Positions 1 through 64,000 of a DNA stretch of 64,000 nucleotides are shown piece after piece. How positions within the stretch are numbered: the stretch's first letter is position 1; each line of letters opens with the position of its first letter. A model generated the notes under the pieces. It did no database searches. It was not told where the DNA came from and saw nothing but the letters and a program-made list of their open reading frames with translations. The stretch lies in sequence record OR424388.1; one strand, given 5' to 3'. This DNA is from Escherichia phage HEMP5. The position numbers and the translations under genes are program-made.

Positions 1-140
1 TCGACAGAACCATCTGCGTACATCATAAATGAATGTACAACAACTTCTGTAGACCATGGTTGCAATTCATATTTCTTCATTACATGCCGTGAAATGATAA
101 TATCTAAATCTTCATTTGGTTTAATCCAACGATTTAACAT
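1..140 (-). CDS. Hypothetical early protein, N-terminal part only (gene runs off the left edge)
   Basis: ATG at 140-138 preceded by GGAGAG Shine-Dalgarno and an early promoter. Frame is open to position 1 (MLNRWIKPNEDLDIIISRHVMKKYELQPW...). Absent from the ORF track because it is truncated. Confidence 0.7.
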   Translation of the reverse strand, partial: MLNRWIKPNEDLDIIISRHVMKKYELQPWSTEVVVHSFMMYADGSV

Positions 141-166
141 AGTGCTCTCCTCTATAAGATAATTCT

Positions 167-196
167 ATTATACCATACTCATTTTGGAAAGTAAAC
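167..196 (-). promoter_or_regulatory. T4-type early (sigma70) promoter
   Basis: Minus strand reads GTTTAC-N17-(G)GTATAAT about 25 nt upstream of the ATG at 140. Confidence 0.75.
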
Positions 197-212
197 CGGT
201 AGAATGAAAAAA

Positions 213-230
213 GGACTCCCGAAGGAGTCC
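213..230 (-). terminator. C(UUCG)G tetraloop hairpin downstream of soc
   Basis: Minus-strand RNA GGACUCC-UUCG-GGAGUCC, a perfect 7-bp stem starting 9 nt after the soc stop. Confidence 0.7.
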
Positions 231-238
231 TTGAATTA

Positions 239-475
239 TTAACCACCTATTTCTGTGGGCGTAAACATTGCAGCATTCTTAGTTTTCCAAGTTGCTGCAT
301 CGGAAACTACATCAGAATAAGCTGCTTTTTCTGACGGAAAGATTTGATAATGAGAATCTGCAATACGATGCTCGTTAGAATAGATTTCAAACGGAACAGA
401 AACTTCCATACCTTTAACTTCTTTGCCTTCACCTGCTGGATGAGTAAAGGTCTTGATGTTAACGAAACCACCCAT
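239..475 (-). CDS. soc: Small outer capsid protein Soc
   Basis: ORF track, 78 aa. Contains YVNIKTF...HYQxFPSEKAAY, characteristic of Soc. Late promoter lies upstream, and the gene sits next to gene 56 as in T-even phages. Confidence 0.9.
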   Translation of the reverse strand: MGGFVNIKTFTHPAGEGKEVKGMEVSVPFEIYSNEHRIADSHYQIFPSEKAAYSDVVSDAATWKTKNAAMFTPTEIGG

Positions 476-506
476 AATAAACTCCTTTATTGTTTAATTA
501 CAGGTG

Positions 507-514
507 TATTTATA
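507..514 (-). promoter_or_regulatory. Late promoter TATAAATA for soc
   Basis: Exact TATAAATA on the minus strand, 32 nt upstream of the soc ATG. Confidence 0.75.
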
Positions 515-516
515 AC

Positions 517-657
517 TTACAATTTAGCGGCTTTCCAGAGTTGTTCAATAATCTCTTGGTCTATTTCTTTAGTTATTTCATTACGTAATAAAGCAGTAAG
601 GGCTTTCGCCCTTTTCTTATTCAACTTTTTGAGTTGACGTTTATTTAAACGAGCCAT
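517..657 (-). CDS. Small basic protein (46 aa)
   Basis: ATG overlaps the gene 56 stop (TAATG). Hand translation: MARLNKRQLKKLNKKRAKALTALLRNEITKEIDQEIIEQLWKAAKL. Below the ORF-track size cutoff. Confidence 0.5.
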   Translation of the reverse strand: MARLNKRQLKKLNKKRAKALTALLRNEITKEIDQEIIEQLWKAAKL

Positions 658-1175
658 TAATAACCTCGGTCTTGACGTGCGAAATTTTCAGCATTTTTCA
701 GGTAATAAAGTTTAAAGATTTCTTCTGCTGTAAGACCAAGACCTTGGAACATGTTCAGAACGAAATGGAGAATATCAATCATTTCAAACTTAATTTCCAG
801 TTGGTCTTGTGGAGACAAATCAGTAATCAGAGTTTCACGACGTTCACCATGCTGCGACTTCCAAGGTTTCCATACAGCAGATGCGTCTTTTTCACCATTA
901 CTCATACCACCAAGAGAAGTTAGAAGTTCACGGAATTCATCGTCAATATAATCTTTCTGATTACGCAACCAATCAACAACTTCACCGGCAGTAGCCAAAT
1001 CATCAGGATGACGATTATATTCAGGTTTATCTTTAGCTAAACGAATCTGCAGAGATTTCTGCATGTCAAGCATTACCTGCAACGGGTCTTTTTCATCACC
1101 GAGAATATCCCAGTATTCATTTTGAGCTTTATCAGCGCCTTCAATCAGTTGTGAACATTCATTAAAGTATGCCAT
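657..1175 (-). CDS. 56: dCTPase/dUTPase (dCTP pyrophosphatase), gene 56
   Basis: ORF track 657..1268. The internal ATG at 1175 gives 172 aa starting MAYFNEC..., ending ...LKNAENFARQDRGY, matching T4 gp56 in length and sequence as remembered. Confidence 0.93.
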   Translation of the reverse strand: MAYFNECSQLIEGADKAQNEYWDILGDEKDPLQVMLDMQKSLQIRLAKDKPEYNRHPDDLATAGEVVDWLRNQKDYIDDEFRELLTSLGGMSNGEKDASAVWKPWKSQHGERRETLITDLSPQDQLEIKFEMIDILHFVLNMFQGLGLTAEEIFKLYYLKNAENFARQDRGY

Positions 1176-1209
1176 TATTTTTCCTTTCAATTCATGGGTT
1201 AGTAGATTA

Positions 1210-1235
1210 ATTATACAATAAATATATAAAGCAAT
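1210..1235 (-). promoter_or_regulatory. MotA-dependent middle promoter candidate for gene 56
   Basis: Minus strand ATTGCTTTA (MotA box), 11 nt, then TATAAT, about 35 nt upstream of the gene 56 ATG. Confidence 0.5.
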
Positions 1236-1246
1236 AAGGAGGACAT

Positions 1247-1447
1247 ATGGTACAAAAATTAATGGCACTTGTTAATGCCATCAAAGGTAATAAAAAGCGT
1301 ATAGCTTTTACTATTTCTGCTATGGTAGGAATTTTACTCTGGAACTTTATTTTATCACCTGTTGCAATTGCACATGGTATTAATATTCCAGTAGTTACTC
1401 TTGATACATTCGTAGATTTAGCATTCGCTTTAGTTGGGTTAATTTAA
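1247..1447 (+). CDS. Small hydrophobic protein (66 aa) on the opposite strand
   Basis: ORF track. AAGGAGG Shine-Dalgarno at 1236-1242, 4 nt before the ATG. Two hydrophobic segments. Its stop overlaps the stop of gene 61 (convergent). Confidence 0.5.
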   Translation: MVQKLMALVNAIKGNKKRIAFTISAMVGILLWNFILSPVAIAHGINIPVVTLDTFVDLAFALVGLI

Positions 1448-2472
1448 ATCTTAGCATATTTAGATAACCGCATTTTAGCCATCAACCCCTGAGCAATATT
1501 ATTTTTCATATATTCCATAATTTGTTCAGTGGTTGCACCTTCCTTTCTAATCATATCATTAACATCTTTTGATTTCCAGGGAGATTTATCCCAAAACATA
1601 ACCCTTTCTCCTGCATCAACTAATTTAGTCATTCGCTTAATAGTGTCAGGATGACGAGGTTCATTATCTAAAACCCACACACGTCTATCTTTAAATGGAA
1701 CAACTTCTAGGTCTAATTGACCACCTGTAATAGCTATACCATTTTCAATAAAAAGCGAATCTATAGGTCCTTCTAGAACATATACATCACCATCTTTGAC
1801 TCGTTCGACTCCATAGATTTTTGTTGCCTCAGGATAAGCTTTGATGGTGATATATTTTTGAGGAGCATCTTTCTTTAATGCACGTCCTTGAAAAGACTCA
1901 GCTTTTCCGTTAGCATTATAAATTGGAATAACAAGACGAGGCTCAGGTGTTTCCTTTTTATATGTTCCTGGAGCTATACTATTAACTAATTTAGGCCATT
2001 CAGTTGTAAACCAAAGATATTTCCATTTATCCTTTGGAATACAACGAGCTTTTACATATTTTATAATTGGATGGTCTTCCGCCAATTTATCTAATCTGAT
2101 GCATGACGGAAGAGATTTAATTATTTTCTTCTCAGGTTGTTTAGGAAGTTCTTTAGGTTTTTCTACTGGACGACTTTTACCTTTTTCTTTTCTTATTTCA
2201 AAGATATACTCACGATATAAATCAGGTTCAAACTCCTTTAAATATATTCCGATTGGTGCATGATAGTTACAGTTATAACAATGAATATTTCCTTCATTAT
2301 TATCGCCATAATACCATCCACGGGCTTTATTTTGATCGGTTTTTGAATCTCCACAAACGGGACATCTAAACCGTAATTTAAAAGTTGAACTATTATTTAC
2401 TTGTGCGAATTTAGGTAAATGAGCCAATGCACGGTATGCAAACTCATTATCAATCCAAGGTATTGATGACAT
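1444..2472 (-). CDS. 61: DNA primase, gene 61
   Basis: 342 aa. Starts MSSIPWIDNEFAYRALAHLPKF with zinc ribbon CPVCGDS...CYNC. Near-identical to T4 gp61 as remembered. Confidence 0.97.
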   Translation of the reverse strand: MSSIPWIDNEFAYRALAHLPKFAQVNNSSTFKLRFRCPVCGDSKTDQNKARGWYYGDNNEGNIHCYNCNYHAPIGIYLKEFEPDLYREYIFEIRKEKGKSRPVEKPKELPKQPEKKIIKSLPSCIRLDKLAEDHPIIKYVKARCIPKDKWKYLWFTTEWPKLVNSIAPGTYKKETPEPRLVIPIYNANGKAESFQGRALKKDAPQKYITIKAYPEATKIYGVERVKDGDVYVLEGPIDSLFIENGIAITGGQLDLEVVPFKDRRVWVLDNEPRHPDTIKRMTKLVDAGERVMFWDKSPWKSKDVNDMIRKEGATTEQIMEYMKNNIAQGLMAKMRLSKYAKI

Positions 2473-2474
2473 TT

Positions 2475-2639
2475 TTACTCTTCTTTTTCTTTAGATTCCT
2501 CTTTTTTCTTTTTAGGAATCTGTTCAGGACCTTTATTTACTACAGCACCTGACGTTGTTCCAGTGGAGATATTTTCAGGATTACCACCTGAATCTCCAGC
2601 TACCATATCTTCTTTAATAAATTCTTTATATGTTTTCAT
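2475..2639 (-). CDS. 61.1: Small acidic/lysine-rich protein 61.1 (54 aa)
   Basis: Hand-translated MKTYKEFIKEDMVAGDSGGNPENISTGTTSGAVVNKGPEQIPKKKKEESKEKEE. Fills the gap between 61 and the next ORF. Confidence 0.7.
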   Translation of the reverse strand: MKTYKEFIKEDMVAGDSGGNPENISTGTTSGAVVNKGPEQIPKKKKEESKEKEE

Positions 2640-2640
2640 A

Positions 2641-3267
2641 TTAACCTCTATTCATAAAAGCATTAAAAATTTGGTCATCAATAGAAACATCTACTTTAGA
2701 CTGTTTTTCTGATGGTAATTCATATCCACATATTACAATTTTGTGATCAATATCAAAATACACAGAAGCAATATGATTAATGATGTTTTCAGTAAAGTCT
2801 AAATCAACATCAATATCTTTTTGACCACAGCCCAAAGGATAAATAATGCGAGTAATTCGATTATCTTTAACAAAGATTCCACCGACATACTCTGTGCTGC
2901 GTTTAAAGTCTACACGCCAACGAAATGAAAAATATTCAGGCTCTTTATGAGCTCTGCTCATAGGACACAACGAGTAACTAGAATAAGAGATGTCAAATCC
3001 TACGCCTTCAATATGAGCCAAAGTATCATGATTAAACCAATTATAATCGTACGCCAAATCCATTAGATTATAATATGTAAAAGGCACCGGATTAACGTCA
3101 TTAATCACAAGCATGTAATTAGCAACTGCTATAATTTCATTGTTTTTAACGAATACAAACCGTGATTGATGCGAATGACCTGGACCCGCGTTTTCACGAT
3201 TAATGATATAACACTGGGCACCTTTATATTTGTATGTATCTTTGCACTTGTGCATTTGATAGAGCAT
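2641..3267 (-). CDS. 61.2: Conserved T-even early protein 61.2 (208 aa). To my recollection this is the family renamed AdfA (anti-DarT factor).
   Basis: ORF track, 208 aa. Size and position match T4 61.2. Confidence 0.8.
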   Translation of the reverse strand: MLYQMHKCKDTYKYKGAQCYIINRENAGPGHSHQSRFVFVKNNEIIAVANYMLVINDVNPVPFTYYNLMDLAYDYNWFNHDTLAHIEGVGFDISYSSYSLCPMSRAHKEPEYFSFRWRVDFKRSTEYVGGIFVKDNRITRIIYPLGCGQKDIDVDLDFTENIINHIASVYFDIDHKIVICGYELPSEKQSKVDVSIDDQIFNAFMNRG

Positions 3268-3560
3268 TATTCACCTACCACTTCAGCGATGATATTTTTA
3301 TTATTAAAGTTTTTATCGCAATACAGAACATAATTATACTGCATTACACCACCAGACTTAAGCTGTTTTTGCACTTCAGCTTTCATTTCGGGGCGATCGC
3401 GCTCAACGATATTCATAATATCTGCTTCAATTTGAGTTTCAACCTCAGTCTGATCCGCAGTCATAGACCATTCGCACAAATCTTTATCATAGCCTGCCAT
3501 GGCAGGTTGAGCAGCGCAAGAAGCTAAAGCAAAAATTGCAGCAAAGATAAATTTTTTCAT
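3267..3560 (-). CDS. sp: Spackle periplasmic protein (superinfection exclusion, inhibitor of the gp5 lysozyme)
   Basis: 97 aa with signal peptide MKKFIFAAIFALASCAAQPAMA. Position 61.3. Matches T4 Sp as remembered. Confidence 0.9.
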   Translation of the reverse strand: MKKFIFAAIFALASCAAQPAMAGYDKDLCEWSMTADQTEVETQIEADIMNIVERDRPEMKAEVQKQLKSGGVMQYNYVLYCDKNFNNKNIIAEVVGE

Positions 3561-3620
3561 GATAATCTCCTCGGTAGTTTATGTTTATATAATATCTCAA
3601 TTTCCAACAAAAGTAAATAG

Positions 3621-3878
3621 TTATTTTAAAACTTCTGCGTAATCACATGTTACAAACTGTTTCTCTAGCTTGACGATTTTACGAAAGTATCTTTTGCATT
3701 GGCGAATCTGCCTCTTCGTAGGACGTACAGCAAACTTAATAAATTCCACTCGACCAAATGGAGGACTTTCTTCTGCTGGAATATCTAACACCAATTCCCA
3801 CGTATCTGCAACAAGTGCTTTGAATTGCGTATTTTTCCTGACATTATACGGAGTAGGTTTAAATAAAACAATATGCAT
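3621..3878 (-). CDS. 61.4: Early protein 61.4 (85 aa). To my recollection this is TifA, the inhibitor of the ToxN toxin.
   Basis: ORF track, 85 aa, basic. Lies immediately downstream of dmd in the same early transcription unit. Confidence 0.8.
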   Translation of the reverse strand: MHIVLFKPTPYNVRKNTQFKALVADTWELVLDIPAEESPPFGRVEFIKFAVRPTKRQIRQCKRYFRKIVKLEKQFVTCDYAEVLK

Positions 3879-3879
3879 A

Positions 3880-4062
3880 TTATCCTCGGCAATCTACTTC
3901 ACATACTTTCTTGTCATCAATGAAAGCTTTAACTAATGCTTTATTAACTTCAGCATACTGAGTAGTAACCCATTGAACATCATCTTTCATCATTGTGGTT
4001 TCTTTAGTAAACATGCTTTCATTCTTAAACCACCCCATAAAAACTACCTTTACCAATTCCAT
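3880..4062 (-). CDS. dmd: Dmd antitoxin (inhibits the RnlA/LsoA RNase toxins)
   Basis: 60 aa, MELVKVVFMGWFKNESMFTKE...VCEVDCRG. Matches T4 Dmd (61.5). Confidence 0.93.
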   Translation of the reverse strand: MELVKVVFMGWFKNESMFTKETTMMKDDVQWVTTQYAEVNKALVKAFIDDKKVCEVDCRG

Positions 4063-4091
4063 AACAATCTCCTCATTTAACCAACAAGACT

Positions 4092-4121
4092 ACTATACCA
4101 TAGTCTTGTCAGCTTGTAAAC
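4092..4121 (-). promoter_or_regulatory. T4-type early promoter driving dmd/61.4
   Basis: Minus strand GTTTACA-N17-(G)GTATAGT, followed by a GAGGAG Shine-Dalgarno and the dmd ATG. Confidence 0.75.
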
Positions 4122-5548
4122 TAAAATTTTAATTCATTCGCCAAAGCATCTAACTGAGCTCGAGTGGATTCATTTCTTTGATAGCGATTCTGTTCAGCCT
4201 GAATCTGTTGTGAACCTGCTACTTCACTCACTTCGGTTGGAGTAGAATCTTGTTCAATTTCTACCCATTTTTGATTTCCTTTTTGAACACCCATCAAAAA
4301 CTTATTCCACTTATTCTTATCACCATATCGTGATTTGATTTGCTTAATAAGTTGTTGTTCAGCAGCTGCCAACTCCTCGGTTTCAATGACCGCAAGCATA
4401 AAATCAGCTGTCGCTGGAAGACCAGCAGATTCTGCGATATCACTCATGTTAACATCGGAAGAGTCCCAAGCTTGTTTACCGACCTGTGCTGCAGTCCAAA
4501 GAACAGTTTCGGTTTCAACAGCAAGAGCACGCAATTCCTCTGCAATAGCTTTAACAGTTGTGTAACTATTTTCTGAATAAACTCTAATGCGGCAAGATTT
4601 ACAAATACCTAGATAGTCGACAATAATGATTGTTGGAACAAAATTCTTCTTGAGCTTCAATTCATTCAAGAGAGACCTGAATGTGTTAGCATCTGCCCCA
4701 CCAGTGGGATACTGTTTAACGATTAAACGACCAAGAGTAGATTTCTCACGCCATTTTTCCATTTTTCCTTTATACTCAGCGTAAGAAATATGCCCATCAT
4801 CAATGTCATCAAGAGAAACATCAAGCATATTAGCATCAATACGCTTAGCACAGACTTCTTCTGCCATTTCCATGGAAATGTAAAGAACATTATGTCCGAG
4901 CTGCAAATAATCTGCTGCCAATGAACAAAGTCCTAATGATTTACCAACGTTAACGCCAGCCATTAAAACGTTCAGTGTCCCAGTCTCAGCTCCGCCTTTA
5001 GTAATTTTGTTTAGAATTCTGAGTTTAAATGGAACCTTACGAGCTTTATTCATATAAGATAGCCAACGTGCTTCGTAGTCATCCATCCAATCATGACCAA
5101 CGTAACTATCAAATGAAATTGATAATGCTTGGCGCATGATGTCAGGAATAGCACCAACGTCCGGCATTTTCTTATTTCGTTTTTCCGGAGGAAGCTCAGC
5201 ATTAGTTTGAATTTCGATTATTTTAGACGTAGCATTAAACATCGCCCTTTGCTGAACATATTTTTCTGTTTCTTTTACTAACCAGCTGTGGTCTTCCGGA
5301 GAATCAGCTAGTTTTGAAATAAGTGTTTTTACACCAGAATATTCTGTTTCAGTAAATGAACTATTTTCTAATGCAACATTTAACGCATTAATAGATGGAA
5401 CGCTATGGTACTCGTTAACATGAGATTTAATTAATTTGAACGTATTTTTAGCTGGACCACTTTCAAAATATTCTGAATCCATATATGGCCAAACTTTTGA
5501 AAAATAAGCTTGATCAAATATGAGATGAGAAAGAATAATTTCTACCAC
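4121..5548 (-). CDS. 41: Replicative DNA helicase, gene 41
   Basis: 475 aa with GTG start (MVEIILSHLIFDQ...) and Walker A GVNVGKS. Matches T4 gp41. Confidence 0.97.
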   Translation of the reverse strand: MVEIILSHLIFDQAYFSKVWPYMDSEYFESGPAKNTFKLIKSHVNEYHSVPSINALNVALENSSFTETEYSGVKTLISKLADSPEDHSWLVKETEKYVQQRAMFNATSKIIEIQTNAELPPEKRNKKMPDVGAIPDIMRQALSISFDSYVGHDWMDDYEARWLSYMNKARKVPFKLRILNKITKGGAETGTLNVLMAGVNVGKSLGLCSLAADYLQLGHNVLYISMEMAEEVCAKRIDANMLDVSLDDIDDGHISYAEYKGKMEKWREKSTLGRLIVKQYPTGGADANTFRSLLNELKLKKNFVPTIIIVDYLGICKSCRIRVYSENSYTTVKAIAEELRALAVETETVLWTAAQVGKQAWDSSDVNMSDIAESAGLPATADFMLAVIETEELAAAEQQLIKQIKSRYGDKNKWNKFLMGVQKGNQKWVEIEQDSTPTEVSEVAGSQQIQAEQNRYQRNESTRAQLDALANELKF

Positions 5549-5557
5549 ACTTACTCC

Positions 5558-5902
5558 TTAAAAGAATTTAAACTTTTTCTTTGACCTTTTATTAAATGCA
5601 TCTTGTAGTTGCATTGTAATACATTTTTCTACATGAGGAGCTAACTCAGCTTTTCTTTTTTGGTCAAGAACAGCAAAGTCCATTACGACTTTTCCATCAA
5701 CCCAATCTAATTTTGTCACATACACAATATGTGTAGAACCATCTTCTAGTTTAATGACAATCTCCTGGATAACATTTTCCATGGCAGATTTAATTATTTT
5801 AAGAGATTCATTAAAAAGACGTTCTTTTCTTTCTTCTTCCCCCTCCGAAGAGGGGGATTCATCGATAATTTCTAGATCTAAATCTAAATCATCTTTATTC
5901 AT
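5558..5902 (-). CDS. 40: Head vertex assembly chaperone, gene 40
   Basis: ORF track 5558..5920, which begins at a GTG. The first ATG at 5902 (MNKDDLDLDLEIIDE...) overlaps the uvsX stop. Start choice is uncertain. Confidence 0.85.
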   Translation of the reverse strand: MNKDDLDLDLEIIDESPSSEGEEERKERLFNESLKIIKSAMENVIQEIVIKLEDGSTHIVYVTKLDWVDGKVVMDFAVLDQKRKAELAPHVEKCITMQLQDAFNKRSKKKFKFF

Positions 5903-7076
5903 TAAATTCTTCCATATCACTTAACTGCTCGAGGTCAGTTTCTAAATCAGCAGCTGATTTACTTTTACTTTCTGGAGATTTAAATTTTTCAACCTTTGAG
6001 TTAATCAATTCATCAACTTCAGCTTCAACAATTTCATTACTATCAATAGCACCTAACTGATAAGCACGTTTAATAGCATCTCGGAATGGTTGATGCTTAA
6101 ATAAAGGACCCCAGAATGTAGTGCAGTTAGTATCTTTTGCACGCCAAGATTTTTCTTCGCGAATCATCTCGCCGGTTTCTTCGTCAAGAAATTCACGAGC
6201 ATACCAACCATTCTTAGGTTTTACTACAAATCCTAATTCTAGAGCCATATCTAACAATCCAGAATAAGGATCGATACCACCGTCAAATTTAACATCAATA
6301 AAGAATTTACTTTTTTCTTTAACGGTACGAGATTTTTCTACATTTAGAACAAATTGATACCCCTGAAGATCAGAACCATCTTTAATCTGACGTTTACCGA
6401 TAATGAATACAGTATCAGCCGAATACATTACGCCTGTACCACCTGTCATCACGGTTTTACTAAACATTTCAATTGTTTCAATTGTATGGTTAACCGCAAC
6501 ACACGGAATATTTTTAATGCTAAAATAAGGAGTAACGATACGGAATAATGACTTCAGTGATTTAGCACGAGTCATATCTGCAACAGATTTTTCATTCAAG
6601 GCATCTTCCGTTTCTTTCTTAGAAGCCATATTACCGATTGAGTCGATGAATACAATAACCTTTTCGCCACGCTCAATAGCTTCAAGCTGATTCACCATGT
6701 CAATTTTCAGCTGTTCAACTGACTGAATCGGCGTATGAATTACTCGTTCCGGGTCAACTCCCATGGATCGCAAATAAGCTGGAGTAATACCAAATTCGCT
6801 ATCATAGAATAGACAAACCGCGTCAGGATATTTGTTCAAATATGCCGCAACCATAGTCAAAGACATATTTGATTTAAAGTGTTTAGAAGGCCCTGCGAAA
6901 ATAGTTAAACCAGACTGCATACCGCCATCAATCGCACCAGAAATAGCAATATTCAGCATTGGAATTTTTGTACGGATTACATCCTTTTCATTAAAGAATT
7001 TAGATGTAGTCAGTTCAGCAGTCATTTTAGAAGTGGAAGCTTTAATCAAACGGGATTTTAAATCTGCAATAGACAT
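5895..7076 (-). CDS. uvsX: UvsX recombinase (RecA/Rad51 family)
   Basis: 393 aa, MSIADLKSRLIKASTSKMTAELT..., Walker A GPSKHFKS. Matches T4 UvsX. Confidence 0.97.
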   Translation of the reverse strand: MSIADLKSRLIKASTSKMTAELTTSKFFNEKDVIRTKIPMLNIAISGAIDGGMQSGLTIFAGPSKHFKSNMSLTMVAAYLNKYPDAVCLFYDSEFGITPAYLRSMGVDPERVIHTPIQSVEQLKIDMVNQLEAIERGEKVIVFIDSIGNMASKKETEDALNEKSVADMTRAKSLKSLFRIVTPYFSIKNIPCVAVNHTIETIEMFSKTVMTGGTGVMYSADTVFIIGKRQIKDGSDLQGYQFVLNVEKSRTVKEKSKFFIDVKFDGGIDPYSGLLDMALELGFVVKPKNGWYAREFLDEETGEMIREEKSWRAKDTNCTTFWGPLFKHQPFRDAIKRAYQLGAIDSNEIVEAEVDELINSKVEKFKSPESKSKSAADLETDLEQLSDMEEFNE

Positions 7077-7153
7077 TCATTTTTTCCATAGGCATCATTA
7101 TATTTTCCTCACTGGTTAAAGATAGAATAATTATAACACAATAAATTTAGGCA

Positions 7154-7996
7154 TTAATCAACTGCTATTGGATGAATAGCATTAAACTTATGAAATGCTT
7201 CTGATTTTTCTTTACGTGAAACGCACATGCGAAGAACCTTTAATGGCTCGTCTTCTTCACCCAACGATTTTCGTTTTTCAATATTAGAAGTTTTCCAACG
7301 AGCTTGCTCTGGAAACTCTCTATTGATTTGCTCAAGCGCTCTATTATGTTTAGAATTACTACGAATTGAACTGCACCCGCCAGGAGCTTGTGCTTTTCCA
7401 GATACAACCAGATATTTGAACAAGGCCAAATGCGGATAACCTTGATTAATTAAATTGAGAAATGCATACATATCTTCGCACAAATCAATTTTTCCATACC
7501 CAATTTGTTCTGTCGTAAGTTTTCCGAGGTCATACCATGTATTCGTGAATCCATATGAGTTTTCACGATAATTACCCCAAGATGAAGTAATTTTAAAAAT
7601 TGGTAGGCGAGCATGACCGTGATAATACCCGCAATCCATGGCATCTTCGACGTATTGAATCAATTCATAGAACTGTTCATGAGTCAATTGATTGACTTTA
7701 TCTACACAACGACGGTCATCTCTTTTTCGCATTGAACTCATACGAATAGTAGTATCATCGTCAATCATCCAGATTCGTTGACCTGCATACATATCAGTAA
7801 TTGCTTTACGAGTACCGGCAATTCCGTTTACATCATCAGGAATAGTTACAATTTTAGCTCTAGACCCATAGGCATCATAATAAGCTTTTTCTTCATGTTC
7901 ACGCACTACAATATGGGGTTCATAATCAGTCGGAAACATATCAAGGGCAGAAACTGCCCCGACACGCTGATAACTTGGAATTACGAATTGAATCAT
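7154..7996 (-). CDS. GT-A fold (DxD) glycosyltransferase at the b-gt position. Called as the T2/T6-type beta-glucosyl-HMC-alpha-glucosyl transferase (ba-gt).
   Basis: ORF track 7154..8002. The ATG at 7996 forms an ATGA overlap with the gene 42 stop and gives 280 aa. Contains motif IWMIDDDTTI. Lies between uvsX and 42, where T4 carries the 351-aa b-gt. Confidence 0.75.
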   Translation of the reverse strand: MIQFVIPSYQRVGAVSALDMFPTDYEPHIVVREHEEKAYYDAYGSRAKIVTIPDDVNGIAGTRKAITDMYAGQRIWMIDDDTTIRMSSMRKRDDRRCVDKVNQLTHEQFYELIQYVEDAMDCGYYHGHARLPIFKITSSWGNYRENSYGFTNTWYDLGKLTTEQIGYGKIDLCEDMYAFLNLINQGYPHLALFKYLVVSGKAQAPGGCSSIRSNSKHNRALEQINREFPEQARWKTSNIEKRKSLGEEDEPLKVLRMCVSRKEKSEAFHKFNAIHPIAVD

Positions 7997-8733
7997 TTCC
8001 ACTCACCTTTATAGTCTTTTTTCACAATATGAGTTTCGCCAGTATTCCACCAATGATCAACCAAGTAAAAATGACGAGAATATACATGAAGACTTCCGAC
8101 ATTCCATATAATAGAACCTGCTTTATACTGACGAGTTGAATCGCCGGCATTCAAATCAGATACTAATTTATCTAATACGTATTTTTGCCATGCATAATCA
8201 TTGCGGAATCCGAAGACCACGTCATTTGAGCGCATGCTTACTACTGCATTTACTTTCTTATCACGAATCAGGTACTGTACTGTATTAGTACACATGAAAT
8301 CTGACATACCATCTTTATTGTAGTCAAATTGCATGGATGGACGAGTATAAATCATGATACCACGCCGAGAATCAGGATTTTGACCAAGTTCAGCTAAACA
8401 CATATCATACTGGGCATAGTTATCTTCTGACCAAATAGCCCAACCATAATTCGAGTTAATTTCGCCTTTAGAAGATGCTACCTGCTGCCAAATCTTTGGT
8501 GTTTCACCTGGAATATCTTTAACAAACAAGCTCTTAGATTTATACCATTCAAGTTCGCGCTGAATGTATTCATCATTAAGAGCGCCAAAAATAAACGGTT
8601 CATCTGCTACAAATGATGCGCCAATAATTTCAATAGTTTTAACACCGGTTTTATCAACTACGAAATCTTTTTCTTTTAATGCAAGCCCCAAATGAAGACG
8701 GATTTCTTCAACTGTCATAGAGTCACTAATCAT
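7993..8733 (-). CDS. 42: dCMP hydroxymethylase, gene 42
   Basis: 246 aa, MISDSMTVEEIRLHLGLALKEKDF... Thymidylate-synthase-like. Matches T4 gp42. Confidence 0.97.
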   Translation of the reverse strand: MISDSMTVEEIRLHLGLALKEKDFVVDKTGVKTIEIIGASFVADEPFIFGALNDEYIQRELEWYKSKSLFVKDIPGETPKIWQQVASSKGEINSNYGWAIWSEDNYAQYDMCLAELGQNPDSRRGIMIYTRPSMQFDYNKDGMSDFMCTNTVQYLIRDKKVNAVVSMRSNDVVFGFRNDYAWQKYVLDKLVSDLNAGDSTRQYKAGSIIWNVGSLHVYSRHFYLVDHWWNTGETHIVKKDYKGEWK

Positions 8734-8740
8734 TTAAACC

Positions 8741-8890
8741 TCAATTGATACATTCATATTTAACTTGTAACAGTAATAAGCTCCAACCTAAAATAATAGT
8801 TGGAATCATAAGAGGAACCGTTACACTATAGTATATACTTATTATAATCATCAAGATTAAAAGCAACACTGTTATAATTTTGCTTTTCAT
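8741..8890 (-). CDS. Small membrane protein (49 aa)
   Basis: ATGA overlap with the upstream stop. Hand translation: MKSKIITVLLLILMIIISIYYSVTVPLMIPTIILGWSLLLLQVKYECIN. Two hydrophobic segments. Confidence 0.6.
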   Translation of the reverse strand: MKSKIITVLLLILMIIISIYYSVTVPLMIPTIILGWSLLLLQVKYECIN

Positions 8891-9138
8891 TCCTTCTCTC
8901 TGATGATAATTACCTGATTTGGTTGTGCAGACTTTTTAGTTTCACCCGCAATTGACCAAATAAATGTAATAAACCAACCAATAATTGACCAGTTAAACAG
9001 TAAAGACGTGAAAAAGATTCCTACTGTTGATTTTGACCCACGCATCAAGGCGATGAACCATGGAAGCATGTATATAATAATAGCCAACACACCTGAAACT
9101 AAAACCATAAAAATTGAACCTGCTACTAAAGTTTCCAT
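8887..9138 (-). CDS. imm: Immunity (superinfection exclusion) membrane protein Imm
   Basis: 83 aa with two transmembrane segments, between 42 and 43. Size and position match T4 Imm. Confidence 0.75.
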   Translation of the reverse strand: METLVAGSIFMVLVSGVLAIIIYMLPWFIALMRGSKSTVGIFFTSLLFNWSIIGWFITFIWSIAGETKKSAQPNQVIIIREKE

Positions 9139-9145
9139 GTTTTCC

Positions 9146-9526
9146 TCACTTAGTCAAATTTTTTACACATGAATTATAAGAATTCACTACATACTCCATC
9201 GGAGCATTTTTACCAGTACGCCATTGGTAATTATTAGCCCAATTAGCCCAAATTTCGGCGCAGTAGTTTTCAATTTTTTCTTCGCGTGTAATTACATCAG
9301 AATTACGATATGCTTGAGCAGATTCATCTGGACGAATAGCTTCGTCAAAATTCGCCTGCATTTGTTCGACTGTTTGCTTTGGAGCTTCTTTATAACACTT
9401 GACATTAGGATTATAAAACTTGCTTGAACAGTTTACAATTTTTCCTGCATCAGACTGATTTACTACCGGTCCTTGAGCTACACAACCAGTAAGACCTAAT
9501 GCAATAACCAAAATAGCGATTTTCAT
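9146..9526 (-). CDS. Predicted lipoprotein (126 aa)
   Basis: ORF track. Signal peptide with lipobox MKIAILVIALGLTGC. Mature part is cysteine-containing and hydrophilic. Confidence 0.8.
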   Translation of the reverse strand: MKIAILVIALGLTGCVAQGPVVNQSDAGKIVNCSSKFYNPNVKCYKEAPKQTVEQMQANFDEAIRPDESAQAYRNSDVITREEKIENYCAEIWANWANNYQWRTGKNAPMEYVVNSYNSCVKNLTK

Positions 9527-9536
9527 AATAATTTCC

Positions 9537-9773
9537 TCAAATGCAAGTAGTAATTACTCCAGTAGTGCTTATGCAGGTATTACCCATTTGCACACCTAAA
9601 GATCCATTTGTATTCGCATGAAGATTATCATCAATTTTAACTGATATTTTACCATTAGTGTGAATAACAGTGCTAGATTCAATCACAGGTTGAGTATCAT
9701 TTTCAACACTAACAAATGGAACTGCTGCTAATGCAACTAAACAAACTGCTAAGCATCCCATAACAATTTTCAT
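9537..9773 (-). CDS. Predicted secreted small protein (78 aa)
   Basis: ORF track 9537..9830, but its first 19 codons read through the promoter and leader. The ATG at 9773 follows GGAGAATAAA and gives MKIVMGCLAVCLVALAAVPFVSV..., a signal peptide. Confidence 0.7.
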   Translation of the reverse strand: MKIVMGCLAVCLVALAAVPFVSVENDTQPVIESSTVIHTNGKISVKIDDNLHANTNGSLGVQMGNTCISTTGVITTCI

Positions 9774-9810
9774 TTTATTCTCCAAATCCGTATCAGTAGT
9801 TGATAGTTGT

Positions 9811-9840
9811 ATAGTACCATGGAAGAACATTCTTGTAAAC
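9811..9840 (-). promoter_or_regulatory. T4-type early promoter (member of the conserved promoter-leader cassette family)
   Basis: Minus strand TTTTCACAAAACTGTTTACA-N17-GGTACTATACAACTATCAACTACTGATACGGATTTGGAGAATAAAATG. Confidence 0.8.
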
Positions 9841-9920
9841 AGTTTTGTGAAAATTTTTTAGTGAATTCTAAATGTCCAGAATCATCTGTTTTTCATAAGT
9901 ATAGATTTATATTACTTGTA

Positions 9921-9944
9921 TGAAAAAGGGACCCGGAGGTCCCT
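9921..9944 (-). terminator. Intrinsic terminator after gene 43
   Basis: Minus RNA AGGGACC-UCCG-GGUCCCU followed by UUUUUC, 13 nt after the gene 43 stop. Confidence 0.75.
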
Positions 9945-9956
9945 AGATTTATTCTA

Positions 9957-12653
9957 TCAGCCAAACAGGAAGTCTAACGAAGCTTTTTCTTCATAGTCCA
10001 TACCAGCTGATTCACACATGCCCGCAAGCGGTTTAACAAACGATTTTTGGAACAAAGTTGAGTAGTCAATCCAAGACAGTACGTCAGAACGAATTTCTTT
10101 TGGAAGTTCTGTACCCGACGGCCAAGCAATGCATTTGTCACCAAATGGATTTCCTTCACGCAATGGAAGAACCATTACTTTATTTCCATCCAAAATTGGA
10201 GCTACACCTAAACCGCTAACAGCTCGACGATAAGTTAGCACACCACGAATATGGAACGGACATTTAAATCCTGGCCAACCTTTATCATCATATTTCGCTA
10301 TATCGTTCGCAGTTTTTACTTCAGCAATAACTTTATAGTCGAGTTGACGATATTCTTTCTCGAAGTTCTTGTAATATTCTTGGACAGACTCTTCACCTTC
10401 CTGAAGAATACGACGAATACTTTCTTCGAGAGCTTCTTGGACCGCTTTGGGCGTTGAACTCTGCTGAGTTTCCATACCCATGATTTTTAGATGCGGTTCA
10501 GCAAATCGCTTATCTTCCATATCATAAACGTTCAGAGCATAACGCTTTTTCGCTTTCCAAAATCCACCAACGCCCTTTGAACCAAGTGGAGGGCAAGAAA
10601 TAGCTTCACGGTCCATATGCATCAGATGCTCGCGGTTATTCATATAATCACATAACTCACGATATGCAACATCAATCATAGGTTCCATCTTTTTCTTACC
10701 GAACTGATTCATGAATTCAACTAAATCGTTCTGCTCTTTGAATCGGTCAAGACCAACTTTTTCAATAACTTTATCTACACAAACATATACCGAATCAGTA
10801 TCACCTGCTGCGATGAAATCTTCGCCATTGGTTCCGCATACTTTATTCAGATATTCATTAATTTTACGAGCAATCCACTGAATACCAACTTGGCCGAAAA
10901 TTGTGATAGCAGTAGCATTTCGTAAATCATAGTAACGGAAATGAATATTACCAAGAGCACCATAAAGACTGTTAATAAGAATTTTACGGTTCAGCTGATT
11001 TGTATTAGCAAGTGTAGCCGCTTTTTCACATTCCTCAATCAGACTATTGAGAACAGATTCAGTATAATTCGATAGTTCATTTAAGAAATCATCACTGAAC
11101 TTAACATATCGTTCAACTTCAGGTTTAGTTGAACAAGACCCTGCGCCTTTCATAATAATCTTTTTAATAGCTTCGGCATTCATTTCTTCAGCGAACATTT
11201 TCTTTTTCCAATCTTTACGCTGGAAAAATACTTTAGCGATTTCCTTTGGAATGATACCTTCTTGATGCTTATCATACATCCATCCATTCGGAGAACAAGA
11301 ATATTCATCACTCGGTTTAGGAGCTGTTCCTGCGATATATTCATGAATTGGATGAACTTTAAACTGACCACGAATAGTCTCAGGACTAATGTTAACCTGA
11401 CGAATAATGCTAGGATACAGAGACGTCAAGTCAAAACTCATAATATATCGACGAGCAATTGGTTTAGGTTCAAATACAAATGCACCTGGAAAACTTTGTT
11501 TAACGTGCGAACCTTGTTGAGGAATAACCTTATGTTCACCTTTCAATGAGTTAAAAATAATAGCATCCCAGGTTTTAATAGGACTCATTACACCAGAAAA
11601 AGGCATTTTAGCGTAATAAGACATACTTAAAACTAGATCGATAAACCCGCGAATTTTATCAATTGCTTGAACTGATTCTACGTCAATGATGTTATAACTA
11701 ATATATCGTTGATGATTAGTCTCACGAAGTTTATTAATAGGACCGTCGTATGGTAATTTGCCCTTTTTAGTTTCATGCTGAGCAACTGATTCCAAAGAGA
11801 ATGACGGCAAATTAGTAAATGCGAATTTCTTATACAAATCTAAATAATCAAGAATAGATACGCCATCAATAGAATAAATTTCTTTGCTGCCGTACATATT
11901 TTGAATTAGTTTAGATTTTACCCGACCGATTGGAGAGAAGCGTTTCATACTGCGTTCACCGAGAACCATTTTAACGCGATTCATGATATACGGAACGTCA
12001 AATCCCTCAATATTCCAACCAGTAAAAATAGCAGGTCGTTTCTGTTCCCAAAGATTGATATATTCCATGAGCATATCGCGCTCATTATCGAATGGCATAT
12101 AAATTACTCGGTCAAGAATTTCTTGAGGAACTTCATCACCACCTTCACAGTCAAGCTTAGCAGCTAACTTTGCATCCCATTTTGATACTGAACCGTACAT
12201 TGAATTCAAAAGGTCGAAAACATAAAAACGATCATCAATTGAATCGTAATGAGTGATAGCATCAATTTCATATTCAGCTTTCATTGGGTCAGGAAATTTA
12301 TCACCAGTAACCTCAATGTCACAGTTAGCTACACGAACAAATTTTCGGTCATAAACAATTTCCGAACCATATGTATCACTGATATAAGCGAGTTTAAAAT
12401 CGTTCATACCGAGAGCTTCGAGACCGATGTCTTCCATTCGTTTCATCCAATCTCGAGCATCTTTCATTGATGGAAATTTTTGAGGAGCACAATTTTTACC
12501 ATAGATGTCTTTGTATTTTGACTCTTCCTTACAATGCCTAAACATAGTCGGAAGATATTCTACTTCACGAGTACGTTCCTTTCCGTTTTCATCAATATAA
12601 CGTTCAACAATGTTATTTCCGACTGTTTCAATAGAGATATAAAATTCTTTCAT
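9957..12653 (-). CDS. 43: DNA polymerase (family B), gene 43
   Basis: 898 aa, MKEFYISIETVGNNIVERYIDENGKERTREVEY... Contains the DxxSLYPS and YGDTDS polymerase motifs. Confidence 0.98.
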   Translation of the reverse strand: MKEFYISIETVGNNIVERYIDENGKERTREVEYLPTMFRHCKEESKYKDIYGKNCAPQKFPSMKDARDWMKRMEDIGLEALGMNDFKLAYISDTYGSEIVYDRKFVRVANCDIEVTGDKFPDPMKAEYEIDAITHYDSIDDRFYVFDLLNSMYGSVSKWDAKLAAKLDCEGGDEVPQEILDRVIYMPFDNERDMLMEYINLWEQKRPAIFTGWNIEGFDVPYIMNRVKMVLGERSMKRFSPIGRVKSKLIQNMYGSKEIYSIDGVSILDYLDLYKKFAFTNLPSFSLESVAQHETKKGKLPYDGPINKLRETNHQRYISYNIIDVESVQAIDKIRGFIDLVLSMSYYAKMPFSGVMSPIKTWDAIIFNSLKGEHKVIPQQGSHVKQSFPGAFVFEPKPIARRYIMSFDLTSLYPSIIRQVNISPETIRGQFKVHPIHEYIAGTAPKPSDEYSCSPNGWMYDKHQEGIIPKEIAKVFFQRKDWKKKMFAEEMNAEAIKKIIMKGAGSCSTKPEVERYVKFSDDFLNELSNYTESVLNSLIEECEKAATLANTNQLNRKILINSLYGALGNIHFRYYDLRNATAITIFGQVGIQWIARKINEYLNKVCGTNGEDFIAAGDTDSVYVCVDKVIEKVGLDRFKEQNDLVEFMNQFGKKKMEPMIDVAYRELCDYMNNREHLMHMDREAISCPPLGSKGVGGFWKAKKRYALNVYDMEDKRFAEPHLKIMGMETQQSSTPKAVQEALEESIRRILQEGEESVQEYYKNFEKEYRQLDYKVIAEVKTANDIAKYDDKGWPGFKCPFHIRGVLTYRRAVSGLGVAPILDGNKVMVLPLREGNPFGDKCIAWPSGTELPKEIRSDVLSWIDYSTLFQKSFVKPLAGMCESAGMDYEEKASLDFLFG

Positions 12654-12656
12654 AGA

Positions 12657-12692
12657 TATTCCTTAGTTTATAGCCCGAGTTATTAGGCTCTT
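12657..12692 (-). promoter_or_regulatory. Gene 43 translational operator (gp43 autoregulation hairpin)
   Basis: Minus RNA GAGCCUAAUAACUCGGGCUAUAAACUAAGGAAUAUCUAUG. Hairpin AGCCU-AAUAACUC-GGGCU lies at 12672-12689, with the same 8-nt loop as the classical T4 operator. Confidence 0.85.
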
Positions 12693-12711
12693 GATATATT
12701 ATACTCCAATT

Positions 12712-12729
12712 AAGGGGCCGAAGCCCCTT
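12712..12729 (-). terminator. C(UUCG)G hairpin after regA
   Basis: Minus RNA AAGGGGC-UUCG-GCCCCUU, 3 nt after the regA stop. Confidence 0.7.
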
Positions 12730-12731
12730 GC

Positions 12732-13100
12732 TTAATTACCAATCGTATATTTAGGAACGAGTTTCCATTCATGTTTTTGTTTAAAAGAAATAACTCGGAA
12801 ATTATTAGTTAAATCTTTCATAAAAGTTCTTTGACCAGGAACGATTTCAATCAGTCCCCAATCTTCTAACAACCATGCAATCGAATCACGACGAACTTCA
12901 TCTTCTTCTGTCATTTCAACCTGGCGACCATCCATACGAAGCATTTCTTTAAAATGAACGATATAGTATAGTCCTTTTTTCTGAAGAATATGACAGGACT
13001 GATACAGAACTTTATCTTTATTATTAGCAATTCCCATACGAGTCAAAGTTTCTTTTACTTTCAGAAAATCTTCAGGTTTTTTAAGAGTAATTTCAATCAT
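12732..13100 (-). CDS. regA: RegA translational repressor
   Basis: 122 aa, MIEITLKKPEDFLKVKETLTRMGIANNKDKVLYQSCHILQKKGLYYIVHFKEM... Matches T4 RegA. Confidence 0.97.
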   Translation of the reverse strand: MIEITLKKPEDFLKVKETLTRMGIANNKDKVLYQSCHILQKKGLYYIVHFKEMLRMDGRQVEMTEEDEVRRDSIAWLLEDWGLIEIVPGQRTFMKDLTNNFRVISFKQKHEWKLVPKYTIGN

Positions 13101-13101
13101 T

Positions 13102-13665
13102 TTACCATTCCAATGCTAGTTTTTTGAGTTGTTTCTGTTCTTTTACGTTCTTAGTCACTTCTTTCAAAAAATCATCCGTGACTAATCCTTTAAGTTCTTT
13201 TAATACTAAAGGTAGTTTTCCATTTTTAGTAAGAATTGATTTATAGTTAATTGCATCATTTGTATTAACTTGATAACGCTTAGCAAGTAACTTAATAATC
13301 AATACTTCGGTGGAATCTTCAACTAGTTTTGCCCATTTACCATATCTTTTACCACGAGGAACTGCAGCCATTAGATAATTAAAATGAGCTTCATCACTTA
13401 ATCCAGAACCGATTAAATTCATAGCATATACAGCTGGCATGCACTCTGGAAATTGTGATAATGCATTTTCAACCATGAATTTTGAATAATCTTTTTGAGC
13501 AATAGAGCATTTAGTTTTATTATTAATAGCTCCAATTATTTCAAAAAACTCATTTTCAGCTTTTTCTTTAAAAGAATCAGCAGCGGATTGGACAGCCGTC
13601 CAATCTTTTGAATACCAAGCAACTTGATGCTCGTTTAATTGAATATCATCTTCAAATAAGCTCAT
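13102..13665 (-). CDS. 62: Clamp loader small subunit, gene 62
   Basis: ORF track 13102..13686. The ATG at 13665 ([22 protein letters not shown]...) gives 187 aa, as in T4 gp62. Confidence 0.95.
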
Positions 13666-13666
13666 A

Positions 13667-14626
13667 TCACTTCCACTGCATTTCACATGCTAACTGAATG
13701 AAAAGATAAGCTAAATGCAATTCAGTATTAGCTGCAATACCATGATACTGATTATTTTCGCCGACAATTTCGTACATACGAATAATACTCTGTGGAGTTA
13801 CACGTGAATAGATTTCTTCGGCAAGTTTACCCACGAACCACGAATAATCGGCTGCATATTTTGGTGCTAAAGCTCTGAGTTGTTTAACATCTTTATTTTT
13901 GAGAGACTCAAGAACATCATCAATAGCACCACGATCGTTAGTAACCAGTGATAAAATACCAGCATCCAAAACACCCTTAGATGAATAACTATCGAGCTCG
14001 CCAATAGTTTTACGAAAATCAGGAAAATTCTTTTTAACCAAAGCTGCTACAACTTTCATATCAGCTATAGCAATTCCTTCATGCTTGCAGATTTCAGTCA
14101 ATCGACGAATCATCTGCTTCATCATTTCAATTTTATCTTCATCGGTCGGTTGACCGAATGTAATAACTCGGCAGCGTGACTGAAGTGGTTTAATAATACC
14201 ATCAATATTGTTAGCAGTAATAATAATACTACAGTTTGAACTATAAGCTTCCATAAAGGAACGAAGATGTCGCTGAGACTCTGCTAACCCTGAACGGTCA
14301 AATTCATCAATAACGATTACTTTTTGACGACCGTCAAATGAAGCTGCGCTGGCAAAATTAGTCAAAGGACCACGAACGAAATCAATTTTACAATCTGATC
14401 CATTCACAAACATCATATCAGCATTTACATCATGACACAATGCTTTCGCTACAGTTGTTTTACCTGTTCCTGGAGAAGGAGAATGAAGAATAATATGTGG
14501 AATCTTACCTTTACTTGTAATAGATTTAAAGGTTTCTTTATCAAAGGCGGGAAGAATACATTCATCGATAGTAGATGGACGATATTTCTGTTCAAGAATG
14601 TGTTCTTTTTCATTTACGGTAATCAT
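13667..14626 (-). CDS. 44: Clamp loader ATPase subunit, gene 44
   Basis: ORF track 13667..14641. The ATG at 14626 after GAGGAAATT ([17 protein letters not shown]...) gives 319 aa. Walker [10 protein letters not shown]. Confidence 0.96.
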
Positions 14627-14638
14627 AATTTCCTCATT
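14627..14638 (-). promoter_or_regulatory. RegA recognition element on the gene 44 ribosome-binding site
   Basis: Minus RNA AAUGAGGAAAUU immediately 5' of the gene 44 AUG. Matches the gene 44 RegA target as I remember it. Confidence 0.5.
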
Positions 14639-14660
14639 CAAGTTTTAGTGTAAATTATAA

Positions 14661-14674
14661 AGGGCCGAAGCCCT
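14661..14674 (-). terminator. C(UUCG)G hairpin after gene 45
   Basis: Minus RNA AGGGC-UUCG-GCCCU, 4 nt after the gene 45 stop. Confidence 0.6.
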
Positions 14675-14677
14675 CTA

Positions 14678-15364
14678 TTAAAAATCGTGGGTAGAATCAG
14701 CTTCAAGAGCTACTACATAATTCGCATGTTCACCTTCAAATTTAGCAGCACCTTGTTTACCTTTTGCCCAGAGCAGAAGTTTATAATTTCCTGGTTGCAT
14801 TTTCATATTTGCCATATTGATAATGAAATTAAATGTATTTTCACCATCATAATCACCAAGAGTCAAAGAATATTTAACACGGGTCAAAGCAGAATCTTCT
14901 ACTTTATTAAAACCGTTAATTACGATTTTACCTTCTTTTACCGTGATAGCAATTGTATCAATTTGCAGACCACGAGATACACGCAACAGTTGTTGAAGGT
15001 CTTCAGCTTTAATTTCAGTAACAACAGATGCTACCGGGAATGGAATTGGTTTATTAGGAGCAACTACTGTACTCGGATCGGCTGCTGGCCAAAAAATTGT
15101 TGAGCGGGCATCAGCAATTTTAATATTTCCATCTTCTGACTGGGAAATTTCTGCATCATCATTAACTAGCGACAGAATACCGAGAAAACCGTTCAAATCG
15201 TAAATTGCTACATCAAAATCAATAACGTCAGAAATATTCGCTTCTGCATAAGTTGTACCATTAACCGCACGAGTCATAATAAATTGACCGGATTTAAGCA
15301 TAATACCAGAGTTAATAGTAGCGAAATTTTTCAGCAGAGCAGTAGTATCTTTAGACAGTTTCAT
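14678..15364 (-). CDS. 45: Sliding clamp, gene 45
   Basis: 228 aa, MKLSKDTTALLKNFATINSGIMLKSGQFIMTRAVNGTTYAEANISD... Matches T4 gp45. Confidence 0.97.
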   Translation of the reverse strand: MKLSKDTTALLKNFATINSGIMLKSGQFIMTRAVNGTTYAEANISDVIDFDVAIYDLNGFLGILSLVNDDAEISQSEDGNIKIADARSTIFWPAADPSTVVAPNKPIPFPVASVVTEIKAEDLQQLLRVSRGLQIDTIAITVKEGKIVINGFNKVEDSALTRVKYSLTLGDYDGENTFNFIINMANMKMQPGNYKLLLWAKGKQGAAKFEGEHANYVVALEADSTHDF

Positions 15365-15394
15365 GTAATTTCCTTCAATTCAAATGAGATTTAA

Positions 15395-15419
15395 TTTTAT
15401 AACTAATTAAATAAAGCAA
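15395..15419 (-). promoter_or_regulatory. MotA-dependent middle promoter candidate for gene 45
   Basis: Minus strand TTGCTTTA, 10-11 nt, then TATAAAAT, about 30 nt upstream of the gene 45 ATG. Confidence 0.55.
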
Positions 15420-15809
15420 TTAACGATTAAAATCAGCTGCGATTGTTTCGGCAACAATTTGAGCAGCAACAATTAGACGTTCATCTGCATTACCGCAATA
15501 TTCATCTTCAAGGCGTTCACCACATGAAGTCATAATAAATTTAGCACCGGCGTTTAGAGATTCTGTAGTATGTTTGCGCATTAGTTCAATCCATTTATTA
15601 CTTACTTCATGATCGATAGCTTCATAATACGCATGACGAGCAGGTGCAGATTTAATTTTGTTCTGAATAACTTCCATTGCGTTATCAGAAAGAGACAAAA
15701 CCCATGCTCGACGAATTTTATTTTGGTTTTGTGGATTTGATTCAGAACGCACGTGTTTTGGCTGAATATCTTTTACATCAACAGTATAATTCACAGTAAT
15801 TTTAGTCAT
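15420..15809 (-). CDS. rpbA: RNA polymerase-binding protein RpbA
   Basis: 129 aa, [20 protein letters not shown]... Lies between 45 and 45.2 as in T4. Confidence 0.9.
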
Positions 15810-15818
15810 AATACACCT

Positions 15819-16007
15819 TTAGTCATAATAATCAGTAACAGTCCAAGCTTCATTTCTATTGGACATTATTTTTGTATATTCTGCTTTAAATGCATTCCTA
15901 AGCATAGATTCAGTAACTATATGCTCTTCATTAGAAAAATTATTTCTCAGAATATATCGTTTTATTTCAGGAATAGTTAATAGATGTTGTCCAGTTGAAT
16001 ATTCCAT
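15819..16007 (-). CDS. 45.2: Conserved small early protein 45.2
   Basis: ORF track, 62 aa. Synteny between rpbA and 46. Confidence 0.8.
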   Translation of the reverse strand: MEYSTGQHLLTIPEIKRYILRNNFSNEEHIVTESMLRNAFKAEYTKIMSNRNEAWTVTDYYD

Positions 16008-16062
16008 GTTTTTCCTCCACAGAGATTATACTCTAATAAATTAAAGCATAATCTCTTATAAA

Positions 16063-17745
16063 TTAAACCATTACAGTAAATCGACCAACTTTCTTCATTT
16101 GAAGGTGCTGACCATATGCTTGTGGGTCATGATCTCTATGCGAAATAACAAAAACATTAGTATTTTTTAAACTATCTAAAATAGTTGAAATAGCTTTTAC
16201 ACCTTCAACATCGGTCGCTGAATCAAAAACTTCATCAAGAATTAGTGTGTTTATTTTAACACCTGAAACTTTTTCAGCAATATCACGCCAAGTAAATAAA
16301 AGAGCAATATCAATTCGTGCTTTTTCACCTTGACTGAATGAAGCATAACTAAAATCTTCACGACCACGGGATTTAATTGTCTCATTAAATTCTTCATCTA
16401 ATGTAAACACATAATCCGCTTCCATTATTTTAAGATAATGGTTAATCTGCTTATTAAATAATGGAATGTACTTTTTAATAATAGCACCTTTAATACCAGA
16501 ATCTTTGAGCATATCAGTCAAAATTCCTCGGTGGTATTTTTCCATTACTAAATTAGTTTTTGTCTTAACAATTTTATCAAGTTCTTCTTGAAGCAGTGCT
16601 ATTTCATCAGCATGGTCAATAAACTCAGAAGATGCTTTTTCTATAGCCGCTTTAACTTTTTTAGCTTTATCTACCGTCGTGATTAGAGATTGCTTTTTAT
16701 TGCGAATATCATTTGCCAACGACTGCTGGGTTTTAATATTATCTCGGTATTCATCAACAAGAACTTTTAAATTATCACGATGTGTTGAAAGCTGTTCAAA
16801 CGAATGCGTGCATTCAGAAACTTTATCTTTAATTTTAGAAACAACTTTATCACCGGAACTTAATTGTGACAAACAGGTTGGACATAATCCACCTTCGTGA
16901 TACATATTAATGACTTTATTATACGAGTCAATTTTTGATTTAATTAAAAATGCTTCTTGACCGATTTTATTAAATGCATCAGTCGGGTCTTCATCTAAAA
17001 CAATATTAACTAATCTTTCATTAGCTTCTTCTATTTCCGATTTTAGCGTTCTAGCTTCTTTTGCCAAATCATCATACATATTTTGAAGACGAGTAAGGTT
17101 GTCACCCGTTAATTTTTTCTGGCGTTCAACGTTATCATTATATATTTTAATTTGTTGGATAATACTATCTTTTTTAACATCAAGCACTTGGTTTTGTGAA
17201 TTTAATTCACGTATTAGTGCTTTATTAAGCTTATCCATTTCAGCTAATGTTCCTACCTCAAGCAGGTCTTCCACAAGCTTTCTTCGTGCAGGGGTCGACA
17301 AACCCATGAAAGGGGTATACCCTGCTGTACCAAGGACAACAATCTGCTTGAAACTGGCATATGACATTCCGATAAGCTGTTCAAATTCTGCTTGGAAATC
17401 TTTACTGCTGGCAGATTCATTAAGACGTGTACCGTTAACGGTGATTTCGAAAACGTTTGGTTTTTGTCCTCTTTTGATATAGTACTTTTTCTCATCATAT
17501 TCCATCCACAGTTCAACTAAAAGTTCTTTCTTATTTGTGCTGTTTATTAATTGACCTTTCTTTACATCACGAAATGGCTTACCAAAAAGCCCAAATGTGA
17601 TGGCTTCTAGCATAGTAGACTTACCACCGCCATTTCGTCCAGTAATAAGAGTTTTTTGAACCTTATCTAATTGAATGTCAATAGGATTTCCACCTACTGA
17701 CATTATATTTTGATACCTAACTCGGTTTAGTTTAAAATTCTTCAC
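16063..17745 (-). CDS. 46: Recombination nuclease subunit (Rad50/SbcC-like), gene 46
   Basis: 560 aa, GTG start forming a GTGA overlap with the upstream stop. Walker A GRNGGGKST, central coiled coil with CPTC zinc hook, C-terminal LILDEVFD. Confidence 0.96.
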   Translation of the reverse strand: MKNFKLNRVRYQNIMSVGGNPIDIQLDKVQKTLITGRNGGGKSTMLEAITFGLFGKPFRDVKKGQLINSTNKKELLVELWMEYDEKKYYIKRGQKPNVFEITVNGTRLNESASSKDFQAEFEQLIGMSYASFKQIVVLGTAGYTPFMGLSTPARRKLVEDLLEVGTLAEMDKLNKALIRELNSQNQVLDVKKDSIIQQIKIYNDNVERQKKLTGDNLTRLQNMYDDLAKEARTLKSEIEEANERLVNIVLDEDPTDAFNKIGQEAFLIKSKIDSYNKVINMYHEGGLCPTCLSQLSSGDKVVSKIKDKVSECTHSFEQLSTHRDNLKVLVDEYRDNIKTQQSLANDIRNKKQSLITTVDKAKKVKAAIEKASSEFIDHADEIALLQEELDKIVKTKTNLVMEKYHRGILTDMLKDSGIKGAIIKKYIPLFNKQINHYLKIMEADYVFTLDEEFNETIKSRGREDFSYASFSQGEKARIDIALLFTWRDIAEKVSGVKINTLILDEVFDSATDVEGVKAISTILDSLKNTNVFVISHRDHDPQAYGQHLQMKKVGRFTVMV

Positions 17746-17957
17746 AAAAGATTCCTTTTAATGTATCTTTTAGACCATTCTATCATATCATCATAATCTA
17801 AAAAGTATTCATCAAATTCAGCCACGCAAACAACGCCTTGTGCTGTTTTTGATGTAATATAAATTATTCCAACATATCTAGAATCTTCTTCGGTATAATC
17901 AATATTTGCTATGAATTCATCATTAATGTCAAATGTCGAAAACTTCACAGTATGCAT
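17742..17957 (-). CDS. Small conserved protein between 47 and 46 (46.1-like)
   Basis: ORF track 17742..18005. The likely start is the internal ATG at 17957 or the GTG just downstream. Start uncertain. Confidence 0.5.
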   Translation of the reverse strand: MHTVKFSTFDINDEFIANIDYTEEDSRYVGIIYITSKTAQGVVCVAEFDEYFLDYDDMIEWSKRYIKRNLL

Positions 17958-18192
17958 CCTTAATACAAGATACAGCCATATCTTGTAATGATTTAGGTGT
18001 GTCATTATCTAAAATGTTGAAGTTAAAAGATACAGCCCAGTCAGTGCAGACCGTAACCTTTTTAATACAATTATCTTCAACCTCTAGCGGTTCAAACCAA
18101 TATTCAATAATTTCTTTATGACCAATATCATCTTTTACTTCGCATTCAAAATGCTGACTCATCATAACATTTTTAAATTCATCAAAAGTCAT
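17929..18192 (-). CDS. Small conserved protein (46.2-like)
   Basis: ORF track, 87 aa. ATG overlaps the gene 47 stop (ATGA). Confidence 0.65.
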   Translation of the reverse strand: MTFDEFKNVMMSQHFECEVKDDIGHKEIIEYWFEPLEVEDNCIKKVTVCTDWAVSFNFNILDNDTPKSLQDMAVSCIKDAYCEVFDI

Positions 18193-19208
18193 TGTGTTGC
18201 CTCTACATATAGCTGATTCGCATATTGAATAAGTGCTTCACGGTCAGAATCAGTGATGTCTGGAATTGCATTAATGTATTCTTCCATCAACGTCTGAAGA
18301 GATTGAACTTCAACTTCTTCACTTTCATCTGACTCGACAGAGTTATCAATTTTTGACACAACTCGTAATGAATGCACAACTTTTTCTAGTTCAGATTCGA
18401 ACTTCGTCAGATTTTTGTCTACCTCAGTTACTATAACACGTACTGATAGATTTGTAAAATCTTTATAGTCAATTTTTCCTTTAAATGGATAATGAATTCT
18501 ACGATGCCAGGTAGTATTGTTTGGAATAAATTCCATTCGTTCTGTTTCTGTATCAAACATCCAGAACCCACGAGGGTCATTCTCGTCACCTGCAGTTAGT
18601 GTCCATGGTGTCCCAATATATCTGACGTTAGCAGCCTCAGAGATAGTATGGAAGTGACCAGACCACACTTCCTTATAAGTCTTAAGGAAATCAGGTTCAA
18701 GACCGTGAGATTTCATTCCTTTATAAAAATAAAATCCGTTCAGTTCCCAGTGACCAACGCAAAAAGAAGCAGATGAAGTTTTGATGTGTTCAAGAATTTC
18801 ACCAGTATTTTCTTCACACATCCAAGGAATTAAATCAATTAAACATCCGTCAAAATCTACTGTAGTAGGCTTATCATATACTTTAACATTAGGATATTTA
18901 GCCAAAAGCTCAGTAGAGGCATTTGGAGTTAAAGTATTTTTAAAGTGCATATCATGGTTTCCTACAACAGTATGTAGGGTAATACCAGCATCATCAAGCA
19001 TTTGAACTATTTCACGAGCGAACTCCATAGTTTTATGCGTGATTGCTTTTCGCACATCAAAAATATCGCCGTATTGAATCCATGTAGTAATTCCATTTTT
19101 CTTAGAATATTCTATTGCTTGTTTAATTCCATCCAACTGAATGGATTGAACCCACTCATCATCGGCTTTAACGCCTAAATGCCAATCACCTAAATTTAAA
19201 ATTTTCAT
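18189..19208 (-). CDS. 47: Recombination nuclease subunit (Mre11/SbcD-like), gene 47
   Basis: 339 aa. Phosphoesterase motifs LGDWH, GDIFD, GNHD, GHFH. Confidence 0.96.
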   Translation of the reverse strand: MKILNLGDWHLGVKADDEWVQSIQLDGIKQAIEYSKKNGITTWIQYGDIFDVRKAITHKTMEFAREIVQMLDDAGITLHTVVGNHDMHFKNTLTPNASTELLAKYPNVKVYDKPTTVDFDGCLIDLIPWMCEENTGEILEHIKTSSASFCVGHWELNGFYFYKGMKSHGLEPDFLKTYKEVWSGHFHTISEAANVRYIGTPWTLTAGDENDPRGFWMFDTETERMEFIPNNTTWHRRIHYPFKGKIDYKDFTNLSVRVIVTEVDKNLTKFESELEKVVHSLRVVSKIDNSVESDESEEVEVQSLQTLMEEYINAIPDITDSDREALIQYANQLYVEATQ

Positions 19209-19345
19209 ATATCAAGAACCGTCATTGAAATGCAAAATAAAATTATTGAAATAAACCCATCTGGAGTGCTAAAGAACCCAATCCAACATGCTCTAGTGAA
19301 TAGATAAAATGCAAGAAAAAGTATCACATATCCAAGAAATATCAT
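19205..19345 (-). CDS. 47.1: Small membrane protein 47.1 (46 aa)
   Basis: Hand translation MIFLGYVILFLAFYLFTRACWIGFFSTPDGFISIILFCISMTVLDI. Stop overlaps the gene 47 ATG (ATGA). Confidence 0.6.
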   Translation of the reverse strand: MIFLGYVILFLAFYLFTRACWIGFFSTPDGFISIILFCISMTVLDI

Positions 19346-19368
19346 TATATCAAACTCCGTATAAAGCT

Positions 19369-19386
19369 AAAGGGCCAAAGCCCTTT
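19369..19386 (-). terminator. Hairpin overlapping the a-gt stop
   Basis: Minus RNA AAAGGGC-UUUG-GCCCUUU. Confidence 0.55.
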
Positions 19387-20587
19387 ATTTTGTAATAATG
19401 TCAAACTGTTCTTTAAAGCAGAAGCTTGAATCTTGATGCTGATACAAAAATTCATAAGCTTTTTCGCGTTCGCGGTCATAAAGAGTTCGATCAGATGACA
19501 GTTCTTTAATACGTTCAAATGTTGATTCCATGTCATTTTCATCAAACCAAATGATACCGCTATCATGCGAGGTCAAAGGAGTATTATCAACACGGAATTT
19601 TAAATTTTCGCCAGTAGATTTCCAAAATACCGGAATTGTTCCACATGCACCAAGCTCGAGATGAGTATATTCTAAAGAACGTTGTAGATATTTTTTATCC
19701 AACTTACTCAACTGATAACCAAAACCGGATTTACTCATACGTTCAAGCATTTCGCTATTTACATAACGGTCAAGAATTTGCGTTGGCAAATTAGAAGCAA
19801 TTTTAATTTGGTCTACTTGATGAAGACGATAATACTCGTATGGAATTCCTTTTTCTTTAATAGGAATGAACGCTGGAGAACGTTCCAGACCTTCCATAAT
19901 AGTACTTAGTCCTGCAGGTTTAAGATGTTTTTCATGAAAATCAAACATCTGATAAAAACCTTTCCATGTGGTCGTACGACCAATCCAACGGTTGATATTC
20001 ATGTTAATTTCAGAAACATCTTTCCAGTAGGTTGACCGAACCTTCGCAATATCCATAGGAGGCTGAAAGTTATATACTGTCGGTGCTTCTTCAATATCAT
20101 CAAACAGAGAAACTGTTTCAGGATACCATTCTTTCATCAGAACTTTATTAAAATCACCATTATCAGAATGGCTAAAAATAACATCAGCTCGACGAACAGT
20201 TTCTTCTAATCCCAAATTTCGGCGCAAAGAAAGAGAAGAATGGTCATGTTGATAAACTACAACACGAACAGAAGGTTTAATGTTATCAATAATTTTTTTA
20301 TAGTTATTAATAGTGTCTTCTTCAACCGAAGTAGCAGGAACTGAATTGATAATTAGAATATCACAATCATTTACCAGCTTAAGTGTTTTATCATATTCTT
20401 TTGCCAATAAAACCGGAATTGAAAATGATTTATAATCATGCGCGCAATTACGAGTAAATGATTTATCTTTAGCATAAACCAAAGTTACTTCATGACCATT
20501 CTTAATAAACCAATCACGTTGCTCAAGAGAAAATTTAGTTACACCACAACCTTCAAGACCTCGAGCCATAAAAATACATACTTTCAT
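19385..20587 (-). CDS. a-gt: DNA alpha-glucosyltransferase
   Basis: 400 aa, MKVCIFMARGLEGCGVTKFSLEQRDWFIKNGHEVTLVYAKDKSF... Matches T4 a-gt in length and sequence. Confidence 0.96.
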   Translation of the reverse strand: MKVCIFMARGLEGCGVTKFSLEQRDWFIKNGHEVTLVYAKDKSFTRNCAHDYKSFSIPVLLAKEYDKTLKLVNDCDILIINSVPATSVEEDTINNYKKIIDNIKPSVRVVVYQHDHSSLSLRRNLGLEETVRRADVIFSHSDNGDFNKVLMKEWYPETVSLFDDIEEAPTVYNFQPPMDIAKVRSTYWKDVSEINMNINRWIGRTTTWKGFYQMFDFHEKHLKPAGLSTIMEGLERSPAFIPIKEKGIPYEYYRLHQVDQIKIASNLPTQILDRYVNSEMLERMSKSGFGYQLSKLDKKYLQRSLEYTHLELGACGTIPVFWKSTGENLKFRVDNTPLTSHDSGIIWFDENDMESTFERIKELSSDRTLYDREREKAYEFLYQHQDSSFCFKEQFDIITK

Positions 20588-20611
20588 TTAATATCCTCTT
20601 TGTTTTGGTTT

Positions 20612-20637
20612 ATTTTACCAAAAATTTATAAAGCAAT
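20612..20637 (-). promoter_or_regulatory. MotA-dependent middle promoter candidate for a-gt
   Basis: Minus strand ATTGCTTTA, 11 nt, then TAAAAT, upstream of the a-gt Shine-Dalgarno (AAGAGGA). Confidence 0.5.
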
Positions 20638-20657
20638 ATAGGAGCCGAAGCTCCTAT
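20638..20657 (-). terminator. C(UUCG)G hairpin
   Basis: Minus RNA AUAGGAGC-UUCG-GCUCCUAU, overlapping the stop of the 57-aa ORF. Confidence 0.65.
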
Positions 20658-20827
20658 CCACATAATACGCCATACAGAGGCTCGTTAGAACTTTTAAATT
20701 TTATGCGCTTATATTTTATAGTTCCTTCTGCTTTAGCTTTATCATGAGACTCTTTAAAGCGTCTCATCATTTCCTCTTTAGAGGAACGAATTTTATTATA
20801 ATCTATTTCAGAAGTCTGGGTGTTCAT
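20654..20827 (-). CDS. Small basic protein (57 aa)
   Basis: Hand translation MNTQTSEIDYNKIRSSKEEMMRRFKESHDKAKAEGTIKYKRIKFKSSNEPLYGVLCG. Tightly packed after the upstream ORF. Confidence 0.5.
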   Translation of the reverse strand: MNTQTSEIDYNKIRSSKEEMMRRFKESHDKAKAEGTIKYKRIKFKSSNEPLYGVLCG

Positions 20828-20830
20828 CTT

Positions 20831-21034
20831 TCATAACTGCCACCATTTTTTGACTTGATAAGAATCAACCCACACTTTCATATTAGGGTCTGCTCTTACA
20901 ATAGGAGGATTAACTTCTTTAATTGAACTATCATGGTATTCTTTTTCAGAAATTTTCACACAAAGATGACCATTCAAAGATTCAGTAAATCCTGCATTAA
21001 TTTTAAGACGCTTGAATTTTACGTGTGTAAGCAT
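20831..21034 (-). CDS. Hypothetical protein (67 aa)
   Basis: ORF track 20831..21037 begins at a TTG. The first ATG is at 21034. Confidence 0.55.
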   Translation of the reverse strand: MLTHVKFKRLKINAGFTESLNGHLCVKISEKEYHDSSIKEVNPPIVRADPNMKVWVDSYQVKKWWQL

Positions 21035-21320
21035 CAATCATATCCTCAATTTGCGATCTAGTAGTCTTCCAAAGAATACTGATGAGTTCATCGTTATATG
21101 GCTGTTTTAGAATATCCCGACTTTTCTTGATAGCATATTCGTATTGAGCAAAATTATTGTTTTCAGCTGCAGTCTGAGCGTGCTTATAAAGACGATTCAG
21201 TTCGCGTTTGTTTTTAGACAATAACTTATTTGCTTTTCTTTCTGCTTCAAGACGGTTCTTTTCTTCAATAGAAGAAATAAGCTTTTCCACTTCATCATTA
21301 ATTTCGGGTTTATCAGTCAT
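21003..21320 (-). CDS. Hypothetical coiled-coil protein (105 aa)
   Basis: ORF track. ATG 1 nt after the upstream stop. Confidence 0.75.
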   Translation of the reverse strand: MTDKPEINDEVEKLISSIEEKNRLEAERKANKLLSKNKRELNRLYKHAQTAAENNNFAQYEYAIKKSRDILKQPYNDELISILWKTTRSQIEDMIDAYTRKIQAS

Positions 21321-21321
21321 A

Positions 21322-21540
21322 TTATTTCTCTAATATAAAATAAAAATCATCATCTGTTAAATGATACCTGTAATTTAATTCTACACCATTAGATTTAAAA
21401 GCGGTATCATACGGATTTTCTGGATCAATATCAATGTCAAGAGCTAAAACTTCCCTGAGATACATTTTAAGTAAATAGGGAATAGCTTCAACTTCAGGTA
21501 TTTCTTCCAAGAATCCGGAGAGGTTAATCGTTAGCCTCAT
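21322..21540 (-). CDS. Hypothetical acidic protein (72 aa)
   Basis: ORF track. ATG lies inside the 3' end of gene 55 (17-nt overlap). Confidence 0.7.
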
Positions 21541-22081
21541 ATAAAAAATCCAAACTAGGAGAATCGTCTACAACACTTTTCTTTTCAGCCCCCGGTGTTC
21601 TATAGGTTGATTCTTCGTAATGCGTCATTTTATCGTAGATGTCTTGAATAAAAGTTTCATCTACTAACGCAACCATATCGTCGTCACGACTGTCATAGAC
21701 ATTGTGAACGAAGTAACTATATTTCTTTGCAACTTCCTTACGTTCTTTTTTAATACGTTGGACGAATGCATTAAAACAAGCTTGAGTTATATATGCATGT
21801 GGGTTTTTATATTTCGTTTCATCAAAATTGTGAAGCCCCTTAATAGAAGCTTCTATACCATCTGCAATCATTTCTTGTTTCCAAGACTGGGTGTATCCTG
21901 AAAAGTTGAAACGCTTAGATAAGCCTTCTGCAATAAGCATAATGGCTAATCCGATAGTATCATTCTGACGAACTACTTTATTTGGGTCTTTATTATTTGC
22001 TAATTCTGTTTTCCAATCAATAATAGCTTGTAAAAGCTCTTTATTGTTTACGTAATTATATTTAGGCTTAGTTTCTGACAT
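21524..22081 (-). CDS. 55: Late-transcription sigma factor gp55
   Basis: ORF track 21524..22087 begins at a GTG. The ATG at 22081 after GAGGTGAAA ([23 protein letters not shown]...) gives 185 aa, as in T4 gp55. Confidence 0.96.
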
Positions 22082-22159
22082 TTTCACCTCTTAGCTCAAT
22101 TCATAGATCTATTATATCATAATATTTGAAGATCTATCTTAAAGCATAGAGGATATCAG

Positions 22160-22429
22160 TTATCTAAGTAAACAGTATGCTTGGAATACTTTCTCCATCA
22201 TCTTTTTAAATTCATGAATATCTATATAATGACTAGTTAGATCAGCATGATATAAAAAGTCTAAAAACTTTTCATGTGTACTAACATATTCACTTTCATT
22301 TAATTCAGAAACATGGCTTTCCCAATATCCAACACCAGTCTTATTTGGGAAAAATGAAATTTTCATGTATTGGTCAACATAGAAAATGCCATAATTTTCA
22401 ATAGTAATAGAAATATTAATAAATTTCAT
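22160..22429 (-). CDS. Hypothetical protein (89 aa)
   Basis: ORF track. ATGA-type overlap with the upstream ORF. Confidence 0.7.
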   Translation of the reverse strand: MKFINISITIENYGIFYVDQYMKISFFPNKTGVGYWESHVSELNESEYVSTHEKFLDFLYHADLTSHYIDIHEFKKMMEKVFQAYCLLR

Positions 22430-22641
22430 ACATTCATCAACTTAGCCGCTCCAAGAGCTGCATCTAGTGAATCAAATTGGTCAACATATTCAATCAATTC
22501 GCCGTAATTGGCATATAACCACCATTGGCTAAATTCATACTCAAGGATGAATCCATTTCCTTCAATTTGAGTTAAACCATTGCCGTTTGTATTTACTTCA
22601 TATCCGGCAAGACGCAAATCGTTAATAAGAGCTTCGTTCAT
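22426..22641 (-). CDS. Hypothetical acidic protein (71 aa)
   Basis: ORF track. Tight packing with neighbours. Confidence 0.7.
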   Translation of the reverse strand: MNEALINDLRLAGYEVNTNGNGLTQIEGNGFILEYEFSQWWLYANYGELIEYVDQFDSLDAALGAAKLMNV

Positions 22642-22643
22642 AA

Positions 22644-22970
22644 TTATACCTTAGTAATTTTCAGGTCTGCAAATTTTTTCTTGCGTTGATTTTTCATGCG
22701 ACGAATAGTTTTATCGGAAATTTCATGCTTTTGATAAGCTTTAGATTCTACACCAAAAGCTTTAACATCAAATTCTGACAAGATATATTGAACCAACAAT
22801 TCACGGACAGTATTGCGTCCAATCTTCTGATCATTCTGTTTCATCATTTGATGAAGCTCTTTTTCCCATTTATCCAAAATTTGAGGAGTTACAATATCGC
22901 CTTTTTCTAGCAAAGAAACTACTTTATCATATGCGTAAGAATTGATGGCGTTTTTAATTTGAATAGTCAT
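22644..22970 (-). CDS. Hypothetical protein with basic C-terminus (108 aa)
   Basis: ORF track. Confidence 0.75.
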   Translation of the reverse strand: MTIQIKNAINSYAYDKVVSLLEKGDIVTPQILDKWEKELHQMMKQNDQKIGRNTVRELLVQYILSEFDVKAFGVESKAYQKHEISDKTIRRMKNQRKKKFADLKITKV

Positions 22971-23008
22971 ACATTATCCTCAATTGCGTTAAAATTTTAT
23001 TATCCAAA

Positions 23009-23024
23009 AAGGGCCGAAGCCCTT
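23009..23024 (-). terminator. C(UUCG)G hairpin
   Basis: Minus RNA AAGGGC-UUCG-GCCCUU, overlapping the stop codon at 23023. Confidence 0.65.
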
Positions 23025-23223
23025 AGCTAAACTTTTTGGCACCCTTCCAGCCTTCGTACATCATTGCGACTGACAATGACAAAGCTCCTTCGCATGCTGT
23101 GTACTTATTATTCCAGAACCAATTTAGAAAAACTTCGTCCTCAATACCATTGTGTTTCATGTTCTGGAAAAATTTGGCGCGTTCTTCACGAAGCTTTTGC
23201 GATAACATAGATTCAGGATTCAT
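23023..23223 (-). CDS. Hypothetical protein (66 aa)
   Basis: ORF track. Confidence 0.7.
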   Translation of the reverse strand: MNPESMLSQKLREERAKFFQNMKHNGIEDEVFLNWFWNNKYTACEGALSLSVAMMYEGWKGAKKFS

Positions 23224-23355
23224 TTAAATTTCCCAATTACCATTTTCATCAATGAATTTAATCCAGTCATTTACTGACCACTTAGTTGTATCGCCTTTTG
23301 GAGTAACATTTAAAGTGTATAACCCCTGCTTAAAAAGCATTCGTTTGATATTCAT
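23224..23355 (-). CDS. Hypothetical small protein (43 aa)
   Basis: ORF track 23224..23439. The ATG at 23355 follows GAGGAAAAT and avoids overlap with the upstream gene (MNIKRMLFKQGLYTLNVTPKGD...). Confidence 0.55.
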   Translation of the reverse strand: MNIKRMLFKQGLYTLNVTPKGDTTKWSVNDWIKFIDENGNWEI

Positions 23356-23362
23356 ATTTTCC

Positions 23363-23656
23363 TCAGCTGTAACGATAACACTCGTTTGATTTGCGCTTAG
23401 CAACTCGTTGAGATGTATTATAATCAAAATCATCGTCAATGTAAACTGATTTTTTCAACTTTCTTACTTCACCACGCAGTTGACGATTCAATTCATTCTT
23501 AACCTCTGAATCAACACCTCGCATACGTCGCCATTTATCTGAACGAAAAATGTTTTCAACCATATCTTTATGACTTACCCCATCAGGAGCTTTACGCTTT
23601 CCGAAATAGTCATAATCACGAACTTTCAAGTCTTTACGACGATACGTTTTACCCAT
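23363..23656 (-). CDS. Hypothetical highly basic protein (97 aa)
   Basis: ORF track 23363..23701. The ATG at 23656 follows AAGGAA (MGKTYRRKDLKVRDYDYFGKRK...). Confidence 0.7.
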   Translation of the reverse strand: MGKTYRRKDLKVRDYDYFGKRKAPDGVSHKDMVENIFRSDKWRRMRGVDSEVKNELNRQLRGEVRKLKKSVYIDDDFDYNTSQRVAKRKSNECYRYS

Positions 23657-23831
23657 GGAGTTTAATTTCCTTAGCAACTGAACTAAATACAGCACGATCA
23701 CAAATCATGTGTTTATGTAACTTAAGTATAAGATAATAAACATCATAACCATTTACGTAAGTAACACGAACAACATTACCATTAATAAAATAATATTGTC
23801 CCTTTTTAATTTCTTTATCAACCACAACCAT
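23649..23831 (-). CDS. Hypothetical protein (60 aa)
   Basis: ORF track. First gene after an early promoter, with a GAGGAA Shine-Dalgarno. Confidence 0.7.
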   Translation of the reverse strand: MVVVDKEIKKGQYYFINGNVVRVTYVNGYDVYYLILKLHKHMICDRAVFSSVAKEIKLHG

Positions 23832-23861
23832 ATCAATTCCTCAAAGGTAATTCATATGTTA

Positions 23862-23891
23862 ATAATACCACGGTTTGAACTTGTTGTAAAC
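23862..23891 (-). promoter_or_regulatory. T4-type early promoter
   Basis: Minus strand TTTTCACAAAGTTGTTTACA-N17-(G)GTATTAT. Confidence 0.75.
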
Positions 23892-23960
23892 AACTTTGTG
23901 AAAAATATTTTAGGGAATGACAAGAAGGGAACGATAGCTTAGAATGGTAATATACAGAAT

Positions 23961-23985
23961 GTAAGAAAGAAAGGCCCAGAGGGCC
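23961..23985 (-). terminator. Intrinsic terminator after nrdH
   Basis: Minus RNA GGCCC-UCU-GGGCC followed by UUUCUUUCUU, 5 nt after the nrdH stop. Confidence 0.65.
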
Positions 23986-23989
23986 CGTC

Positions 23990-24313
23990 TTAGTCTTCTA
24001 TGATATCTCTATCATATCCAAGTGAAATGAGAGTTTCTTTGAAGTGTTTAATGTTCTTTTGTCTAGAATCATTGATGAAAATGACTGGATAACGAATGTT
24101 AAGAGATGTGAATCCAGCGCGTTTAGCAAGAGATACAATCAGTGGACGATCATACTCAATCTTACCATTATTTGTAAGAACTTTATAGAAAGTAAAAGGA
24201 GCATTAAGCTCCTTTAGAAGTTTTGTAACTGATTGACATCCAGGACAACGACCTACTTCATCTGGAATTCCATAGACTTCAATCTTATTCTTTAAGTTCG
24301 AGTTTTGTTCCAC
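23990..24313 (-). CDS. nrdH: NrdH-like glutaredoxin
   Basis: ORF track 23990..24442. Redox motif GRCPGCQ. No ATG lies near the conserved N-terminus (KIEVYGIP). The GTG at 24313 sits 9 nt after AAGGAA and gives 107 aa. Start is inferred. Confidence 0.8.
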   Translation of the reverse strand: MEQNSNLKNKIEVYGIPDEVGRCPGCQSVTKLLKELNAPFTFYKVLTNNGKIEYDRPLIVSLAKRAGFTSLNIRYPVIFINDSRQKNIKHFKETLISLGYDRDIIED

Positions 24314-24596
24314 GAGAAATAATTCCTTGATAAGCCCAGTATGGCGGGTTAACAGAATCATCGCCAGAATTTTCTTCAGGAAAATAAACCTGGATAACAA
24401 ATCCAGATGCATCAAAGGTAAAATAAACCGTAGGTAATTCACCTAACAATTCAGCGCGGTTATTAATTTCTTCAAGTTCTCGTTCTCGTCCAGCCCAAAA
24501 ACTAGGATTTAGACTACATTCATAGAAATAATAGTCATTACCGAACATATCAAAACCCTTCCAACTCTCTACCACATATCGCTCAAAACTAATCAT
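24285..24596 (-). CDS. Hypothetical protein (103 aa)
   Basis: ORF track. Confidence 0.75.
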   Translation of the reverse strand: MISFERYVVESWKGFDMFGNDYYFYECSLNPSFWAGRERELEEINNRAELLGELPTVYFTFDASGFVIQVYFPEENSGDDSVNPPYWAYQGIISRGTKLELKE

Positions 24597-24598
24597 AA

Positions 24599-24814
24599 TT
24601 AGGCCTTTTTATCAAGAACAGCATTCAGTTTGTTAGTAATTTTATCCAGACGCTCATTGAACTCGCTAGAAGATAAGCCTTTTTCTGGAGAAATTAAGCT
24701 AATCACGAAAAATATAGCAATAAAAGGAATAAGAAAAATAGCACCAACTGCCATAAACAAAAAGAACGTTACAGTTGTAAGAAAATCAGCTAAACCTTTA
24801 CGAAATTTATACAT
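24599..24814 (-). CDS. Small membrane protein (71 aa)
   Basis: ORF track. Hydrophobic segment TVTFFLFMAVGAIFLIPFIAIFFVISLI. Confidence 0.75.
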   Translation of the reverse strand: MYKFRKGLADFLTTVTFFLFMAVGAIFLIPFIAIFFVISLISPEKGLSSSEFNERLDKITNKLNAVLDKKA

Positions 24815-24823
24815 ATTTTACCC

Positions 24824-24937
24824 TTAATTGATTAACCAAGCATTGATAAGCACTAAACTATATTGCGAATAAAATTCTGGACCAAAATGAAAAATCATAT
24901 CATTTATAGTATCCATAATGTAATTCAATTTAATCAT
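24824..24937 (-). CDS. Possible small protein (37 aa)
   Basis: The ATG overlaps the last codons of nrdG (CATGATTAA). Tail of ORF-track entry 24824..25048. MIKLNYIMDTINDMIFHFGPEFYSQYSLVLINAWLIN. Confidence 0.35.
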   Translation of the reverse strand: MIKLNYIMDTINDMIFHFGPEFYSQYSLVLINAWLIN

Positions 24938-25400
24938 GTGTCCACACCCCATCGGTATTTGACCAAAGTCGCTGATTATCTGATCCTCGCCACAGCTTTT
25001 TGGTCGGAAGATTTTTCTCATACTTCCCATCAATAATAACATCAACATATTTAAGCATTTCTAGTTGTTTAATATCTTCAAACTTATATCCTGTCCACAA
25101 CCAAATGCTTTTATTGGGATAAAGATTTTTAATAGTTTGAACCACAGAGTGAATCACGTCTCTGTTATCAGGATAGAGAGGGTCACCTCCGGTTATAGTC
25201 AATCCTTCTATATAATCATTATTCAAACATTCAATTAATTGTTCTAGTGTTTCACCAGTGAATGGAACACCATTTCTAGCATTCCATGTTGATTTATTAT
25301 AACACCCTTCACATTTATGCAAACAACCTGTAACGAAAAGAACGGTCCTGCAGCCAGGACCATTAACAAAATCGCAAGGATAAAATCTATCATAATTCAT
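24930..25400 (-). CDS. nrdG: Anaerobic ribonucleotide reductase activating enzyme (radical SAM)
   Basis: 156 aa. CxxxCxxC cluster motif CLHKCEGC. Confidence 0.95.
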   Translation of the reverse strand: MNYDRFYPCDFVNGPGCRTVLFVTGCLHKCEGCYNKSTWNARNGVPFTGETLEQLIECLNNDYIEGLTITGGDPLYPDNRDVIHSVVQTIKNLYPNKSIWLWTGYKFEDIKQLEMLKYVDVIIDGKYEKNLPTKKLWRGSDNQRLWSNTDGVWTHD

Positions 25401-27214
25401 TGGTGCTTAACCCTATGCATGATTTCTTTATTTTTGCCGAGATTAAATCCGCGTTCGTTCGGATTTCCCAAATAACCACATGTTCTTCTTATTGTGTTCA
25501 TCTTTTTAGGATCAGTTTCTCCACAAATAGAACAAACAAATCCGTTTTCAGTAGGAGTCATTTCATGGGTACTTCCACATGTAAAACATTTATCTACTGG
25601 CATATTAACACCAAAATAATCTAAATGTTGTGCAGCATAATCCCAGACAGCCTCAAGACCTTTTAGGTTATTTTTCATATCAGGAAGTTCAACATAAGAA
25701 ATGTGACCACCTGTCGCAATGAAATGATATGGGGCTTCGCGAGAAATCTTTTCAAACGGAGTAATATTTTCTTCTACTGAAACATGGAAACTGTTAGTGT
25801 ACCATCCTTTATCGGTAACATCTTTTACACTTCCATATTTTTCTGTATCAAGTTTACAGAAGCGATAACAAAGGTTTTCAGCAGGAGTCGAATACAAACT
25901 AAAAGCAAACCCAGTTCTTTCAGCCCACTGTTTAAGACGAGCATTCATTTTAGTTAAAATTTCTTGTCCAATATCACGACCGACAAGAATATTCAATTCA
26001 TGAATACCAATGTATCCTAAAGACACTGAACTTCTACCGTTTTTAAATAACTCAATTATGTCGTCATCAGGTTTAAGACGAACCCCGAATGCACCTTCTT
26101 GATAAAGAATAGGAGCAACAGTAGCTTTAACTCCTTTTAAGGAACTAATTCTACACATCAAAGCTTCAAAACATAAATCCATTCGCTCATTGAACAATTC
26201 GATAAATTTCTGTTCATTGAACTGTGTTCCAATATAAGAATCCAACGCAATACGAGGAAGATTCAGTGTTACAACACCAAGATTATTACGTCCATCAAGA
26301 ATTTCATTACCGGTTGAATCTTTCCACGCACTCAAGAAACTGCGGCAACCCATTGGAGAAACAGGAATAGATGAGCCGGTGATAGCTTTATTGTTCTTAG
26401 CTGAAATAATATCAGGATACATTCTTTTGCTTGCACACTCTAGAGCAAGCTGCTTAATATCATAGTTCGGATCGTCTTTATAAAGATTAACACCTTCTTC
26501 AACGAACATAACAAGCTTAGGGAAAATAGGAGTTATCCCATCACGACCGAGGCCTTTAATACGATTTTTCAGAATTGCTTTCTGAATCATTCGTTCAGTC
26601 CAGTCAGTTCCCGTACCAAATGTAATTGTTACAAAAGGAGTCTGTCCGTTTGAACTAAAGAGAGTATTTACTTCATATTCATAAGCTTGGAATGCATCGT
26701 ATACATCTTTTTCTGTTTTAGATTGAGCATAATTTAACGCATCAGCGATTTGCCATTTTTCTGCATCCTCAATATGTTTTGCATAGGTGCGTTTAACATA
26801 AGGAGAAAGTACTTTATCTACATTCGCAAAAGTCGTTCCGCCGTATTGGTGAGAAGCAACTTGCGCAGTAATTTGTGCCATAATTGCAGTAGCAACTCCA
26901 ATTGATTTAGGAGTTTCAATCTGTGCATTACCTAGCTTAAATCCGTTTTCAAGCATTCCTTTTAAATCTACTAAACAACAATTAGTAAATGGAAGAGCAG
27001 GGGAATAATCAATATCATGGAAATGAATAATTCCGCTTTCATGCGCTTTCATAATAAAAGACGGGACCATATTTTTGGCAATGTGTTTAGACACAATACC
27101 AGCCATAAGGTCCCGTTGAGTTGGAAAAACACGAGAATCTTTATTAGCATTCTCGTTTAAAAGGTCTTTATTAGTTTTATGAATCAATCCTTCAATTTCT
27201 TTTTCAATTGTCAT
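25397..27214 (-). CDS. nrdD: Anaerobic ribonucleoside-triphosphate reductase (glycyl radical), uninterrupted
   Basis: 605 aa in one continuous ORF. C-terminal zinc ribbon CFTCGS...CSICG and glycyl-radical motif RRTCGY. Confidence 0.96.
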   Translation of the reverse strand: MTIEKEIEGLIHKTNKDLLNENANKDSRVFPTQRDLMAGIVSKHIAKNMVPSFIMKAHESGIIHFHDIDYSPALPFTNCCLVDLKGMLENGFKLGNAQIETPKSIGVATAIMAQITAQVASHQYGGTTFANVDKVLSPYVKRTYAKHIEDAEKWQIADALNYAQSKTEKDVYDAFQAYEYEVNTLFSSNGQTPFVTITFGTGTDWTERMIQKAILKNRIKGLGRDGITPIFPKLVMFVEEGVNLYKDDPNYDIKQLALECASKRMYPDIISAKNNKAITGSSIPVSPMGCRSFLSAWKDSTGNEILDGRNNLGVVTLNLPRIALDSYIGTQFNEQKFIELFNERMDLCFEALMCRISSLKGVKATVAPILYQEGAFGVRLKPDDDIIELFKNGRSSVSLGYIGIHELNILVGRDIGQEILTKMNARLKQWAERTGFAFSLYSTPAENLCYRFCKLDTEKYGSVKDVTDKGWYTNSFHVSVEENITPFEKISREAPYHFIATGGHISYVELPDMKNNLKGLEAVWDYAAQHLDYFGVNMPVDKCFTCGSTHEMTPTENGFVCSICGETDPKKMNTIRRTCGYLGNPNERGFNLGKNKEIMHRVKHQ

Positions 27215-27684
27215 TTTAAACTCTTTCTAAGCTGCTTCTTAAATGAAGCTATTAATTGTGTTTTAGTGTCAGATTCATTATATTCAAATCCTCTTTGAAG
27301 CATCTCAGCCATCATTTCCTCTTTTCCTAAACGAGAAAATTCCTTTGATTTATCTCCAACAAAGTTAGGGTGAATATTATTTTGGGTGTAATCGGATTTT
27401 AAATAAGTAAGTAAATTTTCTAACCATTCAAGATAATCAACACCTTGCCCCTTTAAGCCAGAACGATTAAATTTATGTTTCATTTGACCTTCTGCGGCAT
27501 TGCAGAGATTACAAAGCAATCCACGTACCTTTCCTGCTTTTGGTCCATTTAATTCATGGTCATGATCAAGATGATTAGCTTGAACATCAGGATTTAGTTC
27601 TCGTTGGCAAATTAAGCATTTACCGTTTTGTGCATCATAAAATTTCTGTTTTTCTTCTTTGTATAATTTGCCAGTCAATAACAT
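27211..27684 (-). CDS. 49: Endonuclease VII (Holliday junction resolvase), gene 49
   Basis: 157 aa, MLLTGKLYKEEKQKFYDAQNGKCLICQRELNPDVQANHLDHDHELNGPKAGKVRGLLCNLCN... Matches T4 gp49. Confidence 0.96.
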   Translation of the reverse strand: MLLTGKLYKEEKQKFYDAQNGKCLICQRELNPDVQANHLDHDHELNGPKAGKVRGLLCNLCNAAEGQMKHKFNRSGLKGQGVDYLEWLENLLTYLKSDYTQNNIHPNFVGDKSKEFSRLGKEEMMAEMLQRGFEYNESDTKTQLIASFKKQLRKSLK

Positions 27685-27689
27685 AATAA

Positions 27690-27714
27690 ACCCTTACCTT
27701 AAATAGATAAGGGT
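27690..27714 (-). promoter_or_regulatory. Hairpin just upstream of the gene 49 start (candidate translational control element)
   Basis: Minus RNA ACCCUUA-(11 nt)-UAAGGGU, a 7-bp stem ending 5 nt before the AUG. T4 gene 49 is known to have an RBS-masking hairpin in early transcripts. Confidence 0.5.
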
Positions 27715-27725
27715 ATTTATTATTT

Positions 27726-28211
27726 TCAAGTATTGTAAAACATTTGATTCAATCGCTTATATTGCCGAATCTTTTGGTCAGAAAAAGAAATTTGGGTTTC
27801 AAGCCATTCAATATATTCTGCCGCAGCTTGCATCAAATTTCCTTCATAGCCATCGTTATTTTCTTGTGCAGCTAATTTAGCTAATGCATATGAAATACGT
27901 TCACCTTGAAAATCGGCTTTAGGCTTCTGAACAACTTGATTAGTTCGCTCTACAACTTCTTCAATTTCGCCATTTTCTACTGATTCAGTATTCCACAAGC
28001 ACCAATACGTAATTGGCTTATCGTAGATGTTAATAATCTTTCCATCAGAAAGTTCAATTTCAATAATTCCAGTATCAGGCTCTATATCATCTTCACATTC
28101 TTTTGCAAGTTCACGAACTTTAAAGACAGTACCTGCACTAAGTTCCGGCCAGTAATTACACAGCCCTGTATCAGCACGATTAATTCTAAACCACTTATCT
28201 ACTGTAATCAT
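27726..28211 (-). CDS. pin: PinA, inhibitor of host Lon protease
   Basis: ORF track 27726..28229. The ATG at 28211 (MITVDKWFRINRADTGLCNYWPEL...) gives 161 aa, as in T4 Pin. Confidence 0.88.
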   Translation of the reverse strand: MITVDKWFRINRADTGLCNYWPELSAGTVFKVRELAKECEDDIEPDTGIIEIELSDGKIINIYDKPITYWCLWNTESVENGEIEEVVERTNQVVQKPKADFQGERISYALAKLAAQENNDGYEGNLMQAAAEYIEWLETQISFSDQKIRQYKRLNQMFYNT

Positions 28212-28350
28212 GTCCCATCTCCATATCAATTAAGTCATTTATCGTTGGTTCATTATATATTGTTTCTTCATCAGTGTAAACCGGTTCTTCCGGCTCTGGC
28301 TCTACAGTTTCCCATCTAGCCGCCCACCAAGGTTTTATAGCGTAATCCAT
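28195..28350 (-). CDS. Possible small acidic protein (51 aa)
   Basis: Hand translation MDYAIKPWWAARWETVEPEPEEPVYTDEETIYNEPTINDLIDMEMGHDYSR. Overlaps both neighbours by a few codons and fills a gap that is otherwise non-coding. Confidence 0.45.
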   Translation of the reverse strand: MDYAIKPWWAARWETVEPEPEEPVYTDEETIYNEPTINDLIDMEMGHDYSR

Positions 28351-28655
28351 TCTCGTACTGTCTGAGTTACTACACGTTCATGGGGCTCGACTAGTTCAAC
28401 AGTCGGAACTGCATAATACCAGTCAGAATGATAAGAACCTGACCGAGATTCATTTACAGCCACATGTACATTATGTTTTGGACTAAAGTAAACACACTGA
28501 CGATATTGACATTTACCATCTTGCACCCAGTCTTCTATTTCGACAGGTTTAAGATAATCGGAAAAATCGAAATCATAGTTTTCCGAAAATGCATCATGGT
28601 CTTCAATGATTTCGCTCAGAACTGCATCAACATCTAATTTATTTTCAATAGTCAT
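28335..28655 (-). CDS. Hypothetical protein (106 aa)
   Basis: ORF track. Confidence 0.75.
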   Translation of the reverse strand: MTIENKLDVDAVLSEIIEDHDAFSENYDFDFSDYLKPVEIEDWVQDGKCQYRQCVYFSPKHNVHVAVNESRSGSYHSDWYYAVPTVELVEPHERVVTQTVREWITL

Positions 28656-28665
28656 TTTTCACCAA

Positions 28666-28836
28666 TTAATTTCGCAATTTATTAAGTTCTTCATCATCAA
28701 TCCAGGATTCTAGTCCTGATGGCAGGTCACATTCAATTTCCCAAAGAAGTTCTTCAATTTTCTGAAGACGATCTAGTTCTTCGGCTGGAATAGTAACCAT
28801 TGACGGAGCTCGTGATACATTAATATCGTAAATCAT
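28666..28836 (-). CDS. Hypothetical acidic protein (56 aa)
   Basis: ORF track 28666..28875. The ATG at 28836 lies just after the upstream stop (MIYDINVSRAPSMVTIPAEELDRL...). Confidence 0.6.
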   Translation of the reverse strand: MIYDINVSRAPSMVTIPAEELDRLQKIEELLWEIECDLPSGLESWIDDEELNKLRN

Positions 28837-28838
28837 AT

Positions 28839-29054
28839 TTACCCCAGTTTGACCATGCAATCGCCGTATTTCCACTTAGAAATAGACTTTTCGCCATTAG
28901 AATAATAAACTTCGAGTTTAGCACGATTATTTTTAATTTGAATAACCTTGGCTGTCATCAAAGTTCCATACCCATAATAAACTGCAACTTCATCACCTAC
29001 ATATACCGCGCTTCCGCGGTAATCATGAATATAGTCAGTTCCTTCGAGCATCAT
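28839..29054 (-). CDS. Hypothetical protein (71 aa)
   Basis: ORF track. ATG overlaps the nrdC stop. Confidence 0.7.
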   Translation of the reverse strand: MMLEGTDYIHDYRGSAVYVGDEVAVYYGYGTLMTAKVIQIKNNRAKLEVYYSNGEKSISKWKYGDCMVKLG

Positions 29055-29314
29055 TTAAAATATTCTCGCAGTTGGTCAAATCCACCAATATGACTTCCAT
29101 TAGGAGCAAATACCTGAGGCATTGTCAAGCCGATTTGAGTATCACGACCTAGTTTAGTCAGAAGCTCAGCGATTTTCTCATCATCAAAAACACCTTTTTC
29201 CGGCATAATGTTGATAAATTCAAACGGCTGTTTCTTCACAGTCAAAAGACGTTTTGCATTATCGCAATACACGCATTTATGAATGTTGCTATCATAACCA
29301 TATACTTTAAACAT
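29051..29314 (-). CDS. nrdC: Phage thioredoxin/glutaredoxin
   Basis: 87 aa, MFKVYGYDSNIHKCVYCDNAKRLL... with CVYC active site. Matches T4 NrdC. Confidence 0.96.
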   Translation of the reverse strand: MFKVYGYDSNIHKCVYCDNAKRLLTVKKQPFEFINIMPEKGVFDDEKIAELLTKLGRDTQIGLTMPQVFAPNGSHIGGFDQLREYFK

Positions 29315-29315
29315 A

Positions 29316-29558
29316 TTATTCCTTAATTCCTAGTACTTGTTTAAAAGTCTCGTCGTAATCAAGACTTTGGCCCGTTTGTTCTTTATGTTTGTATATAATA
29401 TCACTTACTTCTGATAGCATATTTTTATATGAACGAGTTAAAGCAGATTTAAGCACGCTGTATCTATCAGGAAATTTACCGTGTTCATTATAATAAGCTA
29501 TTGCTAATTCACGGACTGCCTTTTCAGCAGCCTCCATATATTCTTTACGCTTGGTCAT
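29316..29558 (-). CDS. nrdC.1: Conserved hypothetical protein (80 aa)
   Basis: ORF track. Symbol assigned by ordinal synteny: exactly 11 ORFs follow nrdC, as in T4. Confidence 0.75.
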
Positions 29559-29560
29559 TT

Positions 29561-29950
29561 TTAATCCAAAATATTATTAGGCATTGGTTGAACACTCACA
29601 AGTTCTTTAAAGAACTCAGTAGAGTCAGGCAATTTAACCATTTCCGGAGCATGCTTACTGAATTTATGTTTACATTGACGGCATTTATATTCAAGCTCTG
29701 GTTTACGCCAGTTAATCAACTGAACTTGTTCAGTACCGCATTCAGGGCAATTAGGAACGTTTTTAGAAGCTCTTTCACGTCGTTCAACCATAGCCATAAT
29801 AGCATCCCATGCTGGAGGTTTAAAATCTAAATCGTCGCAGCCGTGAATCTTTCCACGCATTTCCATATCATCTTCCTCACCAGCCATAATAATTTTAATT
29901 AAACTGGAATTACTTGAAGCTGCAATGTCTTCTAATAAACGCTTTTTCAT
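29561..29950 (-). CDS. nrdC.2: Conserved hypothetical zinc-ribbon protein (129 aa)
   Basis: ORF track. CPECG...CRQC four-cysteine ribbon. Confidence 0.78.
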
Positions 29951-30876
29951 TTCAATACCTCAATAGCATTACGTAAACCATTTGCTTTTGCATTAAGAGC
30001 TTTTAACAATTTGGTGTGTTCTGCAATTTGGGCTTCAACTTCAATCAAACGGGCATTGAGATATTCACGTTCTTCACTCAGATTATCAACCTTTTCTACT
30101 TTAGGCTCTTTTACAACTGTCTTATATGTATTAGGGTTCTTCAGTTTAATTAGAATGCGTGAACTGTATAACATTGAACCATTATCTTCGGTTTCGTCAT
30201 ACATTTCCACTACGTCCATAATTTTTAACATCATGCGGAGTTTATAAGACAACGAACGAATAGTTTTGTTGTGCTTATTAATTTCTTTAGCTGTCATGGT
30301 GCCAAGATTACGTGAGTAATAATAAGGAACCTGGATATTAATTAATACTGATGAACCACCTGGCTTGTGTGTTACTTCATCAGCAATAACCCAGTCCTTA
30401 ACATGAACTGTATTTGTACGGTCATCGCCCGCGGTAAATAGTTTGCGAGCATGCTTAAAAAGCATATTCACTTGGTCATTGAATTGACAAGCAAATTTAT
30501 CAGCAAATTTAGTTTCAGGAATGGTAGAAAACCAATCAGCCAAATGAGTCTTTTTAACATCATTAACAATAGTAAATTCAACCAAATCGGTTATAGATGT
30601 CTCAGATTTAATGAAGCTCGGCTTCATAAAGTTTTTAATGTTCTCATGAGCTACAGTAGAAGATAACATACGAGAACGTTTAAACCATTCAAGCAAATTG
30701 CCTAACGAATGAGAATAAGCGTTTTGAGTATCTTTACAGATATGATTTTCCTGACCAACATATTGAAGGAAATCACGAAGAATATTATTGATTACTGCTC
30801 TGTGCCCGATCTGATAATTACGGTGTTTAGTAATAAGACTGTCAAAATAATCAATATAATGTTTACGAGTTTTCAT
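29947..30876 (-). CDS. nrdC.3: Member 1 of a four-gene tandem paralog family, C-terminal coiled coil (309 aa)
   Basis: ORF track. Shares its architecture with the next three genes. Ends ...[20 protein letters not shown]. Confidence 0.82.
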   Translation of the reverse strand: MKTRKHYIDYFDSLITKHRNYQIGHRAVINNILRDFLQYVGQENHICKDTQNAYSHSLGNLLEWFKRSRMLSSTVAHENIKNFMKPSFIKSETSITDLVEFTIVNDVKKTHLADWFSTIPETKFADKFACQFNDQVNMLFKHARKLFTAGDDRTNTVHVKDWVIADEVTHKPGGSSVLINIQVPYYYSRNLGTMTAKEINKHNKTIRSLSYKLRMMLKIMDVVEMYDETEDNGSMLYSSRILIKLKNPNTYKTVVKEPKVEKVDNLSEEREYLNARLIEVEAQIAEHTKLLKALNAKANGLRNAIEVLK

Positions 30877-30928
30877 ATTCTTCTCACTTGGTTAATGGTT
30901 TATACTCCGAGCCATCCTTGGCTTTAAA

Positions 30929-31930
30929 TTACTTAATTAACTGTAAAGCTTGTTCAAGACGATCAAGACGATTAACGGATTCTTCCCAAATCTTTTTAGC
31001 CTGCTCATATTCTTTCTGCGCTTTATTAGAAATTTCTAGAACTTCTTTATAAGCTTTTTCTAGTGCAATAACTTCTGGACGAATTTCTACTGGTTCAGGC
31101 GAATCGTCAAGACATTCCATTAGTTCCTCGAGGGTAGTTTCTTCTTTAGGAGTATTCACAATTTCATCACATTTTTGTTGGTAAATTTCTTTATCAGTCG
31201 GTGAGTACGCACACTTTACTCCACGGAGACTAACTACAATTTTATATCCTTCCCAACCGCATATATTCTTAAAAGGATAAGTATGAATATTTTCTACTGT
31301 TTCCATACAAAGTAATGCGGTCTCTAACTGACGAGTTATATCGCTAGCAATTGAGAAAAATTTATTAATGTTCTTTTGATTAGCTTCTGGTGTAAAAAAT
31401 TCATAATTCACAAAAATAGCTGCTTTATTTTTATCAAGCTCATATTCTTTTATGATAATCATATCAGAAGCCCAAGGATGGATTTGACGATAATCACCAT
31501 AGCATAATTTAGAAGCTGATTTTAGAATTTGCTTCTTGAAAAGTCTAAAATTACTAATCCAACGACGAGTAAAAATATTCTCAGGGTCTTCTTTATTATT
31601 AAGATGATAAGAATTAACATCACCGAACCAACTGTATCCTACTACATCTTTAGTTCGTTTAATTTCTTTCCCAAATTTACCAAGAATATCTTGATTAACT
31701 AAATATGAAAGAAGACGAGAACCTTTAAAAGTTTCCTTAATATCATCTTTATATTCGCGACTAGAAATTTTATGAACTTCATGAATAAATTTGCTTGAAG
31801 AAACAATACTTGCATCAATATTATTGAGCCATTGATTGATAATGGAAATAACACTATTCTGACTAAACACAGGTTTAACTTTATCATCAATAACGCTATT
31901 GAATGATTTGATATATTCGTTACGAGTCAT
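30929..31930 (-). CDS. nrdC.4: Member 2 of the tandem paralog family (333 aa)
   Basis: ORF track 30929..31981. The ATG at 31930 follows GAGGAGATTAAT and an early promoter (MTRNEYIKSF...). Confidence 0.82.
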   Translation of the reverse strand: MTRNEYIKSFNSVIDDKVKPVFSQNSVISIINQWLNNIDASIVSSSKFIHEVHKISSREYKDDIKETFKGSRLLSYLVNQDILGKFGKEIKRTKDVVGYSWFGDVNSYHLNNKEDPENIFTRRWISNFRLFKKQILKSASKLCYGDYRQIHPWASDMIIIKEYELDKNKAAIFVNYEFFTPEANQKNINKFFSIASDITRQLETALLCMETVENIHTYPFKNICGWEGYKIVVSLRGVKCAYSPTDKEIYQQKCDEIVNTPKEETTLEELMECLDDSPEPVEIRPEVIALEKAYKEVLEISNKAQKEYEQAKKIWEESVNRLDRLEQALQLIK

Positions 31931-31958
31931 ATTAATCTCCTCAGTAGAAAGTAAGAAC

Positions 31959-31988
31959 ATTATACCACATCCTTGTGGCAAAGTAAAC
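31959..31988 (-). promoter_or_regulatory. T4-type early promoter
   Basis: Minus strand GTTTAC-N17-(G)GTATAAT. The -35 element overlaps the stop of the upstream gene. Confidence 0.75.
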
Positions 31989-33007
31989 TAGTTTAGTGCA
32001 TTTAGTGCATTGTTCAGTTTAGAACGTTGCTTCGTAAGATTTTTGACTTTTTCTTGAGCTTTTTCTAGCATCTTTTCAGCTTCTAACACTTCATTAGTTG
32101 CTTTAACGAGTTCATCATCTACTGCCTTGATAGACTTCTCAATCGCATCCGCGTGCCATTTTTCAACAGGTTTAAAACTCGGATTTTCAACAGGAAGAAA
32201 ATTCACTTTATTGAATTTCCATGTATCTTTATTACCTGAACTATACATCCAAAATTTAGGATCGTTTGATGAGTAATTGGATAAATTTAAGATATCTTGC
32301 ACTTCCTGCTTTTTCTCTTGCGGGACTTCGTCCTTTCTCAAAAAATCGTATTTAAATGAAACGATCATATCAAGTTCATACGTTGTTGTATGTTCCCAAT
32401 TTCGCTCAAAATGAGGTAAAATCTTAGACTGAACCGCGGCAACTACATCCATATACTTAAATGCTTCTGTCAACTGTGATTTAAGGCATTCACAAATTGA
32501 AAGAGAATTTTTTGTATTAGGTTTAAAGCTAATTCGTGCAGTTCTGTTATTTTCTTTTAATGGTCTTACTTCCATCTGAAGAGTATAACCATCAAATTTC
32601 AGATTCTTTAAGTTAATATCAGAACCTTTTAATCGACTAGCCGTCGACAAAATTTGCTTTAATTGTTTACGGAATAGAGCAATAAATCTCCACTCAATAC
32701 GATAATGATTTGGATTGAAAAATCCAGATGATAAATCGACCTTACTCTGACCAACACCTTGAACAAATAGAGGATTTTTATAATCAATAGTTTTACAGAA
32801 ATCAGTGAGCTGCTCACGAGCAGTCATTTGTGTAATATACCCCGCTTTACTAAAATGACGTAATAATTCACTGCTATTTAGATATTTAAAGTGAATAGCA
32901 CGATTAACTTTATCAGGGTCTAAATTATTTTCACACAAAAATGTCATAACATTACGAGTATCGCTGCCAGTACGAACCATATCTTCAATTTGAGAACGAG
33001 TTTTCAT
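31988..33007 (-). CDS. nrdC.5: Member 3 of the tandem paralog family (339 aa)
   Basis: ORF track. Ends ...KVKNLTKQRSKLNNALNALN. Confidence 0.82.
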   Translation of the reverse strand: MKTRSQIEDMVRTGSDTRNVMTFLCENNLDPDKVNRAIHFKYLNSSELLRHFSKAGYITQMTAREQLTDFCKTIDYKNPLFVQGVGQSKVDLSSGFFNPNHYRIEWRFIALFRKQLKQILSTASRLKGSDINLKNLKFDGYTLQMEVRPLKENNRTARISFKPNTKNSLSICECLKSQLTEAFKYMDVVAAVQSKILPHFERNWEHTTTYELDMIVSFKYDFLRKDEVPQEKKQEVQDILNLSNYSSNDPKFWMYSSGNKDTWKFNKVNFLPVENPSFKPVEKWHADAIEKSIKAVDDELVKATNEVLEAEKMLEKAQEKVKNLTKQRSKLNNALNALN

Positions 33008-33015
33008 GGTGTTCC

Positions 33016-33903
33016 TTAAGATTTAAGTAAATCAACAATTTTAATTAACTTTTCACGCTCAGATTTAGCTTTACTACTCAGTCCAGATAGTCTGAAAATT
33101 TCATCATCATATTGTTGAATAGAAATATTCAGCTCTTCAATCTGTTTATTAAAATAATCAATTTGTTCAGAATGTTTTTCGTTACTACGAACTGGTACAG
33201 GTTTTGTAGGCAATTTAGTTGAACTGGATTCATCCGGGCGATAAATTAAAACACAACTTGAACCAATAGGGCATTTTGCACCAGATGAATATTCTAATGT
33301 TCCAGCTTCTTTTAAAACTTCAAAAGCTAAACAGAGATGATGCCCCATATTAACATAATCTGTAGAGCGAGCTCTGATGTAATAATCATCGCCGCGAATA
33401 CTAAATTTAAAGCATTTAAGGTCTTCTGTATTATTGGTCTTAAAAATCATTTGTTTATCTAGACCTTTAGCTAATCGAGCGCCTAATGCTAATAATCGTC
33501 TTTGATTTTCCCACAAATCCGCAATCATTTGATCGAATGATAATTTTGGCATTAGTCGACCATAAAGGTCATATCCTTTATTATAATTACGAAGGATTTC
33601 ACTCGCATTAATACGAGACAATGCTCCAATTTTATTAAGGGCTTTCATAATGCGATTAGATAAACTCATTCCAGATCCGTTTGTTCGCTGCAAATGTTTT
33701 TCTAATCCAAATCCAATATCAACTTTAAACTTATCTAAAATTTCTGCATGAACATCTCTGTCAATAACATTCAAATCCAAAGTTGAGTTAAATCTATGAA
33801 AAAATTTATCTGGCTCTGCACTGCGAAATACAGTCCATTCATTTAATTTTTTATTAACTAAAGATTTAATTACTGCATTGACATTATTAATTACTACTGA
33901 CAT
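33016..33903 (-). CDS. nrdC.6: Member 4 of the tandem paralog family (295 aa)
   Basis: ORF track 33016..33924 begins at a TTG. The ATG at 33903 follows GTGAGGAAAAT (MSVVINNVNAVIKS...). Confidence 0.8.
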   Translation of the reverse strand: MSVVINNVNAVIKSLVNKKLNEWTVFRSAEPDKFFHRFNSTLDLNVIDRDVHAEILDKFKVDIGFGLEKHLQRTNGSGMSLSNRIMKALNKIGALSRINASEILRNYNKGYDLYGRLMPKLSFDQMIADLWENQRRLLALGARLAKGLDKQMIFKTNNTEDLKCFKFSIRGDDYYIRARSTDYVNMGHHLCLAFEVLKEAGTLEYSSGAKCPIGSSCVLIYRPDESSSTKLPTKPVPVRSNEKHSEQIDYFNKQIEELNISIQQYDDEIFRLSGLSSKAKSEREKLIKIVDLLKS

Positions 33904-33910
33904 ATTTTCC

Positions 33911-34318
33911 TCACTCAATTTCAATTTTACTAAATATACAGAATAAGATGGAACAGACTATATAAGCACCACACACAGATTGAACTAATACCATTCCAAA
34001 GAACCAAACAATATTATCAAACAATGTCTGTTTTACGTCGAAAGGACGTAAACTTACAGTAATATTATCACCTTTTTCTATTGAAGAATACATCTCTGGG
34101 GAAATATATTCACTAAATCTATAACCATCTTTGAGTTCATATACGGCAATAAACGATAAACTAGACCCTTTTCCTTGTGTTCCTGTAATGGTATTAACTA
34201 CAGTAACATCATAATCTTTATAATGCATATAATCATTAATTGCGTAATAACCATATGCAATTACTACACATAAACAACATATCAATAAATTCAATCTTTT
34301 AATTATCAACTGTTTCAT
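33911..34318 (-). CDS. nrdC.7: Membrane protein (135 aa)
   Basis: ORF track. N-terminal and C-terminal transmembrane segments. Confidence 0.78.
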   Translation of the reverse strand: MKQLIIKRLNLLICCLCVVIAYGYYAINDYMHYKDYDVTVVNTITGTQGKGSSLSFIAVYELKDGYRFSEYISPEMYSSIEKGDNITVSLRPFDVKQTLFDNIVWFFGMVLVQSVCGAYIVCSILFCIFSKIEIE

Positions 34319-34373
34319 AATAATCTCAATTAAAAGGGCTTAGAACCATTATACCATCCTTGGTATAAAGCGG

Positions 34374-34901
34374 TTATGCGAGTACCGTCTTTAACCGTTC
34401 TTCAAACTTCCGAAGAGTATTTTGGCGTTCAGCTCTTTGCTTTTTGTAAGTTTCAATACGCTCTGAAATGAGAGTGTATCGTTCATTTACTGATTCTTTC
34501 ATAAAATCAGGAATTTCACGAGAAGCTTTAATCTCGTCAAATTTATCAATAACAGCTTGCTCTTCAGCAATTAAGTTATCATACATTAAAATATCTTTCT
34601 TGATAAACTCAATATCTTCTTGAGTTACACGAGATAATTTAGATGCTTTATCCTTTTTGTACTGTTCGTTAGTATCACGAGACCAGTGTAATGTACGATT
34701 TTTATTCGTATTTTTGTAAATTTCTACAATACCGATCTCATCGATAATAACGATCCAATTCCAACGGGATTTGTAAATTTGTCCTCCATCAACAGTGATT
34801 TCACCTCCGATTGAGATGTCATTAAAGAACTTGCTTTGCGCTTCAGATTTAAATTTACCATCGTTGTAATTTACTAAGTTGAAAATATCTTTAGCGTTCA
34901 T
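34374..34901 (-). CDS. nrdC.8: Conserved hypothetical protein (175 aa)
   Basis: ORF track. GGAGGAACAGAAA Shine-Dalgarno after an early promoter. Confidence 0.8.
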   Translation of the reverse strand: MNAKDIFNLVNYNDGKFKSEAQSKFFNDISIGGEITVDGGQIYKSRWNWIVIIDEIGIVEIYKNTNKNRTLHWSRDTNEQYKKDKASKLSRVTQEDIEFIKKDILMYDNLIAEEQAVIDKFDEIKASREIPDFMKESVNERYTLISERIETYKKQRAERQNTLRKFEERLKTVLA

Positions 34902-34929
34902 TTTCTGTTCCTCCGTAGTTGATAGTTGT

Positions 34930-34959
34930 ATAGTACCACAGAGGAACAGTCTTGTAAAC
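34930..34959 (-). promoter_or_regulatory. T4-type early promoter (cassette family)
   Basis: Minus strand GGTTTACA-N17-GGTACTATACAACTATCAACTACGGAGG. Confidence 0.78.
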
Positions 34960-34961
34960 CA

Positions 34962-35264
34962 CTAAAAGAAACTTCTTTCACAATTTTTTCCACTGAACCA
35001 TGCGCTTACCGCTTTCTTAGTCTCAGGAGCAGTGTTATCCATAAACCATTCAAAGGCAGCCTTTTTATGATTCTGGAGGGCTTCTCGGGCTTTAATCTGC
35101 TCACGGTCTATTAACACTAACATATGAGCCTTTCTTGTCACCATGGGCTTCTTATGATTTTTTGAATACTCCCAGTCATTTGTCCATCGCATTGTCGTTG
35201 CGAACTTAAATACTGCTTCTTTAATTTTAGTTTCGTAAATTTCACGAGCCTTTGAGTATAACAT
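34962..35264 (-). CDS. nrdC.9: Conserved hypothetical protein (about 100 aa)
   Basis: ORF track 34962..35276. The ATG at 35264 has the best spacing from the GGAGG. Start uncertain by 4 codons. Confidence 0.72.
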   Translation of the reverse strand: MLYSKAREIYETKIKEAVFKFATTMRWTNDWEYSKNHKKPMVTRKAHMLVLIDREQIKAREALQNHKKAAFEWFMDNTAPETKKAVSAWFSGKNCERSFF

Positions 35265-35365
35265 CATTACCTCCATTCACCAGTTTAATTCTAGTCATCT
35301 TTTTAATGGCAGTCCATATAATCTATTTCTGAACTGCCTTTTTGTCATAGAAGTCCTCTTATGAA

Positions 35366-36334
35366 TTATTTCAGAAGAGTAACCTCAGCAATTTCTTCCC
35401 AACCGTTTTTGTCGGTCATAATAAAGTCAGCAAGATAAAGAGCAGTACGCAGTGAAACATTGCGTAAACGATTAACATTAACTTTCATCCATGATAATGC
35501 TTTATAAGTTTCTTCATCAGAAAGACCGCGCTTTTGCATCATGTCAGTTGAAAGAATAACATCTTCAACCCTGACCATAATTTCTTCATTAGTGTGAACA
35601 CCCAAATCCAAATAAACCGAGCGGGACACTAATGCTTGTAAATGTGGAGCAAGTTTAGTACCACGGTCTAATTCGCGGTCAATGTCAACGTTTGTGATAA
35701 AAACAATCGTTCCTTTAAATTCAAACTCACGCTCAATGCCTTTTTCTTCTAAGTAAGAAGACGCAGTGCTCCAGCAGACTTTACGGGTCTCTCCGGTGTC
35801 CAGAGCAGCTTTCAGAAGATTAAGAATGTCCATATCAGAGAAAACATCCACATCATCAATCAAAAGGACAGAATTCTCTTCACGATTATTCCAAAGCTGT
35901 TCATAAAGACCAATACCAGAGATTTTACCATTAATGCTTTTATATTCAATGTATCCAATATCATTTGCTTTATTTAAAGCTTTATCTAAAGAATACGTTT
36001 TACCAATGCCTGCCGCACCAGAGATAATTAATGAACGAATGTTTCCGTTAATAATACCATTCGTCATCATTCCCATAACATTAAATCTTTTATTAATGCG
36101 GGTTTTCATATCTTCATACGATTCTTTAACTTCTTCAACTTTTACACCATCATATGAAATGTCTGATTTGTAAACCCAAACACCGCGACGTTTACCGTCA
36201 ATTTCAACAAAAACTTTACCATCTCCTTGTGCATCTACTGGAGCATTATCTGGGAACCATTCGCCTAAGAGCTCAAAAGTTCCAGAGATTTCTTTACCGA
36301 AGTAGATACCCTTATTGATAGTTACAGTTTTCAT
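35366..36334 (-). CDS. nrdC.10: AAA+/P-loop ATPase (322 aa)
   Basis: ORF track 35366..36478, but its first 48 codons are promoter and leader. The ATG at 36334 gives MKTVTINKG... Walker A GAAGIGKT, Walker B VLLIDDVD. Confidence 0.85.
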   Translation of the reverse strand: MKTVTINKGIYFGKEISGTFELLGEWFPDNAPVDAQGDGKVFVEIDGKRRGVWVYKSDISYDGVKVEEVKESYEDMKTRINKRFNVMGMMTNGIINGNIRSLIISGAAGIGKTYSLDKALNKANDIGYIEYKSINGKISGIGLYEQLWNNREENSVLLIDDVDVFSDMDILNLLKAALDTGETRKVCWSTASSYLEEKGIEREFEFKGTIVFITNVDIDRELDRGTKLAPHLQALVSRSVYLDLGVHTNEEIMVRVEDVILSTDMMQKRGLSDEETYKALSWMKVNVNRLRNVSLRTALYLADFIMTDKNGWEEIAEVTLLK

Positions 36335-36368
36335 TTTATTCTCCAAATCCGTATCAGTTGATAGTTGT

Positions 36369-36398
36369 ATAGTACCATAAAGCTTTATGCTTGTAAAC
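36369..36398 (-). promoter_or_regulatory. T4-type early promoter (cassette family)
   Basis: Minus strand TTTTTTCACAAAATTGTTTACA-N17-GGTACTATACAACTATCAACTGATACGGATTTGGAGAATAAAATG. Near-identical to the copy at 9774-9860. Confidence 0.8.
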
Positions 36399-36420
36399 AA
36401 TTTTGTGAAAAAATTTTTGA

Positions 36421-36448
36421 AATAAAAAAGGGAGCCCGAAGGCTCCCT
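36421..36448 (-). terminator. Intrinsic terminator with UUCG loop after nrdC.11
   Basis: Minus RNA AGGGAGCC-UUCG-GGCUCCCU followed by UUUUUAUU, 1 nt after the stop. Confidence 0.8.
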
Positions 36449-36449
36449 A

Positions 36450-37463
36450 TCATTTATAATAACTTCGGTGGTTTTCAAGATAAACCTGTTCGAGGAAATT
36501 ATTCCAAAAGCTCATATCTACTGTTTTAGGCATACCATTCTTAGAAGCTTCAGTAGATGCTGCTTCTACTTGATCGACCACATCTTCCAAAAACTCTTGA
36601 ACTGTTTTAAATGGATGTTTACCCAACTTCACGTCGAGAATAAATGGAGCATCTTGGAGTGGATAAACCAAGTCACCAGTTTTGTAAATTTCCAATAGTT
36701 GAAGTCCACCACGACAAGCATGACTCAGAGCTTTCCAGTCAATACCTTCATTGGCTTCGGCCTTACGAGCACGTTCACCATATTCAGCATCTAATTTGTT
36801 CAGTGACTGCTTAAGCTCAATAAGAGAAAGCGTTGTCTGATATTTACGACCCAACACTGTGTAGAACGTTTGTGGACCTGTTTTCTCATGATTATGGAAC
36901 ACCCATTCACAGAATTCGTTTTCTGGAAGACGATGCTTAATATCTTCAACTTTAGTGCGACGCTGCTTAATAGAACCATCTTCTTGGTAATCAACCCATT
37001 GCTCAGGGATTTGATTAACTACTTTCAATACATCACGTAATGCAGCCAAACGAGAACCCTTGACACCGTATTTAGAAGCTTGCTTGCGGACATATCCTAA
37101 ATATGATTTCATGTTAGTCGTATAAAAACGAGAACGGTTGTCTTGAATAAACTTCCACACATCAGGCAAATCAGATTTAACCACTAGTTCAGGTGGAGTG
37201 TGAAGCATATCCAACGCTACAGTTTCACCATCTGCCGCTAATTTAAAGAAATACTTAAGACTGTATAGTTCATGGTCAATATCATCTTTAGTGTTTTTAG
37301 ATGATGTGTTGTTAGTGTTTTTACTCATGTGCTCTTTGACATTTCCGATAAGAATATCGCGAGCAGGAGGAACAAAGATTTCTTTAAAATCTACATCAGA
37401 TTCTGGGGTAGAAGTTCCATAAAGATGACTACCAAAATAGCTTTTCATTACTGTTTTCATCAT
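36450..37463 (-). CDS. nrdC.11: Pol-beta-superfamily nucleotidyltransferase-fold protein (337 aa)
   Basis: ORF track. N-terminal motif GSHLYGTSTPESDVDFKEIFV (G-S...D-x-D minimal NTase signature). Confidence 0.8.
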   Translation of the reverse strand: MMKTVMKSYFGSHLYGTSTPESDVDFKEIFVPPARDILIGNVKEHMSKNTNNTSSKNTKDDIDHELYSLKYFFKLAADGETVALDMLHTPPELVVKSDLPDVWKFIQDNRSRFYTTNMKSYLGYVRKQASKYGVKGSRLAALRDVLKVVNQIPEQWVDYQEDGSIKQRRTKVEDIKHRLPENEFCEWVFHNHEKTGPQTFYTVLGRKYQTTLSLIELKQSLNKLDAEYGERARKAEANEGIDWKALSHACRGGLQLLEIYKTGDLVYPLQDAPFILDVKLGKHPFKTVQEFLEDVVDQVEAASTEASKNGMPKTVDMSFWNNFLEQVYLENHRSYYK

Positions 37464-37921
37464 TCAGCCTTATATTCAATAACAGGACATACTTTAGCTT
37501 TACGCGCTTTTAAAAATTCGACGATAATAGATTTCTTGGGTTGAATAGGAGGTAAACCTTTATACGCCCTATCAATATTTTCTACATGTAAAGCATAATC
37601 CTTTTTCCATTTATAATCTTTATATTTTTCATGCAGTTGTGCAGGAATAACAAATGAACCAATAATAAGTAAAATAAGCAAAATGGCAAGTATAAATGCT
37701 GATGGAATAAGAGTCCATAAACTACCAAAAATAAGCCATTTCTGTATGATTTCTGCACAGATAATAGTTAGACCTGCGAGTATAGTACATCCGAAAAAAG
37801 AAACGAAAAATGTAGGGATAACAATAGACCAAAAGTATGCACACAGTGTCTTAGGTCGTTTCCATTCGTCGTTAAACAGTTTGAATAATTTATAGTGCCA
37901 AGAGTTTTCATTAATAATCAT
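37460..37921 (-). CDS. Multi-pass membrane protein (153 aa)
   Basis: ORF track. Three hydrophobic segments. Stop overlaps the nrdC.11 ATG (ATGA). Confidence 0.78.
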   Translation of the reverse strand: MIINENSWHYKLFKLFNDEWKRPKTLCAYFWSIVIPTFFVSFFGCTILAGLTIICAEIIQKWLIFGSLWTLIPSAFILAILLILLIIGSFVIPAQLHEKYKDYKWKKDYALHVENIDRAYKGLPPIQPKKSIIVEFLKARKAKVCPVIEYKAE

Positions 37922-37923
37922 AA

Positions 37924-38445
37924 TTATCCTTTCATTGAAGGTGTAACAGTTGTTAAATACTTAATCATAGCTTCAGCTTCTGATTTTGATAATGAAATTT
38001 CTCCATTGTTTTGACGAATAGAAATAAAATCCGGATGACGGTCACCACCAGCTTTTAAAACACACATATAAGTATCAGTTTCATCTTCAATATCTGAAAT
38101 GATTGAAGCAGTTCCACATGAATGTGGTTTTTGATAAATCAATACAGCTTTTCTTCCACCGTTTGACTGTTCATAAACTTTTAACACATCAAACAAATCG
38201 CTTCTTTTATCAATAGCTAAGATGTTGTTTTCATCTTCAATATTAAATCCTTCGGATACTTCATAAAGTGTCACCCATAAATCACCAATATCAATAACAG
38301 CGTTCACTTTTCCATGACTTTCAAGAGCATTACAAATTTTCTTAATTTCATCATAACTCATTTTAATAATATCATCTCCTTGAATAAGGAAGATGTCATT
38401 TTTAAATTCAACGCGAATTAAACCACTTCCACTTGAAATAAACAT
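37924..38445 (-). CDS. Hypothetical protein, tandem paralog A (173 aa)
   Basis: ORF track. Shares GFNIEDE and SKSEAEAMIKYLTTVTPSM with the next gene. Confidence 0.78.
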   Translation of the reverse strand: MFISSGSGLIRVEFKNDIFLIQGDDIIKMSYDEIKKICNALESHGKVNAVIDIGDLWVTLYEVSEGFNIEDENNILAIDKRSDLFDVLKVYEQSNGGRKAVLIYQKPHSCGTASIISDIEDETDTYMCVLKAGGDRHPDFISIRQNNGEISLSKSEAEAMIKYLTTVTPSMKG

Positions 38446-38451
38446 ATTTCC

Positions 38452-39009
38452 TCACTTTGAAATCATAGTTGGAATGACAGAATCAAGATAAGTCTTTAGC
38501 GCAATAGCTTCGTCTTTGGTAAATGTGACAATATGCGATCGAAAATCATCAATTTGACGAATAGTTAAGACATCTCCATCTTCATAACATTTTGATACGT
38601 TTAAAACAGTTTCATCATTATGATTGCAAGCGTTAGTAATAATAGCATTGCAATTTTTAAACCATTTTAAACTATGTTTTCTTTCATTAGAATAATAAAA
38701 ATATTTAATCTTATCTATAAAACTGTCCCAATGAATAACTGATAGGCATATTGACTCGCTTTCAATATTAAATCCTGGGCATGAAGAATAAAAATGAATT
38801 TTGTGCTCATCATTGATGCTTACTATTTTATCAGTATAAGGATATTCAATTTGGGTTAAATGAATGATTTCACTAGGCGTAAAATATAGCATATCGTCTT
38901 CTTGTGTCAAACGATACATATTATTTACTTTTTCTATAGCTAATTCACCAAAAAGCGGACTAACTTCTAATACTAATCGTTTCATATTGATTCTCTTCGA
39001 CTCACCCAC
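38452..39009 (-). CDS. Hypothetical protein, tandem paralog B (185 aa from GTG, or 177 aa from ATG at 38985)
   Basis: ORF track. The GTG at 39009 lies 9 nt after AAGGAG. Shares GFNIESE and TKDEAIALKTYLDSVIPTM with paralog A. Confidence 0.78.
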   Translation of the reverse strand: MGESKRINMKRLVLEVSPLFGELAIEKVNNMYRLTQEDDMLYFTPSEIIHLTQIEYPYTDKIVSINDEHKIHFYSSCPGFNIESESICLSVIHWDSFIDKIKYFYYSNERKHSLKWFKNCNAIITNACNHNDETVLNVSKCYEDGDVLTIRQIDDFRSHIVTFTKDEAIALKTYLDSVIPTMISK

Positions 39010-39011
39010 AA

Positions 39012-39116
39012 TTACATACTCCTTTGAATAATATCAATAATGTTGTTCACCAGATTATAAGTAAACATTGGATAATTATATTGAATCATCACATACACAA
39101 CAAACAAAACTTTCAT
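39012..39116 (-). CDS. Possible 34-aa leader peptide/ORF
   Basis: First ATG after the early promoter at 39145-39174. MKVLFVVYVMIQYNYPMFTYNLVNNIIDIIQRSM. Confidence 0.3.
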   Translation of the reverse strand: MKVLFVVYVMIQYNYPMFTYNLVNNIIDIIQRSM

Positions 39117-39144
39117 TCTCTTCTCCTTGGCAGTTGACAAGATT

Positions 39145-39174
39145 ACTATATCATAACCTTGCCAACTTGTAAAC
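39145..39174 (-). promoter_or_regulatory. T4-type early promoter
   Basis: Minus strand GGTTTACA-N17-(A)TATAGT. Confidence 0.7.
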
Positions 39175-39176
39175 CA

Positions 39177-39332
39177 TTAAATGACGTTTTCAATAAAATT
39201 CTGAAGCTTTGTGTGAGCATCAACCATGATTTTCATTTCTTCCTTTGCGAAAGCTGTACCTCTTTCCCTAGCAGAATACTCATAGTCAGAAACTGCATTA
39301 GCATATTCTTCAATTAGCTTCATTAAAAACAT
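39177..39332 (-). CDS. Small helical protein (51 aa)
   Basis: Hand translation MFLMKLIEEYANAVSDYEYSARERGTAFAKEEMKIMVDAHTKLQNFIENVI. Fills the gap between 39340 and the promoter. Confidence 0.5.
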   Translation of the reverse strand: MFLMKLIEEYANAVSDYEYSARERGTAFAKEEMKIMVDAHTKLQNFIENVI

Positions 39333-39339
39333 CTGCTTT

Positions 39340-39534
39340 TCAGTTTTCATTATTCCACCTAATCATTTCAAGATATTGAACTAACTTAGCTTTGGATTTA
39401 TCCAAATCCTTTTTAGCTGCTTCTATACCATCGTATGAGTATCCTTCACAATGCTCAACTGCTAATTGATATGAATCTATTTCAACATCACGTGCTAATT
39501 TAATAATTTTTTCAAACTGTTCACGTGTTAGCAT
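39340..39534 (-). CDS. Small helical protein (64 aa)
   Basis: ORF track. Confidence 0.7.
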   Translation of the reverse strand: MLTREQFEKIIKLARDVEIDSYQLAVEHCEGYSYDGIEAAKKDLDKSKAKLVQYLEMIRWNNEN

Positions 39535-39536
39535 AC

Positions 39537-39740
39537 TTAAACTCTCGTATTATGATCGATAATTTCATCAAGAAACATATCTAAAGCTTCTACAGCATTA
39601 TCAACTTTAGCTTCAAATTTTTCAATACCTTTATTTGCAATGCCTGCCGAAAACCAAGCAAAGTCACTAAGTTCCTCATCTGCTTTGCGAATTAAAGCTA
39701 CCAATTCTTTAATTTTATCTGCTTGTTCAATTCTAGCCAT
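39537..39740 (-). CDS. Small helical protein (67 aa)
   Basis: ORF track 39537..39776. The ATG at 39740 ([19 protein letters not shown]...) overlaps the upstream stop (TAATG). Confidence 0.65.
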   Translation of the reverse strand: MARIEQADKIKELVALIRKADEELSDFAWFSAGIANKGIEKFEAKVDNAVEALDMFLDEIIDHNTRV

Positions 39741-39928
39741 TATTCCACCACATATGAAAGAGAGAATATTGCACACGCCATATGAGTTGCAGCTTCATCA
39801 CACATATCATAACGTTTCTTAAGAAGTTCTACAAGTTCTTCACTAGTAACTTCATCCATGTCGACGAAAAAATCACCATTAATGATGACGTAGATATTTC
39901 CTTCTTGATTGAGTGCTTCAATTTTCAT
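39740..39928 (-). CDS. Small acidic protein (62 aa)
   Basis: ORF track 39740..39973. The ATG at 39928 follows GAGGAGAACATC and an early promoter ([19 protein letters not shown]...). Confidence 0.65.
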
Positions 39929-39956
39929 GATGTTCTCCTCTTTATCCGATGGTTGT

Positions 39957-39986
39957 ATAGTATCACAGCTCAAATTGAAAGTAAAC
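39957..39986 (-). promoter_or_regulatory. T4-type early promoter
   Basis: Minus strand AGTTTAC-N17-(GA)TACTATACAAC. Confidence 0.75.
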
Positions 39987-40002
39987 TGGTAAAATGAAAA
40001 AA

Positions 40003-40018
40003 GTCTCCCGAAGGAGAC
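40003..40018 (-). terminator. C(UUCG)G hairpin after rI.-1
   Basis: Minus RNA GUCUCC-UUCG-GGAGAC followed by a U-rich run. Confidence 0.7.
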
Positions 40019-40023
40019 TAATG

Positions 40024-40410
40024 TTATTCGAGGGAAAGAAGATATTTGCTCTGGTAAAACATCCCAGTAATATCATCTATCGTGCTTTGAATAGCTGGAG
40101 GCATTTCTTTATAAATGCTGTTAGATTGGTCTAGTATGTGATCAATCATTCTAATTGTGTCGGTAGGAAGTTTACTGGCATCTGGAATAGAAGGCGTGTA
40201 TTTTCTACCAGAATACCCCAAATATTGCTCACCAAATTTATCAATCAAATCTGGCAACTCAGAGAAAATAAAATCGTATGCTTTGTGTCTAGCATAACTT
40301 TTAGTTTCAAAATGCGCAGAATGAAAATAAGCTTGTGCAGCCATTAATAAACCTAAGTATTCATCTGCCTTTGAAGGTTTTCCACTTTGTGAAAAGTCGC
40401 TGAATTTCAT
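40024..40410 (-). CDS. rI.-1: Conserved hypothetical protein adjacent to rI (128 aa)
   Basis: ORF track. ATGA overlap with the rI stop. Position as in T4. Confidence 0.8.
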
Positions 40411-40700
40411 TCAGTCTCCAATTTAATGTTCATAATTCTAGCGTATGATTGTGCCATCTCCGCGCCTCGTTCTATACATTCAAAATCGGAAGAGCACGGG
40501 TCATTTTTATAAGTCGTTCGCATAAAACTATAGAACTGTTCAGATGATTCTACGCTTTTATTTTCAAAAAGCATATAAACGTGTCTAATACCAGATTCCA
40601 TAAATTTATCAAAATGAGGATCGACATTCGCTTCAATTGGTGGAGATAAAGCAAACGCTAATCCTAGCATGGCAAATAGTGCCGTTGCTTTTAAGGCCAT
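40407..40700 (-). CDS. rI: Lysis-inhibition regulator RI (antiholin)
   Basis: 97 aa, MALKATALFAMLGLAFALSPPIEANVDPHFDKFMESGIRHVYMLFENKS... Matches T4 RI. Confidence 0.95.
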   Translation of the reverse strand: MALKATALFAMLGLAFALSPPIEANVDPHFDKFMESGIRHVYMLFENKSVESSEQFYSFMRTTYKNDPCSSDFECIERGAEMAQSYARIMNIKLETE

Positions 40701-40712
40701 AAAGGCCTCCTA

Positions 40713-40925
40713 TCATTTTTGTCCTGTATTTACTTTATGCCGATGCACGGCCTTAACTTTATCAAGGTATTTTTCAAAATTTCGCAATCTAGTATAGTCT
40801 GCCGGAGATTGGTTGAGTGATACTTCTCGACGCAAAGCTGAAATGATATTTCCAACTTCCCTACGAATTTCATCTAATTGAAGAACAGTAAGATTGCGAA
40901 GTTGCTTTTCAGTTAATTGTAGCAT
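40713..40925 (-). CDS. rI.1: Conserved hypothetical protein (70 aa)
   Basis: ORF track. Synteny between rI and tk. Confidence 0.78.
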
Positions 40926-40967
40926 ATATACCCCTTTAGTTAGATAAACCTATTTATAACTTTTGCA

Positions 40968-41549
40968 CTAACCGAGCTTTTTAGTTAATTCATTCCAATG
41001 TTTTCTACACAAAGAAACATAAATTTCATCACCAATACAGATTTGATTACCTTCTTTAACTGGTGTTCCATCTTCCATTAATCGAGCTGTCATAATAGCT
41101 TTTTTACCACAATGACAAACTGCCTTTAGTTCAATAAGTTTATCTGCAATCGCCAAAAGTTCTTTAGAACCTTCAAATAATTTTCCAGCGAAATCAGTCC
41201 TTAGCCCATAAGCCATAACAGGAACATTATATGTATCAACAATTCGACTTAATTGATGCACCTGTTCAGTTTTTAAAAACTGAGCTTCATCTACAAATAC
41301 ACAATGAATATCTTTTTGTGCTTCAGCCCATTTATAGAACTCAAAAATATCCATATCATCCGTAATAATATTCGCTTCCTGCTTAATTCCAATGCGAGAA
41401 ACGACTTCACAGACAGAATCGCGAGTATCAATAGCAGGCTTAAGAACTAATACACCCATTCCGCGTTCTTTATAATTATGTGCAGCAGTCAAAAGAGAAG
41501 CAGATTTTCCAGCATTCATTGCTGCGTAAGTAAAAATTAAACTCGCCAT
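40968..41549 (-). CDS. tk: Thymidine kinase
   Basis: 193 aa. P-loop MNAGKS and C-terminal zinc-binding cysteines CHCGKK...C..C. Confidence 0.96.
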   Translation of the reverse strand: MASLIFTYAAMNAGKSASLLTAAHNYKERGMGVLVLKPAIDTRDSVCEVVSRIGIKQEANIITDDMDIFEFYKWAEAQKDIHCVFVDEAQFLKTEQVHQLSRIVDTYNVPVMAYGLRTDFAGKLFEGSKELLAIADKLIELKAVCHCGKKAIMTARLMEDGTPVKEGNQICIGDEIYVSLCRKHWNELTKKLG

Positions 41550-41558
41550 ATCACCTTC

Positions 41559-41744
41559 TTAAAGCATATTCACATAAGCTATTAATTCGTTTTCTTTCTT
41601 ATCAAACCGATCAGCAAATTCTTCCTGGTGTTCGGGAGATAGCGGGCCGTATTCATCATAAAAGGTGTTTGCTTCTGTATGCTCATCTAGAAGTTCATGG
41701 ATAAGCTCAAACAATTTATCTTTTTGTTCTTTACTCAGACTCAT
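41559..41744 (-). CDS. tk.1: Small acidic protein (61 aa)
   Basis: ORF track. Confidence 0.75.
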   Translation of the reverse strand: MSLSKEQKDKLFELIHELLDEHTEANTFYDEYGPLSPEHQEEFADRFDKKENELIAYVNML

Positions 41745-41914
41745 ATATTAATTTCCAGAAGTTTTAAAATAATTCGCTTTTGCTTAAATATTTCCATAGT
41801 TAAATGATCAGTATCTTTTTGACCAATTCCGATGGCAAAACCTTTATTAACAGCGAGTTCAATTAAATTATCAAGCTCACGTAACACTTCATATTGTAAC
41901 TCAGAACTATTCAT
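41741..41914 (-). CDS. Small protein (57 aa)
   Basis: Hand translation MNSSELQYEVLRELDNLIELAVNKGFAIGIGQKDTDHLTMEIFKQKRIILKLLEINI. ATGA overlaps at both ends. Confidence 0.6.
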   Translation of the reverse strand: MNSSELQYEVLRELDNLIELAVNKGFAIGIGQKDTDHLTMEIFKQKRIILKLLEINI

Positions 41915-42117
41915 TTTGGTTTACCTTCTTTAACAAAATCGGGATAAGGATAAAATCCTGAATAAAATCCTTCACCTTTATGATTAATGCATCCTTTATT
42001 AGAGCAATAGCACCAATAATCGAAATCACAAGCCATTTCATCATTGCATAAAGCAAAAACAACTGGCCATTTACACTTTTCACAATGTGCATTTTTAAGA
42101 ATGCTAATTTGGCTCAT
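41911..42117 (-). CDS. Cysteine-rich small protein (68 aa), probable zinc binder
   Basis: ORF track 41911..42138. The ATG at 42117 forms an ATGA overlap with the upstream stop. Eight Cys (CEKC...CND..C...CYC...C). Confidence 0.68.
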   Translation of the reverse strand: MSQISILKNAHCEKCKWPVVFALCNDEMACDFDYWCYCSNKGCINHKGEGFYSGFYPYPDFVKEGKPK

Positions 42118-42326
42118 AACCATGTAACCTTTAAGCAATATTCTTCTACATGCTGTTTACGACCTTTCTTATCAATAAAGGTATATTCAACGAATGTTCC
42201 AATATAGTCTTTATCTACATCATGTGGACTATTAATTGGGCATTTAGTACGGCAAATGCGTTCCCATTGACGAATAATTTCCACTTTGTTTTTAGGATCA
42301 AACGGATGCGGGTAATGTGCTTTCAT
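42114..42326 (-). CDS. Hypothetical protein (70 aa)
   Basis: ORF track. Confidence 0.68.
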   Translation of the reverse strand: MKAHYPHPFDPKNKVEIIRQWERICRTKCPINSPHDVDKDYIGTFVEYTFIDKKGRKQHVEEYCLKVTWL

Positions 42327-42777
42327 AATCCACCACTATTAAATCAATATCAGGAGTAAACATGTCGATTAATTTAGAAACCTTATCCCAATCACCGCCA
42401 GCAATACCACAACCTATGCGTGGAATGTAAATTACTGGTTTAAACAAAAGGGTTTCTGCCTGTAGATTTAATTCTATCATGCAGTTTACTAAAGCACCAT
42501 AATCAAGATTAGGACCTGGTTCGTATTGTGTATACAGGTTATAGCATATACCAAATCCTGTAGGATTATGTTTAAAAACAATAGACATATCACCTAATTT
42601 ATCACGAGAACCGTACTCAGTAGTGGTTTTATCTATTTCTAAAATTTTAGGATAGGCCCTTGCTAATTGACCTGCTACACCTGAACCCATAGTATGAAAG
42701 CAGTTGCACCCATGCGCAATAATATTACCTTGAAGAAATAGGGCGACAATATCGCCCTTGATATATTTTACAATCAT
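42298..42777 (-). CDS. Macro-domain protein (ADP-ribose binding/hydrolase fold), 159 aa
   Basis: ORF track. Motifs AHGCNCFHTMGSGVAGQL and IPRIGCGIAGGDW are typical of macro domains. Confidence 0.75.
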   Translation of the reverse strand: MIVKYIKGDIVALFLQGNIIAHGCNCFHTMGSGVAGQLARAYPKILEIDKTTTEYGSRDKLGDMSIVFKHNPTGFGICYNLYTQYEPGPNLDYGALVNCMIELNLQAETLLFKPVIYIPRIGCGIAGGDWDKVSKLIDMFTPDIDLIVVDYESTLPASV

Positions 42778-43115
42778 CTAGTACTCAATCCTCGATTATA
42801 AGAATCTACCAAACGGTCAACCATTGAATGACAAGCGGCTTTATCTTTCTCCTCCGCAACTGAACATTCTAAGGTATTCCACTTTTTAGCATATCGTTTT
42901 AATAAAGTATCATTTTTGTATCTGCTTGATTTATCTCTTTCTCCGTCTTTATATGCATATATTAATTTCTGCGCAAATTCAGCTTGGCATGCTTTATTTT
43001 TCCCGCAATAATCCGCGGCAGTACGGTTTACATACTCTCTAATTTCAGTATATGATGTATTTGCTAACGCAGAAAATGAAATTAATCCTATACATAAAAC
43101 CAAAATTTTAGTCAT
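42774..43115 (-). CDS. vs: Vs, modifier of host valyl-tRNA synthetase (assignment by position)
   Basis: 113 aa with an N-terminal hydrophobic signal-like segment. Located between the tk.x genes and vs.1/regB as in T4. Confidence 0.7.
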   Translation of the reverse strand: MTKILVLCIGLISFSALANTSYTEIREYVNRTAADYCGKNKACQAEFAQKLIYAYKDGERDKSSRYKNDTLLKRYAKKWNTLECSVAEEKDKAACHSMVDRLVDSYNRGLSTR

Positions 43116-43653
43116 TTACTATTTCCAGTAGTTTATTATTTTTAAGGTAGTTAGCCTTTTCTAGGACTTCAGAAGCATATTTAGAACCTGCTTTAACATT
43201 CCATCCCGAATTATAAGAGGATATTGCCTTTCTTATATCACCCTTATGTATATTTAACCAATAAGAAAGTTCAATGTACGCCCAGGAAGCTGAATTGGAC
43301 CGTTTATTCAACATTCTTTTTATTTCAGCATCGGTCATATTATAACCAAGTTCCTTAACTCTTGCTCGCATTGTCGGCAAATAATTTTGGAACATTCCGT
43401 AGGCATGATGCTTTGGTTTAGATTTTAAATTAACTCCGGCAGAGCTTTCTTGCCATAAAATAGCAGCCATTATATGACCTAATCCGCTCTTGTGGATATT
43501 TTTGTGTGTTTTATATTTTCCATCCTTAGAAAATTGTTCCCCGAATTGATACGCGTAACGCATGTTATCGAGTTGGACATTACTGAAAGTATGCTCGGAG
43601 CTATGCGCCATCATTGAAATGGCCAATAGACCAGCGAGTAGTGCTTTTCTCAT
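43108..43653 (-). CDS. vs.1: Secreted lytic transglycosylase-like protein (SLT fold)
   Basis: 181 aa. Signal peptide MRKALLAGLLAISMMAHS. Motifs WQESSAG, YGMFQ and YNSG. Confidence 0.8.
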   Translation of the reverse strand: MRKALLAGLLAISMMAHSSEHTFSNVQLDNMRYAYQFGEQFSKDGKYKTHKNIHKSGLGHIMAAILWQESSAGVNLKSKPKHHAYGMFQNYLPTMRARVKELGYNMTDAEIKRMLNKRSNSASWAYIELSYWLNIHKGDIRKAISSYNSGWNVKAGSKYASEVLEKANYLKNNKLLEIVND

Positions 43654-43660
43654 GCTTACC

Positions 43661-44122
43661 TCATTGAGTTTTAATTACTGCTTTAGAAGCCTTTCCTGGT
43701 AAACGACGACTGTTAATAATTGCCATCCTGCACTGAAGTGACGGGTCTTTGAACTTCGCATTAGGTTTACAAACTGTAAATCCAAGCCAAAGATTTCCAT
43801 CTGTGATTTCTAAACGTCCAGGACGATATTCAACCCCATCAATAAAATCCTCATTAATGTCAGGACGCGGAGGCATACTTAGGAATTCATTAACTTCTAA
43901 AACATGGTCTTTTATTTTATGGAATAATTCAAAAACATATGTCTCATCAATCTCCCGTTGAATTGCACGATCAAGAAGATGTTGAGAATATTTTAGATGA
44001 AACGATGAGACCCCTGCTGCTTTTGATGCCTCACGAATCTCATTGTTAATTTGACGAAACTCCGACTCAAAGTGACGACGGAGCTTATTTCGACGGATAA
44101 AAACTTCTGTGTTGATAGTCAT
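43661..44122 (-). CDS. regB: RegB endoribonuclease (GGAG-specific)
   Basis: 153 aa, MTINTEVFIRRNKLRRHFESEFRQINNEIREASKAAGVSSFHLKYSQHLLDRAIQ... Matches T4 RegB. Confidence 0.95.
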   Translation of the reverse strand: MTINTEVFIRRNKLRRHFESEFRQINNEIREASKAAGVSSFHLKYSQHLLDRAIQREIDETYVFELFHKIKDHVLEVNEFLSMPPRPDINEDFIDGVEYRPGRLEITDGNLWLGFTVCKPNAKFKDPSLQCRMAIINSRRLPGKASKAVIKTQ

Positions 44123-44149
44123 GTTATTCTCCTCTTAACTGATAGAAAA

Positions 44150-44179
44150 ATTATACCACAGTCAAGAGGAAAAGTAAAC
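44150..44179 (-). promoter_or_regulatory. T4-type early promoter for regB
   Basis: Minus strand TGTTTAC-N17-(G)GTATAAT, then a GAGGAG Shine-Dalgarno. Confidence 0.78.
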
Positions 44180-44181
44180 AG

Positions 44182-44463
44182 TTATTCTTTAAATCTAATC
44201 AATTTATTCATAGACTTTGAAACTTCTGCACGAACCTCATGTAGGTTTTTAAGCTGTTCAAGACGCTGCTCATAGTAAGCAATTTCATCTTCTTCGAGAC
44301 AGTCCTGTGAATCTTCTTTAAGATAACTCGCATAATCCTGGAAAGCTTTACGAACTACTTCCTGGAAGTCATCAAGACTTTGAATTTTCTTAGGAGCAAC
44401 AGATACACGACGAGGGGCAGCAGTATAATACTCATAACCAAACCCTGCGCTTAATTGAGCCAT
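44182..44463 (-). CDS. vs.3: Conserved hypothetical protein (93 aa)
   Basis: ORF track 44182..44505. The ATG at 44463 ([13 protein letters not shown]...) overlaps the vs.4 stop (TAATG). Confidence 0.72.
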
Positions 44464-44729
44464 TAATATTTTTCCTCTGGTTGGAACACAGCACGACAAG
44501 CCCACATACTGGCTTCTTTGAGTTTCGTTTTAGCAATAGTTAACTGATCGAGGCTTTCAGCATAATTCTTCGCGAATTCACAGTCTTCACAATTATCTAG
44601 TGCTTCCCAGAATTCATCATATAAAGCGTCAAAGATAAATCCTAAACGAACTTCAGCATCTTTGATAGCATTTACTTTACCGATTTTTTCGTCGGTATGT
44701 GGCTTATAACCTTTAACATCTTCAATCAT
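44463..44729 (-). CDS. vs.4: Vs.4 / Acb2-family cyclic-oligonucleotide sponge (anti-CBASS)
   Basis: ORF track 44463..44765 begins at a TTG. The ATG at 44729 gives 88 aa: [44 protein letters not shown]... Position is two genes after regB. Confidence 0.8.
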
Positions 44730-44943
44730 ATTTGACTTCCTCACCAGTACATAAATCGTATTCAACTAAACGAATAGGTTCATGAATGCCATATCCCTGA
44801 ACAGAAATTTCTGTCGTAGGATAAATTCCATTAATATCACCCATGTTCCACGCTTCATTAAATTGCTGTTCGCCTGAATTACTAAACCACTCGGCGAAAG
44901 CATTTAGCACATCTTCAGAACCTTCAATAATTATCTTTGCCAT
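44722..44943 (-). CDS. vs.5: Conserved hypothetical protein (73 aa)
   Basis: ORF track. Confidence 0.75.
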   Translation of the reverse strand: MAKIIIEGSEDVLNAFAEWFSNSGEQQFNEAWNMGDINGIYPTTEISVQGYGIHEPIRLVEYDLCTGEEVKYD

Positions 44944-53421: not shown

Positions 53422-53496
53422 AGGCTCTCAAACAAGAACCCTTGATGATAGAGGGTATTAATCAGTGCGGTATGAGTTAATAATAACAAATAATTC

Positions 53497-54012
53497 TTAA
53501 AGCAAATTAAACATTTTAACGGTAGGCAAAACAATTTCTTCTTCTATATAAGAGTATTTAACACTCTCAACTACACGCAAAAAATCATAATCATAATACT
53601 CAGAAGCATTACCTAAAATATTAATAAGTCCTTCAAGCACTTTATTACCATTCACAAAGAATAAGTCAAATACACGTTCTTCATCTTCTTCAGATTTATT
53701 ACCAAGATCAACTTCTATGCGAAAGACCTTTTTAATGAATTCTGGATAAAGCTGGTCTGAGAACAGTCCTTCAACTAAGTATTCATAAATAAAAAGAGAT
53801 TGCTCGCTGAACAAACCATTACCACAATAGCGCTCAATTTTAGTACTAGAATATCTGCTTTTAAACTTCTTTAAAAGATACTGAAATTGTAAGATTTCAT
53901 GCTCTTCTACGCCAAACAGTGTTTTGGTTTTATAGTTGTCACCATCATTTTCCCAGGTAGTGACATCAATTACGTAGCCCTGCGGAATTGTAGTACCTAA
54001 ACAAATATTCAT
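53497..54012 (-). CDS. Hypothetical acidic protein (171 aa)
   Basis: ORF track. Confidence 0.78.
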   Translation of the reverse strand: MNICLGTTIPQGYVIDVTTWENDGDNYKTKTLFGVEEHEILQFQYLLKKFKSRYSSTKIERYCGNGLFSEQSLFIYEYLVEGLFSDQLYPEFIKKVFRIEVDLGNKSEEDEERVFDLFFVNGNKVLEGLINILGNASEYYDYDFLRVVESVKYSYIEEEIVLPTVKMFNLL

Positions 54013-54015
54013 TTT

Positions 54016-54306
54016 TCACCACGCTGCGTTAATGTAAGTATATTTAATACATTCAAGACCCAAAGGATTCTTGAAAATATCATATTCAAGAGGACCTTTT
54101 TCTGTTTCAATAAAGAAATCAAAATTTACTGTATTAAATTTACGGTCTTCCTTCACTAATTTAACTTGTGAAGATGAACGGTCAATGTAAACCTTTTCAA
54201 CTTCAAAACATGTTAAAATGCCATAATCATCAATCAAGGCTTTAGCTGCTTCTTGATCATATTTATATCCATTTTCAATGGATGATACTTTAGCATAAAG
54301 AATCAT
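54016..54306 (-). CDS. Hypothetical protein (96 aa)
   Basis: ORF track 54016..54312 begins at a TTG. ATG at 54306. Confidence 0.72.
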   Translation of the reverse strand: MILYAKVSSIENGYKYDQEAAKALIDDYGILTCFEVEKVYIDRSSSQVKLVKEDRKFNTVNFDFFIETEKGPLEYDIFKNPLGLECIKYTYINAAW

Positions 54307-54308
54307 TA

Positions 54309-54710
54309 TCAACCTTCATCAACAACAGTATGCGTATTGGCATTTACGATTTGCCACCAATCAAAGCGATTAGAACCATACATCGGTTTGTTTTCATTTT
54401 CTTTGATAATGTCACGGAGTTCATCTTCAGAGAATGCTTTAGCGATTAAATCGGTATACCCACCACGTGGATAATAATTATCACCTGCAAACAAAAGGAA
54501 ATTTACCTTCCCGGAAGGAACATACGCTTCCTTAGGATACTTGTTTCCTGCGTGGTCAACCACTTCAATATAACGGTAAGGAATATCGGTTCTTTCAACC
54601 CATTGCCATGCCGCTGCAGGGGAATCGAAAGCATCTACACCTAAACGATTATCTTCATCTTTAGACGGATTATTTTCGTAATCCGCATATACATAATATT
54701 CAACGTTCAT
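54309..54710 (-). CDS. Hypothetical protein (133 aa)
   Basis: ORF track. ATG overlaps the upstream stop (TAATG-type). Confidence 0.78.
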   Translation of the reverse strand: MNVEYYVYADYENNPSKDEDNRLGVDAFDSPAAAWQWVERTDIPYRYIEVVDHAGNKYPKEAYVPSGKVNFLLFAGDNYYPRGGYTDLIAKAFSEDELRDIIKENENKPMYGSNRFDWWQIVNANTHTVVDEG

Positions 54711-54895
54711 TATTCACCTTTAGAAATTTTATCCATAACGATAGCAATTAAACCAATTAAAAATGCTACTACAAGTGAAAAAACATTTTCTGCCGTAGTC
54801 AATAATCCGCATATAAATCCAACAAACATTGAAAAACTGAAAGCGGAAGCAGAAATTGCAATAGCAACATTTCGAATTAATTCACAGCGTTTCAT
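54710..54895 (-). CDS. Small membrane protein (61 aa)
   Basis: ORF track 54710..55036, whose N-terminus reads through the promoter. The ATG at 54895 after GAGGAGAATAAA gives MKRCELIRNVAIAISASAFSFSMFVGFICGLL... Confidence 0.68.
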   Translation of the reverse strand: MKRCELIRNVAIAISASAFSFSMFVGFICGLLTTAENVFSLVVAFLIGLIAIVMDKISKGE

Positions 54896-54923
54896 TTTAT
54901 TCTCCTCAGTAGTTGATAGGGTA

Positions 54924-54953
54924 ATAGTATCACTACCCCATCTAAAAGTAAAT
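54924..54953 (-). promoter_or_regulatory. T4-type early promoter
   Basis: Minus strand ATTTAC-N17-(GA)TACTATTACCCTATCAACTACTGAGGAG. Confidence 0.7.
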
Positions 54954-55187
54954 TTATTTTTTACGAAAAATTGATTTATTTTCTGCTGCCCATTTTTCAA
55001 TAACTGCAGCAGGACCAGTAACAACAATTTTATCACCGTAAACTTCTGCGGCGAGTTGACCGAAATTATCTAATGCATCACGAAGAACTCCATGAGGCAT
55101 TTCACCCATTTTATCTTTCTTGCCGGTGTAAATAAACTCAACTTTTGCATCAGAAGATTCAGCGATAAATTCTTTGAAAGTTTTCAT
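54954..55187 (-). CDS. Internal head protein candidate (77 aa)
   Basis: ORF track 54954..55199. The ATG at 55187 gives the capsid-targeting sequence MKTFKEFIAE followed by SSDAK. Confidence 0.72.
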   Translation of the reverse strand: MKTFKEFIAESSDAKVEFIYTGKKDKMGEMPHGVLRDALDNFGQLAAEVYGDKIVVTGPAAVIEKWAAENKSIFRKK

Positions 55188-55224
55188 TTTAGTTTCCATT
55201 CGATTGTTTTGTTTTGATAGGGTA

Positions 55225-55254
55225 ATAGTATCACAACTAAAACCCTATGTAAAC
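55225..55254 (-). promoter_or_regulatory. T4-type early promoter
   Basis: Minus strand TTTCACAAAGTTGTTTACA-N17-(GA)TACTATTACCCTATC. Confidence 0.75.
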
Positions 55255-55266
55255 AACTTTGTGAAA

Positions 55267-55524
55267 TTATTTTAAATCTTCTAATCGTTTCTTCATCTTA
55301 GAACCATTTTTAGCAATTTCTCCTGCATCGGAGCATAATGCTAAAAGTGCTTTAACTTTAGTTTGGTCTCCTTTAAAAGATGAAGGATCGACTGCAGCAG
55401 CAAGTTCTTTAATACGAGAGAAAAGACGCTCAGCTTCAGCTAAAGCCATTCCAAGCTTTACTTCCATACCGTGAGAAGATTCAGTGATAGTAGTTTTTGT
55501 AGCAAACTCTTTGAAAGTTTTCAT
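55267..55524 (-). CDS. Internal head protein candidate (85 aa), paralog of 47222-47503
   Basis: ORF track. N-terminus MKTFKEFATKTTITE followed by SSHG. The body aligns by eye with the 93-aa ORF next to gene e (KLG.AL.EAE.L..RI.ELA...EIAKNGS.MK.RLE). Confidence 0.72.
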   Translation of the reverse strand: MKTFKEFATKTTITESSHGMEVKLGMALAEAERLFSRIKELAAAVDPSSFKGDQTKVKALLALCSDAGEIAKNGSKMKKRLEDLK

Positions 55525-55554
55525 TTTATTTTCCTAATTAATTTTGATGAGATA

Positions 55555-55584
55555 ATAGTATCACTATCTCATCAGCATGTAAAC
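55555..55584 (-). promoter_or_regulatory. T4-type early promoter
   Basis: Minus strand TTTCACAAAGTTGTTTACA-N17-(GA)TACTATTATCTCATC. The upstream 32 nt are identical to those of the promoter at 55225-55254. Confidence 0.75.
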
Positions 55585-55596
55585 AACTTTGTGAAA

Positions 55597-56293
<697 letters not shown>

Positions 56294-56294
<1 letters not shown>

Positions 56295-57019
56295 TATAGT
56301 ACCTTTAGTGTATTTTTAATTTTAGAAAAAAGTTCTTCAAGAGAACCATCGTTTGTAATTACTAAATCGCCATCACGAATTGGCAATCCAGCTTCTGTAA
56401 TATGTGTATCATTGGATTTTTGACCAGGACGAACTACATGAATTACTGTAGCACCCATCGCCCTAGCCGCATCCATTTCATGATCTTGACGGGTATCAGG
56501 AACGATATAATAATCATAACCTGAGTTAAATTTATCAAGATAATCTAAAGCAAATAATTTTACCCAGTACATGCGGTCGAAGTTATTAACAATCAAATCC
56601 GTACCTAGGGCTTGCATCAGACGACGGACTGACCATTGATCTTCAATATTATTTATAACGTCAGTAATTTTGTTAAATGCTACGAAATTAACTGATTCTT
56701 TTCCTTCGTCGTCAAAAACAAACACGCCTTTAATCGGGCTTTTACTATTAAGATAGCAAAATGCTTGTTCCATAATCATAATTACTTCTAATTTAGTCAA
56801 ATTCAAATTAGTCTCACGATCATAGTCAATTCCTTCAAACTCTTTACGAGTTAAGCAAGGATAATCATTGTTTGCAGCAAATACACCCCATGCATAAGCC
56901 AATGCATCCTTAATAGGACCAGCAAGTTGATATTTAACTGCAGAATAATTATTCATGATAAAATCTGCAGTAGTATCTTTTCCACTACGCTTTACACCAC
57001 TTAAAAAGATTAGTTTCAT
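56294..57019 (-). CDS. 1: Deoxynucleoside monophosphate kinase, gene 1
   Basis: 241 aa. P-loop GVKRSGKDT. Matches T4 gp1. Confidence 0.95.
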
Positions 57020-57068
57020 GTGTTTCTCCTCAAATTTAGTTAAGATTATAACACATGAAACTGAAGCA

Positions 57069-57599
57069 TTAAACTTCTGCTATAATTTTGCCATCTTTTT
57101 CTACTTGAAAATACGTATAAGGAATCGTTGCTGTGCATACTAAAGCCGGGTCTGAATCTTCCGTGTAGCTAAATTCTACTTCAGACAGGTCAGAAACCCA
57201 GGGCTTATAAAAATTTATTGACATCACGATTTCAGTTTTACTATTATCTAAAATGTAAAGCGTAATGTATTCAGGACCTGTTTTTTGGGCAGTATTTTCG
57301 CCTGTAAGATAGTTACTAGTTCCTAACATCCATTCATACATTCCTATCCACGACTTAAGTTCTTCATCAACTATAAATCTCACAATGAGTGGATCATACT
57401 CAAATGTAACACCTGGACGTTGTGCTCGACCCAGGCCAAATGGCCCAGTCACGGTATCAGTAACAGGTATTCTAATTCCTGGAATAGGAACTGACTGAGC
57501 ATTTAAAGTAAAAGCAGATGTAGTATTACTATGTGGTATTGATACTACAAAGTTAGTTGTATTTGCTTGGTTAAAAATTTGTTGCAGAGCTTGCGACAT
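57069..57599 (-). CDS. 3: Tail tube terminator / sheath stabilizer, gene 3
   Basis: ORF track 57069..57680. The ATG at 57599 (MSQALQQIFNQANTTNFVVSIPH...) gives 176 aa, as in T4 gp3. Confidence 0.93.
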   Translation of the reverse strand: MSQALQQIFNQANTTNFVVSIPHSNTTSAFTLNAQSVPIPGIRIPVTDTVTGPFGLGRAQRPGVTFEYDPLIVRFIVDEELKSWIGMYEWMLGTSNYLTGENTAQKTGPEYITLYILDNSKTEIVMSINFYKPWVSDLSEVEFSYTEDSDPALVCTATIPYTYFQVEKDGKIIAEV

Positions 57600-57705
57600 A
57601 TATTCCTCATAATGCTTTATAACTGTTGGTGGTATAATGGGTCTAAGTCCCTTCCATTCAATTCCATTTAGAACAAACAACAGAAAAGAATGGAAGATAA
57701 TAGAA

Positions 57706-58530
57706 TTAGATATTTGACCAGACTTTGTTTGCAGAGAAACGTTTTCCTTTTGAAACGAACTGCTGAAGTGGCATCAATACAACGTTCGCCCAGTCTTTCG
57801 GGGCGATTTCAACAAGGCTACCCATAATATTACCAGGTATATATGCCTTAATCATTTGGTCTGCGCCCCTAAATCCTTTCACTTGACTCCAATCAATTTT
57901 TAATTTCGTTTTATTAGTAATAGTAGGTGTATTTGCATATTGCTTTAAAAGCTCTTCTAGGAATTGCTGACGAGCTTTAGGTGGAATATAGTGCAAGTTT
58001 AATCCGTACATTAAGTTATGCTTACCTAAACCAAGATAAATTATCAAAGGAAATTTATCCCAGTAAGGAAGAGTTTCCTTGTGTTTAGCGTCATAAGCAA
58101 AAGCATATATTCGTCCCGGCTGCGGGCGAACAACTTTATGTCCTTTTACTTGCTTAATAGTTTCAGCAAACCATTTTCTGGTTTTATTATTAATTGCTGC
58201 ACCTTCATTACGAATTTTATCACGCAATGTTTGTCTGAATGAATTTATCATAAGCAGTTGTCTTTCTTGCTTATTGAGCTTATTCATTGGTTTTGATTCA
58301 AGCTTTTGAATCTTTTCAGCCGTTTTAATTCCTGAAGCATATTTTGACATTGCCGAAGTAAACGTAGAGTATTTGATTCCTCTTTCTTCAGCAAATTGCT
58401 TTCCTGTCATTCCTTTTGCTTTGGCCTTTTTATATTCAAGACCTATTTGAATCCATTTCTTTTCGTTTAATGATTGCTTAACCTTTGGAACTTGGGGAGT
58501 GCTTTCATTAATTATTTGAAAAATAGCCAT
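57706..58530 (-). CDS. 2: DNA end-protector protein, gene 2
   Basis: 274 aa, basic. Position and size as in T4 gp2. Confidence 0.93.
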
Positions 58531-58982
58531 TATGCCCCCTTAAAGCCAAGAGCTCGTAATCCATCTTCTGTTAGAATTCTAAATTTTATTCCACGCTTTT
58601 CAGCTAAAGCTTGCGCTGCTTTCCATTTGTCGGTATTAACGGAATATGTATAAATTTCATTCATAAATCTTTTCTTCGCTGCAGTTGTTAGATGTGCTGG
58701 TTTAACTGGTGGTTGTGTTTCTTTTTTAGGTTTTATTTCAATAAAAAATTCTTGTCCAGAAGAATCTTTCATCCAAATATCCATGAAGTATCTACGTTTT
58801 TTCCCTTCTGCATTACAAAAATAAGGAATTACTGCTGTTTCACTACCCCATGCAATAATTTCTGGATTTTTATCTAACCATTCAAAAAAGAATTTTTCCC
58901 AATTTGATCTATACGTAATTTTTTTAGGGTCACCTCTATATTTTGATATATTTTTAGGAACCCATTTTCCAGAATATGCCAT
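58530..58982 (-). CDS. 4: Head completion protein, gene 4
   Basis: 150 aa, [40 protein letters not shown]... Matches T4 gp4. Confidence 0.93.
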
Positions 58983-58993
58983 TGGATTCTCCT

Positions 58994-59001
58994 TATAAAT
59001 A
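58994..59001 (+). promoter_or_regulatory. Late promoter TATAAATA for gene 53
   Basis: Exact TATAAATA on the plus strand, 29 nt upstream of the gene 53 ATG. Confidence 0.78.
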
Positions 59002-59008
59002 GATAATA

Positions 59009-59016
59009 TATTTATA
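59009..59016 (-). promoter_or_regulatory. Late promoter TATAAATA for gene 4 (divergent)
   Basis: Exact TATAAATA on the minus strand, 27 nt upstream of the gene 4 ATG. Confidence 0.75.
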
Positions 59017-59029
59017 AACAGGAGGGCCC

Positions 59030-59620
59030 ATGCTCTTTACATTTTTTGATCCGATTGAATATGCGGCCAAAACGGTGAATAAAAACGCGCCGACTATTCC
59101 TATGACAGATATTTTTAGAAACTATAAAGACTATTTTAAACGCGCTCTTGCGGGATACCGCTTACGTACTTATTATATCAAAGGTTCACCACGCCCGGAA
59201 GAATTAGCAAATACTATATATGGAAATCCACAGTTGTATTGGGTTTTATTGATGTGTAATGATAATTATGACCCGTATTATGGATGGATTACTTCACAAG
59301 AAGCAGCTTATCAAGCATCTATACAAAAATACAAAAATGTAGGTGGAGACCAAATAGTATATCATGTGAATGAGAACGGTGAAAAATTTTATAATTTAAT
59401 ATCATACGATGATAATCCATATGTTTGGTATGATAAAGGTGATAAAGCTAGAAAATATCCTCAATATGAAGGAGCACTTGCTGCTGTTAATACGTATGAA
59501 GATGCTGTTCTTGAAAATGAAAAACTTCGTCAAATAAAAATAATAGCAAAATCAGACATTAATTCATTTATGAACGACCTTATACGTATAATGGAGAAAT
59601 CTTATGGAAATGATAAGTAA
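59030..59620 (+). CDS. 53: Baseplate wedge protein gp53
   Basis: 196 aa, after a GGAGGG Shine-Dalgarno. Matches T4 gp53 in size and position. Confidence 0.94.
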   Translation: MLFTFFDPIEYAAKTVNKNAPTIPMTDIFRNYKDYFKRALAGYRLRTYYIKGSPRPEELANTIYGNPQLYWVLLMCNDNYDPYYGWITSQEAAYQASIQKYKNVGGDQIVYHVNENGEKFYNLISYDDNPYVWYDKGDKARKYPQYEGALAAVNTYEDAVLENEKLRQIKIIAKSDINSFMNDLIRIMEKSYGNDK

Positions 59621-61331
59621 TAACCTTAATTGGTTTGTTGGTGTTGTTGAAGATAGAATGGACCCATTAAAATTAGGTCGTGTTCGTGTTCGTGTGGTTG
59701 GTCTGCATCCACCTCAAAGAGCACAAGGCGATGTAATGGGTATTCCAACTGAAAAATTACCATGGATGTCAGTTATTCAACCTATAACTTCTGCAGCAAT
59801 GTCTGGAATTGGAGGTTCTGTTACTGGACCGGTAGAAGGAACTAGAGTTTATGGTCATTTTTTAGACAAATGGAAAACTAACGGAATTGTCCTTGGCACG
59901 TATGGTGGAATAGTTCGCGAAAAACCGAATAGACTTGAAGGATTTTCTGACCCAACTGGGCAATATCCTAGACGTTTAGGAAATGATACTAATGTATTAA
60001 ACCAAGGCGGAGAAGTAGGATATGATTCGTCTTCTAACATTATCCAAGATAGTAACTTAGACACTGCAATAAATCCCGATGATAGACCACTATCAGAGAT
60101 TCCAACCGATGATAATCCAAATATGTCAATGGCTGACATGCTTCGCCGTGATGAAGGATTAAGACTAAAAGTTTATTGGGATACTGAAGGATATCCGACA
60201 ATTGGTATTGGTCATCTTATCATGAAGCAGCCAGTTCGTGATATGGCTCAAATTAATAAAGTTTTATCAAAACAAGTTGGTCGTGAAATTACTGGAAACC
60301 CAGGTTCTATTACGATGGAAGAGGCGACGACTTTATTTGAACGTGATTTGGCTGATATGCAACGGGACATTAAATCACATTCTAAAGTAGGACCAGTCTG
60401 GCAAGCTGTCAACCGTTCTCGTCAAATGGCGTTAGAAAATATGGCATTTCAAATGGGTGTTGGCGGTGTAGCTAAATTTAACACAATGTTAACTGCTATG
60501 TTAGCCGGAGATTGGGAAAAAGCATATAAAGCCGGTCGTGATTCATTGTGGTATCAACAAACAAAAGGCCGTGCATCCCGTGTTACCATGATTATTCTTA
60601 CGGGGAATTTGGAATCATATGGTGTTGAAGTGAAAACCCCAGCTAGGTCTCTATCAGCAATGGCTGCTACTGTAGCTAAATCTTCTGACCCGGCTGACCC
60701 TCCTATTCCAAATGACTCGAGAATTTTATTCAAAGAACCAGTTTCTTCATATAAAGGTGAATATCCTTATGTGCATACAATGGAAACTGAAAGCGGACAT
60801 ATTCAGGAATTTGATGATACTCCTGGGCAAGAACGATACAGATTAGTTCATCCGACTGGAACTTATGAAGAAGTATCACCGTCAGGAAGAAGAACAAGAA
60901 AAACTGTCGATAATTTGTATGATATAACCAACGCTGATGGTAATTTTTTGGTAGCCGGTGATAAAAAGACTAACGTCGGTGGATCAGAAATTTATTACAA
61001 CATGGATAATCGTCTTCACCAAATAGATGGAAGCAATACAATATTTGTACGTGGCGATGAAACTAAGACAGTTGAAGGCAATGGAACTATCCTAGTTAAA
61101 GGTAATGTTACTATTGTAGTTGAAGGTAATGCTGACATTACAGTTAAAGGAGATGCTACCACTTTAGTTGAAGGAAATCAAACTAACACAGTAAATGGAA
61201 ATCTTTCTTGGAAAGTTGCTGGGACAGTTGATTGGGACGTTGGTGGTGATTGGACAGAAAAAATGGCATCTATGAGTTCTATTTCATCTGGTCAATACAC
61301 AATTGATGGATCGAGGATTGACATTGGCTAA
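59604..61331 (+). CDS. 5: Baseplate central spike with tail lysozyme, gene 5
   Basis: 575 aa, MEMISNNLNWFVGVVEDRMDPLKLGRVRVRVVG... Internal lysozyme domain (EGLRLKVYWDTEGYPTIGIGH) and C-terminal beta-helix repeats (VxGNxT). Confidence 0.97.
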   Translation: MEMISNNLNWFVGVVEDRMDPLKLGRVRVRVVGLHPPQRAQGDVMGIPTEKLPWMSVIQPITSAAMSGIGGSVTGPVEGTRVYGHFLDKWKTNGIVLGTYGGIVREKPNRLEGFSDPTGQYPRRLGNDTNVLNQGGEVGYDSSSNIIQDSNLDTAINPDDRPLSEIPTDDNPNMSMADMLRRDEGLRLKVYWDTEGYPTIGIGHLIMKQPVRDMAQINKVLSKQVGREITGNPGSITMEEATTLFERDLADMQRDIKSHSKVGPVWQAVNRSRQMALENMAFQMGVGGVAKFNTMLTAMLAGDWEKAYKAGRDSLWYQQTKGRASRVTMIILTGNLESYGVEVKTPARSLSAMAATVAKSSDPADPPIPNDSRILFKEPVSSYKGEYPYVHTMETESGHIQEFDDTPGQERYRLVHPTGTYEEVSPSGRRTRKTVDNLYDITNADGNFLVAGDKKTNVGGSEIYYNMDNRLHQIDGSNTIFVRGDETKTVEGNGTILVKGNVTIVVEGNADITVKGDATTLVEGNQTNTVNGNLSWKVAGTVDWDVGGDWTEKMASMSSISSGQYTIDGSRIDIG

Positions 61332-61341
61332 TATACTTCCA

Positions 61342-61860
61342 ATGAGCGCTGATTTAGGAGAATCCATGGAAGGTTCTTCTATCGACGTCACCTTTACCGC
61401 TCAATTAGAAACAGGTGAAACGTTAGTATCTATAAATATAACTAGTTACGAAGAAACTCCTGGGGTTTTAGTAGAAGAAAATCGCTTATACGGAACATAT
61501 GAATCTGTGTTTGGATTTGGAAATGACGCGTTGAAATATCGTTTAGGCGATGAATTTAAAACTGCTGCTTCATGGGAAGAACTTCCTACTGATTCTGATA
61601 CTCAGTTGTATTTATGGAAAGCTCCTCAAAACCTCCAGAAGACATTCACTTACGAAGTAACATTAATATATGACTACCAAGAACAAAGTGAATCTGGAGG
61701 TTCTGGCAGTAATTCTAGGTCATCTTCTGATACTACTGAACCGACAGATCCTCCTGCTCCAGTAAGAAAAACTCTCGTTAAAAATTATACTAAAACTATA
61801 GTTGGAAATTGGAGTCGTTGGGCTAATAAATTAAGAAGCTATGTGTATGAGAGGTCATAG
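61342..61860 (+). CDS. 5.1: Conserved protein 5.1
   Basis: ORF track 61303..61860. The first ATG clear of gene 5 is at 61342 ([13 protein letters not shown]...). Start uncertain. Confidence 0.75.
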
Positions 61861-62154
61861 ATGTCAGGATTAAGTTATGATAAATGTGTTACTGCTGGTC
61901 ATGAAGCATGGCCTCCAACAGTTGTGAATGCTACACAAAGTAAAGTATTCACTGGAGGAATTGCTGTTCTCGTAGCAGGTGATCCAATTACAGAACATAC
62001 AGAAATTAAAAAGCCATATGAAACACATGGCGGAGTGACACAACCCAGAACTTCTAAGGTATATGTCACTGGAAAGAAAGCCGTTCAAATGGCTGATCCA
62101 ATATCATGCGGTGATACTGTGGCTCAGGCATCATCTAAAGTATTCATTAAATAG
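61861..62154 (+). CDS. 5.4: PAAR-repeat spike-tip protein gp5.4
   Basis: 97 aa, [42 protein letters not shown]... PAAR-like. Confidence 0.9.
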
Positions 62155-62162
62155 GATTTAAA

Positions 62163-64000
62163 ATGGCAAATACCCCTGTAAATTATCAATTAACAAGAAC
62201 AGCAAATGCTATTCCCGAGATATTCGTCGGGGGTACGTTTGCTGAAATAAAACAAAACCTCATTGAATGGCTTAATGGCCAAAATGAATTTTTGGATTAT
62301 GATTTTGAAGGCTCAAGATTAAACGTTCTGTGTGACCTTTTAGCTTATAATACATTGTACATTCAACAGTTTGGTAATGCTGCTGTGTATGAAAGCTTTA
62401 TGCGTACTGCTAACTTACGAAGTTCAGTTGTTCAAGCTGCACAAGATAACGGATATTTACCTACTTCAAAATCCGCTGCGCAGACCGAAATTATGTTAAC
62501 ATGCACCGACGCATTGAATAGGAATTACATTACTATTCCTCGCGGAACTCGCTTTTTAGCATATGCAAAAGATACTTCTGTTAATCCATATAACTTCGTT
62601 TCTACCGAAGACGTTATTGCTATTCGTGATAAAAATAACCAATATTTTCCGCGTTTAAAATTGGCCCAGGGACGTATAGTAAGAACTGAAATCATTTATG
62701 ATAAATTAACACCTATTATCATTTATGATAAAAATATTGATAGAAACCAGGTTAAATTATACGTTGATGGAGCAGAATGGATTAACTGGACAAGAAAGTC
62801 AATGGTTCATGCTGGTTCTACATCGACAATTTACTACATGCGTGAAACTATTGATGGAAATACTGAATTCTATTTTGGTGAAGGTGAAATTTCTGTTAAT
62901 GCTTCTGAAGGAGCTTTGACCGCTAATTATATCGGAGGTCTTAAACCTACTCAGAACTCTACGATTGTTATTGAGTACATCAGTACTAATGGTGCTGACG
63001 CGAACGGAGCAGTCGGATTTTCATACGCAGATACATTAACAAATATAACTGTCATCAATATTAATGAAAATCCAAACGATGACCCAGATTTTGTTGGGGC
63101 AGATGGCGGCGGTGATCCAGAAGATATTGAGCGTATCCGCGAATTGGGTACTATTAAACGCGAAACCCAGCAACGCTGCGTAACTGCGACTGACTATGAT
63201 ACATTCGTTTCAGAGAGATTTGGTTCTATTATTCAAGCAGTTCAGACTTTCACTGATTCTACTAAACCTGGTTATGCATTTATTGCTGCTAAACCTAAAT
63301 CAGGTCTGTATTTAACTACTGTACAGCGTGAAGATATTAAAAATTATCTCAAAGACTATAATTTAGCTCCTATTACGCCATCAATTATTTCTCCTAATTA
63401 TCTTTTTATTAAGACTAATTTAAAAGTCACATATGCTTTAAATAAGCTGCAAGAATCCGAGCAGTGGCTCGAAGGTCAAATAATTGATAAAATTGATCGT
63501 TATTATACCGAAGACGTAGAAATTTTTAATTCATCTTTCGCTAAATCTAAGATGTTGACATATGTAGATGATGCAGATCATTCTATCATTGGTTCATCAG
63601 CGACTATTCAAATTGTTCGTGAAGTACAAAACTTCTATAAAACGCCTGAAGCAGGTATTAAATACAATAATCAAATAAAAGATCGTTCTATGGAATCTAA
63701 TACGTTTTCATTTAATTCTGGACGAAAGGTTGTAAATCCTGATACCGGTTTAGAAGAAGATGTATTATATGACGTTCGCATAGTATCAACAGACCGAGAT
63801 TCTAAAGGAATTGGTAAAGTTATTATTGGTCCATTTGCTTCTGGCGATGTTACAGAAAATGAAAACATTCAGCCATATACAGGCAACGATTTTAACAAAT
63901 TAGCAAATTCTGATGGACGCGACAAATACTATGTTATCGGTGAAATAAATTATCCAGCTGATGTGATTTATTGGAATATCGCTAAAATTAATTTAACATC
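62163..64000 (+). CDS. 6: Baseplate wedge protein gp6, N-terminal about 612 codons (runs off the right edge)
   Basis: ATG at 62163 (MANTPVNYQLTRTANAIPEIFVGGTFAEIKQNLIEWLNGQNEF...). Frame open to the window end. Not in the ORF track because no stop is present. Confidence 0.93.
   Translation, partial: MANTPVNYQLTRTANAIPEIFVGGTFAEIKQNLIEWLNGQNEFLDYDFEGSRLNVLCDLLAYNTLYIQQFGNAAVYESFMRTANLRSSVVQAAQDNGYLPTSKSAAQTEIMLTCTDALNRNYITIPRGTRFLAYAKDTSVNPYNFVSTEDVIAIRDKNNQYFPRLKLAQGRIVRTEIIYDKLTPIIIYDKNIDRNQVKLYVDGAEWINWTRKSMVHAGSTSTIYYMRETIDGNTEFYFGEGEISVNASEGALTANYIGGLKPTQNSTIVIEYISTNGADANGAVGFSYADTLTNITVININENPNDDPDFVGADGGGDPEDIERIRELGTIKRETQQRCVTATDYDTFVSERFGSIIQAVQTFTDSTKPGYAFIAAKPKSGLYLTTVQREDIKNYLKDYNLAPITPSIISPNYLFIKTNLKVTYALNKLQESEQWLEGQIIDKIDRYYTEDVEIFNSSFAKSKMLTYVDDADHSIIGSSATIQIVREVQNFYKTPEAGIKYNNQIKDRSMESNTFSFNSGRKVVNPDTGLEEDVLYDVRIVSTDRDSKGIGKVIIGPFASGDVTENENIQPYTGNDFNKLANSDGRDKYYVIGEINYPADVIYWNIAKINLT

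Follow-up and report, generated by a model that had tools for sequence, protein, structure and literature searches.

Organization of the imm locus of a Tequatrovirus and a possible role of the lipoprotein Imm.1 in superinfection exclusion

Described exclusion systems and the T4 imm region

The outer-membrane lipoproteins Llp of phage T5 and Cor of lambdoid phages act in superinfection exclusion by blocking the FhuA receptor. The Ltp protein of Streptococcus phage TP-J34 blocks DNA entry by acting on the tape-measure protein of the incoming phage. Ltp has been described as a lipoprotein preventing the injection of DNA (PMC3952083). In phage T4, the tail lysozyme gp5 is inhibited in the periplasm by Spackle (Sp; PMC7677548). 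The T4 genome (NC_000866) carries imm.1 and imm (T4p046 and T4p045, respectively) between genes 43 and 42, and T4 imm.1 has been classed as early at both the RNA and the protein level (PMC9697503 supplements).

The locus analysed here is located in a 64-kb window (the whole stretch of DNA that was analysed, 64,000 nucleotides) that was assigned to Tequatrovirus and shows 100% identity with phage Paracelsus. The region is the classical imm (superinfection-immunity) locus of a T-even phage (Table 1), and an ordinary one: all four open reading frames (ORFs) are already deposited, some are annotated, and all are included in protein-family catalogues. The same terminator is present in T4, the early promoter differs by a single mismatch, in the spacer, the encoded proteins are 97-98% (Imm.1), 99% (Imm) and 96% (an intact 49-aa ORF) identical, and gene 42 comes next in both phages. 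The differences are that the 78-aa gene is missing in T4 and that the T4 49-aa ORF is not annotated in RefSeq, which settles the question, left undecided in the original prediction, of the ORFs that T4 itself carries: imm.1, imm and the unannotated 49-aa ORF, and not the 78-aa ORF. The sole new lead from this locus is the lipoprotein gene that adjoins imm in every T4-like lineage sampled.

Table 1. Features of the imm locus and its surroundings, in window coordinates
Feature	Position	Strand	Remarks
Gene 43 (DNA polymerase)	12653..9957	-	
Intrinsic terminator after gene 43	9927..9944	-	7-bp GC-rich stem, 4-nt loop, T run
T4-type early promoter	9811..9840	-	-35 GTTTACA 9840-9834, extended -10 TGgTACTAT 9819-9811
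ORF-A, 78 aa, phrog_4189 (slot gene)	9537..9773	-	GGAG Shine-Dalgarno 8 nt upstream
imm.1, 126 aa, Pfam DUF5481	9146..9526	-	lipobox LTGC
imm, 83 aa, Pfam PF14373 (Imm_superinfect)	8887..9138	-	profile match
ORF-D, 49 aa, phrog_3610, equivalent to gene 42.1 of RB32	8741..8890	-	ATGA overlap with imm stop
Putative MotA-type middle promoter within ORF-D	8841..8865	-	TGCTTTT, 12 nt, TATAAT; read from sequence
Gene 42 (dCMP hydroxymethylase)	7993..8733	-	begins 7 nt past ORF-D stop; ba-gt next

Layout of the early transcription unit

The sequence TTTACA-N17-TACTAT at 9839-9811 exactly fits the T4/PST early-promoter (PeSL) consensus, TTTACW-N17-TAYWAT (PMC4122927). This consensus is matched 16 times in the window, in all cases on the minus strand, compared to the 0.39 matches expected. 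A generic sigma-70 scan yielded promoter-like sites at chance frequency only, so that the promoter call rests on the T4-specific consensus together with conservation: the spacer varies, but the -35 and -10 elements stay the same, both among the relatives that carry the slot and in five other genera. Transcription is predicted to start near 9804. Repeats that comprise the promoter along with its 5'UTR, the Shine-Dalgarno sequence and the ATG lie at 34884-35009, 36323-36448 and 50963-51088. The promoter resembles the PeSL cassettes of T4-like phages (PMC4122927, PMC2839356) in its exact consensus, in being repeated in the genome along with its 5'UTR, as the dispersed cassettes are, and in bordering a slot that differs among close relatives; unlike in the compact PeSL motif, the terminator stem-loop is located approximately 90 nt upstream of the -35 element.

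The terminator behind gene 43 is retained in T4, T2, T6 and the relatives denoted L014, L016 and L017. At the other end of the locus, no terminator was found in the 7-nt gap between the ORF-D stop and the gene 42 start, and therefore transcription must run on, past 8741, into genes 42 and ba-gt. The putative MotA-type site inside ORF-D is identical in T4 and, as a low-confidence assignment, may drive gene 42. Taken together, the evidence shows that this layout represents the promoter-proximal part of a T-even early transcription unit. A recombination-prone promoter cassette of the PeSL type, placed behind the gene 43 terminator, would drive, in this order, a variable slot gene, the imm.1-imm pair, 42.1, and then gene 42 and ba-gt.

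All four ORFs are shown to be coding, beyond chance, by their assignment to PHROG families (four of four), their presence in numerous phage records (325 for the 78-aa ORF, 656 for imm.1, 1001 for imm and 747 for the 49-aa ORF) and their dN/dS ratios against diverged Tequatroviruses, which point to strong purifying selection on imm.1 (0.03 to 0.08) and imm (0 to 0.06) and are in the range of 0.35 to 0.42 for the 78-aa ORF and 0.19 to 0.38 for the 49-aa ORF. The 78-aa and 49-aa ORFs have no family match in Pfam, and the latter is omitted from the T4, T2 and T6 reference annotations and contains the putative middle promoter, all of which would be compatible with these two ORFs being chance ORFs or non-coding regulatory DNA rather than genes. 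Such an interpretation is hardly credible given the dN/dS ratios well below 1, the Shine-Dalgarno sequence and PHROG family of both ORFs, and the conservation of the 49-aa protein, which shows 43-55% identity across four genera with the invariant motif IY.S...P.MIPT...W...LQ...C.N. None of the four proteins has a paralogue inside the window, and the NCBIfam search gave nothing meaningful for any of them, the one YidC match, to Imm.1, being below the threshold.

The arrangement announced by the original prediction, that is, four tightly packed ORFs behind a single cassette-type early promoter, was recovered in full, with every feature lying where it had been placed, on the minus strand. Likewise, each of the four products carries envelope-targeting sequence features, and Imm alone among them has a known role, as had been proposed.

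The Imm protein matches the PF14373 profile with 58.2 bits (cutoff 27.9; E = 7.7e-16), does not differ from the Imm proteins of T2 and T6, and shares 82 of its 83 residues with T4 Imm. Its hydropathy profile displays two hydrophobic runs, at residues 1-34 and 39-65, consistent with the two membrane segments expected for this family, whose members measure about 65-85 aa. From its family membership, Imm is predicted to be the inner-membrane superinfection-immunity protein that blocks DNA entry. In 1989, Lu and Henning reportedly obtained exclusion with Imm alone, expressed from a plasmid, so that a partner would not be strictly required for exclusion. Imm also came out as protective when genes were screened (PMC12373910).

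Modular neighbors: the slot gene and 42.1

ORF-A, the slot gene, has a range restricted to Tequatrovirus (all 325 records). Its product starts with a hydrophobic stretch (residues 1-25), in which about 21 hydrophobic residues, including ALA|AV at 14-16, come after K2, and ends with a C-terminal Cys pair. These features could belong to a cleaved signal peptide, but the h-region is long, shows 7-aa duplications in other strains and would also fit an uncleaved anchor; hence the product is predicted to be a small protein that is either exported or membrane-anchored. The UniRef label of one variant as a lipoprotein was rejected, since Cys11 is preceded by LAV, which does not make a lipobox, and is located too close to the N-terminus. 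In the Paracelsus annotation, the slot gene encodes 97 aa. The ATG of this form lies inside the promoter spacer and is not conserved in four relatives (T4, JoYop, HY03 and PBM-1), and therefore the longer form was dismissed and 78 aa is taken as the real length.

In T4 and T6, the slot is empty, in T2 and in L017, a metagenomic relative, it holds unrelated soluble, non-envelope proteins, and decayed copies of ORF-A are present in CT01, CrRp10 and P0021. The T4 and window sequences differ at the slot by a clean 247-bp indel bounded by the repeated ATGAAAAT start sequence, so that imm.1 of T4 is joined straight to the promoter and Shine-Dalgarno sequence.

ORF-D is predicted to encode a small, strongly hydrophobic membrane protein, and this gene, 42.1, is intact, yet unannotated, in T4, T2 and T6. 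The gene is found without imm, following a gene for arabinose-5-phosphate isomerase, in Mosigvirus, Winklervirus and Kanagawavirus, and, among the loci examined, is missing at the imm loci of S16, Karamvirus, Jiaodavirus and L016. By contrast, imm, the lipoprotein gene and 42.1 lie next to one another in Tequatrovirus, Dhakavirus and Gaprivervirus.

This adjacency in three genera, along with the single promoter, the packed or overlapping genes and the envelope-targeting features of four of the four products, is what favors the original view of the four ORFs as a single functional envelope cassette, with each product involved in exclusion or receptor masking. The promoter, the packing and the envelope features stand, but the functional unity is quite unlikely considering that the slot gene is missing from some T-even phages, replaced by soluble proteins in others and decayed in still others, that 42.1 occurs apart from imm in three genera and is absent from several imm loci, and that the operon continues into gene 42, which belongs to nucleotide metabolism. 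We infer that the products of ORF-A and 42.1 are separate accessory envelope proteins.

The imm.1-imm pair and the proposed role of Imm.1

Imm.1 matches Pfam DUF5481 over its full length with 235.1 bits (cutoff 27) and is identical to T4 Imm.1 in 122 of 126 residues; the T4 RefSeq label of this gene, 'iduronate sulfatase', is a mislabel. The N-terminus, MKIAILVIALGLTGC-V, carries the lipobox LTGC, in which Cys15 is followed by Val at +2, and fits the pattern of bacterial-type lipoproteins that are substrates of Lgt and LspA and are sorted by Lol to the outer membrane, namely [LVI][ASTVI][GAS]C preceded by a short N-terminus that is basic and hydrophobic, and a residue other than Asp at +2. Of the ORFs of at least 50 aa in the window, at most 129 of which are on the early-gene strand, only two match a lipobox pattern. 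The relatives P0005, P0006 and P0007 retain the lipobox, as do the lipoproteins of five other genera, whereas in P0004 an ordinary signal peptide takes its place; Asp at +2 was found in no relative. Imm.1 is predicted, from these features, to be an outer-membrane lipoprotein.

A word-indexed search with Imm.1 retrieved three near-identical clusters only, and an exhaustive HMMER search retrieved six clusters among 1.84 billion representatives, indicating that the family is confined to T4-like phages; no match was detected in plasmids. An AlphaFold2 model built from a 6-sequence alignment is of modest quality (pLDDT 64.7, compared to 56.8 for the single-sequence model), with a C-terminal helical hairpin containing C89 and C120 modeled at pLDDT of about 87. 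With this modest model, Foldseek gave nothing below E = 3 against the PDB and same-family members only against BFVD, and a PDB profile search with Imm.1 gave nothing meaningful. A literature search for imm.1 and DUF5481 found nothing relevant.

The evidence shows that the adjacency of imm.1 and imm is strict across T4-like phages. The imm.1 gene is immediately upstream of imm in the window, T4, T2, T6, Mosigvirus, L014, L016 and L017, and in all five lineages that encode a DUF5481 protein, the Imm_superinfect gene directly follows. In Mosigvirus, where the order is dmd, imm.1-like, imm, sp, the pair has been relocated beside the spackle gene. Five other genera, Gelderlandvirus, Karamvirus, Jiaodavirus, Dhakavirus and Gaprivervirus, encode lipobox-containing proteins of 146-174 aa next to imm that share the motif G.VV...EVGK after the lipobox and two C-terminal Cys residues, and the adjacency of imm and the lipoprotein gene survives the rearranged gene order in Dhakavirus and Gaprivervirus. 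When mature sequences are compared, DUF5481 and the lipoproteins of these genera align with an hhalign probability of 50-54%, suggesting that they are probably homologous. A profile comparison that included the signal peptides aligned the first 30 columns only and was discounted as reflecting signal-peptide composition. In IMG/VR, an adjacent same-strand lipoprotein gene was found at the Imm-family locus in 14 of 14 contigs of T4 size, which represent only about 4-5 lineages, versus 1 of 66 other contigs, the loci having been gathered with a narrow Imm alignment. A part of this synteny may be inherited given that the 43-42 region belongs to the collinear core genome. The synteny comparison of the 42-43 interval suggested by the original prediction gives a split but clear outcome: imm.1 and imm are fixed, and the slot gene and 42.1 are modular.

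We propose that Imm.1 works with the inner-membrane protein Imm in superinfection exclusion, probably acting from the periplasmic side on a component common to all T-even infections. The target could be the incoming tail-tube or DNA-delivery apparatus, or else an envelope site used by it. The maintenance of the adjacency even after the move of the pair in Mosigvirus supports this partnership, which is tempered by the exclusion attained with plasmid-expressed Imm alone and by the possibility that the synteny may be partly inherited. Weighing these observations, we put the probability of the early-unit layout with Imm.1 as the outer-membrane partner of Imm in exclusion at roughly 0.5. The earlier nomination of the lipoprotein as an exclusion candidate is reasonable, with the gene found beside imm in every lineage examined and expressed early in T4.

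The same observations that temper the partnership, along with the broad collinearity of the 43-42 region in T4-like phages and the fact that an exclusion phenotype has never been assigned to Imm.1, lend some weight to an envelope role apart from exclusion, such as keeping the outer membrane or peptidoglycan stable during infection, setting the time of lysis or countering a host envelope-based defense, with the adjacency to imm being historical. Such a role is a possibility that we take seriously but do not favor because the imm.1-imm pair moved jointly in Mosigvirus and remains adjacent in the rearranged Dhakavirus and Gaprivervirus genomes, while its neighbors, 42.1 and the slot gene, underwent gain or loss or did not move along with it.

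The T-even phages use different protein receptors: FadL/OmpF in T2, OmpC in T4 and Tsx in T6. Imm.1 is 97-99% identical to its counterparts in all three, and this near-identity in phages with different receptors makes receptor masking, the other function initially suggested for the lipoprotein, unlikely. Like Llp and Cor, Imm.1 is a small phage-encoded lipoprotein that is made early and is predicted to reside in the inner leaflet of the outer membrane, the analogy being drawn with Llp (PMC9586334); on these grounds, Imm.1 could be imagined to bind a receptor from the periplasmic side, stopping adsorption or protecting the progeny. Nevertheless, the sequence of Imm.1 does not follow the receptor specificity of the phage, linkage of its gene is to imm and not to genes for receptor-binding proteins, and similarity to Llp or Cor, in sequence or in fold, was not detected in Pfam, PHROGs, NCBIfam, a PDB sequence search or Foldseek searches of the PDB and BFVD with the moderate-quality model, so that we regard receptor blocking of this type as very improbable.

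For the proposed partnership of Imm.1 with Imm, Ltp is the closest analogue of the mechanism: it is membrane-tethered and blocks DNA entry rather than a receptor, although it comes from a temperate phage with a Gram-positive host and has no detectable similarity to Imm.1. The Sp protein, which is early, exported, helical, small and Cys-containing, offers a parallel within the T-even phages, acting on a phage-side component that these phages have in common, and its gene directly follows the imm.1-like gene and imm in Mosigvirus. However, Sp belongs to a different family (PF25676), no similarity to Imm.1 was found, and in the window, the sp gene (3267-3560) is located about 5.3 kb away and has its own early promoter.

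A broader and more tentative possibility, which we rate well short of an even chance, is that lipoproteins of the Imm.1 type are the conserved outer-membrane partner of Imm throughout the T4-like phages and that the two proteins form a two-membrane immunity device. In such a device, the lipoprotein would engage the tail tube or DNA conduit in the periplasm, and Imm would act at the inner membrane.

The comparison reported here corrects the gene map of reference phages in two respects: 42.1, a conserved membrane gene of 49 codons' product length (49 aa), is present but unannotated in T4, T2 and T6, and the annotated 97-aa form of the slot gene begins inside the promoter. It also separates what is modular in this locus from what is fixed, and one member of the fixed pair, imm.1, may bear on the old question of how Imm blocks DNA entry. 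Should Imm.1 turn out to belong to the exclusion machinery, T-even phages would have in it their first lipoprotein exclusion factor, and one that acts other than by receptor masking; and if the two-protein device exists, it would account for the obscurity in which the mechanism of Imm alone has remained since 1989.

Gene content of the imm locus

A 1.4-kb query around the locus is 100% identical to Escherichia phage Paracelsus (Bas36) and two Yersinia T4-like phages and matches 519 phage records, nearly all of them from Tequatrovirus. The gene order in Paracelsus is regA, 43 (DNA polymerase), three hypothetical proteins with Imm between them, 42 (dCMP hydroxymethylase), beta-alpha-glucosyltransferase and uvsX, and the minus strand of the window carries every gene of this order. 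This is the classical imm locus of T-even phages, and every ORF in it has been deposited and belongs to a catalogued family.

The four ORFs of the original prediction are all present, each with its own Shine-Dalgarno sequence and a PHROG family (see Table); the first three are separated by gaps of 10 and 7 nt, and the 49-aa ORF overlaps imm in the ATGA arrangement already noted. Pairwise comparison with diverged Tequatroviruses (JoYop, HY03, PBM-1, CT01 and T4) yielded dN/dS ratios of 0.03-0.08 for the imm.1 lipoprotein, 0-0.06 for Imm, 0.19-0.38 for the 49-aa ORF and 0.35-0.42 for the 78-aa ORF; thus, all four are coding, the last being the least constrained. Motif analysis of the 126-aa protein recovered the anticipated LTGC lipobox, which is canonical, with Cys15 and Val at +2. 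Simple hydropathy analysis delineated the two expected hydrophobic segments in Imm, and the 49-aa protein is hydrophobic along almost its entire length.

Coordinates of the features discussed in the text
Feature	Genome	Position	Strand	Remark
78-aa ORF	window	9773..9537	minus	
imm.1 (126-aa ORF)	window	9526..9146	minus	Pfam DUF5481, 235 bits
imm	window	9138..8887	minus	Pfam PF14373
42.1 (49-aa ORF)	window	8890..8741	minus	ATG overlaps imm stop codon (ATGA)
42.1, intact but unannotated	T4 (NC_000866)	3228-3377		
42.1, intact but unannotated	T6	about 1712-1868		
42.1, intact but unannotated	T2	about 1863-2019		
Early promoter	window	9839-9811	minus	
Repeated promoter block	window	34884-35009	minus	~90 nt
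Repeated promoter block	window	36323-36448	minus	~90 nt
Repeated promoter block	window	50963-51088	minus	~90 nt
Promoter copy	window	34930-34958		spacer as in the T2 version of the imm.1 promoter
Hydrophobic N-terminus of 78-aa protein (7-aa duplications in several strains)	window	9700-9773		
Candidate middle promoter	window	8841-8865	minus	inside 42.1; identical in T4
spackle (sp)	window	3267-3560	minus	Pfam T4_Spackle, E = 5.5e-45
sp early promoter	window	3589-3617		same consensus
Rearranged slot	CT01	1013-1470		
Gene of diverged Imm.1 relative P0004	metagenomic relative L017	718-1086		

Which of these ORFs T4 itself carries had been left uncertain. Alignment shows that T4 encodes imm.1 (122 of 126 residues identical), imm (82 of 83) and an intact 49-aa ORF (47 of 49) that lacks annotation in the RefSeq record and is named 42.1 in RB32. 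In contrast, the 78-aa gene is absent from T4 through a clean 247-bp indel, so that the T4 promoter and Shine-Dalgarno sequence are fused straight to imm.1; T6 has the same arrangement. The 78-aa gene and imm.1 both start with ATGAAAAT. The T4 RefSeq record calls imm.1 'iduronate sulfatase', which looks like an annotation error.

The early promoter and the variable slot behind it

A generic sigma-70 scan gave only chance-level results in the AT-rich DNA of the window. The promoter upstream of the 78-aa gene (TTTACA, 17 nt, TACTAT, with a preceding TGG) exactly fits TTTACW-N17-TAYWAT, the early-promoter consensus of the T4/PST pair (PMC4122927). The window has 16 matches to this consensus, where 0.39 would be expected by chance, and every one is on the minus strand. 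They can serve directly as a map of the candidate early promoters in the 64-kb segment. The GTTTAC...TACTAT pattern is likewise found ahead of the corresponding genes of T4, T2, T6 and three metagenomic relatives and, with a variable spacer, in Mosigvirus, Gelderlandvirus, Jiaodavirus, Karamvirus and Dhakavirus. The term 'cassette-type' used for this promoter is apt because a near-identical block of promoter, 5'UTR, Shine-Dalgarno sequence and start codon recurs at three further sites in the window. Repeats scattered in this way could plausibly serve as substrates for insertions and deletions in the slot.

A T4-type Imm.1 is encoded in about 501 Tequatrovirus records, whereas the 78-aa gene is found in 325 records and a T2-type slot gene in 31; in the rest, the slot must either have no gene, the situation in T4 and T6, or be otherwise filled. 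The T2 slot encodes an unrelated 83-aa soluble protein (its label in the T2 record, 'tail tape measure protein', looks like another annotation error), and a metagenomic relative has a Frd3-like gene there. The 78-aa gene is truncated in CrRp10 and frameshifted in the copy P0021, and in Shigella phage CT01 it has decayed to a fragment flanked by a duplicated promoter piece. The order in CT01 is promoter, imm.1 5' part, 78-aa gene 3' fragment, second partial promoter with 5'UTR and complete imm.1, which looks like the footprint of recombination between filled-slot and empty-slot genomes. Paracelsus is annotated with a 97-aa form of the first ORF, the start ATG of which lies inside the promoter spacer; this ATG is absent in T4 and other relatives, and the conserved form is the 78-aa one. 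The N-terminus of the latter contains 25 hydrophobic residues with ALA|AV at 14-16 (simple hydropathy and motif analysis), and in several strains 7-aa tandem duplications of the LVALAA type extend the hydrophobic stretch from about 21 to 28-35 residues (alignment of the 78-aa proteins). The C-terminal Cys pair is reduced to a single Cys in one variant. The 78-aa gene evolves faster, is patchily distributed and has decayed copies, which marks it as a dispensable accessory gene.

A fixed imm.1-imm pair within a looser array

The original prediction of a four-gene cassette stands insofar as one early promoter is followed by closely packed ORFs; three lines of evidence contradict a single functional unit. 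First, the start of gene 42 is 7 nt from the end of the 49-aa ORF, gene 42 overlaps its downstream neighbour, and no terminator was found between the ORF and gene 42, so that the transcript runs on into the nucleotide-metabolism genes. Second, the position behind the promoter is the variable slot. Third, 42.1, which is conserved in 747 phage records, occurs without imm nearby in Mosigvirus, Winklervirus and Kanagawavirus, where it lies behind an arabinose-5-phosphate isomerase gene, downstream of 43, and is missing from the imm locus in Gelderlandvirus, Karamvirus, Jiaodavirus and the metagenomic relative L016. In the former three genera (Mosigvirus represented by Shf125875), the post-43 interval encodes arabinose-5-phosphate isomerase, phosphoheptose isomerase and a ~560-aa protein, and translation of the 42.1 homologue is coupled to that of the isomerase gene; these sugar genes presumably represent the DNA arabinosylation pathway of RB69-like phages. 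In the window, a MotA-box-like TGCTTTT followed after 12 nt by TATAAT may act, within the 42.1 coding sequence, as a middle promoter of gene 42. For the 78-aa protein and 42.1, the evidence supports an envelope location, and no function beyond that can be proposed.

When 1.84 billion representative proteins were searched exhaustively with HMMER, only six clusters of Imm.1 homologues emerged, which confines the family to T4-like phages. Each diverged member is directly followed by an Imm_superinfect gene: the genes for P0005 and P0007 lie between 43 and 42, that for P0004 lies behind a Frd3-like gene, and the Mosigvirus pair has moved to another locus (dmd, imm.1-like, imm, spackle), with 42.1 left near gene 43. 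In genera without detected DUF5481, imm is still flanked by a 146-174-aa lipobox protein, located upstream in Gelderlandvirus, Karamvirus and Jiaodavirus and downstream in Dhakavirus and Gaprivervirus (imm, 42.1, lipoprotein). The flanking lipoproteins share the motif G.VV...EVGK right after the lipidated Cys and two Cys in the C-terminal part; profile-profile alignment without signal peptides covers the whole mature length with both Cys aligned, at only 50-54% probability, which makes homology of DUF5481 to them probable. As a control, 80 loci with Imm relatives were taken from IMG/VR: all 14 on T4-size contigs, which represent only ~4-5 lineages, have a lipobox ORF on the same strand no more than 250 nt from imm, versus 1 of the 66 on other contigs. 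In P0004, an ordinary signal peptide (...SAHA|SD) takes the place of the lipobox, and in that lineage the protein would have no lipid anchor and be a soluble periplasmic one, yet the gene still adjoins imm.

The whole window contains only two ORFs with the lipobox pattern, Imm.1 and Spackle, the N-terminus of the latter (ALASC) matching a relaxed version. The sp gene, which in Mosigvirus comes directly after the imm.1-like gene and imm, is located here ~5.3 kb from imm behind an early promoter of its own.

A possible role of Imm.1

Imm.1 combines a conserved lipobox, strong purifying selection and linkage to imm with early expression in T4, at both the RNA and the protein level in time-resolved omics data (PMC9697503 supplements). 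The protein would be lipidated and, because no relative has Asp at +2, sorted to the outer membrane. According to the predicted model, mature Imm.1 would consist of a ~35-residue, poorly predicted N-terminal stretch and a helical domain; the conserved cysteines C89 and C120 lie in the two final helices of this domain (pLDDT ~87).

The suggestion that the lipoprotein masks receptors appears unlikely: T2, T4 and T6 use different protein receptors, yet their Imm.1 proteins are 97-99% identical, which argues against a receptor-specific block of the Llp/Cor type. The target would more likely be something common to all T-even infections, which leads us to propose that Imm.1 may help Imm to block DNA delivery, acting from the outer membrane or the periplasm. 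Ltp of Streptococcus phages is analogous in logic to this proposed role. A similar likeness in logic holds for Spackle, which targets the tail lysozyme (PMC7677548). Imm by itself, however, is known to exclude. Lu and Henning reportedly observed exclusion by Imm alone in 1989. Imm also scores as protective in a gene screen (PMC12373910).

The additions to this known locus are the variable slot, the lipoprotein-Imm linkage, of which we found no discussion in the searchable literature, and a gene map corrected in two respects, namely the 42.1 gene missing from the T4, T2 and T6 annotation and the wrong start of the slot gene. The linkage makes the old question of the mechanism of Imm slightly more tractable.

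Follow-up and report, generated by a model that had tools for sequence, protein, structure and literature searches.

The tandem genes nrdC.3–nrdC.6

Four consecutive minus-strand genes of 309, 333, 339 and 295 amino acids occupy positions 29947–33903 of the window, i.e. the whole stretch of 64,000 nucleotides of Escherichia phage HEMP5 (OR424388.1) that was analysed. The original prediction described them as diversified tandem paralogs with a presumed role in host interaction or counter-defence, which raises the question whether they indeed descend from a single gene and what their products do in the infected cell. The ORF listing and translations agree with the predicted number, lengths and outer coordinates of the genes. 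The source phage belongs to Tequatrovirus and shares 99.9% identity with Yersinia phage PYps32T, and the four ORFs align to T4 nrdC.3, nrdC.4, nrdC.5 and nrdC.6, of which they are the orthologs. All features described below are located on the minus strand.

The nrdC.3 ortholog (29947..30876, 309 aa) is a family member that matches phrog_1435 (E 8e-116); the allele present here shares only 61% amino acid identity with T4 nrdC.3, and allelic classes exist. The nrdC.4 ortholog (30929..31930, 333 aa), likewise a family member, matches the same phrog_1435 (E 8e-166). Its start is an ATG after GGAG, and a TTG-started ORF reaches position 31981. Homologs of nrdC.4 bear PF26897 (Phage_T4_Y04OP), and the assignment to this Pfam family was made via these homologs. 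The nrdC.5 ortholog (31988..33007, 339 aa) corresponds to the experimentally tested T4 gene by 91% amino acid identity and by the same neighbours. It covers Pfam DUF7235 (PF23882) completely (residues 1–339 on positions 1–307 of 307; E 8.9e-124, 413 bits with a cut-off of 30), and in the Pfam search this model obtained no direct match from nrdC.3, nrdC.4 or nrdC.6. The nrdC.6 ortholog (33016..33903, 295 aa; phrog_2257, E 1e-152) is a probable distant family member, and PF26899 (Phage_T4_Y05B) is carried by all 105 nrdC.6 homologs. Between nrdC.5 and nrdC.4 a putative promoter-like site TTTACT-17-TATAAT with TG is located (31959..31987) that matches the consensus in 10 of 12 positions.

Homology and common architecture

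Identity between the paralogs has fallen to about 20% or lower, but profile comparison with hhalign connects them. nrdC.3 and nrdC.4 score 98.3% (E 2e-14) and still 98.4% with their tails removed; the corresponding values for nrdC.4 and nrdC.5 are 92.5% (E 5e-7) and 93.2%, and the combined nrdC.3 and nrdC.4 profile reaches 96% against nrdC.5. A bridging profile of the single syntenic copies from other genera scores 97.7%, 88% and 89% with the nrdC.3, nrdC.4 and nrdC.5 families and 79% with nrdC.6. The tails alone gave no significant profile similarity between the families in hhalign. On sequence grounds nrdC.3, nrdC.4 and nrdC.5 are homologous independent of the coiled-coil tail. The claim of tandem paralogy is firm for these three genes (hhalign 92–98%) and probable, on weaker evidence, for nrdC.6.

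All four proteins have a common architecture, in which a basic helical core is followed by a β-β-α-β-β domain and a linker leads to a C-terminal helix with heptad pattern. The motifs quoted in the original prediction are all present and collinear. The central basic helix comprises residues 132–147 of nrdC.3 (30436..30483), as placed by the motif, in a module with a net charge of +3; residues 122–142 of nrdC.4 (31505..31567), which hhalign aligns to the nrdC.5 helix, in a module (residues 60–145) of net +7; residues 104–126 of nrdC.5 (32630..32698; module 45–127, net +7), modelled as helices 104–114 and 116–127; and residues 128–148 of nrdC.6 (33460..33522; module 81–150, net +7), modelled as helices 123–132, 134–144 and 147–150. 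The sequence NQRRLxALGARLA is invariant in 56 nrdC.6 homologs. The isoelectric point is 9.2–9.3 for nrdC.3, nrdC.5 and nrdC.6 and 6.1 for nrdC.4. A basic core of net +7 would be compatible with nucleic-acid binding as well.

A second motif is found as MDVVE, METVEN and MDVVAA at residues 220, 209 and 186 of nrdC.3, nrdC.4 and nrdC.5, and the equivalent helix of nrdC.6 has LAFEVL at residue 192 instead. It had been described as a second helix, but in the nrdC.5 model (AF2, pLDDT 72.5; nrdC.6 78.5) it is located where a helix ends and a strand begins. A further common motif, absent from the original prediction, occurs at residues 68, 71, 55 and 92 and reads SRMLSSTVAHENIKNF in nrdC.3, SRLLSYLVNQDILGKF in nrdC.4, AGYITQMTAREQLTDF in nrdC.5 and IGALSRINASEILRNY in nrdC.6.

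The C-terminal tail extends over residues 265–309 of nrdC.3 (29950..30084; heptad score 0.82 versus 0.51 in shuffles), where its conservation of 80% exceeds that of every other segment, and over residues 283–333 of nrdC.4 (30932..31084). In nrdC.5 (residues 283–339, 31991..32161) it is modelled as a single 56-residue helix (283–338) and in nrdC.6 (residues 242–295, 33019..33180) as a helical hairpin (242–271 and 277–294). The heptad score, although crude, exceeds that of shuffled sequences in four of four tails; the fractions of shuffles reaching the observed value are 0.000, 0.030, 0.000 and 0.007 for nrdC.3 to nrdC.6. Among the 98 ORFs of at least 80 aa in the window only these four end with the pattern hydrophobic-x-x-[AIV]-hydrophobic-x-x-hydrophobic-[KN], which was defined post hoc, after inspection of the tails. 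In all four families conservation is highest in the tail and the core helices and lowest in the N-terminus and the β-domain. The N-termini are less divergent than predicted: those of nrdC.3, nrdC.4 and nrdC.5 all begin with M(K)TR.

The position of nrdC.6

nrdC.6 could be a mere look-alike, rich in helices and ending in a coiled coil, that happens to reside at the same locus. Its hhalign scores with each single family (1–10%) would fit such a view, and so would a marginal plain HMM search (E 0.033 versus 0.068 for the decoy). Foldseek with the nrdC.6 model retrieved no significant entries of the nrdC.3, nrdC.4 or nrdC.5 families; the library, however, seems to lack a close nrdC.5 entry, because the nrdC.5 model itself obtained no near-identical match. 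Against this stand the score with the merged nrdC.3–5 profile (76–84%, E about 1e-5, over the N-terminal 128 columns), the extension of the bridging-profile match over 216 columns, three collinear motifs and the orthologous position in three genera. Moreover, the AF2 models of nrdC.5 and nrdC.6 display an identical order of elements (β-β-α-β-β, linker, helix), and both have significant Foldseek matches to the same three proteins, from Cronus, Mineola and Acj61. We regard independent origin as unlikely. From profile scores below 85% and fold topology, nrdC.6 is probably a distant family member.

Distribution and evolutionary rate

Family copies are found at a single syntenic position, which is occupied by one gene in Moon-, Winkler-, Karam- and Jiaodavirus, by three in Mosig- and Dhakavirus and by four in Tequatrovirus. 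nrdC.3–nrdC.5, and probably nrdC.6, go back to one ancestral gene whose place in T4-like phages (Straboviridae) is immediately upstream of nrdC.2. Copy number thus varies among relatives as anticipated, but mostly between genera; within Tequatrovirus it is nearly fixed at four. Natural deletions and chimeras occur at the locus, and individual members are missing in ACG-C40, Pinarejo, HY03 and the metagenome contig L016. In protein P0232 an nrdC.5 tail is joined to an unrelated N-terminal part, and the tails may be exchanged as modules in this manner.

Identity between genera is 21–26% for nrdC.5, 32–52% for nrdC.6 and 39–45% for nrdC.4, compared with 68–89% for nrdC, nrdC.8 and nrdC.10. Within the genus, 482 of 502 nrdC.10 records show at least 99% identity, a level reached by 41 records of nrdC.4, 3 of nrdC.5 and 4 of nrdC.6. 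In most comparisons dN/dS is 0.07–0.31 in the family versus 0.01–0.04 for nrdC.8 and nrdC.10; the value for nrdC.6 versus T4 (0.07) lies inside the nrdC range of 0.04–0.16. Judged by this divergence, nrdC.3–nrdC.6 evolve much faster than their neighbours. Because dN/dS stays below 1 the genes are functional, and gene-wide values well below 1 give no direct sign of positive selection. The two observations that had been named as speaking against the original prediction, unrelated folds and uniform conservation, were not made.

Function and genomic neighbourhood

The earlier statement that the block has no assigned function is outdated, as nrdC.5 of T4 was published as an accessory protein directed against Dsr1 (Srikant, Guegler and Laub, eLife 2022). 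Dsr1 is a SIR2 NADase with a TPR domain as sensor that recognises major capsid proteins (PMC12803255). According to PMC9391042, expression of T4 nrdC.5 alone allows a deletion clone to plate again on Dsr1 cells. Function is demonstrated for one of the four genes, and in T4, not in HEMP5 (91% identity). Transposon sequencing in T4 and Bas37 classes all four genes as non-essential, in accordance with the expectation, and the orthologs of nrdC.3, nrdC.4 and nrdC.6 had no significant fitness effect in the two Bas37 and one T4 host comparisons consulted, which cover few hosts. The proposed counter-defence role holds for T4 nrdC.5; for nrdC.3, nrdC.4 and nrdC.6 we only infer it. These three are good candidates for similar jobs because their paralog is already a published Dsr1 inhibitor.

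The 49.2 ortholog (28335..28655) is 96% identical to T4, and Gp49.2 of T6 is a published OLD inhibitor. The nrdC.1 ortholog (29316..29558) is 99% identical to T4, where nrdC.1 is a published Septu inhibitor, and the nrdC.8 ortholog (34374..34901) occupies the position of bas37_0203, whose inhibition of Druantia III has been published. Because these neighbours are directed against OLD, Septu and Druantia III, the locus is an anti-defence island. nrdC.8 itself was ruled out as a family member (hhalign below 2%).

Proposed mode of action

We consider it rather probable that nrdC.3–nrdC.6 encode non-enzymatic inhibitors of host anti-phage immune proteins that originated from one ancestral gene. 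Each copy encodes an early, dispensable protein of 34–40 kDa without a recognisable enzyme domain. Its N-terminal part is helical and precedes a conserved, strongly basic helix pair, the small β-β-α-β-β domain, a flexible linker and the C-terminal heptad helix. The job of these proteins would be the stoichiometric neutralisation of host immune proteins, for which T4 nrdC.5 versus Dsr1 is the genetic demonstration. The conserved core and tail may represent a scaffold, probably an oligomerising one, and target specificity may reside in the N-terminal region and the β-domain, which change fast. As DSAD1 does with DSR2, NrdC.5 could bind Dsr1 directly, e.g. at the TPR sensor, and halt NAD+ depletion; nrdC.3, nrdC.4 and nrdC.6 would act likewise on other host defence proteins.

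Alternatively, nrdC.5 would be the only immune inhibitor and its paralogs would fulfil other early roles in host takeover, e.g. binding of host or phage nucleic acid via the basic core. The net charge of +7 in nrdC.4, nrdC.5 and nrdC.6 and a pI of about 9.2 in all but nrdC.4 are compatible with this, as is the weak similarity, below threshold, between nrdC.3 residues 30–86 and the SAM-like domain at the N-terminus of XerC/D recombinases, and the Tn-seq comparisons mentioned above, which gave no phenotype for these three orthologs, can be read in the same way. No nucleic-acid-binding family was found above threshold in Pfam and NCBIfam, however, and the basic core is conserved and common to the proven anti-Dsr1 member. 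Moreover, laboratory growth does not require the genes, they evolve rapidly, and their locus is crowded with proven anti-defence genes. A division of labour of this kind is improbable in our opinion.

Immune inhibition by the whole family could also be specified further. The family might constitute a repertoire on one scaffold, with a fixed basic core and coiled-coil tail and diversified N-terminal and β-domain surfaces, each paralog blocking a different related host sensor; candidate targets would be clades of the capsid-sensing TPR sensor common to Dsr1, Avs7 and other effectors. We regard this extension, targets included, as a speculative one with small prospects. Least probable is a single hetero-oligomeric complex with a joint function, held together by the similar C-terminal coiled coils: conservation is highest in the tails, which end in a common pattern, and the genes are adjacent and co-oriented, but plasmid-borne nrdC.5 alone rescued a T4 clone without nrdC.5, which may have retained other paralogs, phages lacking individual members exist, the copy number is one or three in other genera, and the tails alone are not significantly similar between families.

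Comparison with known systems

The closest known system is T4 NrdC.5 with its DUF7235 family, to which the HEMP5 gene at 31988–33007 corresponds in position and over the full length of the model. nrdC.3 and nrdC.4 are homologs of this protein and nrdC.6 is a probable one; the activity of the T4 protein is known genetically only. DSAD1, which inhibits the SIR2 NADase DSR2, provides the working model of a small non-enzymatic phage protein that attaches to the sensor region of a sirtuin with defence function and prevents its activation by a structural protein of the phage. DSAD1–DSR2 complexes have been solved, whereas binding of NrdC.5 to Dsr1 is a prediction by analogy. The targets differ as well, since DSR2 responds to the tail tube and Dsr1 has a TPR sensor for the capsid protein, and so does the architecture, nrdC.5 possessing a coiled-coil tail. 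When the PDB sequences were searched with nrdC.5 and with the profile of the family, no match and hence no relationship of the DSAD1 type was found.

DNA mimicry as in anti-restriction proteins of the Ocr type was rejected, as it needs a strongly acidic surface, in contrast with the pI of nrdC.3, nrdC.5 and nrdC.6 and the positively charged core. NAD+ reconstitution enzymes (NARP) were also rejected, no enzyme family being found above threshold in Pfam or NCBIfam.

With other T-even anti-defence loci (49.2, nrdC.1, nrdC.8/bas37_0203 and the dmd-tifA-adfA anti-toxin island) the four genes have in common the neighbourhood, early expression, dispensability, a host-specific effect and loss or amplification by recombination. 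Those loci are unrelated singletons, whereas here one fold was multiplied in tandem and diversified. Pfam and PHROGs divide the four genes among three families, one for nrdC.3 together with nrdC.4, one for nrdC.5 and one for nrdC.6. PF26897/phrog_1435 already unites nrdC.3 and nrdC.4 without nrdC.5, nrdC.6 and the single-copy genes of Moon-, Winkler-, Karam- and Jiaodavirus; the profile comparisons link all of them.

Locus and gene identification

The four genes lie consecutively on the minus strand as open reading frames of 309 aa (29947-30876), 333 aa (30929-31930), 339 aa (31988-33007) and 295 aa (33016-33903), and were named nrdC.3, nrdC.4, nrdC.5 and nrdC.6, respectively, by comparison with the annotated T4 record. 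T4 is the best-studied lytic phage, and about 4 kb adjoining its nrdC gene are still annotated as hypothetical. The window comes from a Tequatrovirus. Over the 3978 bases of 29947-33924 it shares 99.9% identity with Yersinia phage PYps32T, and this stretch has matches in 656 phage records. The window genes are collinear with those of BASEL phage Bas37, from which they differ by a constant coordinate offset. Window nrdC, nrdC.1 and nrdC.8 show 99% identity to T4, while the corresponding amino acid values are 61% for nrdC.3, 91% for nrdC.4 and nrdC.5 and 86% for nrdC.6, the last being a global value computed with the T4 annotation of 275 aa; the aligned part alone reaches 96%. This short T4 nrdC.6 (NC_000866; 5967-6794 of the extracted T4 locus L001) has a different C-terminus, apparently due to a frameshift just before the conserved tail; the protein has approximately 296 aa in another T4 record and in the T4D annotation on which transposon sequencing was based.

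In the surroundings, 28666-29054 contains a pair of small ORFs, 69 and 71 aa in length, where T4 has 49.3. Relative to T4 the window is devoid of mobD, and neither the I-TevII intron nor mobC occurs in its nrdD-nrdG region (37464-38427). Upstream of nrdC.10 the minus strand has a strong terminator-like hairpin at 36429-36448, with 8 pairs (6 of them G-C), followed by a T-run. In Tequatroviruses the membrane protein gene nrdC.7 (33911-34318) is found seven bases upstream of nrdC.6, and Dhakaviruses contain a predicted membrane ORF of 71 aa between their nrdC.6-like and nrdC.5-like genes (8829-9044, 8782-8997 and 8675-8890 in loci L003, L004 and L005). This means that a small membrane protein accompanies nrdC.6. 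An Rfam search of 28000-36600 returned no RNA family. Since the promoter scan gave 38 sites with 33 expected, it is uninformative apart from one strong, consensus-matching promoter-like site upstream of nrdC.4.

Sequence relationships within the family

It had originally been predicted that the four tandem genes share an architecture with a variable N-terminal region, a central basic helix, a second conserved helix and a heptad-repeat tail. ORF lengths, collinear motifs and profile homology all confirm this: every motif named there is present and the order is the same, and one additional shared motif precedes the basic helix by some 36-64 residues. With BLASTP the sole link is between nrdC.3 and nrdC.4, which align over 229 aa at 25% identity. 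These two are also united in PHROGs and Pfam (phrog_1435; PF26897, Phage_T4_Y04OP), and the database families of nrdC.5 and nrdC.6 are DUF7235 and PF26899. Profile-profile alignments, built from database homologs and loci of other genera, connect nrdC.3 with nrdC.4 (98.3%, E 2e-14), nrdC.4 with nrdC.5 (92.5%, E 5e-7, 260 columns) and nrdC.3 plus nrdC.4 with nrdC.5 (96%, E 5e-9). The first two values persist without the tails (98.4% and 93.2%), so a coiled-coil artefact can be dismissed; no significant similarity between families was seen when tails alone were compared.

The position of nrdC.6 needs separate consideration. Compared with each single family its profile scores weakly (1-10%), and in a plain HMM search of the 98 window ORFs it ranked first with an E of only 0.033, the next decoy following at 0.068. 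Against the merged nrdC.3-5 profile it reaches 76-84% (E ~1e-5). A profile of the five single-copy genes of Mineola, KM16, NM4.3, CBH8 and RZH, T4-like phages of other genera, aligns with nrdC.5 at 97.7% (E 1.5e-12), with nrdC.3 and nrdC.4 at 88% and 89%, and with nrdC.6 at 79% over 216 columns including core and tail; among the sequence evidence, it offers the best connection to nrdC.6. That nrdC.6 is a non-homolog would agree with its low single-family values, yet we consider this unlikely in view of the merged and bridging profiles and of the structural matches described below. Thus, nrdC.3 and nrdC.4, and probably nrdC.6, share ancestry and architecture with nrdC.5. A profile search with nrdC.3-5 through 1.84 billion representative proteins yielded only 17 clusters, so the family is narrow and confined to T4-like phages. 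The nrdC.6 family was not recognisable in the six of these clusters that were inspected, and this search by itself gives no link between nrdC.6 and the other three.

Two further candidates were rejected with hhalign, namely nrdC.8 (also helix-ended) as a truncated member (<2% with every family) and a gene of ~260 aa that immediately precedes the single-copy member of Mineola and KM16 (<1%). Acj9p122 escaped detection at the sequence level and appeared solely in the Foldseek search that used the nrdC.6 model; it is a possible member. Altogether, the analysis joins the three database families with single-copy genes from other genera in one proposed superfamily; in the literature no description of nrdC.3-.6 as one family was found.

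Copy number and origin

The 326-aa gene of Mineola directly upstream of its nrdC.2-like gene encodes a relative of nrdC.5 by sequence (92%) and has the same length as the Foldseek match A0A2Z4QAR2. Equivalent single genes occupy the same position in Moonvirus (KM16, NM4.3), Winklervirus (CBH8) and Karamvirus (RZH). Three copies are found in Mosigvirus (nrdC.6-like, nrdC.5-like and nrdC.3-like) and in Dhakavirus (nrdC.6-like, nrdC.5-like and nrdC.4-like), and four in Tequatrovirus. The simplest history leads from one ancestral gene via three to four copies. At the DNA level the four genes share short matches of 14-27 nt only; with no DNA-level similarity left between copies the duplications must be old, and recent duplication or gene conversion can be rejected.

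Within Tequatrovirus the copy number is nearly fixed: among ~502 records, matches of at least 80% identity were found for nrdC.6 in 501, nrdC.5 in 495 and nrdC.4 in 464. Natural deletions and rearrangements nevertheless exist inside the array. ACG-C40 retains nrdC.6 and remnants after loss of nrdC.3-.5, Pinarejo has lost nrdC.6 except for its tail, and in HY03 nrdC.4/.5 are split. A 167-kb metagenome contig (L016, 3570-4900) carries a fusion of the middle of nrdC.5 with the C-terminal half of nrdC.3, WKFNKVN being joined to MLFKHARKLF. In the 173-aa protein P0232 the nrdC.5 tail (window 32018-32149) recurs unchanged behind 120 N-terminal residues, for which neither the window nor 50,697 phage records gave a match.

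Predicted structures

AlphaFold2 was run with family alignments for nrdC.5 (pLDDT 72.5, pTM 0.59) and nrdC.6 (pLDDT 78.5, pTM 0.66). In both models the elements come in one and the same order, namely helices at the N-terminus, a helix pair with the extra motif, a second pair with the basic helix, a β-β-α-β-β unit, a low-confidence linker (227-281 in nrdC.5, 227-241 in nrdC.6) and a C-terminal helix, the end being one 56-residue helix in nrdC.5 vs a hairpin in nrdC.6. Foldseek against predicted viral structures gave three significant matches common to both models, i.e. Erwinia phage Cronus A0A2S1GM98 (E 5e-8 with nrdC.5, 1e-3 with nrdC.6), Klebsiella phage Mineola A0A2Z4QAR2 (2e-7 and 3e-4) and Acinetobacter phage Acj61 E5E4A2 (6e-6 and 2.5e-4). 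The nrdC.6 protein of Shigella phage Sf25 (P0118, 378 aa) contains an internal tandem duplication of ~83 residues spanning β-domain and linker.

Diversification and selection

Between genera, identity is much lower for nrdC.4, nrdC.5 and nrdC.6 (39-45%, 21-26% and 32-52%) than for nrdC (64-89%), nrdC.8 (68-84%) and nrdC.10 (78%). At least 99% identity to the window protein is found in 482 of ~502 Tequatrovirus records for nrdC.10, and in 41, 3 and 4 for nrdC.4, nrdC.5 and nrdC.6. Pairwise dN/dS amounts to 0.29-0.31 for nrdC.3, 0.18 for nrdC.4, 0.16-0.18 for nrdC.5 and 0.07-0.16 for nrdC.6, compared with 0.01-0.04 for nrdC.8 and nrdC.10. Constraint on the four genes is therefore relaxed but real, and with no value above 1 gene-wide positive selection was dismissed.

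Distinct allelic classes exist for nrdC.3, with ~60% (T4, T2, T6 type), 73-78% (Mosigvirus type) and at least 93% identity. The cassette 29528-30724, comprising nrdC.2 and most of nrdC.3, has 33-70% nucleotide identity to T4 between flanks of 96-99% and looks like an allelic replacement. The nrdC.2 product has 129 aa in the window vs 104 aa in T4, with a sub-threshold zinc-ribbon match. Residues 30-86 of nrdC.3 (30619-30789) weakly resemble the N-terminal SAM-like domain found in XerC/D tyrosine recombinases, with an E of 0.12 in Pfam and of 0.003-0.03 in NCBIfam, a long way short of the cut-offs.

In each of the four families conservation is highest in the C-terminal tail and central helices, and variation in the N-terminal region and β-domain; this map suggests a scaffold in the former and specificity in the latter.

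Function and proposed mechanism

The earlier statement that the block lacks any assigned function no longer holds. Srikant, Guegler and Laub (eLife 2022, PMC9391042) showed that an evolved T4 clone with deletions grew neither on ECOR17 nor on MG1655 with ECOR17 dsr1, which encodes a SIR2 NADase immune protein, and expression of T4 nrdC.5 restored its plating. Dsr1 is reported in a 2026 preprint (PMC12803255) to sense phage major capsid proteins by a TPR domain that also occurs in Avs7. The original interpretation is thus partly supported: a counter-defence role is in the literature for nrdC.5, and for nrdC.3, nrdC.4 and nrdC.6, to which no function was found assigned in the literature, it is a plausible candidate role. 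The four genes are classed as non-essential in T4 and Bas37, and no significant host-specific effect was seen for them in two Bas37 and one T4 host comparisons (bioRxiv 10.1101/2025.11.20.689424).

Pfam, NCBIfam and PADLOC searches revealed no enzyme signature, the latter two giving sub-threshold noise only. Conservation centres on a module made up of the heptad tail and a basic helical core (net +7 in all but one of the proteins), and a DNA-mimic function was ruled out on charge. Anti-Dsr1 activity is demonstrated by genetics for one member, in T4. We suggest that these proteins are binders in which core and tail would form an oligomerising scaffold and the variable surfaces of N-terminus and β-domain would set the target. 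NrdC.5 might directly block Dsr1 by analogy with DSAD1, which blocks DSR2, and the other paralogs may act on other defence proteins. Divergence of these paralogs to unrelated early functions, e.g. nucleic-acid binding, would fit the basic core and the host comparisons, but appears improbable because the core is shared with the anti-Dsr1 member, evolution is rapid and neighbouring genes act against defence. A single hetero-oligomeric complex of all four, conceivable from the tandem array, is very unlikely, as other genera have one or three copies. Diversified binders of defence proteins remain our preferred reading. Kinship with an anti-NADase member, probable in the case of nrdC.6, makes nrdC.3, nrdC.4 and nrdC.6 specific candidates among orphan T4 genes, with predictions that can be tested. 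The family now reaches single-copy genes in T4-like phages of Klebsiella, Salmonella, Citrobacter, Serratia and Enterobacter, which find use in phage therapy; there, the host range depends on accessory genes of this kind.

Among neighbouring genes, Gp49.2 is an anti-OLD protein (PMC13096335), nrdC.1 is anti-Septu and bas37_0203 anti-Druantia III (bioRxiv 10.1101/2025.11.20.689424), the last being the nrdC.8 ortholog as judged from coordinates.

Follow-up and report, generated by a model that had tools for sequence, protein, structure and literature searches.

Two independent early genes of a T4-like phage: nrdC.11, a proposed fill-in nucleotidyltransferase of tRNA repair, and nrdC.10, an AAA+ ATPase probably of DNA transactions

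The adjacent genes nrdC.10 and nrdC.11 of Escherichia phage HEMP5 are independent early genes that lie side by side only through the synteny of the T4 lineage, and they are no new two-gene system. Taken as a whole, the reading that we favour, and consider reasonably probable, is that nrdC.11, which encodes an RlaP-family nucleotidyltransferase (NTase), supplies the fill step of tRNA heal-and-seal repair, while nrdC.10 serves as an AAA+ ATPase in DNA transactions. Both genes represent genuine conserved protein families, with 3502 cluster representatives at E<=1e-3 (830 at E<=1e-30) for nrdC.11 and 1007 homologues for nrdC.10.

RNA repair was discovered in T4, and whether phages have an answer to anticodon nucleases of the RloC type has been an open question since 2008: these enzymes remove a nucleotide, and the tRNA that Pnk and Rnl1 then reseal is defective. 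Should NrdC.11 prove to be the fill-in enzyme, the repair pathway of T4-like phages would have three steps, heal, fill and seal. Fill-in by RlaP enzymes has already been proposed in print, with T4 NrdC.11 listed among the family; what is added here are the gene neighbourhoods of the long subfamily, its C-terminal divergence from the assayed enzymes, the removal of the AAA+ neighbour from the RNA-repair story, and a lead that ties nrdC.10 to the uvsW recombination genes.

Gene coordinates and transcription units

Both open reading frames are on the minus strand of the window (the whole 64,000-nucleotide stretch analysed, record OR424388.1) and extend to the outer coordinates at which they were first described. 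The features discussed below are as follows.

35366..36334, minus strand: nrdC.10 coding sequence, 322 aa (N-terminal beta domain 1-62, long helix 73-95, AAA+ alpha/beta core and helical lid, as modelled)
35846..35866, minus strand: Walker B motif LLIDDVD, nrdC.10 residues 157-163, read directly in the sequence
35996..36019, minus strand: Walker A motif GAAGIGKT, nrdC.10 residues 106-113, read directly in the sequence
36369..36398, minus strand: T4-type early promoter of nrdC.10, GTTTACA-N17-TACTAT, with TG upstream of the -10 element
36422..36448, minus strand: intrinsic terminator, 8-bp C(UUCG)G hairpin and U-run, 1 nt past the nrdC.11 stop codon
36450..37463, minus strand: nrdC.11 coding sequence, 337 aa, a PF10127 RlaP-family Pol-beta nucleotidyltransferase of the long subfamily
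36453..36824, minus strand: C-terminal helical bundle of nrdC.11, residues ~214-336, with invariant R231, K244, H248 and R251 (GERA...DWKAxSHAxR)
36837..37001, minus strand: beta-rich insertion of nrdC.11, residues ~155-209, within the C-terminal helical domain, where the family varies most
37275..37277, minus strand: D63 of nrdC.11, putative third catalytic carboxylate, on strand 62-68 in the conserved KNTxDDVDxE segment
37386..37433, minus strand: NTase signature G11-S12...D23-x-D25, nrdC.11 residues 11-26
39957..39986, minus strand: closest upstream early promoter, from which the unit ending in nrdC.11 likely starts

The 115-bp spacer between the two genes holds a terminator and an early promoter, which upholds what the initial annotation had placed there. 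The terminator stem, AGGGAGCC-UUCG-GGCUCCCU, runs with its following U-run from 36448 to 36429, and its hairpin has a dG of -17.7 kcal/mol (z = -3.67), a stability equalled by 0 of 200 shuffled sequences. The promoter (36398-36369) fits an early-promoter pattern that occurs 14 times in the window, every time on the minus strand, against 0.03 occurrences expected. Upstream, the unit ending in nrdC.11 consists of small ORFs, two PHROG-1502 paralogues, a 153-aa membrane protein and finally nrdC.11, the stop codon of the membrane protein overlapping the nrdC.11 start codon (ATGA, 37460-37463). With a terminator and a promoter in the spacer, nrdC.10 and nrdC.11 are not co-transcribed as one unit. 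A scan of 33000-40500 also returned an Rfam L20_leader match, which at 27 bits against a threshold of 58.7, and driven by the terminator hairpin, was judged to be noise.

Translation of nrdC.10 starts at the ATG at position 36334 (MKTVTINKG): a GGAG Shine-Dalgarno sequence lies 8 nt ahead of it, and the resulting length agrees with that of the homologues (322-327 aa). A longer, program-made reading frame of 370 aa, from a TTG at 36478, was rejected, as it would overlap both the terminator and the final part of nrdC.11.

The AAA+ ATPase nrdC.10 and its neighbourhoods

The Walker A and Walker B motifs reported earlier for nrdC.10 were both located, and their key residues (G106, G109, G111, K112, T113, D160 and D161) are invariant across 33 homologues of 54-89% identity, position 108 being either A or P. 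Equally invariant in the 33 sequences are N215, R238 of the box VII SRS motif, and R291 and R296 of the lid, which would act as sensor 1, arginine finger and sensor 2 respectively. PHROG 1250, a family of unknown function, is the sole fitting family (E = 2e-166), the matches to PHROG clamp loaders being weak. No Pfam or NCBIfam family was found above threshold, the best matches, AAA_14, AAA_22 and AAA_16, falling short of their gathering scores in 30 of the 33 members; for the two proteins the NCBIfam search gave matches to MntA and Hda only, at noise level (Hda for nrdC.10, E = 0.017), and PDB sequence searches with nrdC.11 and nrdC.10, singly or as alignment profiles, returned nothing significant. 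The AF2 model of nrdC.10 (pLDDT 88.9) matches Orc1/Cdc6, RFC, Hda and RuvB in Foldseek (probability 1.0, TM ~0.4, identity 10-16%), and there are 158 PDB fold matches at E<=1e-3, all the top ones among the matches listed being AAA+ proteins (dynein and NSF included). By its motifs and its modelled core and lid, nrdC.10 is a predicted AAA+ ATPase, and the Foldseek result bears out the AAA+/P-loop assignment made at the outset.

Gene neighbourhoods in distant phages place nrdC.10 among recombination and replication genes. A UvsW-like helicase is encoded near nrdC.10 in 46 of 80 loci (48 copies, every one on the same strand as nrdC.10), or in 42 of the 60 loci having sufficient downstream flank, and the best PDB match of this helicase is T4 UvsW itself (2oca, E = 1.6e-23). 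Genes for UvsY, UvsX and gp32 are likewise close to nrdC.10 homologues in distant phages, and the homologue of Vibrio phage D509 lies within a replication module of different arrangement. Given uvsW, uvsX, uvsY and gene 32 as neighbours in distant phages, we would place nrdC.10 most likely, if less firmly than nrdC.11, among the AAA+ ATPases of DNA transactions (replication and recombination) rather than in RNA repair. Expressed from its own early promoter, such an initiator/clamp-loader-like AAA+ protein would act in DNA replication or recombination. A more specific role is suggested by its co-directional position between uvsY and uvsW in distant T4-like phages and by an initiator/clamp-loader-like core that carries an N-terminal beta domain: PHROG 1250 might be an AAA+ cofactor of T4-type recombination and replication restart that loads or remodels UvsW or UvsX/UvsY/gp32 filaments, a proposal that we offer as doubtful and only tentatively.

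The uvsW linkage could also be inherited synteny. The uvsW-linked homologues come mainly, indeed essentially, from a single environmental clade (median pairwise identity 59%), and in T4-type genomes nrdC.10 does not adjoin uvsW. On such a view nrdC.10 would be an ORC/STAND-like NTPase used in host takeover or anti-defence, or else a dispensable accessory gene, which is possible, if on balance unlikely. The sub-threshold Pfam matches (AAA_16, AAA_22, AAA_14 and nSTAND3/5), the location of the gene in the hyperplastic nrdC-tk region, surrounded by functionally uncharacterised genes, and the many T4-like phages that have no nrdC.10 are consistent with it. Several features argue the other way, however. 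At 322 aa the protein is small and without the typical sensor and effector domains of STAND proteins; the linkage to uvsW, uvsY, uvsX and gene 32 is kept at 46-60% pairwise identity and the D509 arrangement differs; and, in the manner of initiator and clamp-loader AAA+ proteins, the SRS motif, the sensor-1 Asn and the lid arginines show no variation.

The RlaP-family nucleotidyltransferase nrdC.11

The RlaP family, which the initial annotation had raised as a possibility for nrdC.11, was recovered by Pfam (PF10127; score 43.9 bits, cut-off 23, E = 3e-11) in a match that spans only positions 23-142 of the 249-position profile; among the matches listed, all nrdC.11 homologues carry PF10127. The N-terminal NTase signature was found as described, at residues 11-26 (GSHLYGTSTPESDVDF), and in a 60-sequence alignment reaching down to 33% identity G11, S12, G16, S22, D23 and D25 are invariant, as are N57 and D63, with D61 nearly so. 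A long tail does follow the motif, of about 311 residues and not the about 280 first given. In an hhalign comparison D63 pairs with an invariant Asp of the canonical short RlaPs, and judging from this conservation its role is probably catalytic.

The confident AF2 model of nrdC.11, which confirms the fold, consists of an N-terminal NTase part and a C-terminal helical domain with a cleft between them, and the C-terminal bundle probably forms the NTP/RNA-binding side of that cleft. The beta insertion in the helical domain (predicted strands 155-159, 165-169, 185-192, 196-203 and 206-209) is gapped and variable in the alignment and falls outside both the Pfam RlaP match and the hhalign match to short RlaPs. 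The latter, made against tandem canonical short RlaPs, covers residues 3-132 only (probability 92%, E = 6e-7), with no detectable alignment for the C-terminal half of nrdC.11. Both the C-terminal domain and its beta insertion are peculiar to the subfamily, so NrdC.11 could have a substrate other than those of the assayed RlaPs.

The assignment of nrdC.11 to COG3541 was reportedly published in 2006, and the RlaP family is said to have been predicted by Burroughs and Aravind in 2016. The "unknown role" first given to nrdC.11 has been overtaken by the literature, as a 2025 preprint lists T4 NrdC.11 as an RlaP member in SSN cluster 5 (PMC12776372), and the main idea for this gene (RlaP, RNA repair) is therefore already known. 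Full-text literature searches turned up no functional study of nrdC.10 or nrdC.11; nrdC.11 is dispensable in the laboratory, where it can be deleted (PMC9825161). The assayed enzymes, PfRlaP and PaRlaP from Pseudomonas, add one to two NMPs to an RNA 3'-OH but not to a 3'-P, in an Mn2+-dependent reaction; RlaPs act preferentially on the 5' half of a cleaved tRNA and improve the aminoacylation of a tRNA short of one nucleotide, and those assayed modified neither protein nor DNA (PMC12776372).

Direct evidence from the neighbourhoods of the T4-type long RlaP subfamily, including operons with a T4 Rnl1-type ligase, is new here. Counting repair genes within 6 kb of the NTase (6-kb flanks), we found one in 20 of 156 viral NTase loci versus none of 80 control phage loci (Fisher p = 2.7e-4), and in nine of 55 viral clusters after clustering at 70% identity. 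Two viral loci (L248 and L255, with relatives at 40-47% identity) encode, co-directionally, an HD-kinase, a T4-type Rnl1 (PF09511) and the RlaP; a third (L077) has the RlaP followed by an RNA ligase (PF09414) and PNKP; and RtcB occurs in seven viral nrdC.11-type loci. RtcB, Ro60, Pnkp or Hen1 lies within 6 kb in 15 of 80 bacterial loci, for example in the orders Ro60, RtcB, long RlaP, short RlaP, Hen1, Pnkp (L110) and Hen1, Pnkp, long RlaP, short RlaP (L143), and the NrdC.11-like genes inside these repair operons are full-length (33-41% identity). A tandem canonical RlaP stands beside the long form in about 18 of the 80 bacterial loci, which suggests non-redundant roles for the long and short proteins.

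The association with RNA-repair genes belongs to the NrdC.11 subfamily as a whole and not to the window, where no RNA repair gene was found (RtcB, Hen1 and Ro60 included); about 85% of the NTase loci have no repair gene within 6 kb. The window is from a Tequatrovirus, and Yersinia phage PYps32T, 99.9% identical to it, encodes PseT and an RNA ligase, with pnk/rnlA ~82 kb from nrdC.11. Near some distant NTase homologues there are also NAD-salvage genes (NAMPT, PRPP synthetase-like, Nudix) and primase-helicase and DNA polymerase genes, but these form no consistent pattern and were set aside as lineage synteny. The link of nrdC.11 to RNA repair, first drawn from computational work on related NTases, gains strength from the genes found around members of its subfamily and from the activity shown in 2025 for bacterial RlaPs (PMC12776372).

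The proposed pathway would begin when an anticodon nuclease cuts a tRNA, RloC-type enzymes additionally removing a nucleotide. RloC cuts out the wobble nucleotide, and repair by Pnk and Rnl1 is expected to be thwarted (PMC3458546). The phage Pnk (PseT) would turn the 2',3'-cyclic phosphate into a 3'-OH and phosphorylate the 5' end, NrdC.11 would add one or two NMPs to the 3'-OH without a template, and Rnl1 would seal the 3'-OH/5'-P nick, so that part of the repaired tRNAs might regain a full-length anticodon loop. We infer the order Pnk-RlaP-Rnl1 because the 3'-OH product of Pnk suits RlaP, and the 3'-OH product of RlaP in turn suits Rnl1.

NrdC.11 might instead act on other RNA 3' ends, in repair or maturation of the CCA end of host or phage tRNAs, or in tailing host mRNAs or sRNAs and so altering their stability during takeover. 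T4-type phages encode their own tRNA genes, this phage among them, and the subfamily-specific C-terminal domain could redirect specificity. In vitro, moreover, RlaPs label rRNA, full-length tRNA and single-stranded RNAs with little NTP specificity (PMC12776372). We nevertheless regard action on such ends as improbable, since the neighbours of the subfamily are end-healing kinases/phosphatases and RNA ligases or RtcB, implying internal breaks that are later ligated, and since the RlaPs that were assayed favour the 5' half of a cleaved tRNA over its acceptor-end fragment. Very improbable is a role away from RNA ends altogether, in which NrdC.11 would make an oligonucleotide or nucleotide signal or decoy (compare Hailong HalB), or nucleotidylate a protein or small molecule (compare MntA and the aminoglycoside NTases), as anti-defence: the Pol-beta-fold similarities behind it are generic (8-16% identity) whereas sequence places the protein in PF10127, the neighbourhoods indicate RNA ligation, and protein and DNA were left unmodified by the assayed enzymes. 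PADLOC models gave no matches to nrdC.11 or nrdC.10 at E<=1, and a link to the retron and CBASS systems named at first finds no support.

Independence of the two genes and relation to known systems

Comparative data separate nrdC.10 from nrdC.11. The two occur near each other only in close relatives of T4 (in 35 of 79, six of 78 and three of 80 loci in three locus sets), with a spacer of 112 to 2290 bp that can hold other ORFs. Among nrdC.11 relatives below ~50% identity none has nrdC.10 within 6 kb, 77 of 80 nrdC.10 loci are without the NTase, and on two large phage contigs the genes are ~35 kb and ~150 kb apart; no locus with both nrdC.10 and an RNA repair gene was found. Nolan et al. (2006) had nrdC.10 in three and nrdC.11 in five of six phages. 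Neither a two-gene system nor any functional meaning of the adjacency is supported: the genes form separate transcription units, they adjoin only in close relatives and their conserved neighbourhoods differ. A two-component module, in which the ATPase would drive the NTase against RNA-targeting defences, could appeal to the early character of both genes and to their adjacent, co-directional arrangement in the window and in those 35 related viral loci, but it is largely refuted by the variable spacing, the NTase-free and widely separated loci and the absence of repair genes beside nrdC.10, as well as by the strong terminator and separate early promoter in the spacer, and is scarcely credible.

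As independent genes, the two compare with different known systems. nrdC.10 has Walker A and B, the sensor-1 Asn, the SRS Arg and the lid Arg in common with the initiator and clamp-loader AAA+ proteins (Orc1/Cdc6, RFC, Hda, RuvB), but carries its own N-terminal beta domain, and a TM of ~0.4 amounts to a generic AAA+ likeness.

NrdC.11 shares with PfRlaP and PaRlaP the PF10127 domain with its G-S/DxD/D core, a conserved insert between the catalytic strands, and a two-domain plan of NTase and C-terminal helical part, and its subfamily shares with RlaP the association with RtcB, Pnkp/Hen1 and RNA ligases. It differs from the canonical RlaPs in forming a separate sequence cluster, in that only the first ~130 residues align (with the assayed cluster-1a type as well), and in the greater length of its subfamily (310-350 aa versus ~255-280 aa for short RlaPs), with the beta insertion in the helical domain. 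Hailong HalB, which oligomerises dATP, KNTase, which acts on aminoglycosides, and the 3c18 NTase-like protein are neighbours in fold only (8-16% identity) and belong to other families with different substrates. The bacterial RtcB-Rsr(Ro60) and Pnkp/Hen1 operons contain full-length NrdC.11-like genes, whereas nrdC.11 of the phage has no such companions in its cassette, whose other genes are of unknown function. A further comparison is with T4 Pnk (PseT) and Rnl1, which counter PrrC in the same phage lineage: pnk, rnlA and nrdC.11 are unlinked in T4-type genomes, but homologues of Rnl1 and the kinase adjoin NrdC.11-type genes in other phages. The classical Pnk/Rnl1 pathway repairs a simple nick with two enzymes, to which NrdC.11 would add an extra fill-in step, needed only after the loss of a nucleotide, as to RloC.

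Gene order and transcription signals around nrdC.11 and nrdC.10

The window belongs to the genus Tequatrovirus. Over bases 35000-38000 it shares 99.9% identity with Yersinia phage PYps32T and 95-99% with a further 482 records of T4/T2-like phages. The interval that the initial annotation had singled out for a nucleotidyltransferase (NTase) next to an AAA+ ATPase is occupied by two ORFs:

36450-37463, minus strand: nrdC.11, 337 aa
36334 (ATG start) to 35366 (end), minus strand: nrdC.10, 322 aa, with a GGAG ribosome-binding site and a length as in its homologues

What had been observed there is confirmed in full. The NTase motif GSHLYGTSTPESDVDF corresponds to NrdC.11 residues 11-26, the Walker motifs GAAGIGKT and LLIDDVD to NrdC.10 residues 106-113 and 157-163, and the terminator and promoter said to separate the genes both lie inside a 115-bp spacer. 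A longer, TTG-initiated nrdC.10 ORF would cross the terminator and was rejected as an artefact.

The spacer contains an 8-bp hairpin with a C(UUCG)G loop followed by a U-run (dG -17.7 kcal/mol, z = -3.67), as well as the promoter pattern GTTTACA-N17-TACTAT with a TG extension. Because the T4 early-promoter pattern GTTTACW-N17-TAYWAT has 14 exact matches in the window, all on one strand, against 0.03 expected, we regard the spacer promoter as a genuine member of the early set. Together the matches chart where early transcription units start throughout the window:

Exact early-promoter matches, minus strand
167-196, 9811-9840, 23417-23446, 23862-23891, 28252-28281, 31959-31988, 34930-34959
36369-36398, 39957-39986, 44150-44179, 47190-47219, 51009-51038, 55225-55254, 55555-55584

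The nearest early promoter upstream of nrdC.11 is that at 39957-39986. Given the terminator and early promoter in the spacer, nrdC.11 therefore closes the upstream unit and nrdC.10 opens a new one. Within the upstream unit, a 153-aa membrane-protein ORF directly precedes nrdC.11, and its stop codon shares bases with the nrdC.11 start codon (ATGA, 37460-37463). In T4 the nrdC.11/mobD.1 junction reportedly houses mobD (PMC2988022), whereas at the corresponding junction in the window no HNH ORF was found between the membrane-protein ORF and nrdC.11. Just upstream of the membrane-protein gene, the same unit holds two tandem paralogues (37924-38445 and 38452-39009, minus strand; 173 and 185 aa; 26% identity, E = 8e-10), both assigned to PHROG 1502 (unknown function). 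An Rfam L20_leader match on the minus strand (36414-36577; E = 0.04), which spans the nrdC.11 end and the terminator hairpin, reached 27.2 bits where the gathering score is 58.7, and is in all likelihood noise. Across related loci (e.g. L002, L014, L015, L023 and L027) the spacer varies in length: it measures 112-119 bp in the window and some relatives, while others hold additional small ORFs there and reach up to 2290 bp. The terminator/promoter junction appears to act as an insertion hot spot within this hyperplastic region.

The nrdC.10 ATPase and its gene company

NrdC.10 matched no Pfam or NCBIfam family above threshold, and PHROG 1250 (unknown function) was the sole family to fit it. Its invariant residues comprise Walker A and B, the sensor-1 Asn (N215), the 'SRS' box VII arginine (R238) and the lid arginines (R291, R296), and in the structural model (pLDDT 88.9) a small beta domain at the N-terminus and a long helix precede an AAA+ core with a lid. 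Foldseek returned AAA+ proteins only, led by Orc1, Cdc6, RFC, Hda and RuvB (probability 1.0, TM ~0.4).

The functional pairing of NTase and ATPase that the initial annotation implied did not find support. Although 35 of 79 related loci have nrdC.10 downstream of nrdC.11 (gap 112 to 2290 bp), the two were never adjacent among these loci where NTase identity fell below about 50%, and in a second NTase set nrdC.10 occurred in 6 of 78 loci, all from close Tevenvirinae relatives. Reciprocally, only 3 of 80 nrdC.10-centred loci contained the NTase, and in two large contigs the distance between the genes is about 35 kb and about 150 kb. Adjacency is thus confined to close relatives, and the genes belong to separate transcription units.

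Recombination genes are found near nrdC.10 instead. A UvsW-like SF2 helicase (best PDB match T4 UvsW, 2oca, E = 1.6e-23) was present in 46 of the 80 loci, or 42 of the 60 with enough downstream flank, and all 48 copies share the strand of nrdC.10; UvsY, a RecA/UvsX protein and gp32 occurred in 22, 26 and 17 of the 80 loci respectively. Environmental T4-like phages maintain the string gp32-UvsX-UvsY-...-NrdC.10-UvsW (L160-L239; e.g. L192, L197, L178). Three conserved proteins of about 166, 157 and 231 aa follow it (PHROGs 11279, 11758 and 11058, unknown function). In Vibrio phage D509 (L240:6989-8002) the homologue sits among gp41 helicase, gp45, gp44/62, regA, dUTPase, a UvsW-type helicase, RNase H, gp55 and gp46/47. 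This company suggests a role in DNA replication or recombination, which we propose only tentatively. Inherited synteny could also explain the linkage to uvsW, as most of the signal stems from a single environmental clade with a median pairwise identity of 59%. The linkage is a modest new lead.

nrdC.11 and the RlaP family

The reading of nrdC.11 as an RlaP-type NTase proved correct: Pfam RlaP (PF10127) scored 43.9 bits against a gathering threshold of 23, over residues 7-135 only, and PHROG 388 ('nucleotidyltransferase') matched the entire protein. An exhaustive homologue search yielded 3502 cluster representatives, of which 830 had E<=1e-30; among the 150 matches listed, nearly all were full-length (300-360 aa). 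In an alignment of 60 sequences, down to 33% identity, G11, S12, G16, S22, D23, D25, N57, D63, Y132, R231, K244, H248, R251 and P268 were invariant, which amounts to the Pol-beta G-S/DxD core with D63 as a third carboxylate and, in the C-terminal half, a group of basic residues. Many GenBank homologues of both genes under bases 35000-38000 are labelled 'thioredoxin', and one 'HNH homing endonuclease'; Pfam found no thioredoxin domain in either protein, and the mislabels appear to have propagated from the gene name nrdC.x.

The RlaP name dates from 2016, as does the prediction that members of the family put missing nucleotides back ahead of ligation. The same prediction was repeated for jumbo phages, in which RlaPs and RNA ligases show matching distributions (PMC7824862). 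The family assignment of NrdC.11 is already in the literature: COG3541 NTase matches for nrdC.11 (in five of six T4-like phages) and AAA matches for nrdC.10 (in three of six) were described by Nolan et al. 2006 (PMC1524935), and a December 2025 preprint explicitly puts T4 NrdC.11 in cluster 5 of the RlaP network (PMC12776372). The enzymes assayed there, two Pseudomonas RlaPs, add one or two NMPs to an RNA 3'-OH, not a 3'-phosphate, accept any NTP and also dNTPs, prefer Mn2+, leave DNA and protein unmodified, favour the 5' half of cleaved tRNA, and raise aminoacylation of tRNA lacking one anticodon-loop nucleotide; RlaP was proposed to counteract ribotoxins that excise nucleotides, RloC among them (PMC12776372). 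RloC excises the wobble nucleotide, which would be expected to defeat the T4 repair enzymes Pnk and Rnl1 (PMC3458546). T4 nrdC.11 is deletable (PMC9825161).

RNA-repair neighbourhoods of the long RlaPs

Neighbourhoods of full-length NrdC.11 relatives were examined in 156 viral and 80 bacterial or archaeal loci. In phage contigs with the NTase at 40-47% identity, it ends co-directional gene strings. Two are compact cassettes, and bacterial loci contain tandems of long (NrdC.11-type) and short RlaPs:

L255:2850-6927 and L248:3366-6924, IMG/VR phage contigs: HD-phosphohydrolase/P-loop-kinase fusion, T4 Rnl1-type ligase (PF09511), RlaP
L110:6004-7746, L143:5929-7790, L141:4063-5873 and L148:6004-7787: long/short RlaP tandems

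A third viral locus (L077) has the order RlaP, RNA ligase (PF09414), PNKP, and RtcB occurs in seven further viral loci. Overall, a healing or sealing enzyme lies within 6 kb of the NTase in 20 of 156 viral loci (by NTase cluster, 12/84 at 90% and 9/55 at 70% identity), against none of 80 control phage loci centred on nrdC.10 (Fisher p = 2.7e-4). RtcB, Ro60, Pnkp or Hen1 is nearby in 15 of the 80 bacterial loci, and in ~18 of 80 the long RlaP (~320 aa) is immediately followed by a canonical short one of ~255-280 aa, which PF10127 matches from end to end (E = 3e-51). Several tandems sit within RtcB/Ro60 or Pnkp/Hen1 operons; L110 holds Ro60, RtcB, both RlaPs, Hen1 and Pnkp. Long and short RlaPs may differ in role or may assemble into a heteromer. 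The long subfamily carries a beta insertion, and the long-subfamily distinction is a modest new lead. RNA-repair genes were sought in the window and none was found; PYps32T encodes PseT (3'-phosphatase/5'-kinase) and an RNA ligase ~82 kb from nrdC.11.

The RNA-repair hypothesis for the NrdC.11 subfamily is thereby strengthened. An anticodon-nuclease cut would leave a 2',3'-cyclic phosphate and a 5'-OH, which Pnk would convert to 3'-OH and 5'-P; NrdC.11 may then put one or two nucleotides onto the 3'-OH before Rnl1 would seal the nick. End chemistry is compatible at every proposed step for a 5'-P/3'-OH ligase such as Rnl1, but not for RtcB, according to the preprint (PMC12776372). The early promoter context of nrdC.11 fits a function needed ahead of late translation. 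In comparison with T4 Pnk, the healing enzyme of the two compact phage cassettes, with its polynucleotide kinase fused to an HD-phosphohydrolase, differs in architecture.

Follow-up and report, generated by a model that had tools for sequence, protein, structure and literature searches.

Genes of the nrdC.11-mobD.1 interval

The window analysed here is the whole 64,000-nucleotide stretch of Escherichia phage HEMP5 DNA (OR424388.1). An earlier description made from the letters alone (the sequence-only reading) had picked out three ORFs of 153, 173 and about 180 aa, and an ORF check confirmed that they are real, all on the minus strand and tightly packed. The order along transcription is the mobD.1 ortholog, a 173-aa second copy, a membrane gene and nrdC.11. 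The interval belongs to the variable stretch of early genes that separates tk/rI from nrdC. The features of the locus are as follows.

40002..40019, minus strand: intrinsic-terminator-like hairpin after rI.-1, the upstream limit of the mobD.5...nrdC.11 block
38452..39009, minus strand: mobD.1 ortholog, 185 aa with the GTG start or 177 aa if translation begins with the ATG at 38985
37924..38445, minus strand: 173-aa mobD.1 paralog (y05I family), diverged, not in T4
38427..38445, minus strand: first 19 nt of the 173-aa gene (ATGTTTATTTCAAGTGGAA, MFISSG), retained in T4 as the head of a stub
37465..38426, no strand assigned: 962-bp segment without T4 counterpart, delimited by blastn breakpoints
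37460..37921, minus strand: 153-aa small inner-membrane protein gene, not in T4
36450..37463, minus strand: nrdC.11, an RlaP-family (PF10127) nucleotidyltransferase, downstream neighbour of the membrane gene
36429..36448, minus strand: intrinsic-terminator-like hairpin immediately past the nrdC.11 stop (GGGAGCC-TTCG-GGCTCCC followed by a T run), the downstream limit of the block

Measured against two relatives, dN/dS of the three ORFs was 0.11-0.27 (0.11-0.16 for the mobD.1 ortholog and 0.21-0.27 for the membrane gene), values that indicate purifying selection on all three. The T4 late promoter (TATAAATA) was not found anywhere across the interval, a sigma-70 promoter scan gave no more matches than the shuffled expectation, and a repeat search revealed no flanking repeats marking a transposable unit. 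Rfam over 35000-41000 matched only L20_leader, below threshold and at the terminator hairpin, and this was taken as chance.

The 185-aa protein, whose GTG start is preceded by the Shine-Dalgarno sequence AAAGGAG, is 85% identical to T4 MobD.1 (UniProt Y05I) and matches phrog_1502 as well as PF24449 (E 9e-39, 132.6 bits) and PF24448 (E 1.4e-20, 73.9 bits). Judged from these similarities, it is the ortholog of T4 MobD.1 in the y05I family and not a new protein. The 173-aa protein scored 119.6 bits with T4_y05I_N (PF24449) and 82.7 bits with T4_y05I_C (PF24448), for which the Pfam gathering cut-offs are 24.9 and 27 bits, respectively; both models were exceeded in N-to-C order in both proteins, and T4 MobD.1 shows the same pattern. 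The two larger proteins are thus true paralogs, as had been proposed: BLASTP aligned them at 26% identity (E 8e-10), and the motifs GFNIE(D/S)E and C-terminal (S/T)K(S/D)EA.A(M/L).(K/T)YL..V.P(S/T)M were found in both. Pfam gave no HNH or other nuclease match in any of the three window proteins, in line with the earlier description; its further statement that no recognisable motif was visible did not hold, since the proteins belong to curated families of Pfam and PHROG. The deepest split in the y05I family sets the 173-type clade apart from every positional mobD.1 ortholog, and in L010 the 173-type gene stands alone at the locus. The mobD.1 branch escaped a word-indexed protein search started from the 173-aa protein only and was recovered by alignment-based searches. 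A PDB sequence search returned nothing for either paralog, and the literature searched gave no experiment on MobD.1, with a 2010 review as the only paper returned for mobD.1 and nothing relevant for y05I. T4 nrdC.7 (membrane) and nrdC.8 (175 aa) were considered as a second membrane plus y05I pair and rejected, because nrdC.8 lacks a y05I match and nrdC.7 does not significantly resemble the 153-aa protein.

The 153-aa protein belongs to phrog_944 (E 4.6e-50). It had been described as having three transmembrane segments; hydropathy revealed two long hydrophobic segments (residues 25-56 and 62-97), and AF2 gave two long helices (26-64 and 68-120) in a poor, low-confidence model (pLDDT 64, pTM 0.29). 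The N- and C-terminal ends are both lysine-rich, which fits a hairpin with both ends cytoplasmic, and the protein is probably a two-helix hairpin of this orientation. Such a hairpin would present the conserved motifs, N-terminal NSWHY...PK.LCAYFW and C-terminal KA.KAKVCP.IE, on the cytoplasmic side, together with the invariant residues His9, Cys27 and Cys145. The NSWHY/LCAYFW and KAKVCP.IE motifs are invariant among homologs down to 27-30% identity. As previously noted, the membrane gene is ATGA-coupled to nrdC.11, its stop overlapping the start of the latter. The membrane gene adjoins nrdC.11 in seven of nine T4-like viral contigs and in Mosigvirus PhAPEC2. Pfam returned only noise for this protein, and Foldseek of its model against viral structures found only uncharacterised homologs. 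A 165-aa protein upstream of a remote membrane homolog (L006) was examined as a possible y05I relative and rejected (hhalign probability 0.1); instead, the membrane family has in this protein a further, second member.

Alternation with mobD and the direction of change

T4 and the window are collinear by blastn up to 37464 and from 38427 on, and between these breakpoints T4 has 808 bp (mobD) against 962 bp in the window. The borders 37464/37465 and 38426/38427 of the window correspond to 10450/10451 and 11258/11259 of the T4 locus (L001), so that the two states alternate at identical, exact borders, which upholds the earlier suggestion of an alternation with mobD. The claim that the genes stand instead of mobD applies to the 153-aa and 173-aa genes only, because the 185-aa protein is MobD.1 itself, which T4 carries next to mobD. 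Counted as segment and junction matches in the phage collection, the 962-bp segment occurs in 426 phage records (at least 80% coverage) and the contiguous T4-type nrdC.11-mobD-mobD.1 junction in 47 (T4 and about 46 others). In the next-ranked records (13 among the matches listed), the flanks matched as two separate stretches over a span of 1565 bp, the sum of the flanks and 962 bp. The full mobD segment was found in 54 records, in 47 of them at 99% identity or more.

T4 itself preserves a trace of the lost state. Downstream of mobD.1 it has kept the ribosome-binding site of the 173-aa gene together with the gene's first 19 nt (MFISSG), now the head of a 23-codon stub ORF (translation MFISSGTDMCYKCKAKLNETKNQ*) that overlaps the mobD start by ATGA. 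This stub argues that mobD displaced the two genes and not the reverse. In Mosigvirus the gene order is mobD.1-membrane-nrdC.11, and between T4 and G28 the mobD segment is 99-100% identical, whereas the DNA just outside is only 84-94% identical. Taken together, the stub, the synteny in another genus and the T4/G28 identity contrast point to mobD as the lineage-specific invader and to the cassette as the common, older state. By this sequence evidence T4 is the derived genome at this locus, having lost two genes to mobD. The sequence-only reading had seen a lineage-specific replacement in this phage; the direction is reversed, the cassette being the majority state (426 versus 47 records). We therefore consider it likely that the window represents the mobD-free majority allele of the Tequatrovirus nrdC.11-mobD.1 interval, with the three accessory genes as read here.

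The opposite view, a toxic or phage-excluding accessory cassette inserted specifically in this lineage at the mobD slot of T4, could draw on the alternation at identical borders and on the variability of the region, with its hybrids and deletions. It is at odds with the majority status of the cassette, with the T4 stub, with the membrane gene at the same position in other genera and with the identity of one of the three genes as mobD.1; nor did any defence or toxin family match. PADLOC on the window proteins gave no match to anti-phage defence models and NCBIfam gave only noise (E ~0.09), so that nothing in these searches pointed to toxicity or phage exclusion. An insertion of this kind appears very unlikely and, from the stub and the distribution, already largely refuted. 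The proposal of a candidate accessory module survives in its first half, since T4 lacks two of the genes and its nrdC.11-mobD.3 interval can be deleted (PMC9825161); it fails where the module was taken as lineage-specific and novel, one paralog being mobD.1. All three genes are accessory: phages can do without them, and selection maintains them in nature.

Predicted folds and possible functions

The N-domain of the y05I proteins was modelled by AF2 with pLDDT 80-92, and the model contains the two packed beta-beta-beta-beta-alpha repeats of the PC4-like/PUR/Whirly fold. The C-domain, beta strands followed by a helix, was predicted at low confidence (pLDDT 40-67); profile comparison of repeat 1 with the C-domain (hhalign) gave a weak match (E 0.0022). 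The C-domain also exists as free-standing proteins of 65-83 aa, which resemble the single-repeat bacterial Pur-alpha (PMC7549692). Based on these models, the y05I proteins would consist of three beta-beta-beta-beta-alpha repeats, of which repeats 1 and 2 would form an intramolecular PC4-like/PUR/Whirly domain, and the third, bearing the (S/T)K.EA.A...YL..V.P.M helix, would pair with its counterpart in a second chain, in the manner of Pur-alpha, giving homodimers or MobD.1/173-aa heterodimers. Since the C-domain model is of low confidence, the third repeat and the dimerisation are weakly supported. No PUR, Whirly or PC4 Pfam match at E <= 1 was obtained for the y05I proteins, and their modelled likeness to Pur-alpha is at the level of fold only. 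The Pfam curators' label for the y05I family is putative transcription factor.

What these proteins bind may be approached from the model and from their composition. The closest structural matches of the y05I model are nucleic-acid binders (Pur-alpha, MRP1/2, Whirly and PC4), and our most likely guess, offered tentatively and at less than even odds, is that the y05I proteins bind single-stranded RNA or DNA in early infection. Both proteins are acidic (pI 4.7 and 5.3) and their conserved residues are often acidic (E13, D25, E33, E70 and E72), which is unusual for a nucleic-acid binder and indirectly unfavourable to binding. The proteins might instead use the Whirly/PUR-like scaffold to bind proteins, as SsgA-like proteins do, being acidic early proteins that would bind, or imitate, a substrate of some host or phage protein, and the paralogs would have different partners. 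We find this doubtful, as the top structural matches and the Pfam label speak against it and no partner is known. A different role has been considered for the membrane protein, namely in lysis timing or superinfection exclusion, on the model of the nearby rI/rI.-1 genes and of T4 Imm and Sp. Its small inner-membrane protein gene lies about 2.5 kb downstream of rI, and in distant T4-like contigs two tandem copies of the family directly follow the antiholin gene; the protein has no sequence match to holin, antiholin, Imm or Sp families, and T4 lysis inhibition is normal without it, which also counts against such a role. The analogy is very unlikely to hold.

Nucleic-acid binding by the y05I proteins could also be part of a larger whole. 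NrdC.11 matches Pfam RlaP (E 3.1e-11) and phrog_388, and T4 NrdC.11 has been placed in the RlaP family, the bacterial members of which add nucleotides to damaged RNA 3' ends (PMC12776372). A single functional module might then unite NrdC.11 (RlaP) and NrdC.10 (AAA ATPase) with the membrane protein and one or both y05I proteins; it could serve in RNA repair or counter-defence, for instance, with a PUR-like protein holding damaged RNA. The y05I-membrane-nrdC.11-nrdC.10 order conserved across several T4-like genera, the ATGA coupling of the membrane gene to nrdC.11, the RlaP membership of NrdC.11 and the role of MRP1/2, of the same fold, as RNA matchmakers would favour a module; yet T4, which lacks both the membrane protein and the 173-aa paralog, retains nrdC.11 and nrdC.10, more distant phages have the membrane family without an RlaP gene within 3 kb, a terminator and a promoter lie between nrdC.11 and nrdC.10, and conserved order without functional linkage is common in T4-like early regions. 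Such a module seems unlikely on balance. Somewhat less probable still is the fullest version, in which a MobD.1/173-aa heterodimer would bind RNA and work with NrdC.11, perhaps also with the membrane protein and NrdC.10, in RNA repair or counter-defence, the full Pur-alpha architecture (two repeats packed into one domain within the chain and a third that dimerises) would be seen in the y05I proteins for the first time in a prokaryotic virus, and T4 would have partly lost the unit to a homing endonuclease.

These are known genes in a known variable region, annotated as hypothetical proteins in hundreds of genomes, and the findings will not surprise a T4 specialist. They do correct a T4-centred view, in that most relatives carry two extra genes at this locus and T4 lost both to mobD. 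Because mobD-bearing phages lose the 173-aa and membrane genes, the window is a potential recipient allele for mobD, and alleles of the window type offer a natural substrate for locating the MobD cleavage site; the mobD insertion site is given as nrdC.11/mobD.1, with the target listed as unknown (PMC2988022). The MobD.1 family gains a structural hypothesis, that of a three-repeat PC4-like/PUR protein, and the conserved proximity to the gene of the RlaP enzyme NrdC.11 points to hosts with RNA-targeting defences as a place to look for a phenotype.

Comparison with known systems

T4 mobD, a free-standing HNH homing endonuclease gene, lies on the same strand in the identical slot, with mobD.1 and nrdC.11 on either side, and an ATGA overlap couples it translationally to the preceding ORF, but its sequence is unrelated to that of the window genes; Pfam gives T4 MobD a weak HNH match and the window proteins none. 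T4 MobD.1 has the same position upstream of the insertion site as the 185-aa protein. With the 173-aa protein it shares both Pfam domains and the same length, although the two are only 26-28% identical and the 173-aa copy is not in T4. The Pur-alpha/PC4-like superfamily (Whirly/PBF-2 p24, MRP1/MRP2, PC4/Sub1) is basic or neutral, whereas the y05I proteins are acidic, have no Pfam-detectable sequence similarity to it and have a third repeat modelled at low confidence. SsgA-like proteins (PDB 3cm1) are actinomycete cell-division proteins, unrelated in sequence, and nothing here hints at a comparable role. Within the RB69 ORF104c/PHROG 944 family the 153-aa protein counts as a full member; the PHROG 944 profile is longer (235 positions, of which it matches 85-229), and the Mosigvirus homolog, at about 50% identity, likewise lies next to nrdC.11.

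The gene block and the segment replaced in T4

The window covers a segment of a Tequatrovirus (T4-like) genome. A 4.4-kb query around the three open reading frames under study matched 752 phage records (best 99.6%, Yersinia phages PYps32T and PYps47T), with at least 80% of the query covered in 430 phage records. The minus strand carries all genes of the block.

Genes of the block, from tk onwards, and the flanking hairpins
40968-41549, minus, tk, first in transcription order
between tk and rI, minus, rI.1
40407-40700, minus, rI
40024-40410, minus, rI.-1
between rI.-1 and the 185-aa ORF, minus, small genes mobD.5 to mobD.2
38452-39009, minus, 185-aa ORF, mobD.1 ortholog
37924-38445, minus, 173-aa ORF, paralog of the mobD.1 ortholog
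37460-37921, minus, 153-aa ORF, membrane protein
36450-37463, minus, nrdC.11, followed by nrdC.10
40019-40002 and 36448-36429, minus, terminator-like hairpins flanking the mobD.5-to-nrdC.11 block

The 153-, 173- and 185-aa ORFs are genuine genes under selection. A plausible Shine-Dalgarno sequence precedes each, the 3' end of the 153-aa ORF overlaps the nrdC.11 start (ATGA), and comparison with two relatives (~92% DNA identity) gave dN/dS values of 0.21-0.27 for the 153-aa ORF, 0.13 for the 173-aa ORF and 0.11-0.16 for the mobD.1 ortholog.

As shown by blastn, the window and T4 are collinear to 37464 and from 38427 onwards; the stretch in between is 962 bp in the window and 808 bp, containing mobD, in T4. 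Just past the mobD.1 stop, T4 still has the start of the 173-aa gene: its ribosome-binding site and the first 19 nt of its coding sequence (ATGTTTATTTCAAGTGGAA, MFISSG). A 23-codon stub ORF (MFISSGTDMCYKCKAKLNETKNQ, then a stop) at 11206-11277, minus strand, of the T4 locus L001 begins with this site and the first six codons. Since the TGA of the stub overlaps the mobD ATG (ATGA), mobD translation may be coupled to what is left of the displaced gene. The 19-nt stub is direct evidence that an ancestor of T4 possessed the 173-aa gene and lost it, along with the membrane gene, to the mobD segment. The sequence-only reading, a lineage-specific cassette put in the T4 mobD slot, holds in part as observation and as interpretation, but the change runs the opposite way: the stub and the distribution of records show that mobD came in.

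Two features of the interval are noted separately. As mechanically called (370 aa, TTG at 36478, minus strand), the nrdC.10 ORF is probably over-extended at its 5' end; it crosses the nrdC.11 stop, a strong terminator hairpin (36448-36429) and a promoter-like site (36397-36369), and its PHROG match begins only at residue 49. An alternative start (GGAG and ATG at 36334) gives MKTVTINKG... and ~322 aa, like T4 NrdC.10. Promoter-like sites in the interval did not in total exceed the shuffled expectation. The best sigma-70-like match (38883-38910, minus strand; TTGACA, 16 nt, TATATT; 11/12; TG ahead of the -10) lies within the 5' part of the mobD.1 ortholog, and transcripts would begin inside that gene.

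Distribution of the alleles and other states of the locus

The 962-bp segment was found at 80% coverage or more in 426 phage records, and the full-length mobD segment in 54, being at least 99% identical in 47 of these. The proposed alternation with mobD was borne out: a query over both T4 junctions was contiguous in 47 records, while in the 13 next-ranked records among the matches listed the flanks fell in two pieces with a span of 1565 bp, equal to the flanks plus 962 bp. This distribution (426 versus 47) agrees with displacement of the 173-aa and membrane genes by the mobD segment. T4 and phage G28 share 99-100% identity across the mobD segment but only 84-94% in the DNA just outside, the pattern of a mobile unit that has been spreading recently. 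In a published list of the homing endonucleases of T4, mobD is entered as inserted at nrdC.11/mobD.1, its activity not determined and its target unknown (PMC2988022). Beside the insertion site, the mobD.1 3' half (L001 11300-11600; window ~38470-38770) is the most diverged part of the tk-nrdC.10 region, 84-89% identical versus 93-100% elsewhere, for T4 against G28 and T4 against the window alike; possible reasons are selection acting on or close to a MobD cleavage site, and weaker constraint on the C-domain.

Natural recombinant and deleted forms of the locus also exist. In Mosigvirus PhAPEC2 the order is mobD.1-membrane-nrdC.11 and the second paralog is missing, and a metagenomic phage contig carries a lone 173-type y05I (MobD.1-family) gene (P0010, 56% identical), then the membrane gene and nrdC.11. 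A single hybrid y05I gene (P0011), present in several contigs, joins a mobD.1 N-terminal part to a 173-type C-terminal part; the parts meet around a shared NDET/EDET stretch. In phage TadeuszReichstein, mobD.5 is fused to the 173-aa C-terminus (C-domain) and the membrane gene is truncated, and mobD.1::nrdC.11 fusions occur in one T4 record and one metagenome contig. The membrane gene abuts nrdC.11 in seven of nine T4-like viral contigs and lies within ~550 bp in the other two.

Recombinant or deleted forms among the compared loci and proteins
L011-L013, loci; gene at 3001-3540 in L011 and L012
L004, locus; 2961-3251
P0072 and P0074, proteins

The two paralogs and their predicted fold

The suspected paralogy of the 173- and 185-aa proteins was confirmed (full-length BLASTP alignment with 26% identity, E 8e-10), and the motifs quoted for it are present. 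Both proteins score far over threshold for Pfam PF24449 (T4_y05I_N) and PF24448 (T4_y05I_C) and match phrog_1502. However, the 185-aa protein shares 85% identity with T4 MobD.1, the namesake of the y05I family, which adjoins mobD in T4; the claim of a pair in place of mobD therefore fails for this member and stands for the rest. The neighbouring mobD.2 (34 aa) is Pfam 'Y05J'. A distance tree placed the 173-type clade outside every positional mobD.1 ortholog, with several genera represented. The tandem arrangement is therefore no recent duplication: either it is old, or the second copy was acquired from a different T4-like lineage. With 21 representatives at E <= 0.001 among 1.84 billion cluster representatives, this is a very small family, some members of which consist of the C-domain alone (65-83 aa). 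An exact 16-nt repeat, TTCAATATTAAATCCT (38236-38251 and 38761-38776), coding GFNIE on the minus strand, is common to both paralogs despite their 26% protein identity; it could arise from biased codon use within a conserved motif, or be a microhomology through which the copies recombine.

For the 173-aa protein, an AlphaFold2 model built on a 22-sequence alignment showed a confident N-terminal domain of two beta4-alpha units (pLDDT 80-92) and a less confident C-terminal part of strands and a helix (pLDDT 40-67). The predicted model belongs to the PC4-like fold class, in which two repeats, within one chain or between two, make a nucleic-acid-binding domain; Pur-alpha combines both arrangements (PMC7549692). 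Since repeat 1 also matches the C-domain weakly by profile (E 0.0022; LTQ.DD...T.SEI / IRQ.DD...TK.EA), y05I proteins may have three repeats in a Pur-alpha-like layout, and the helix motif conserved at their C-terminus would act in dimerisation, possibly of one paralog with the other. The Pfam label 'putative transcription factor' probably stems from this resemblance. The Pur-alpha-like layout is weakened by the acidity of the paralogs (pI 4.7 and 5.3, with several conserved residues acidic) and by Pfam and PDB searches, which gave no sequence match to the PUR, Whirly or PC4 families or any PDB entry. A serious rival, by analogy with SsgA-like proteins, is that this scaffold would bind protein instead.

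The membrane protein, nrdC.11 and annotation

The 153-aa protein, a member of phrog_944, had been read as three-TM. Instead, hydropathy gave two long hydrophobic stretches (25-56 and 62-97, parted only by E57 and K61, with lysine-rich ends flanking), and the low-confidence AlphaFold2 model (pLDDT 64) has a pair of long helices, 26-64 and 68-120. Invariant in homologs down to 27-30% identity are N6-S7-W8-H9-Y10, P23, L26-C27, Y29-F30-W31, K143 and C145-P146; with both ends predicted cytoplasmic, it is speculation that His9, Cys27 and Cys145 lie close together. No match to defence, toxin, holin or exclusion families was found. Relatives occur in many large myoviruses, and outside the T4-like group no nrdC.11 homolog was detected within 3 kb of the membrane gene. 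In a distant T4-like lineage (loci L006, 4507-5390, and L007, 2966-3849), two tandem, ATGA-coupled membrane paralogs (165 and 129 aa) follow an antiholin gene and precede a 94-aa gene and an RlaP nucleotidyltransferase; no y05I gene was detectable at these loci.

By Pfam, NrdC.11 is an RlaP-family nucleotidyltransferase, as published for T4 NrdC.11; in bacteria, enzymes of this family extend damaged RNA 3' ends by one or two nucleotides (PMC12776372). The conserved order y05I-membrane-nrdC.11-nrdC.10 would fit an RNA-related function shared by all four products, which is possible but unsupported; T4, however, retains nrdC.11 and nrdC.10 without the 173-aa and membrane genes, and its nrdC.11-mobD.3 interval can be deleted in the laboratory (PMC9825161).

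Wrong annotations have spread among public records at this locus, and appear to come from name transfer rather than homology. The mobD.x genes, including mobD.1 orthologs, are called 'molybdopterin-guanine dinucleotide biosynthesis protein MobD', nrdC.11 'thioredoxin' and a small gene 'helicase loader', and T2 homologs of the membrane protein and MobD.1 'prohead core protein' and 'prohead core scaffold protein'.

Overall, the window carries at this locus the prevalent allele, free of mobD, of a region already known to vary among T4-like phages. Its genes are already known as hypothetical genes with curated families; to these we add the exact replacement borders with the 19-nt T4 stub, a census of locus states and a fold hypothesis for the MobD.1 family.
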